Positions 1 to 12,470 of a stretch of 12,470 bases of DNA are shown piece after piece (the stretch's first letter is position 1; every line of letters begins with the position of its first letter). Location of the stretch: positions 1 to 12,470 of the forward strand of contig JBHLME010000131.1 of NCBI GenBank assembly GCA_048938445.1. Direction: 5' to 3'. The translations under genes were made by a program, and so were the position numbers. This DNA is from Promethearchaeota archaeon. Its GTDB lineage: Archaea; Asgardarchaeota; Lokiarchaeia; Sigyniarchaeales; SOKP01. Below the pieces are notes generated by a model. That model was not told the origin of the DNA. It searched no databases and saw nothing but the letters and a program-made list of their open reading frames with translations.

Positions 1-149
1 ATGCAGTAGGAGCAGATATCCTCACAACAGAATGTCCATTTTGTAAGACAAACTTGACTGATGCCAATAATCTCTATGATCATGGGTTAAAAGTTATTGG
101 GTTACTCCAAATGATTGATGAGTACGATTTAATAGAAATTTCAGGATAA
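1..149 (+). CDS. 3' end of a CCG-domain (Fe-S)-binding oxidoreductase (HdrD/GlpC-like); partial at the window edge
   Basis: Not in the ORF track. Manual translation from nt 3 gives AVGADILTTECPFCKTNLTDANNLYDHGLKVIGLLQMIDEYDLIEISG* (TAA at 147-149). 'GADILTTECPFC' matches the terminal CxxC of the CX31-39CCX35-36CXXC (CCG) motif. Confidence 0.85.
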   Translation, partial: AVGADILTTECPFCKTNLTDANNLYDHGLKVIGLLQMIDEYDLIEISG

Positions 150-161
150 TTTAAATATTAA

Positions 162-170
162 TTTTTTTTT
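162..170 (+). terminator. Putative archaeal oligo-T terminator
   Basis: T9 run 12 nt after the stop codon of the CCG-domain gene. The AT-rich background weakens the signal. Confidence 0.45.
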
Positions 171-224
171 CTAGTTATTTACTTATACTTTAATCATCAT
201 AAACTAACTGATATCACTAATTAT

Positions 225-239
225 CGAAAGGTATAAATA
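225..239 (+). promoter_or_regulatory. Putative archaeal promoter (BRE + TATA box) for the plsY-kinase gene
   Basis: CGAAAG immediately followed by GTATAAATA, about 70 nt upstream of the ATG at 310; fits the purine-rich BRE / TATA arrangement. Confidence 0.55.
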
Positions 240-309
240 TTAACCTTACAAAACTACTAATATTAGTAAATTGGGATAAATTTAATTTTAAACATACTAT
301 TGAAAAGCC

Positions 310-1539
310 ATGCAATCAATTCAGTTTTTCGTCAATTTATTTAGTCTAATAATTGGATATTTTTTAGGATCTATTTTACCAGCATATTTTTTTGGTAAGT
401 TAAAAGGTATGGATATCAGAGAAGAAGGTACTCGTAATGCTGGAACTACAAATGCATTTCACGTATTAGGTCTTACATATGCCATTCCAACAGCATTTTA
501 TGATACTTTAAAAGGATTATTTGCAATGCTCATTGCGTACTTTTTAGGTGCGGATTTCTTCTTTGTACAACTAACTGGAATTTTAGTAATTATAGGACAC
601 GTGTTTCCATTTTATATTAATTTTCGTGGAGGTCAAGGTGTTGCTACTGCAACAGGAATTATCCTTTATTATCTATGGATTTATATTTTTAGTGGATTAG
701 GATTAGAAATTTTTTTTGCTATCGGATTTTGTATAATAATCGTGATAATTTTTACATATATAACAAAAATGGGGAGTATTTTACCGATTTTAGTATTTCC
801 GATTCTTGATTTTTCATTATTTGTCTTTTATCCCGAATTGTTGATATATAATTTGTTTTTTACTTTAGTAAGCTTGCATATAATGATTATTGGACTTTAC
901 AAAATTATCACTGAAAAAAAAATAAAAATAGAAGACGAGACATTTTTGTCCCACTGGTGGCGTGTTGCAATAAGACCCCTTGCAATATTATTTATTATTT
1001 TTTATTTTATTATGGGTAAAGGTTTTGCTATAGTCCTCGTTGGTTTGGTCGTCTGTGTTTTTTTGATAATTGATATAACTAGAATCCTTCATAAACGCAC
1101 CAATGAGCTACTTACACAAAGAATTAAGTATATATTTAAGAAAACTGAAGAAAAAAGATTTTCATCAATGACAATCTTTTTGATTGCAACTTTTTTTTCA
1201 ATTCTGTTATTTCAGGAAAATATTGCAATAACAGCTGTGGTTTTTCTCATTTTTGGAGATATATTCAGTAAAATATTTGGCTTGTCTTTTGGACGTCATA
1301 AATTATTTGAAAAAACAGTTGAAGGAACACTAGCTTTTTTTGGAAGTGTCTTGATTAGTGGATATTTTATTTATTTTTCTCTATTACCCACCGAATATAT
1401 TATTTCACTATTAGTTTTATTTTTTGGAGGGCTTATGGCACCAATAGCAGAAATTATTCCAATTGACATTAATGATAATTTTACAATTCCGATATTAAGC
1501 GGAGCAACTATGTTTGTGGCAGTATTTTTTGGATTATAA
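310..1539 (+). CDS. plsY: Membrane protein: PlsY-family glycerol-3-phosphate acyltransferase fused to a C-terminal CTP-dependent kinase domain (phytol/dolichol/DAG kinase; VTE5/Sec59/Dgk1-like)
   Basis: The N-terminal half has the PlsY motifs GYFLGSI..DIREEGTRNAGTTN, DTLKG and GHVFP..FRGGQGVAT. The C-terminal half has GDIFSKIFG..FGRHK..EKTVEGT and DNFTIP, typical of the CTP-transferase-like kinase family. Hydrophobic throughout. Confidence 0.85.
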   Translation: MQSIQFFVNLFSLIIGYFLGSILPAYFFGKLKGMDIREEGTRNAGTTNAFHVLGLTYAIPTAFYDTLKGLFAMLIAYFLGADFFFVQLTGILVIIGHVFPFYINFRGGQGVATATGIILYYLWIYIFSGLGLEIFFAIGFCIIIVIIFTYITKMGSILPILVFPILDFSLFVFYPELLIYNLFFTLVSLHIMIIGLYKIITEKKIKIEDETFLSHWWRVAIRPLAILFIIFYFIMGKGFAIVLVGLVVCVFLIIDITRILHKRTNELLTQRIKYIFKKTEEKRFSSMTIFLIATFFSILLFQENIAITAVVFLIFGDIFSKIFGLSFGRHKLFEKTVEGTLAFFGSVLISGYFIYFSLLPTEYIISLLVLFFGGLMAPIAEIIPIDINDNFTIPILSGATMFVAVFFGL

Positions 1540-1640
1540 ATTTTTATTTTGATAATTTAATTTATTTCTAATAGATTCTTAATAACATAAGGTTTTTAAT
1601 TATCAATTGAAAACTAAAAGAATACTGAAATTAATTAATG

Positions 1641-2045
1641 TTAATCATCCTTTACTAACCATTCTTTAGCATCTTCAATTGAATCAAATGGTTTGGCACC
1701 AATTTTAGAAAACTTATTTACAACATTTAAAAAGATCTTCTTTACCCCAGTTATTCCAAGAACTGCGGTTTTTTTTGAAATTGGTCCTGCAACTTTTCCA
1801 GCATTACTAAAAGCGTCAACAGTTTCTTTTATTGCATAACTTCCTCTAACATCAACAAGCCCTAAGATCTCCGTCTTACCTGATTCCATCGTTAATTTTA
1901 AAATAGCATTAACTAGGGCAGGAAATTTACTCCCTTGAAGATTTCTATAATCATCATAGAGGATTTCTTTTCCTTTATAAGTTATCCAACTCTGGCGCTT
2001 CTTTGCTTCTTCCAAGATATCTTTATCTATGTGGTTCTCAGACAT
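1641..2045 (-). CDS. SpoIIAA-like / STAS-SEC14 domain small protein
   Basis: 134 aa alpha/beta pattern with 'LVDVRG', 'KTAVLG' and a C-terminal 'FDSIEDAKEWL' (F-x-x-x-E-x-A-x-x-W-L) typical of SpoIIAA-like proteins. Confidence 0.65.
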   Translation of the reverse strand: MSENHIDKDILEEAKKRQSWITYKGKEILYDDYRNLQGSKFPALVNAILKLTMESGKTEILGLVDVRGSYAIKETVDAFSNAGKVAGPISKKTAVLGITGVKKIFLNVVNKFSKIGAKPFDSIEDAKEWLVKDD

Positions 2046-2162
2046 TTTACATCAATGACGTAATTATTTATTAAAACGATAATGAATTACATTCATTTAA
2101 ATTTATAGATAAAATAAAATTTGCTTTAAAGATTTCAAAGGAAAAATGATTAAGATTATCGT

Positions 2163-2618
2163 TCAATAAATACCATTATTTTGTTTCTGTTTAATAGGTT
2201 TGAGGACAACGCAAACACGCTCAACACTCTTTACATCACTGCGTCCTCTAAAATTTTCTAATAATGCATCTAGTTCGGTAATTTCTGGAACACGGACTTT
2301 AATCAACACGCCACATTGTCCTGCCAAGAAATATACTTCTTCGCATTGAGGAATGATTTGAGCTTCCCGTAAAAGATCCTTAATTTGAGTTTCTTCCGTG
2401 GGCATAACGGTTACAAATGCCATTATTCCAGAATCTTCCTCTCGACATACCTTGATCGTGAATTTTTCGATAACGTTATCCTCTTGGAGCCTAATAACTC
2501 GTTTTCGAACAGTTGATTCGCTCAATCCAATCTCATCTGCAATTTCGCGATAAGGTCTTCTTGAATCTTCTATCAGCATTTCTAATATTCTTTTATCCTT
2601 TTCATCCATATTTTTCAT
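2163..2618 (-). CDS. Lrp/AsnC family transcriptional regulator
   Basis: MDEKDKRILEMLIEDSRRPYREIADEIGLSESTVRKRVIRLQEDNVI is a classic AsnC-type HTH, followed by a RAM-domain-sized C-terminus. The start may instead be the second Met (2609). Confidence 0.93.
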   Translation of the reverse strand: MKNMDEKDKRILEMLIEDSRRPYREIADEIGLSESTVRKRVIRLQEDNVIEKFTIKVCREEDSGIMAFVTVMPTEETQIKDLLREAQIIPQCEEVYFLAGQCGVLIKVRVPEITELDALLENFRGRSDVKSVERVCVVLKPIKQKQNNGIY

Positions 2619-2648
2619 TTCATTCCCATCCTGTTTCTTTTCATTAAA

Positions 2649-2656
2649 TATATAAA
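2649..2656 (-). promoter_or_regulatory. Candidate TATA box for the Lrp gene
   Basis: TTTATATA on the - strand, 30 nt upstream of the ATG at 2618. It is preceded by a T-run, which could also terminate metF, rather than by a clear BRE. Confidence 0.35.
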
Positions 2657-2702
2657 AAAAAATTATAATTAAATATAAAAAAATATCATAGATATTTAGT
2701 TT

Positions 2703-3671
2703 TTAATAAAAGTCTTTTGCATATTCAGGGTAATCTCCTAATAATGGAGCAAATAGTCTCTCGTATTCTACTGCCATGCAATGTACTCCACTTGCTTTTG
2801 AGTTCTCCTTAATCTCCTTAATGAAAGGTTTAAAGAATTCAACGTTTACTTTATCTAGTGCAGCATATTTTGCCTTTTTATCTCCTTTATTTTCCTTCTC
2901 TGCTGTTTTGAGTGCTTTAAGTAATTCTTTGGGCACGCTTACACCAGGAATATAGTTGTCAAAATACCAAGCTATTCCATGGCTTTTCATGGGAAATACT
3001 CCTAACAGTATTGGCACGTTAAATCTAGATAATTCCTTTATGAATTCTTTTGCTACATCAATATCGAATGCTGTTTGTGTCTGAATGAAGTCAATACCCT
3101 GTTCGACTTTTCTTCCCACTTTAAGGATTTCAGGTTCCATGAATTCTCCCATTGCATTCGGATTCGCGACACAACCATAATTCATCTCAACCTTGCCCCC
3201 AGTTATCTCGTTGCCTTCGTAATCAGTACCTTCATCAATAATTTTTGATAGGAGTTCACAGAACTGAGTGCTATCAATATCATAAGAGGGACGAGCTTTC
3301 TTGTTATCTCCTAGAGCGGTATGATCTCCTGTTAATACGAGAATGTTTTTTAATCCCATATATGCTCCAGCAATCACATCTCCAAATAATGCAACTCGAT
3401 TGCGATCTCTCACAGCTACTTGCCAAACTGCTTCAATTTTAGCATCTCTCTGAACTACATAACTTGGAACTAAAGAAGACATGTATGCATCTCCTTGAGG
3501 TCCATCAGTTACGTTAGCAGCAATTATTCGATTAGTTTTCTTCATTTCTTTGGCAGAATGAATGATTTCAGTCATGTCCATTATTTTCTTAGGTTCGAGC
3601 TCTCCTGTGAATACAAAATGTCCTGCTTCGAGTGCTTTACATAATTTACTATATGCTGGTCGTTTAGGCAT
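2703..3671 (-). CDS. metF: Methylenetetrahydrofolate reductase, flavin-binding subunit
   Basis: Motifs FTGELEP, NVTD, VRDRNR, LVLTGD, FIQTQ..FD and GVHCM. Start revised from 3704 to ATG 3671 (MPKRPAYS): it follows the metV stop as TAA-A-ATG and has GGAGG at 3684-3688. The MRKKRRRRR extension is only the alternative frame of the metV tail. Confidence 0.92.
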   Translation of the reverse strand: MPKRPAYSKLCKALEAGHFVFTGELEPKKIMDMTEIIHSAKEMKKTNRIIAANVTDGPQGDAYMSSLVPSYVVQRDAKIEAVWQVAVRDRNRVALFGDVIAGAYMGLKNILVLTGDHTALGDNKKARPSYDIDSTQFCELLSKIIDEGTDYEGNEITGGKVEMNYGCVANPNAMGEFMEPEILKVGRKVEQGIDFIQTQTAFDIDVAKEFIKELSRFNVPILLGVFPMKSHGIAWYFDNYIPGVSVPKELLKALKTAEKENKGDKKAKYAALDKVNVEFFKPFIKEIKENSKASGVHCMAVEYERLFAPLLGDYPEYAKDFY

Positions 3672-3672
3672 T

Positions 3673-4368
3673 TTATTTCTTCTCCTCCTTCTTTTCTTCC
3701 TCATTAGTGAGTGGTTTATTTATTTGAATATAGGCAGGACTCGTAGCTGATCGATAATCTCGTGCGGGACGATAAACCTTGAATAGATCTAGCCTATTAA
3801 ATTTCTTTAATCTCTTGTAGATCTCTATCCACGCACAAGGATTTTTATAACCGCCAACTTCACACATTCCGTCGACAGTTCCTCCACAAGGTCCATTATT
3901 CAAATGCTTCGCACATCCAGCAATGGGACAAACACCTCCAGTTACTCCTAATAAACAATTTCCACACGTTTCACAGTATTGAATGAAGTTGTTTTCACCA
4001 TTATTTTGCACTCCACCAAATTGGCTATTTTGTGCTGGAAATGTTAAAATCTTATCAGCAACTTTATTGAGCATCACGACTCCCAGACCACAAGCTAATG
4101 ATAAAATTGCTTCATATTCGTCGGTAAATGGTCTTACTGTAGTTGCAGCAATCCTGTCATCACATTGTCTTAAAACAGTGATAGCTTTCCAAGTTAGCTT
4201 TTTGCCCTCAGTTTGATATTTTAATTCTAGGAGCTGTCCAAGAACAATAGCCTCATTGATCGAGCGTGGCGGCTGGCAACAACCATCACAACCCGCGATG
4301 AGAATCTTTTTGTAGTCTTTCACCATTGCGTATAGTTCGTTTATATCTTTTTGTTGCGTAATTATCAT
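3673..4368 (-). CDS. metV: Methylenetetrahydrofolate reductase Fe-S/Zn subunit (MTHFR C-terminal domain protein)
   Basis: GCDGC, RQCD, ACGLG, CETCGNC, CPIAGCAKHLNNGPCGG..C..CAWIEIYKRL. Lies directly upstream of metF; GGAG at 4379-4382. Confidence 0.9.
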   Translation of the reverse strand: MIITQQKDINELYAMVKDYKKILIAGCDGCCQPPRSINEAIVLGQLLELKYQTEGKKLTWKAITVLRQCDDRIAATTVRPFTDEYEAILSLACGLGVVMLNKVADKILTFPAQNSQFGGVQNNGENNFIQYCETCGNCLLGVTGGVCPIAGCAKHLNNGPCGGTVDGMCEVGGYKNPCAWIEIYKRLKKFNRLDLFKVYRPARDYRSATSPAYIQINKPLTNEEEKKEEKK

Positions 4369-4453
4369 ATTACTTTTTCTCCAATTTTTTCATTTTTTTT
4401 TAAATTATTTTGATTAAATTTCCTTTATCATATATTTTTCAAAAAGTTATTAT

Positions 4454-5335
4454 TTAAGTAGTTAATTTTTCAATTAGTTTATCTGGTTTCACGCTTCTTT
4501 GCTTTAAATTTATATCTTCGAGAGATACACCTAAAGCAATTGCCATTATTTCTGGTAGATAAATTACAGGTATATCCAAATCTTTACCTGTCTTTCTTGC
4601 AATTACTTTCTCCTTTCTATCATATTGTGTCACACATGCTGGACAAACAGCTATTAACGCATCAATATCTTCTTCAAGTTCGCATAATTCCGTCATTTTA
4701 TCTTCTACTAATTTCTCACCAATTTCATCTTGTAAGCGGGCACAATAACCACAACATTCAAGTTTATTAGCAAAATCAACTGTTTTAGCACCTAATGCTT
4801 TTAGGATTACATCTATCCTTTCAGGCTTTTCAGGATGGTCAAATTGCATGATTTTACTAGGTCGGACGAGATGACATCCATAATGGACAGCAAAGGTAAA
4901 ATCGTCTAATGGCTTTACAAGTGATTTTTTAATTTTTTCCAGCCATTCAGGTTGACTGAATAATTCTACCATATGGACAACTTTAGTAGTTCCCTTATAT
5001 TCATAGTTTATTTTCTTCAATATTTCATTGATCTTCTTCTTATGTTCTGGATCTTCTTCTAATAAAACACTAACGGTTTTTAGTGTTTCATAACATCCTG
5101 AACAAATTGTCATTACATCATTCCCCATTTTTTCGGCTATTGCTAAATTCCTTGCGCCAAGTGTTAACCACGTGTCTATATTTAGAGATTGTAAGGATAC
5201 GGGTTCCGGACAGCAGCTCACTCCTTCCATCTCCTTTAGATTTATACCTAAAACGCTTGAAACCTCTCGAAATGCTTTTTCTAGGTAAGGTTGCTTTAAT
5301 GGGATATTACATCCTAAAAATATTGCAAAATCCAT
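4454..5335 (-). CDS. hdrB: Heterodisulfide reductase subunit B family protein
   Basis: Two CCG motifs: FLGC..SCCP..CSGC and HYGCH..ECCG..CPAC. The start overlaps the hdrC stop (TAATG). Confidence 0.95.
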   Translation of the reverse strand: MDFAIFLGCNIPLKQPYLEKAFREVSSVLGINLKEMEGVSCCPEPVSLQSLNIDTWLTLGARNLAIAEKMGNDVMTICSGCYETLKTVSVLLEEDPEHKKKINEILKKINYEYKGTTKVVHMVELFSQPEWLEKIKKSLVKPLDDFTFAVHYGCHLVRPSKIMQFDHPEKPERIDVILKALGAKTVDFANKLECCGYCARLQDEIGEKLVEDKMTELCELEEDIDALIAVCPACVTQYDRKEKVIARKTGKDLDIPVIYLPEIMAIALGVSLEDINLKQRSVKPDKLIEKLTT

Positions 5336-5868
5336 TATTTAATCTCCTCCACTTTTTTTAATAATTCTTTCAAACCAGTTTCTTCAAATATGAATTGTAT
5401 TTCATCAAGTTTTGGACCGATTACTTCGGGTAATCCTAACCTTTCTCGTCGTTTGTCAATATTTTTTTTCATTCCTTCTGTATAAGGAATTACAAAGCCA
5501 TTCTCGAGAATAGTTATCACGCTACTAGAGTATTCTTTTGGAATTTTACCTTCTTGTGCAGCCATGCTTCGCAATAAAGCAAGAATAAATGAATAATCTA
5601 CATTTTTTGGACATCGCTCTGTACATCTATGACATAAGGAACAAGTCCAGATTGCTTGACTTGATAGCACTTCTTCTTTAAGTCCTAACAAGCAAGATGC
5701 GACAACCCGATGAGGTTGTAAGTCTACATATTCAGTAACCGTGCATCCAGAACTACACACTCCACATTGAATACATTTAAGCAGCGATTTTGCACCCACT
5801 TTCTGGCTTATTTCGTATCTAAAATTCTTGTCCAACTCACTCGCTTTTTTTGCTAATCTTTGGGTCAT
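5335..5868 (-). CDS. hdrC: Heterodisulfide reductase subunit C
   Basis: Two 4Fe-4S motifs, CIQCGVCSSGC and IWTCSLCHRCTERCP, plus the C-terminal 'RRERLGLP'. Lies between hdrA and hdrB. Confidence 0.95.
   Translation of the reverse strand: MTQRLAKKASELDKNFRYEISQKVGAKSLLKCIQCGVCSSGCTVTEYVDLQPHRVVASCLLGLKEEVLSSQAIWTCSLCHRCTERCPKNVDYSFILALLRSMAAQEGKIPKEYSSSVITILENGFVIPYTEGMKKNIDKRRERLGLPEVIGPKLDEIQFIFEETGLKELLKKVEEIK
5344..5350 (-). promoter_or_regulatory. Shine-Dalgarno site for hdrB
   Basis: GGAGGAG 8 nt upstream of ATG 5335, inside the last codons of hdrC. Confidence 0.7.
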
Positions 5869-5870
5869 TT

Positions 5871-8800
5871 TTATGCCACCTCCTTTGCTTTGATAATTTT
5901 ATCACCTTTTTTAGTTCTTGGTCCTAATTCTTTAACCTTTTCAACAAATTCGGTTACTACTTGGGAAAATCGTTTTCCTTCACTTGCAGACACCCATTCA
6001 AGGCGATATCGTTCAGGATTAATTCCCACTTTATGAAGTATATCCTTTAACTCATTGTACCTATTTAACATGTCATAATTTCCTTCTAAATAGTGGCAAT
6101 CTCCAATATGACAACCTCCAATAAAAACACCATCTGCTCCTTCTAAAAATGCTTGTAAGATGAAGCTTTTTGGAATTCTACCTGTACACATTACTCGTAT
6201 CGGTCTTATATTCGTAGGATATTGGAATCTGCTTACACCACACGTATCTGCTCCCGCATAACTACACCAATTGCATAAAAATGCAACTATACGCGGTCTT
6301 TCATCCACATAATCACCTTTAACTGCTTCAGCAATCATTGGATAAATTTGTTCATCAGCAAAATGGCTCATAGTAATTGCACCTGCTGGACACGCAGCGG
6401 CGCAATCACCACATCCCTTGCACAATAGTGGATTGGATTCTGAGACTAAGACCTCATTATCGAAATTTACTCCAATTGCTCCAAAGTTACATACTTTTTC
6501 ACATTCTTGACATGCAATACATAAAGCTGGATTAACTACTGAAACCAATGGTTCATTCTCAACTTCACCTGAAATGAGTGGTATTAATGCATGTGCAGCA
6601 GCTCCCCTCGCTTGTGAAATGGAATCTGCAATGCCTTTTGGCCCATGACAAGTGCCTGCCAGATATATTCCATCTGTGGCAAAATCAACAGGTCTTAGCT
6701 TGACATGTGCTTCCAAGAAGAATCCTTTCTGGTCACGAGCACATTTTATTAATTCTCCTAATAATTTGGTATCATGAGGAACTAATGGAGTAGAAAGGAC
6801 TACTTTATCAGCATCGATCGTCAAGTCAACTTGTGTCAAAATATCAGTAACTTTCACTGATAATTTTCCATTTTTTTTCTCTACTTTAGGATATTCATTG
6901 AATCTGATATAATTAACGTTTTCCCTGGCTTTCCAATAGTATTGCTCTTCATCTGCTCCTACTCTAATATCACGGTATAAAACAAAAATATTAGAATTTG
7001 GATAGTTCTCTTTTACATAAAGAGCATGTCTTATCGATTCAGAACAACAAATTAATGAACAATAAGTAAAACCATTTCCTCCTTCGGGCTGCCTTGAACC
7101 AACGCAGTGAATGAAAACAAGCGTTTCTCCATCTTTAAGTTTATTGTCTCTTAGCTTTTCTGAAAATTCAAGTTGGGTCATCACCTTGTCGCTCATTCCC
7201 TTCTCGCCATAGTAATACCATCCCTCTGGTTTATACTCATAAGCTCCAGTTGCCACCACGATTACACCGACATTCAAATCTATATCTTTCTCTTTATTTT
7301 TTACCTTTATCTTGAAATCCCCAATCGATCCTTTAACATCAACCACTTCAGAATTAAGATAAGTCACTATATTTTTATGAGCATTAAATTCATTTATTTT
7401 TTCTTCCAGAAATTGTTTAGAATCAATTTTATCGAAGTTAATCTTATAAATTAGATTTAATTGTCCACCTAATTTATCTTTATTTTCCACCAAGTGAACT
7501 TTGAATCCCTTATTAGCAATTTCAATAGCCGAGCTAATTCCAGTAATTCCTCCTCCTATAACGAGAGCTTCCGGTACAACATTACCTTTAATTTTTATTT
7601 CTGGTTTTTGATATTGCACACGTGCAACTCCCATCCTTATGAGATCTTTTGCTTTATCAGTGGCTCTTTTATTATCATGCATGTGTACCCAGGAGTCTAA
7701 TTCCCTGATGCTTACGAAATTAAATAAATACTCATTCAAGCCTGCCTCTCTGATCGTCTTTTGAAAGAGTGGTTCATGAGTTCTTGGAGTACATGCCGCT
7801 ACAACAATTCTATTTAAGTCAAGCTCTTCTATTTTTTCTTTTATGATATCTTGGGTTAATTGAGAACAGCTATATTTATTTTCCATGCTATAAACCACAT
7901 TAGGAAGGGTTTTAGAATACTCTACCAATTCTGGAACATCCATATAACCAGCAATATTAATTCCACACCTACAAATAAATACGCCTATTCTTGGTTCATC
8001 AAGAGGATTAACTATTTTCAAAGGTGGGAGTTCTACCTTTGTTTCTTCATCGCTTAGTGGTACTGCATGAGTTGCAGCTAATGCTGCAGCACCTCCTGCT
8101 TTCGCAACAGAATTAGCGATATCATCTGGAGATTGACAAGATCCAGAAACATATATACCTTCTTGTGTGGATCTTAAATCTTCCGTTGAATCCTTAGTCT
8201 TAAAAAATCCTAATTCATTCGTTTCAATGTTTAGAATTTTAGCTAATTTATCCGCATCTTTTCTAGGAGTCACGGCATTCGCAAGTACAACTAAATCAAA
8301 TTCACTAACTTCAACATCACCCGTGTCTAAGTTAGCATGTTTAACAAATAGGTTTTTATTTTCTGTATTTTCTCTAATATCACCTGGTATTCCCCTATAA
8401 TAGGTGAGACCATATTCCTCTTTAGCTCGCTCAATAAATTCTTCTTGATTTTTTCCTATAACCCGAATGTCATTGAAAAAGATCGTAACACTTGTATCAG
8501 GTGCATGTTCTCGCGTTATTACTCCTTCCTTAGTTTGGTACATGCAACAAAATTTTGAACAATAAGCACATAAGTCTTCATTTCTAGAGCCTACACAACT
8601 AATAAATGCTATATTATGTGCATGTTCACCATCTGAAGGACGCAATAATTCTCCCCCAGTGGGACCAGAGGCACTTAACAACCGTTCATATTGCATTGCT
8701 GTAATTACATTAGGATATTCTCCATAATGATACCTGTCTAATAATGAAGCATCGAGTTGATCGAATCCAGTAGCAACAATAATTGATGCGATATCGTATT

Positions 8801-9350
8801 CTATCACTTCATCTTTATCATCCCAGTTTATTGCACCAGCTTCACATTCTTTCTCACATAATTTACAAGCATTCTTGGTAAGATAAAGGCATTTTTCAGC
8901 ATCTATAACTGCTTTTCTTGGAACTGCTTGAGGAAATGGAATATATATTGCTTGTCGATTACCCATGCCTTCTTCAAATTCATTAGGGATTTTCTTCATT
9001 GGACATTTTTCACTACAAGCACCACACCCAGTACAAGCATCCCAATTAACATATTTTGCTTTTTTCCTAATTTTAACCTTGAAATCTCCTGCCTTTCCCT
9101 TGACTTCTTGTACTTCAGAATAAGCAAGAAGTTCAATGTTAGGATGTCTACTTGATTCTACCATCTTTGGTGCTAAAATACAAATAGAACAGTCTAAAGT
9201 AGGAAATGTCTTGTCTAATTGTGCCATTCTCCCTCCTACCGAAGAAGTTTGTTCAACAAGTATGACTCGGTATCCCTGATCCGCTAAAGTGAGACTAGCT
9301 TCAATACCGCTAATCCCCCCCCCAATTACCATTATATTACTACTTGTCAT
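5871..9350 (-). CDS. hdrA: Heterodisulfide reductase subunit A-like polyprotein: two tandem HdrA FAD modules plus C-terminal ferredoxin and a fused MvhD [2Fe-2S] domain
   Basis: Module 1: GGGISG, GGRMAQLDKTFPTLDCSIC, inserted ferredoxin, CVGSR..YCSKFCC. Module 2 from about aa 452: RIGVFICRCG, AACTP, GGGITG, CVGSR..YCSLICC, CIACQECEKVC/CKGCGDCAAACP. MvhD from about aa 1018: FLCNWCSYAGAD, RVMCTGR, GCHIGDCHY. Confidence 0.95.
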   Translation of the reverse strand: MTSSNIMVIGGGISGIEASLTLADQGYRVILVEQTSSVGGRMAQLDKTFPTLDCSICILAPKMVESSRHPNIELLAYSEVQEVKGKAGDFKVKIRKKAKYVNWDACTGCGACSEKCPMKKIPNEFEEGMGNRQAIYIPFPQAVPRKAVIDAEKCLYLTKNACKLCEKECEAGAINWDDKDEVIEYDIASIIVATGFDQLDASLLDRYHYGEYPNVITAMQYERLLSASGPTGGELLRPSDGEHAHNIAFISCVGSRNEDLCAYCSKFCCMYQTKEGVITREHAPDTSVTIFFNDIRVIGKNQEEFIERAKEEYGLTYYRGIPGDIRENTENKNLFVKHANLDTGDVEVSEFDLVVLANAVTPRKDADKLAKILNIETNELGFFKTKDSTEDLRSTQEGIYVSGSCQSPDDIANSVAKAGGAAALAATHAVPLSDEETKVELPPLKIVNPLDEPRIGVFICRCGINIAGYMDVPELVEYSKTLPNVVYSMENKYSCSQLTQDIIKEKIEELDLNRIVVAACTPRTHEPLFQKTIREAGLNEYLFNFVSIRELDSWVHMHDNKRATDKAKDLIRMGVARVQYQKPEIKIKGNVVPEALVIGGGITGISSAIEIANKGFKVHLVENKDKLGGQLNLIYKINFDKIDSKQFLEEKINEFNAHKNIVTYLNSEVVDVKGSIGDFKIKVKNKEKDIDLNVGVIVVATGAYEYKPEGWYYYGEKGMSDKVMTQLEFSEKLRDNKLKDGETLVFIHCVGSRQPEGGNGFTYCSLICCSESIRHALYVKENYPNSNIFVLYRDIRVGADEEQYYWKARENVNYIRFNEYPKVEKKNGKLSVKVTDILTQVDLTIDADKVVLSTPLVPHDTKLLGELIKCARDQKGFFLEAHVKLRPVDFATDGIYLAGTCHGPKGIADSISQARGAAAHALIPLISGEVENEPLVSVVNPALCIACQECEKVCNFGAIGVNFDNEVLVSESNPLLCKGCGDCAAACPAGAITMSHFADEQIYPMIAEAVKGDYVDERPRIVAFLCNWCSYAGADTCGVSRFQYPTNIRPIRVMCTGRIPKSFILQAFLEGADGVFIGGCHIGDCHYLEGNYDMLNRYNELKDILHKVGINPERYRLEWVSASEGKRFSQVVTEFVEKVKELGPRTKKGDKIIKAKEVA
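5877..5883 (-). promoter_or_regulatory. Shine-Dalgarno site for hdrC
   Basis: GGAGGTG 8 nt upstream of ATG 5868, encoded by the final K-E-V codons of hdrA. Confidence 0.75.
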
Positions 9351-9826
9351 TTTTTTTCCTTTTTTTTATTATATATTGGATTCATTTTTTCGTAATTTTT
9401 AAAAAACAAAAACTATTCAAATAAATGGTTTATGATTTTAAAAATTAAACAATTTTTTTAGTATATTTACGACTTTTTACCTTAAAAATGTTATCACTTT
9501 TTATCATTTTCAGTCATTAGTGATCCAAATTTATCAATAAATGTTAATATTTGATCATACACTTTGCTCTCAATTCTCAAATAACGAAATTTCAGAGTAA
9601 TTTTTCCGTCAAAAAAAAATCATTAGAAAAAAAAATAGTCAATTCTCCTTATAAATATTTTTATCTTTCGCTTAAAAAATTATATCATAATAATAAATTG
9701 TTTTTATATTTGGTATTCGTTTATATTAATCATCTCTTGTCATATCAATTTTTAAATTGTTCTAAATATTTATTAATAAGTTTAGTCAATATGGAATTAA
9801 TAACTAATGAATTTAGATGTTAAAAT
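9351..9826. promoter_or_regulatory. Divergent AT-rich intergenic region carrying the promoters of the hdr-met cluster (-) and the GTPase gene (+)
   Basis: 476 nt between divergent start codons at 9350 and 9827. Very AT-rich with several TATA-like octamers; individual boxes cannot be assigned. Confidence 0.7.
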
Positions 9827-10507
9827 ATGAAAATTGTAGTAACTGGTGCACTTCATTCGGGTAAATCTAGCTATGTAAAATATTTTGATACAAAAGCAAT
9901 GAATATTGAAGCGGCTGGAAGTGATAAGAAGTTCTATACCGTAGGAATGGATTTAGCCACTTTTCAAATAGAAGCCTTTAAAATATTCTTATTTGGAACT
10001 CCTGGATTACTAAGAATGCAAATAATGAGAGACGTCATTGCTGATGGGGCAGATGGTGTGATTTTTTTACTTGATTCAACTCGTCCTGAAAGTGATGAAG
10101 ATGCAATGCTGATACTACATTCTTTAAAAGAACACATCCCTCCGGATATTCCTATTATTTTTTGTGCTAATAAACAAGATGAACAATCTGCTCGCTCTTC
10201 TGAACAAGTTAAAGCTCAAAATCAGCTCCCTGATAATGCAAAAATATTTCCTATTAGCGTTAAGAACAGATTAAATATGAATGAATCACTCAAGTATATA
10301 GTAAATCTTGTTTTTGAGAAATATGAAGATATTCTTGAAATTCTTCGCAAATATGAAGATGATCTTGAGGGATTAGGAAAACAATTAAACATGAATACTG
10401 AAGAATTACAAGAATACCTTCGTTCTCTTGAGATAAAGAGATTTATTACTATTGATAGAGAAAATAAAACTATCGAGGTCATAGAAGGATTAAAAAAACT
10501 AATTTAA
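9827..10507 (+). CDS. Small Ras-superfamily GTPase (MglA/CvnD-like G3) with probable C-terminal winged-helix extension
   Basis: G1 GALHSGKS, G2 TVGMD, G3 FGTPG, G4 NKQD, G5 ISVK. The last ~60 aa (LEGLGKQLNMNTEELQEYLRSLEIKRFITIDRENKTIEV) have an HTH plus beta-hairpin pattern. Confidence 0.88.
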   Translation: MKIVVTGALHSGKSSYVKYFDTKAMNIEAAGSDKKFYTVGMDLATFQIEAFKIFLFGTPGLLRMQIMRDVIADGADGVIFLLDSTRPESDEDAMLILHSLKEHIPPDIPIIFCANKQDEQSARSSEQVKAQNQLPDNAKIFPISVKNRLNMNESLKYIVNLVFEKYEDILEILRKYEDDLEGLGKQLNMNTEELQEYLRSLEIKRFITIDRENKTIEVIEGLKKLI

Positions 10508-10630
10508 TACTTTTTGATAATGAAGAAATCTTACCTTGTTTATCTTCTTGAATATAAAATATACCATTCATTTATAGCGATATAACACTCATTGATAAAT
10601 ATAAAAAACTATTTTTTATTATTTATTATA

Positions 10631-11680
10631 ATGTCAACAAGATCCGAGGATACATTAATCTTTTATGCTCTCACACCAGGACATTACCAACCTGATGAGA
10701 TGAGAATCATTTATGACTCATTAAAGGAATTTTGTGATAAAAAGAAGAATATTGATAACAGCGACAGGTTCAACATTGTTTTATTTCAAGAAGATGGCCC
10801 AAATTATTTAGAAGATTTTACTCTTAATCCAGAAAACATTCTTATTGCGTTGGAATCCTTGGAACCTATGATTGTGAGAGCTAACATGTCTGGAGGTATT
10901 ATGGTCTCAGCTACATTCATTATAGATGTCTTTAAAAAAATCCCAAACAAGTGCTTTCGAATGATAATTTTAACAGATAATTATACCCACGAGATCCCTG
11001 ATATATATATACCGGTTTTAGATAATATTCTCGAAAAAATTAAAGATATGCCTTTAATTGTAGACATACTCAGAATTAATGTTAATAACTATGAAGAAGA
11101 TCTTAAGTTATCAGAATTAATTAAAAAGACTCGAGGAAAACTTCATGAAGTTCAAAATTTAAATGAATTATCTCTGATTCTTGATCTTTTGGCTGAAAAA
11201 AAAACTTTTTCTACTTATTCGTTATCAGATGACATGTATCCCGATGAAATACCTATTGAAAACCACTTATTTTATAAAAATTTAGCAGATGATCCGATCT
11301 TAAAAATAGATAAACAGACCTGTTCAATCTGCTTTAAAAAAGATAATAATGCAATTGTCCAATGTCCGAATTGCGAAACAACTTCACATAAAATATGTTG
11401 GGCATTATGGTCTAAAAATAGCAATATAGGGATATTTAACATCTTTCGATGCCATACATGTTTTCACCTACTCAAGCTTGATGATGATTTCGTTTACATG
11501 GTCCATACAGGACAATTAAAAGCAATAGAAGAAATCAAAGTTGATGTAATGGATTTACATGAATTTGAAGAGAGTATAGAAGCAGAAGATGGTCCAAAAA
11601 TCATTGCCGTGGAAGATCCGATGGCAATGTTATTTGATAAGAATGATGATGATATAAGAATCATTGATGATGAAAATTGA
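10631..11680 (+). CDS. vWA-like domain protein with C4HC3 (RING/PHD-like) zinc finger and acidic tail
   Basis: vWA-like strands DRFNIVLF, RMIILTD and IVDILRI; finger C-x2-C-x10-C-x2-C-x4-H-x2-C-x17-C-x2-C at 11321-11461. Start revised from TTG 10592 to ATG 10631 (MSTRSEDT): the extra 13 codons are AT-only-looking sequence containing a TATA-like element at about 10595-10607. Confidence 0.78.
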   Translation: MSTRSEDTLIFYALTPGHYQPDEMRIIYDSLKEFCDKKKNIDNSDRFNIVLFQEDGPNYLEDFTLNPENILIALESLEPMIVRANMSGGIMVSATFIIDVFKKIPNKCFRMIILTDNYTHEIPDIYIPVLDNILEKIKDMPLIVDILRINVNNYEEDLKLSELIKKTRGKLHEVQNLNELSLILDLLAEKKTFSTYSLSDDMYPDEIPIENHLFYKNLADDPILKIDKQTCSICFKKDNNAIVQCPNCETTSHKICWALWSKNSNIGIFNIFRCHTCFHLLKLDDDFVYMVHTGQLKAIEEIKVDVMDLHEFEESIEAEDGPKIIAVEDPMAMLFDKNDDDIRIIDDEN

Positions 11681-11718
11681 TTATATGATTTTTACTTGAT
11701 ATTGATTGTTGGTGTAAA

Positions 11719-11726
11719 TTTATAAA
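11719..11726 (+). promoter_or_regulatory. Candidate TATA box for the Roadblock-GTPase gene
   Basis: TTTATAAA about 68 nt upstream of the proposed TTG start at 11794. Confidence 0.35.
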
Positions 11727-11793
11727 TTAGAGTAATAAAATTATTTTATTAACTCAAAAAAATAGAAACTCTAAAAAAAAAGGTAATTGTTTT

Positions 11794-12470
11794 TTGACTT
11801 ATTTCGATAAAAAAAAGCTTCAAGCCCTTTTGAAATGGTATAAACAAGAGGTAGGAATAGATCTCATTGCAGTTCTAGTTGTTGATAGGACTGGTTTAGT
11901 TGTCGATTTTTTAACTAAAATTCCCGAAAAAGCAGATGAAAAAAAATTTATTGGAGCATTTAGCGCATTAGCTGATCTAATTCTTAAAAAAATAACATCA
12001 GATTATGATTTAGGAACTTTTGGAGCGGGAACTTTTGACACTGATCAGTATCGATTTATATTTTGCGAAGCTGGACCTGAATTTGTGTTTGTAACTGTGT
12101 TAAATGCACTTTCTACAATTGATCCATACTTCCCCTATGCGTTTATAGGGGCTGAGAAAATAGCTCGTATTTTTGATGGGCGTCCTGTAAGTCCCGTAAT
12201 CCCAAAAATTAAGACAGATTATGGAATAAAAAAAATGCATAGAAAAATTGACATGCTCCAAAAAGTAAAGTTTGTTTCTGACGATTATCTATGTAAACTC
12301 AGTTTTATAGGAGATAATGGTGTAGGAAAGACCAGTATCGTCCAACGTTATGTGAACAATATTTTCCACTTGGATTACCGTGCAACGATAGGAGCTTTCA
12401 TTACGAAGAAGATATGTAAATTTGAAGGACTTGCTGATACCCAAGTGCGTTTCGTGATTTGGGATATTGC
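11794..12470 (+). CDS. Roadblock/LAMTOR-like domain fused to a Rab-like small GTPase; partial, runs off the window
   Basis: Not in the ORF track. The frame is open from 11731 to the window end; likely TTG start at 11794 with AGGT at 11781-11784. Translation: MTYFDKKKLQALLKWYKQEVGIDLIAVLVVDRTGLVVDF..FIGAFSALADLILKKI..RFIFCEAGPEFVFVTV (Roadblock pattern), then YLCKLSFIGDNGVGKTSIVQRYVNNIFHLDYRATIGAFI..VRFVIWDI (G1, G2 and start of G3). Confidence 0.9.
   Translation, partial: MTYFDKKKLQALLKWYKQEVGIDLIAVLVVDRTGLVVDFLTKIPEKADEKKFIGAFSALADLILKKITSDYDLGTFGAGTFDTDQYRFIFCEAGPEFVFVTVLNALSTIDPYFPYAFIGAEKIARIFDGRPVSPVIPKIKTDYGIKKMHRKIDMLQKVKFVSDDYLCKLSFIGDNGVGKTSIVQRYVNNIFHLDYRATIGAFITKKICKFEGLADTQVRFVIWDI

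Follow-up and report, generated by a model that had tools for sequence, protein, structure and literature searches.

A PlsY-like domain with an altered glycerol 3-phosphate site, fused to a putative CTP-dependent lipid kinase in a Promethearchaeota archaeon

A single gene of a Promethearchaeota archaeon encodes a membrane protein in which a PlsY-like half has kept its acyl-phosphate site while exchanging the residues that clamp the phosphate of glycerol 3-phosphate (G3P), and in which the second half is a putative CTP-dependent lipid kinase. The window, that is, the whole stretch of DNA analysed, comprises the 12,470 nt at positions 1–12,470 of contig JBHLME010000131.1 (GCA_048938445.1). The gene (P0001) lies at 310..1539 on the + strand as one intact ATG-to-stop open reading frame, and its 409-aa product is a two-domain polytopic membrane protein. 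Judged from sequence comparisons, it is best read as an accessory two-step membrane enzyme rather than a housekeeping G3P acyltransferase. We consider it plausible, albeit at somewhat less than an even chance, that the kinase half makes a lipid phosphate, likeliest an acyl-phosphate, and that the PlsY-like half acylates an acceptor other than G3P. The kinase half would use CTP to phosphorylate a membrane lipid, most likely a free fatty acid at its carboxyl group. The labile acyl-phosphate so formed would be handed straight to the adjoining PlsY-like half, which would move the acyl group to a hydroxyl acceptor without the phosphate of G3P. The fused kinase would thus stand in for the PlsX or FakA/FakB supplier missing from the host genome.

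The fused architecture is no assembly accident, since full-length relatives of like size exist and an independent contig lies on either side of the junction. The best 120 relatives in the database are 377–421 aa long and cover 93–100% of the query. A contig of 271 nt, belonging to a different study from the likely source, flanks the domain junction on both sides with 0 differences, bases 909–1013, including the junction itself, having been skipped by the repeat filter, and contigs from three runs of a second study span parts of the reading frame. No RNA data set was listed as containing the gene. The AF2 model of the entire 409-aa protein has a pLDDT of 86.7 and a pTM of 0.81. The original prediction, that an apparent archaeon has one reading frame in which a PlsY-family part is fused to a part resembling CTP-type lipid kinases, holds on both counts: relatives of the protein are labelled Promethearchaeota by their sources, the same window encodes Ras/Arf/Roc-type GTPases, and the host genome, which is 96.5% complete, contains GGGPS and, on C28 and C51, two distinct genes for CarS. 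Matches bearing on the supply of glycerol 1-phosphate and G3P were weak in this genome: three to Fe-ADH_2 (28–31 bits) and one to GpsA-N (22.8 bits).

The PlsY-like half (310..924, + strand; aa 1–205) has seven predicted transmembrane helices, and the hmmscan check proposed for it confirmed its family: PF02660 matched aa 15–189 with an E value of 1.8e-34 and 119.6 bits, far over the Pfam cut-off of 24.1. The Aquifex PlsY chain (5xj5) matched with an E value of 2.7e-17. When the whole AF2 model was compared with the PDB by Foldseek, five PlsY entries came out best (E 7.9e-07 to 2.3e-05; target TM 0.63–0.69), led by 5xj7 (E 7.9e-07; target TM 0.69). This search was dominated by the PlsY half, with CdsA first appearing at rank 35 (E 3.2). 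Other scores tell against an ordinary PlsY, however. The NCBIfam equivalog TIGR00023 scored 103.2 bits, under its cut-off of 137.2, the protein stayed under the cut-off in every one of the seven other PlsY-type models listed, and the PF02660 match, spanning profile positions 1–147 of 164, ends before motif 3.

The residues of the active site were paired by alignment to chain 5xj5_A and counted over 105 fused relatives. In Aquifex aeolicus PlsY (5XJ5–5XJ9), S35, R45, K104 and N180 form the clamp for the G3P phosphate, Asn37 serves the oxyanion, Thr41 the carbonyl, and His177 binds the 2-OH of G3P (PMC5700162). Like this enzyme, the window protein has the seven-helix fold, counterparts of Asn37, Thr41 and His92, the GGxG hole and a DxxKG motif. 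In the motif 1 region (418..462, + strand; aa 37–51, REEGTRNAGTTNAFH), N43 corresponds to Asn37 and T47 to Thr41, with N43 present in 82 relatives and position 47 occupied by Ser or Thr in 55. The same region carries T41 at the place of Ser35 and H51 at that of Arg45; across the fused relatives the former position is likewise changed to T and the latter is K, R or H. The loop with the conserved His and the phosphate hole (598..645, + strand; aa 97–112, HVFPFYINFRGGQGVA) retains H97, equivalent to His92, together with G107, G108 and G110, each found in 105/105 relatives. Q109 stands at the place of Lys104, the distribution at this position being Q 82, R 12, K 7 and E 4. The end of TM7 (877..924, + strand; aa 190–205, HIMIIGLYKIITEKKI) takes the place of the canonical motif 3, HRxNIxRLxxGxExK. 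No register of its alignment offers an Asn equivalent to Asn180: three registers, including those of alignments A3 and A4, place I193, G195 or I200 there, the position is I, V, F or L in 100 of the 105 relatives, and Asn occurs at position 200 in one. The same ambiguity leaves H190, M192 and Y197 as candidates for His177, position 190 being His in 49 relatives and Tyr in 40. These comparisons indicate that the donor site for acyl-phosphate is kept whereas the G3P phosphate clamp is replaced. A stand-alone canonical PlsY of another Asgard family (L099; 165.8 bits) has all of the clamp residues, which makes the changes specific to the fused form.

The original prediction took this half for an ordinary PlsY making lyso-phosphatidate from G3P, which T41, H51, Q109 and the missing Asn180 do not bear out. 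A working PlsY, acylating G3P or glycerol 1-phosphate (G1P) with a donor from its own kinase and so making ester or hybrid lipids by a route complete in itself, now seems improbable to us. In its favor, besides the family score and fold, are a PlsC-type protein with two acyltransferase domains elsewhere in the host genome and, according to the accessible text of PMC13400652, the use of both G1P and G3P by bacterial PlsY. The replacements are also not all drastic: S35T left 17% activity in Aquifex PlsY, whereas Ala substitutions in the clamp cost more than 92% of it (PMC5700162). Against this stand the exchange, in most family members, of K104 for Q and of N180 for a hydrophobic residue, as well as the sub-threshold equivalog score. 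The bacteria that carry a fusion weaken the premise further. As anticipated, database relatives do include similar fusions in some bacteria, and all nine such genomes also hold a canonical PlsY (169.9–183.6 bits) and PlsX, so that the fusion should have a different job and would there be an accessory enzyme. In the nine bacterial fusions, PF02660 ends at profile positions 148–160, again missing motif 3, whereas in the canonical copies of these bacteria the match runs over positions 1–164. With its grip on G3P apparently lost and a kinase-like half attached, the gene should not be read as the opening step of bacterial-type membrane synthesis.

The other half (925..1536, + strand; aa 206–409), recognized through its phmmer relatives, also has seven predicted membrane helices, and its AF2 model has a pLDDT of 93.0. 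On the strength of its motifs and relatives, we place it, as a putative member, among the CTP-dependent lipid kinases within the CTP_transf_1 superfamily. The VTE5/Sec59/Dgk1-type motifs claimed earlier are visible in the sequence in slightly altered form, but hmmscan does not see them: no Pfam model, PF01148 included, matched this half (aa ~206–409) alone even at E ≤ 10, nor did any NCBIfam model. A phmmer search found 2541 relatives at E ≤ 1e-3, and the stand-alone ones, ~190 aa long, carry the source annotation dolichol kinase or diacylglycerol/polyprenol kinase family protein. PF01148 recognized 6 of 42 relatives at E ≤ 0.01 and is annotated on 21% of the members of the nearest Atlas cluster.

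The CTP-motif region (1258..1326, + strand; aa 317–339, DIFSKIFGLSFGRHKLFEKTVEG) has the layout D317xxS320xxxG324xxxG328-x6-K335-T-x-E338-G339, in full D317-IFS-KIF-G324-LSF-G328-RHKLFE-K335-T-V-E338-G339, and is followed by E381...D389-N390. Compared with DXXAXXXGXXXGX8KKTXEG, the CTP motif of dolichol kinase given in the accessible part of a review (PMC13586052), Ser replaces Ala, the spacer is six residues and there is one Lys, while the D, both Gs and the final K, T, E and G are present; the stand-alone relatives have Ala at the place of S320 in their consensus (alignment A2). The motif is nearly invariant among the 105 fused relatives (D317 in 104, G324 in 103, G328 in 105, K335 in 104, E338 in 103 and G339 in 104), the one exception being the second copy of the fusion in the host genome, in which the kinase motif is dead. 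The C-terminal acidic motif (1450..1491, + strand; aa 381–394, EIIPIDINDNFTIP) is similarly kept, with E381, D389 and N390 each in 103/105 relatives, and D189 and N190 in the numbering of the C-terminal half are invariant over the 42 rows of A2. At the amphipathic start of this half (955..975, + strand; W216-W217-R218-V-A-I-R222), W216 and W217 are invariant in the fused-protein alignment A1, and R218 and R222 are conserved in at least 90%. The R218-V-A-I-R222 stretch resembles the R-K-x-x-H 'charged clamp', which the accessible text of a preprint on the Plasmodium prenol kinase PolK proposes from a model rather than from experiment. The stand-alone consensus at this site is R-K-x-x-R, with His in the last place in several rows. 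In a variant of the DxxAxxxGxxxG...K-T-x-E-G type motif, a clamp-like basic stretch and a polytopic core of ~200 aa, as well as in the names borne by its stand-alone relatives, the half resembles the CTP-dependent polyprenol and prenol kinases, namely dolichol kinase (Sec59/DOLK), phytol kinase (VTE5), farnesol kinase (FOLK) and Plasmodium PolK, and the yeast diacylglycerol kinase Dgk1. It differs from them in the Ser, the shorter spacer and the single Lys, in its fusion behind a PlsY-like domain, and in that its substrate may be a carboxylate rather than an alcohol.

A cytidylyltransferase of the CdsA or CarS kind, making a CDP-activated lipid, is a very improbable identity for this half. The only solved structure with detectable similarity is indeed the CDP-diacylglycerol synthase TmCdsA (4Q2E/4Q2G), which shares the motif GDxxAxxxGxxxGRxK...KSxEG, and PF01148 as well as one Atlas cluster bear the cytidylyltransferase name. 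The similarity is weak, however. The top four Foldseek matches for the half alone are TmCdsA chains at E 0.27–0.49 and TM 0.29–0.41, with none at E ≤ 0.001, and the A2 profile matched 4q2g in the CTP-motif region (chain residues 148–212) at an E value of 0.015. This profile match covers the first CdsA motif alone; the second motif of TmCdsA (...KD.GKTLPGHG) has no counterpart in the C-terminal half, which is also without an HGG. The length of ~200 aa is that of the stand-alone relatives with kinase names, the CarS family PF01864 gave no match, and the host already has its two separate CarS genes. The half is thus not CarS, and nothing resembling the PGHGG of CdsA is seen in it.

The two halves show about the same degree of conservation, with mean pairwise identities of 50.5% and 55.0%, and their divergence is correlated (r 0.70; 100 rows, 4950 pairs). 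The seven segments predicted to be cytoplasmic contain 20 Lys plus Arg and the seven predicted to lie outside contain 0, which places PlsY motif 1 on the same side as the GGQG and KTxEG loops. The conserved residues of both halves are thus predicted to face the cytoplasm, and the pTM of 0.81 for the whole model gives a hint of a fixed arrangement of the halves.

Where the acyl-phosphate could come from in the host is the next consideration. The absence of PlsX and of a fatty-acid kinase had been noted for the window. Neither PlsX nor a FakB-type (DegV) protein was found there or in the whole genome, in which PF02504 and PF02645 both gave 0 matches at 96.5% completeness; in the control, these models found matches in 9 and 6, respectively, of 14 genomes. 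The same genome yielded neither a canonical PlsY nor a stand-alone PF01148 gene. A precedent for the arrangement is provided by the PlsY–DegV (FakB-like) fusions of Bellilinea caldifistulae and Thermanaerothrix daxensis, for which Li et al. (2017) argued channelling of the unstable acyl-phosphate (PMC5700162). There too an acyl-phosphate-supply domain sits on the C-terminus of PlsY; the partner, however, is a soluble fatty-acid-binding protein, and in the present case a kinase-like membrane domain from a different superfamily. From the kept donor residues, the changed acceptor site and the want of another acyl-phosphate source in the genome, we infer that a kinase half supplying the phosphorylated donor, as was first suggested, is the best available reading. 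The PlsY–DegV precedent, the near-invariant kinase motif, the correlated divergence of the halves, the coherent topology and the canonical PlsY and PlsX beside all nine bacterial fusions favor it as well.

An isoprenoid function is an unlikely alternative. The C-terminal half would then be a polyprenol, dolichol or prenol (geranylgeraniol or phytol) kinase for carrier-lipid or prenol salvage, and the PlsY-like half a lipid-phosphate-binding or scaffold module, or an enzyme acting on prenyl phosphate. The names of the stand-alone relatives and the approximate fit to the dolichol-kinase motif agree with this, as does the isoprenoid lipid synthesis of the host implied by GGGPS and CarS. The gene is also the only intact member of the kinase-like family found in the host genome, where PF01148 had 0 matches. 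The kinase site is moreover steadier than the transferase site across paralogues: in one paralogue group (20/105), I, V or Y stands in for the oxyanion Asn while the kinase motif is unchanged, so that the kinase rather than the transferase may be the constant functional core, a point against the preferred reading. The motif-dead paralogue in the host adjoins a gene for a GT87-type glycosyltransferase, a family that uses polyprenyl-phosphate sugars. On the other hand, a carbonyl-binding Thr and an oxyanion Asn suit an acyl donor and would be superfluous for prenyl phosphate, and several genomes of the host's family that are 98–100% complete have no copy of the fusion, which argues against an essential carrier-lipid step. 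An isoprenoid function also leaves the conservation of the fusion and the parallel divergence of its halves unexplained. Prenol salvage by two kinases in the VTE5/VTE6 style is marked down, since DUF92, the VTE6-type second kinase, had 0 matches in the host genome.

The preferred reading, a kinase feeding an acyltransferase with an acceptor other than G3P, has difficulties of its own. We know of no carboxylate-phosphorylating member of the dolichol-kinase-type family. The members described in the accessible texts phosphorylate alcohols, namely dolichol, phytol, farnesol and geranylgeraniol (PMC13586052; Plasmodium PolK preprint). The C-terminal half owes its family assignment to a motif, to names given by the sources and to weak hits, and the bacterial carriers, which already have PlsX, would need no new source of acyl-phosphate. 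Where they are not fused, the two domains do not lie side by side, and other Asgard families have them separately. The absence of the gene from nearly complete genomes of the host family also counts against the reading, as does the report, in the part of the published work available to us, that cultured Lokiarchaeota contain archaeal lipids only. In its most specific form, with a membrane CTP-dependent fatty-acid (carboxylate) kinase feeding a PlsY-derived transferase that has switched to an acceptor other than G3P, the proposal is one that we regard as rather doubtful. Were it true, biology would have one more way of making acyl-phosphate, the third after PlsX and FakA/FakB, and the dolichol-kinase family a chemistry that is new to it. 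Scavenged fatty acids could then be joined by ester bonds, in Asgard archaea and some sediment bacteria, to a lipid or metabolite not yet seen.

We found no description of a PlsY–kinase fusion in the literature. An Asgard PlsY homologue has been repeatedly cited as a hint of bacterial-type ester lipids in the archaeal ancestor of eukaryotes (PMC6431249, PMC6737245, PMC9385802, PMC13400652), and the accessible texts of these four papers make no mention of a double length, a kinase-like second half or replaced G3P residues. If our reading is right, the gene would be no evidence for G3P ester membranes in Asgard archaea, and phylogenies that take it for a PlsY orthologue would compare unlike enzymes. 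The gene offers a direct test of an undescribed CTP-based lipid activation.

The gene neighborhood was surveyed at 81 loci, made up of 79 found with alignment A1, the window and L002. The window itself is without the recurrent neighbors, and at seven of the nine bacterial loci the ten neighbors that were scanned form a mixed set. Across the survey, the most frequent neighbors are a soluble 248-aa protein that no Pfam model matches (56 loci), TFB (50) and ProRS (47); a BD-FAE hydrolase recurs at 32 loci, a LarA-like protein at 29 and an FAD oxidase at 18. Housekeeping neighbors such as TFB and ProRS, with no lipid genes among them, weigh against the preferred reading, and we read the pattern as synteny shared by relatives rather than as a lipid operon.

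The gene at 310..1539 (+) is a single frame of 409 aa running from ATG to stop in DNA of 28% G+C, and its sequence suggests a transferase derived from PlsY, rewired at its acceptor site and joined to a divergent lipid-kinase-like domain of the CTP type. The Pfam PlsY model PF02660 matches aa 15-189 (E 1.8e-34, 119.6 bits), over profile positions 1-147 of 164 only, and the Aquifex PlsY structure chain matches at E 2.7e-17 by sequence and at E 7.2e-23 with the family profile. No further credible Pfam family was found on the whole protein, and the C-terminal half alone (aa 201-409) retrieved no Pfam family at E<=10 apart from two chance-level rows, and no NCBIfam model. Its motif residues can be read directly: D317-IFS-KIF-G324-LSF-G328-RHKLFE-K335-T-V-E338-G339, then E381 and D389-N390. 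They agree with the dolichol-kinase CTP-binding motif quoted as DXXAXXXGXXXGX8KKTXEG in the excerpted text of a 2026 review (PMC13586052), except for Ser in place of Ala, a spacer of 6 residues and a single Lys. A PlsY-family half and kinase-type motifs in one ORF, as the original prediction had it, are thus borne out; of the two domains it proposed to recover by hmmscan, the PlsY half was found by PF02660, while the kinase half is invisible to Pfam and NCBIfam models.

The host is an Asgard archaeon. The contig is the entire contig C69 of host genome G000 (4.63 Mb, 256 contigs, completeness 96.5%, contamination 8.2%), which encodes GGGP synthase (190 bits) and two CarS genes, and source names on the closest proteins include Promethearchaeota and Lokiarchaeota; the archaeal assignment therefore held, and the contig is not bacterial. 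Among the neighbours are a regulator of the AsnC type, a MetF-like reductase accompanied by HdrA/B/C- and MvhD-like proteins, small GTPases of the Ras/Arf/Roc type and a prokaryotic RING protein. Convergent to the fusion gene lies a 134-aa ORF (1641-2045, (-)) with a weak SpoIIAA/STAS-like match (E 0.0039), whose cluster occupies the same position in the closest relative, L012. The row at 2703-9350 (-) looks like a module of the MetFV-HdrABC-MvhD type: its products are a 333-aa MetF-like methylene-THF reductase, a 231-aa DUF5981 'MTHFR C-terminal' protein, an HdrB-like protein of 293 aa with a CCG domain, an HdrC-like 4Fe-4S protein of 177 aa and an HdrA-like flavoprotein of 1159 aa with a terminal MvhD/FlpD domain. 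At 9827-12468 (+), a 362-aa prokaryotic RING finger protein is encoded between two Ras/Arf/Roc-type small GTPase genes, typical eukaryote-like genes of Asgard archaea.

The C-terminal half belongs to a large group of proteins. Queried with aa 201-409, phmmer recovered 2541 matches at E<=1e-3 from 1.84 billion representatives; 723 of them reach 1e-10 and 41 reach 1e-30. Our own HMMs sorted the best 150 of the 2541 into 60 with PlsY plus the kinase-like domain, 84 with the kinase-like domain alone (some of them fragments) and 6 with another N-terminus. For the stand-alone relatives of ~190 aa, JGI gives the name dolichol kinase and NCBI the name diacylglycerol/polyprenol kinase family protein; others are hypothetical, and some are PlsY according to JGI, presumably by transfer from fusions. 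PF01148 (CTP_transf_1) matched 6 of the 42 rows in an alignment of C-half relatives at E<=0.01, the window row not among them, and the profile of this alignment reached TmCdsA (4q2g) at E 0.015 in the motif region only, outscored by two designed repeat proteins as chance matches. With the AF2 model of this half (pLDDT 93.0, pTM 0.88), the top four Foldseek matches were TmCdsA chains, all weak (E 0.27-0.49, probability 0.66-0.80), and none stood at E<=0.001. The nearest Atlas clusters (scores 0.96 to 0.95) are one of hypothetical proteins, 21% of which carry PF01148, one named for diacylglycerol/polyprenol kinase and one for a cytidylyltransferase domain. A cytidylyltransferase is nevertheless highly improbable: no counterpart of the second CdsA motif (TmCdsA segment ...KTLPGHG) was seen in the C-half, and the CarS model did not match it, so that the domain is probably neither CdsA nor CarS. 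By motif, domain size and the names of its relatives, we place it as a putative member of the kinase branch of the CTP_transf_1 superfamily.

The domain also occurs behind other partners. In another Asgard family, a 429-aa frame (L095 1503-2792 (-), G067:C7) carries it behind a HAD-type hydrolase (PF12710 E 1.9e-15, PF01148 E 1.2e-4), and frames of 430-441 aa with a kinase-like C-terminal match recur in genomes of that family. A third architecture, with ~170 aa lacking a Pfam match ahead of the kinase-like domain, is seen at L096 1147-2229 (+) (G077:C124) and in similar 361-368-aa frames; several genomes of the window's family have it, and it was not found in G000.

The fused architecture is that of a family and no assembly accident. 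Of the 8000 candidates scored in a word-indexed search, 481 proteins reached E<=1e-3; the best 120 of these have 377-421 aa, 53-74% identity and 93-100% query coverage, with PF02660 as their sole precomputed family and, where named, the name glycerol-3-phosphate acyltransferase. A contig from a study other than the likely source aligns on both sides of the domain junction with 0 differences, in a comparison that skipped bases 909-1013, which include the junction. A scan restricted to one genome per species detected 101 relatives; 80 were retained, giving 79 loci, mostly Asgard MAGs. Nine are bacterial records (Latescibacterota, Caldithrix, Actinomycetota, Aminicenantes, four 'uncultured bacterium' and one 'bacterium'), in line with the expectation of similar fusions in some bacteria. 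ORF calls on these loci, the window and a second genomic copy gave 105 fused ORFs at 81 loci, where as many as four copies stand in a row. At five loci (L052, L054, L059, L060, L086), TFB and ProRS enclose a tandem array of 3-4 fusions drawn from different paralogue clades; in some of the copies, K or R occupies the Lys104 place.

Both PF02660 matches in G000 are fusions. The second (contig C145, locus L002 883..2100 (-)) has an intact frame of 405 aa and is 35% identical to the window protein (N-half 42%, C-half 27%). It is the only one of the 105 without the kinase motif, with I at 317, E at 324, N at 381 and Y at 390, and has a long branch (1.35) in the FastTree of fused ORFs. It lies between a GT87-type glycosyltransferase gene (E 1.4e-08) and an FAD amine-oxidase/CrtI-like gene, the flanking genes being at L002 2136-3452 and 3-803, both (-).

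Residue mapping indicates that the two substrate sites of PlsY have fared differently. Excerpts of Li et al. 2017 (PMC5700162) assign to the acyl-phosphate site of Aquifex PlsY His92, Thr41, backbone 104-107 and the oxyanion-stabilising Asn37, and to the glycerol-3-phosphate (G3P) pocket a clamp of Ser35, Arg45, Lys104 and Asn180, plus Ser142 and His177. Residues were mapped by HMMER alignments, the PDB chain numbering being that of the paper + 1. On the donor side, Asn37, Thr41 and His92 correspond to N43, T47 and H97 of the window protein; in the clamp, Ser35, Arg45 and Lys104 correspond to T41, H51 and Q109. The Asn180 place falls on I193, G195 or I200 (two MAFFT alignments and the H190 register), with Asn in none. 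Where the bacterial motif reads HRxNIxRLxxGxExK, the window protein has HIMIIGLYKIITEKK; the last 17 positions of the PF02660 profile are unmatched, and TIGR00023 scores 103.2 bits, below its cut-off of 137.2.

The 105 fused ORFs share this pattern: their residue counts indicate conservation of the PlsY donor side and of the kinase motif, but not of the G3P clamp. H97, G107, G108 and G110 are each present in 105, D65 and K68 in 103, T46 in 102 and N48 in 101, and position 43 has N in 82 (I 15, V 3, Y 2, gap 3). The Lys104 place (109) has Q in 82, R in 12, K in 7 and E in 4; the Ser35 place (41) has T in 69, S in 15 and D in 14; position 200, one register for Asn180, has I in 73, V in 12, F in 9, L in 6 and N in 1. 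In the kinase-like half, G328 is found in 105, E280, D317, K335 and G339 in 104, D255, G324, E338, E381, D389 and N390 in 103, and R258 in 102. The acylation of G3P, through which the original prediction envisaged a route to hybrid or salvaged lipids, is thus improbable; its observation of the ORF, the PlsY half and the kinase motifs stands, and its interpretation holds in part, the clamp having been replaced. A stand-alone 219-aa PlsY from another Asgard family (L099; 165.8 bits, profile 1-164) keeps GSGN, R, GGKG and HRDNIGRL, a control by which the loss of the clamp is specific to the fused form. Two stand-alone PlsY from a further Asgard family are intermediate, with GGRG and Q at the His place.

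The bacterial carriers provide a second control. All nine genomes also encode a canonical stand-alone PlsY (169.9-183.6 bits, frames of 194-233 aa, profile start 1 or 2, end 163 or 164) and PlsX (311.5-375.5 bits), which suggests that their fusion, at 101-120.4 bits with the profile ending at 148-160, is an extra enzyme beside the standard pathway. Acetate-kinase family enzymes produce short-chain acyl-phosphates, and in one bacterial MAG such a gene (L089 4888-5955 (+); PF00871, E 8.2e-25, partial) lies on the strand of the fusion and stops 36 bp upstream of it, which was seen at only one of the 7 bacterial loci whose neighbours were scanned.

The membrane topology is predicted to suit both halves. 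Helix limits from two AF2 models give seven segments predicted as cytoplasmic, with 20 Lys+Arg between them, and seven predicted as outer, with 0. PlsY motif 1, the GGQG loop, the WWR linker, the KTxEG loop and the E...DN loop are all predicted on the cytoplasmic side, and the seven PlsY helices are predicted to end inside, the required starting side of the kinase-like domain. The PlsY active site faces the cytoplasmic leaflet, according to the excerpts of Li et al. (PMC5700162).

Tentatively, we propose that the halves act in sequence. With CTP, the kinase-like half would phosphorylate a membrane lipid, the likeliest candidate being a free fatty acid, which would yield acyl-phosphate; the PlsY-like half would spend this product on acylating an acceptor other than G3P. 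Acyl-phosphate is labile. This lability favours an acyl donor, as do the carbonyl-binding Thr and oxyanion Asn kept in the window protein, the PlsY-DegV fusions on record in the excerpts of PMC5700162, and the failure to find PlsX or FakB. That negative result, noted earlier for the window, extends genome-wide: PlsX, DegV/FakB, PF01148 and DUF92/VTE6 were not found in G000 (96.5% complete; controls positive). The same inventory gave three weak Fe-ADH_2 matches, one weak GpsA-N match and two PlsC-type acyltransferase domains in one 581-aa frame (G000:C68 760-1938 (+), loci L003/L004; PF01553 at 90.4 and 95.4 bits). Against an acyl donor, the kinase-family members described in the excerpted review (PMC13586052) and a preprint act on alcohols, the bacterial carriers already have PlsX, one paralogue group without the oxyanion Asn still keeps the kinase motif, and the gene neighbourhoods (81 loci, with neighbours scanned in seven bacterial loci) give no pointer to lipids. 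In the main rival, the C-half would be a kinase of prenols or dolichol, and the lipid phosphate would be bound or held by the N-half; this seems to us rather unlikely.

PlsY homologues of Asgard archaea are well known (PMC6431249, PMC6737245, PMC9385802, PMC13400652), and their function 'remains to be elucidated' (PMC9385802); the excerpts of these four papers hold no mention of a C-terminal domain on them. We found no description of the fusion in the partial texts retrieved on PlsY in Asgard or Lokiarchaeota, and no papers that link PlsY with dolichol kinase or phytol kinase. Li et al. looked through Pfam for PlsY fusions and, in the excerpts, report DegV ones alone (PMC5700162), which fits, because Pfam is blind to this C-half.

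The two halves appear equally constrained, with mean pairwise identities of 50.5% (N-half) and 55.0% (C-half), 28 columns at least 95% conserved in each, and correlated divergence (r 0.70). FastTree, run on the 100 fused ORFs with 370 aa or more (5 shorter ones left out), resolves several Asgard paralogue clades and pairs the window protein with L012 (76% identity, support 100). The nine bacterial rows form one clade (support 99), sister to two Asgard rows (support 97); long branches meet there, so no direction of transfer is read from the tree. A C-half tree of the window and 139 of the 150 best matches, leaving out 11 that cover <150 profile positions, splits with support 100 into a clade of 53 rows, with 44 stand-alone and 6 fused among them, and one of 87 (52 fused, 31 partial or short, 4 with another N-terminus), a pattern compatible with one main origin of the fusion. 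In a phylum sample of 151 genomes, 106 have some match. Seven genomes of the host's family, 89-100% complete, have no match whatever; among the matches listed, full-length ones above 400 bits occur only in G000 and 15 of 25 other genomes of its family. In other families the frames are separate and lie on different contigs, being either PlsY-like (~220-258 aa) or kinase-like (~210-440 aa). The submitter labels among the 79 loci (Thor-, Odin-, Hod- and Hermodarchaeota) disagree with this one-family distribution.

Follow-up and report, generated by a model that had tools for sequence, protein, structure and literature searches.

A conserved hdr-metVF gene cluster of Lokiarchaeia with a tandem HdrA and a candidate role in H4MPT-linked methylene-pterin reduction

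Within the window, the whole 12,470-nt stretch of Promethearchaeota DNA analysed here, positions 2703-9350 hold five minus-strand genes in the order hdrA-mvhD (fused), hdrC, hdrB, metV and metF (Table 1). On the minus strand, the hdrC ATG comes 2 nt after the hdrA stop, and TAATG contains both the end of hdrC and the beginning of hdrB. A spacer of 85 nt then separates hdrB from the metV ATG, and 1 nt past the metV stop there is a further ATG, at 3671. The ORF listing and strand read thus agree with a first-pass annotation of this DNA, which gave five co-directional genes with gaps of 2, -1, 85 and 1 nt. Its strong internal Shine-Dalgarno sites hold for hdrC, hdrB and metF, preceded by AAGGAGGTGG, GTGGAGGAG and AAGGAGGAG, respectively, but not for metV, which has a weaker GGAG; a weaker AGGA precedes hdrA. 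The longest metF reading frame starts at 3704 and runs into metV. The ATG at 3671 is the likely start, however, because AGGAGG lies closely upstream and orthologues in most loci align from residue 1. Co-transcription and translational coupling are plausible within hdrA-hdrC-hdrB and within metV-metF. The cluster has small GTPase and RING genes as neighbours, and the named MetF relatives are from Promethearchaeia or Lokiarchaeota, in keeping with the Asgard host proposed at first pass.

Table 1 Coordinates of the cluster and adjoining features in the window
Feature	Position	Strand	Basis or detail
Upstream intergenic region	9351..9826	-	between hdrA and divergent GTPase gene, common to both
hdrA-mvhD ORF	9350..5871	-	1159 aa, ORF listing
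hdrA module 1, aa 1-449	8004..9350	-	residues 5-376 = 5odc_A 145-511, 413.9 bits
hdrA linker, aa ~450-590	7581..8003	-	residues 450-616 = 5odc_A 1-167, 188.8 bits
hdrA module 2, aa ~591-935	6546..7580	-	module 1 vs module 2 alignment; Pyr_redox_2/FAD stretches
hdrA C-terminal 2x[4Fe-4S] ferredoxin domain, aa ~936-1010, C944-C987	6321..6545	-	residues 873-1006 = 5odc_A 513-646
Fused MvhD, aa ~1011-1159, [2Fe-2S] type	5871..6320	-	FlpD 2e-52 at 1021-1143; MvhD chains, e.g. 8rvu_F 7.7e-52
hdrC ORF	5868..5335	-	177 aa, ORF listing
hdrB ORF	5335..4454	-	293 aa, ORF listing
hdrB-metV spacer, 85 nt, AT-rich	4369..4453	-	T5 run about 12 nt past hdrB stop
metV ORF	4368..3673	-	231 aa, ORF listing
metF longest ORF	3704..2703	-	ORF listing
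metF, 322 aa, MTHFR-family TIM barrel	2703..3671	-	MTHFR 1e-23; start choice from orthologues
Lrp/AsnC-family regulator, 151 aa	2163..2618	-	HTH_AsnC-type 4.9e-16, AsnC_trans_reg 3.8e-7

A run of T5-T9 occupies the same position in nearly all of 15 hdrB-metV spacers from the locus family f1. This run is possibly an attenuator or terminator, or functionless, and the 85 nt could give room for a separate metVF promoter; in two other Asgard loci (G037 and G169) the spacer is just 20-44 nt. No RNA run was found to contain the locus. Conserved ~110-200 nt 5' of the hdrA ATG are a pair of repeats containing GATCA and an element resembling TTTAAG/TTTATAT, with the ATC of the first GATCA and adjoining columns invariant in an alignment of 9 upstream regions. 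We consider these blocks a candidate promoter/operator. The Lrp/AsnC gene lies directly downstream in 19 of the 20 family loci (the remaining one ends at a contig edge), and its product is a candidate regulator of the cluster.

HdrA had been taken for a plain HdrA-MvhD fusion. We found instead two HdrA modules in tandem, with complementary parts, ahead of the fused MvhD, as indicated by both structure matches and an internal duplication (28% identity over 279 aa, E 6e-27, the alignment skipping module 1 residues 103-177). The protein matches Pfam FlpD/MvhD (2e-52), Pyr_redox_2 (2.9e-24) and several Fer4 families, with two Pyr_redox_2 and FAD stretches. It passes NCBIfam HdrA2 (1189.7 bits, cut-off 1100) and matches 5odc_A in three stretches (overall E 3.3e-209). 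Module 1 lacks the HdrA N-terminal domain; its FAD domain is thioredoxin-reductase-like, and it has a DCSIC motif (C54 and C57, the latter at the alignment position of M. wolfeii Cys197), a 2x[4Fe-4S] ferredoxin domain as an insert (C106-C169) and the cluster motif C252/C264/C268/C269. The linker is the HdrA N-terminal [4Fe-4S] domain (C460, C462, C495, C520) and belongs to module 2, whose second FAD domain (GGGITG) retains C749/C764/C768/C769; comparison with module 1 showed both the DCSIC motif and the inserted ferredoxin domain to be missing from it. Residues C1026, C1029, C1055, C1080 and C1085 of the MvhD domain are invariant, as are the cysteines named above for module 1 and the linker; across 22 aligned tandem HdrA proteins all 35 cluster cysteines are invariant. 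Judged by its sequence, HdrA is a single-chain pseudo-heterodimer; a two-module HdrA is likewise described in literature on the enzymes of Moorella and Sporomusa. HdrA lacks a GltD-like NAD(P)H insert, as had been noted from the outset: the sole GltD-like NCBIfam match, NF009410, reached 57.7 bits (cut-off 516) and is confined to a Rossmann stretch.

Clear family matches assign all five cluster proteins. HdrC has two CxxCxxCxxxC motifs (C32-C42 and C76-C86) and matches Pfam Fer4_8 (9.7e-11) and 5odc_C (E 1.6e-21), with 95 bits to NCBIfam TIGR03290, below the cut-off of 160. In HdrB both CCG motifs are intact (C9, C41, C42, C78, C81; C154, C194, C195, C231, C234); it matches Pfam CCG in two stretches (3.5e-24) and methanogen HdrB 8rvu_b end to end (1.4e-68), with 274 bits to TIGR03288, below the cut-off of 345. 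The two CCG motifs retained by HdrB are those of the disulfide-reducing site; HdrC retains both clusters. MetV matches Pfam DUF5981 (3e-28). Across 30 aligned MetVs, its N-terminal alpha/beta domain (modelled at pLDDT 75-95) has four invariant cysteines (C27, C30, C69, C93) and its C-terminal DUF5981 domain eight (C132-C178). MetF matches Pfam MTHFR (1e-23), the reductase part of PRK08645 (2.9e-49) and, weakly, solved MTHFRs (E about 2e-4). In two of ten long metagenomic forms of MetF relatives scanned, the protein was joined to CdhD, the corrinoid subunit of CODH/ACS.

As the first-pass annotation had stated, these are the subunits described for the Hdr-type methylene-THF reductase of Moorella thermoacetica and Sporomusa ovata (PMC9430772, PMC9012536), and the same kind of MetF/MetV-Hdr cluster is already known in acetogenic bacteria. 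The gene order departs from that of the bacterial clusters, and MvhD is fused here; both points had been noted at first pass. The linkage recurs in relatives: 15 of the 20 family-f1 loci are complete in the same order, four are colinear but cut at contig ends, and one (G010) has the tandem hdrA directly before metV. Among 20 further Asgard loci, hdr genes adjoin metV(F) in five, which show three different gene orders and represent four other families (G037; G168 and G169; G308; G397), and metVF stands alone in 11. In the MetV tree, a 100/98 branch separates five stand-alone MetVs from 24 that are Hdr-adjacent and a further one with hdr genes 3 kb off. Hdr-linked MetVs thus form one supported clade, and they carry their own N-domain motif. 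Both the synteny survey and the tree, proposed as checks at first pass, came out on the side of linkage. The cluster assignment is far above chance.

We modelled MetV with HdrA residues 585-1159, alongside three controls. The MetV-HdrA models scored 0.70, 0.70 and 0.72 and the best control 0.00; of 80 solved complexes 58 attain the score mark, as do 2 of 110 mismatched pairs. At least 95% of contacts are common to the runs, with partner pLDDT of at least 84. Contacts involve the HdrA ferredoxin domain (945-949, 987-990), MvhD (1060-1069, 1104-1110, 1147-1149) and MetV N-domain residues 8-10, 28-55 and 64. We found no MetV relatives in the PDB, so the MetV side of the model does not reproduce a known complex structure. 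The model places the MetV N-domain, with its four invariant cysteines, on the MvhD/C-terminal ferredoxin arm, and this arm is probably taken by MetFV itself, not by a hydrogenase in trans. The earlier proposal of a trans-encoded hydrogenase or formate dehydrogenase on MvhD is thereby weakened, as it is by the host genome's 14 MvhD domains and its [NiFe] hydrogenase genes, which an MvhD-bearing protein of their own adjoins. A second tandem HdrA-MvhD, on contig C4, lies beside two FrhB/FdhB-like genes and an HdrD-like gene. S. ovata pull-downs had MetV binding HdrA and MetF, not HdrB, and MvhD binding HdrA, HdrB and MetF (PMC9430772).

Profile searches of the host genome (96.5% complete), using family cut-offs, found the H4MPT-branch genes Mch, Ftr (two copies), Mtd and FwdA (776 bits, above cut-off), CdhC of CODH/ACS, and CofH for F420 (463 bits) and RFAP synthase (319 bits), both above cut-off, as well as FolD and SHMT. 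In the same genome Fhs and McrA had no match, DsrC was not found, and the best Mer match was 72 bits against a cut-off of 349. The presence of Fwd, Ftr, Mch, Mtd, CdhC, CofH and RFAP synthase without Mer or Fhs argues for methylene-H4MPT, not folate, as substrate, and the lack of Fhs means that there is no complete folate methyl branch. The folate-based step first proposed is thus disfavoured, and the substrate pair is most likely methylene-/methyl-H4MPT. The proposal that Hdr serves C1 metabolism here fared better, since without McrA a role in CoM-S-S-CoB reduction is unlikely. The cluster probably covers the missing step of the archaeal carbon-fixation pathway. Among 161 genomes of the class, 6 have a Mer match above cut-off, and these include none from the host's order. 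Nonetheless, the cluster cannot be regarded as a plain stand-in for Mer, since the host has a second, stand-alone-type metVF (contig C214), the four genomes of genus g4 lack Mer and have only stand-alone-type metVF, and G168 and G169 hold Mer and the Hdr-metVF cluster together.

In methanogen Mvh-Hdr the MvhD arm carries the hydrogenase, which suggests MetFV as the two-electron (hydride-side) module of flavin-based bifurcation or confurcation. On balance we lean slightly towards a complex of MetF-MetV-HdrC-HdrB-HdrA(tandem)-MvhD, an Hdr-type, H4MPT-linked methylene-pterin reductase with MetFV on the MvhD arm, for which we infer substrate, reaction direction and HdrB partner. By sequence, HdrA module 1 contributes an FAD site, the equivalent of Cys197, the ferredoxin-reducing insert and one cluster motif on the HdrC side, and module 2 contributes the N-terminal cluster domain, a second FAD site and cluster motif, the C-terminal ferredoxin domain and the fused MvhD. 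Electrons would pass from the MetF flavin through the MetV clusters and the MvhD [2Fe-2S] cluster to the HdrA FAD, and from there both to ferredoxin via the inserted domain and, via HdrC, to a thiol/disulfide couple at HdrB. The methylene-/methyl-H4MPT potential is about -320 mV, midway between ferredoxin and a disulfide, as is F420 for M. acetivorans HdrA2B2C2. Hdr coupling is not obligatory for MetVF enzymes: that of S. ovata can be purified free of Hdr, and reduced ferredoxin then suffices for it to reduce methylene-THF (PMC9430772).

Alternatively, the enzyme could be folate-dependent and of the acetogen type, with electrons delivered by a trans-docked hydrogenase or formate dehydrogenase on MvhD and bifurcated to ferredoxin and, via HdrCB, to MetVF. 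Methylene-THF, at -200 mV, would be the high-potential acceptor. This scheme has been proposed for the identical Moorella/Sporomusa subunit set (PMC9430772, PMC6085437) and is thermodynamically favourable with THF (H2 to methylene-THF, -41 kJ/mol; PMC9430772). Although FolD, SHMT and [NiFe] hydrogenase genes are in the host genome, we regard it as unlikely given an H4MPT branch complete save Mer, the missing Fhs, the modelled position of MetV, the MvhD fusions at the hydrogenase genes themselves and, in S. ovata, the failure of MetV to pull down HdrB (PMC9430772).

Less probable still are two separate enzymes under shared regulation, forming no complex: a soluble, HdrA2B2C2-like HdrA(tandem)-MvhD/HdrCB disulfide reductase and an independent, ferredoxin-dependent MetVF. 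Linkage kept through three gene orders and four other families argues against this, as do the separate clade of Hdr-linked MetVs with its motif at the modelled interface, the short spacers of G037 and G169, and a docking model that beats its controls. It would, however, account for the conserved T-run past hdrB, the passing of the HdrA2 cut-off, the frequency of stand-alone metVF in Asgard genomes and the S. ovata and C. ljungdahlii MetVFs that work alone with reduced ferredoxin (PMC9430772, PMC8515935, PMC8760232). Finally, an anabolic rather than catabolic Wood-Ljungdahl role, with methyl-pterin made for methionine or cofactor synthesis under an amino-acid-sensing Lrp/AsnC neighbour, fits the retention of that gene and the view of Methanosarcinaceae MetFV as anabolic (PMC9012536), but is very improbable, since a bifurcation scaffold with seven clusters and two flavins would be an unusual cost for a biosynthetic trickle, some MetF relatives are fused to CdhD, and the host genome encodes CODH/ACS.

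There is good evidence, in gene order, for the hdr and met genes of the window forming a functional unit, because the hdr-metV linkage survives rearrangement across families. The five genes are co-directional, as the first-pass annotation had read them, and both the ORFs and their junctions bear this out: the junctions measure 2, -1 (a TAATG overlap), 85 and 1 nt, the last value assuming that metF begins at the ATG at 3671. This ATG has AAGGAGGAG upstream, and the orthologues from most loci align from residue 1. Shine-Dalgarno-like motifs are good before hdrC, hdrB and metF and weaker before metV and hdrA.

Features of the window and of other loci discussed in the text (cluster genes as in the ORF list; G000 is the window's own genome and G168 another Asgard genome)
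Feature	Location	Strand	Remarks
hdrA (with MvhD)	window 9350..5871	-	1159 aa
hdrC	window 5868..5335	-	177 aa
hdrB	window 5335..4454	-	293 aa
metV	window 4368..3673	-	231 aa
metF ORF	window 3704..2703	-	likely start at ATG 3671
Lrp/AsnC regulator	window 2163-2618
Conserved blocks upstream of hdrA	window 9465-9560
Ras/Arf-like small GTPase	window 9827-10507
Protein with weak Prok-RING/PHD matches	window 10592-11680		matches below cut-off
Protein starting a Roc/Ras GTPase domain	window 11794-12468		domain at residues 168-225; cut by window end
PlsY-type membrane protein	window 310-1539		409 aa; glycerol-3-phosphate acyltransferase domain at residues 15-189 (1.8e-34)
Second metV-metF (L066)	G000 C214:61993-65251		stand-alone type
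mvhA-like and mvhG-like genes	G000 C214:49402-54002		about 10 kb from the second metVF
Second tandem hdrA-mvhD locus (L067)	G000 C4:5639-15207		tandem HdrA-MvhD at 11728-15207, 1159 aa
gcvH locus (L088)	G000 C108:577-2013
Mer and tandem hdrA-metV-metF (L070)	G168 C3:26000-44500		Mer at 390 bits

A synteny survey of Asgard archaea found the linkage of metVF to hdr, proposed from the window alone, to be kept in relatives. We compared the 20 best MetV orthologues of the window's family, f1, all at least 68% identical and from genomes other than G000. The window's order, tandem hdrA-mvhD, hdrC, hdrB, metV and metF, was complete at 15 of these 20 loci, and four more were colinear until cut by a contig end. 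At the remaining locus, in G010, the tandem hdrA immediately precedes metV, and additional copies of hdrA and hdrB lie upstream. A gene for an Lrp/AsnC regulator follows metF at 19 of the 20, and the last locus ends with its contig. A MetV homologue (E ≤ 1e-10) was present in 213 genomes of a 400-genome sample of the phylum, and orthologues of at least 64% identity occurred, by count of the matches listed, in 110 of 135 f1 genomes. Twenty further Asgard loci were drawn from more distant MetV matches. Here hdr genes adjoin metV(F) at five, in three gene orders: the window's order is kept in G037 and G169, and the genes run hdrA-metV-metF in G168, metV-hdrA-hdrC-hdrB in G308 and metV-metF-hdrA-hdrC-hdrB in G397. 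Four of the distant loci, all from family f19, have divergent hdrA genes about 3 kb away, accompanied in two by mvhD and mvhG matches, and at the other 11 no hdr genes were found near metV within the span examined.

The two kinds of MetV also separate by sequence. In a midpoint-rooted tree of 30 selected MetV sequences, among which kin are not independent, 24 Hdr-adjacent sequences and one from f19 fall on one side of a 100/98 branch, and five stand-alone MetVs on the opposite side. The window's MetV belongs to the Hdr-linked clade, and a second MetV of G000, on contig C214, to the stand-alone clade.

The first gene had been described as a fusion of HdrA with MvhD. The fused MvhD stands, but the HdrA part is not a plain HdrA: matches to the solved M. 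wolfeii HdrA (5odc_A, overall E 3.3e-209) and an alignment of the protein to itself reveal a tandem of two modules. Three pieces match the solved enzyme. Residues 5-376 correspond to 5odc_A 145-511 and make up an FAD/TrxR-like domain into which a ferredoxin domain is inserted; residues 450-616 correspond to 1-167 and comprise the N-terminal cluster domain, after which a second FAD domain begins; and residues 873-1006 correspond to 513-646, where that FAD domain ends and the C-terminal ferredoxin domain follows. MvhD chains are matched by residues 1018-1149 (e.g., 8rvu_F, 7.7e-52), and Pfam places an MvhD/FlpD domain (2e-52) at the C-terminus. The FAD parts of modules 1 and 2 are 28% identical over 279 aa (E 6e-27), in an alignment that skips the inserted ferredoxin domain of module 1. 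Thus the window HdrA has both an extra TrxR-like module and a C-terminal module without an inserted ferredoxin domain. Module 1 lacks the N-terminal domain and keeps DCSIC, its C57 aligning with Cys197 of the solved enzyme. The GGGIxG FAD motif and the CVGSR...C..CC cluster motif occur in both modules, all 35 presumed cluster cysteines of the tandem HdrA are invariant in a 22-protein alignment, and the inserted ferredoxin domain of module 1 has eight invariant cysteines. The protein does not reach the NCBIfam HdrA equivalog (779.7 bits, cut-off 1400) and passes only the HdrA2 "exception" model, its best match, at 1189.7 against 1100, a score raised by the tandem. The absence of a GltD-like NAD(P)H insert, noted at first from the sequence, was upheld by Pfam and NCBIfam (GltD-like NF009410 at 57.7 bits against a cut-off of 516).

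HdrB has two CCG domains, scores below the TIGR03288 cut-off (1.2e-81; 274.1 against 345.15 bits) and can be aligned over its full length with solved methanogen HdrB (8rvu_b, 1.4e-68). Its disulfide-reducing site looks intact, since both CX31-39CCX35CXXC motifs are kept (C9/41/42/78/81 and C154/194/195/231/234). HdrC is a two-cluster ferredoxin, below the TIGR03290 cut-off (3e-27; 95.4 against 160 bits), with both four-Cys motifs kept. Pfam assigns DUF5981 to MetV (3e-28) and MTHFR to metF (1e-23). Twelve cysteines of MetV are invariant among 30 sequences, four in the N-terminal alpha/beta domain and eight in DUF5981. No relative of MetV was found in the PDB by sequence at E ≤ 1. Its AlphaFold2 model (mean pLDDT 71.5) is good for the N-domain and poor for the Cys-rich C-domain, and a Foldseek comparison with the PDB gave no match at E ≤ 0.001, only generic Rossmann-like alpha/beta folds that do not inform on function. 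MetF matches solved MTHFRs weakly (E about 2e-4).

An Hdr-type methylene-THF reductase, MetFV-HdrABC-MvhD, was reportedly described in Moorella thermoacetica by Mock et al. in 2014. According to PMC9430772 and PMC9012536, that enzyme shares with the window six protein modules in one cluster, and bifurcation was proposed for it. Its HdrA likewise has two TrxR-like modules, the C-terminal one without an inserted ferredoxin domain, but it is 1487 aa long, includes a GltD-type NAD(P)H domain and works with NADH (PMC9430772), whereas the window HdrA has no such domain. Compared by description, Moorella further has a separate mvhD gene, another gene order and a folate pathway with Fhs (formate-THF ligase), whereas MvhD is fused in the window. 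The Sporomusa ovata complex, HdrCBA-MvhD-MetVF (Kremp, Roth and Mueller 2022), resembles the window in its two-module HdrA without GltD and in having hdr upstream of metV-metF. By the description available in PMC9430772, its 942-aa HdrA has no inserted ferredoxin domain, whereas module 1 of the window keeps one, and the complex is loosely membrane-attached and cytochrome/quinone-linked, whereas the window encodes nothing of that kind. The window HdrA therefore follows the Moorella/Sporomusa plan and differs in three respects: no GltD, a ferredoxin domain kept in module 1, and a fused MvhD.

Other systems share parts of this layout. The solved chains of methanogen MvhAGD-HdrABC (5ODC, 8RVU, 7BKB) can be aligned with module 1 and with the N-terminal and C-terminal ferredoxin domains of the window HdrA, as well as with its MvhD and with HdrB and HdrC, and the cluster ligands and both CCG motifs are all kept. 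However, the window encodes one fused, asymmetric HdrA chain instead of a homodimer and MetFV where the hydrogenase would be, and its HdrA, HdrB and HdrC all fall below the NCBIfam cut-offs for the methanogen-type HdrABC equivalogs. HdrA2B2C2 of Methanosarcina acetivorans also has an HdrA-MvhD fusion and bifurcates electrons from a mid-potential hydride donor to ferredoxin and a disulfide, but its HdrA2 is a single module (777-position model), not a tandem, the donor is F420H2 and there is no MetFV link (Yan, Wang and Ferry 2017, PMC5296606). Chadwick et al. (2022, PMC9012536) described MetFV-HdrA-MvhD clusters of Ca. Syntrophoarchaeum and the fused HdrA3/HdrA4 of ANME; these archaea have no Mer (the F420-dependent methylene-H4MPT reductase), and H4MPT was proposed as the substrate of their MetF. 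Compared by description, the N-terminal module of HdrA3/4 has the N-terminal domain and lacks Cys197, the reverse of the order in the window. Complementary module loss is described for fused or paired ANME HdrAs and for the Moorella enzyme in the same source.

The first-pass annotation called the system acetogen-type. This holds for the class of enzyme but not for MetF itself. In a library clustered at 50%, the nearest full-length MetF representatives outside the window's own cluster are 44-47% identical; two of those clusters have named members, Bathyarchaeota/Hecatellales in one and Lokiarchaeota in the other, and the next named group, clostridial, is at 36%. By these identities the window MetF belongs in an archaeal MetFV clade, which agrees with Chadwick et al., who place Asgard MetF in the ANME-1 MetF clade (PMC9012536). 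Its best 120 relatives are all close Lokiarchaeia-type proteins of at least 78% identity, and close relatives are by name MAG proteins of Promethearchaeia, Lokiarchaeota or Thorarchaeota. These names, with the Ras/Arf/Roc-type GTPases and the RING/PHD-like protein in the window, support the assignment to an Asgard host. Ten long MetF representatives were also scanned for fusions: three were MetV-MetF, two MetF-CdhD, one each MetF-FolD, MetF-response regulator and homocysteine-methyltransferase-MetF, and two had no second domain; none of the ten was fused to Hdr. The MetF-CdhD fusions tie this MetF group to CODH/ACS. They are the metagenomic proteins P0151 and P0184, CdhD being the CODH/ACS corrinoid subunit, and one of the two also has TPR repeats.

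We sought the C1 pathway that the cluster would serve in the G000 assembly (4.63 Mb in 256 contigs, 96.5% complete, 8.2% contaminated, contig GC 24 to 34%). FwdA (776 bits, cut-off 393), two Ftr, Mch and CdhC are present, and an F420-dependent Mtd adjoins Ftr. CofH (463 against 374) was also detected, as was beta-RFAP synthase (319 against 114), whose model also matches Haloferax and Sulfolobus and so marks archaeal pterin synthesis broadly. FolD, SHMT, GcvH and an MptE-like gene are present, and neither Fhs nor an MCR_alpha match for McrA was found in this 96.5% complete genome. No Mer exceeded the cut-off in G000 (best 72 bits against 349). In the class, Mer passed in 6 of 161 genomes, all six in families f5-f7, outside the window's order; within the order it passed in none of 154 genomes (0/135 f1 including G000, 0/14 f2, 0/1 f3 and 0/4 f4). 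Judged by gene content, the encoded methyl branch is of the H4MPT type, with exactly the Mer step open. As this branch is complete except for Mer, methylene-H4MPT is probably the substrate in preference to folate. The folate-based step originally proposed is less favoured, with no Fhs in G000 and with Fwd, Ftr, Mch and Mtd of the H4MPT branch present. MetF acting on H4MPT has been proposed for ANME-1 and Ca. Syntrophoarchaeum (PMC9012536).

The cluster, occurring in about 110 of 135 f1 genomes within an order where none of 154 genomes has a Mer above the cut-off, is a strong candidate for the lacking methylene-to-methyl step and for linking that step to ferredoxin. It is nevertheless not simply "the" Mer substitute, because another metVF pair, with about 39% identity to that of the window, is encoded on C214 of G000, because four genomes of genus g4 have no Mer and only the C214-type metVF, and because Mer and the Hdr-metVF cluster coexist in G168 and G169. 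In G168, a bona fide Mer lies about 4 kb upstream of the tandem hdrA-metV-metF. In archaeal Wood-Ljungdahl pathways it is Mer, a member of a different protein family, that catalyses the reaction proposed here. The ferredoxin-dependent MetVF-type methylene-THF reductase of Clostridium ljungdahlii and others shares the MetV+MetF core, but is stand-alone, whereas the window's MetV falls in a separate Hdr-linked clade and has linked hdr genes.

How MetFV might engage HdrA was addressed by docking MetV against HdrA 585-1159 (module 2, the C-terminal ferredoxin domain and MvhD), the input alignments having 22 and 30 rows. The runs scored 0.70, 0.70 and 0.72, against 0.00 for the best of three controls; in calibration, 58 of 80 solved complexes attain the mark, as do 2 of 110 mismatched pairs, counts that are rough for custom alignments such as these. 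At least 95% of contacts agreed between runs, with partner pLDDT of at least 84. The model supports binding of MetV to the MvhD/C-terminal ferredoxin arm, as predicted with only the C-terminal half of HdrA on offer. It agrees with S. ovata pull-downs, in which MetV bound HdrA and not HdrB (PMC9430772), and is in line with the comment in PMC6085437 that metF, metV and mvhD often lie together even where hdrABC lies elsewhere. In the modelled interface, MetV 8-10, 28-55 and 64 contact HdrA 945-949 and 987-990, beside the C-terminal ferredoxin ligands, and the same MetV residues contact MvhD 1060-1069, 1104-1110 and 1147-1149. On the MetV side this stretch belongs to the N-domain, next to C27/C30, and contains the sequence CCQPPR, which is characteristic of Hdr-linked MetVs of the f1/f2/f7 type. 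The model thus predicts a concrete, testable docking site, with the N-domain of MetV on MvhD and the C-terminal ferredoxin domain.

In methanogen Mvh-Hdr the hydrogenase sits on that arm, as known from the 5ODC work. If MetFV took its place, it would act as two-electron partner to the bifurcating flavin, while ferredoxin would be served by the ferredoxin domain inserted in module 1 and some thiol/disulfide couple by HdrC-HdrB. The methylene/methyl-H4MPT couple lies at about -320 mV, ferredoxin at about -450 to -500 mV and heterodisulfide-type couples at about -140 mV. Because of these potentials, the H4MPT couple would suit the middle position, like F420H2 in HdrA2B2C2. Methylene-THF, at -200 mV with H2 at -414 mV (PMC9430772), would be better suited to the scheme proposed first, as a high-potential acceptor. 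We offer only tentatively, as a possibility we think somewhat doubtful, that MetFV plugs in like a hydrogenase at the MvhD arm, on an HdrA that is asymmetric and a single chain, to give a methyl-H4MPT:ferredoxin/disulfide bifurcating or confurcating oxidoreductase. If so, the methylene/methyl step would be wired directly to the ferredoxin pool and a thiol/disulfide carrier, a new energy-coupling site bearing on the redox balance of hydrogen- and syntrophy-dependent relatives of eukaryotes. As for the carrier, CoM-S-S-CoB is an unlikely substrate of HdrB because G000 has no Mcr, and DsrC, also considered, had no match in G000. GcvH, a lipoyl carrier, as the HdrB substrate is speculation. The sole GcvH gene of G000 lies beside the MptE-like pterin diphosphokinase gene and not beside hdr or gcv genes.

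The modular Hdr inventory of G000 fits such a plug-in picture, because the genome has 14 MvhD/FlpD matches, a second tandem HdrA-MvhD, and [NiFe] hydrogenase genes that adjoin an MvhD-bearing fusion of their own. The second tandem HdrA-MvhD, on contig C4, is preceded by an HdrD-like CCG+Fer4 protein together with two FrhB/FdhB-like ones; judged by its genes, this locus resembles an Hdr module that parallels the window's but has another kind of input module. Upstream in it are an mvhD with two in-frame TGA codons and an hdrA interrupted by a stop codon that may encode selenocysteine. Four of the 14 MvhD/FlpD matches have two in-frame TGA codons each, which suggests selenocysteine-containing MvhD/VhuD-type proteins. 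On C214, the second metV-metF is convergent with an HdrC-like gene and an ORF for a C-terminal HdrA fragment, and the mvhA-like and mvhG-like genes have as neighbour the gene for an 848-aa protein in which an HTH-like DUF7347, an HdrA-like FAD domain, ferredoxin clusters and MvhD occur together.

No description of an Hdr-metVF cluster in Asgard archaea was found in searches on Asgard/Lokiarchaeia MetF, MTHFR, Mer and Hdr, subscription papers and supplements apart, and the available text of PMC9012536 does not describe one. In earlier work, metF was noted in cultured Lokiarchaeia and an archaeal Wood-Ljungdahl pathway without Fhs was inferred for the Asgard ancestor (PMC12222021), and Asgard MTHFR was treated as a sporadic folate gene (PMC9931769). 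We place the cluster among the known Hdr-type methylene-pterin reductases; it is distinguished by the layout of its HdrA and by a substrate that is probably H4MPT, and is not a new kind of system. It can be seen as a compact, NADH-independent version of the acetogens' Hdr-type reductase, and its asymmetric single-chain HdrA could make the structure and mechanism of flavin-based bifurcation easier to study. The operation and energetics of the Asgard Wood-Ljungdahl pathway are central to hydrogen- and syntrophy-lifestyle models, and hence to eukaryogenesis scenarios; a cluster that is real and widespread in this key lineage gives a testable handle on Asgard C1 energetics.

Transcription of the cluster was considered from its non-coding stretches. 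A T5 run lies in the hdrB-metV spacer, about 12 nt past the hdrB stop, and runs of T5-T9 occupy the same place in nearly all of 15 f1 spacers compared. An oligo-T terminator or attenuator of the archaeal kind could account for this, or it may be simply AT-rich spacer. No conserved promoter-like block was seen in the 15 spacers, and the spacer is shorter elsewhere (44 nt in G169, 20 nt in G037). Conserved blocks, two GATCA-containing repeats among them, occur upstream of hdrA in nine relatives, and the Lrp/AsnC regulator that is conserved downstream may use these blocks as its operator. An Rfam scan of the window gave nothing at gathering score, and a search for sequencing runs holding the locus listed 12 DNA runs from six studies and no RNA run.

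In many relatives, too, the genes for the Ras/Arf-like GTPase and the RING/PHD-like protein are found next to hdrA. At the other end of the window, the hydrophobic C-terminal half (about 220 aa) of the PlsY-type protein has no Pfam match; the gene itself is a bacterial-type lipid gene in an archaeon.
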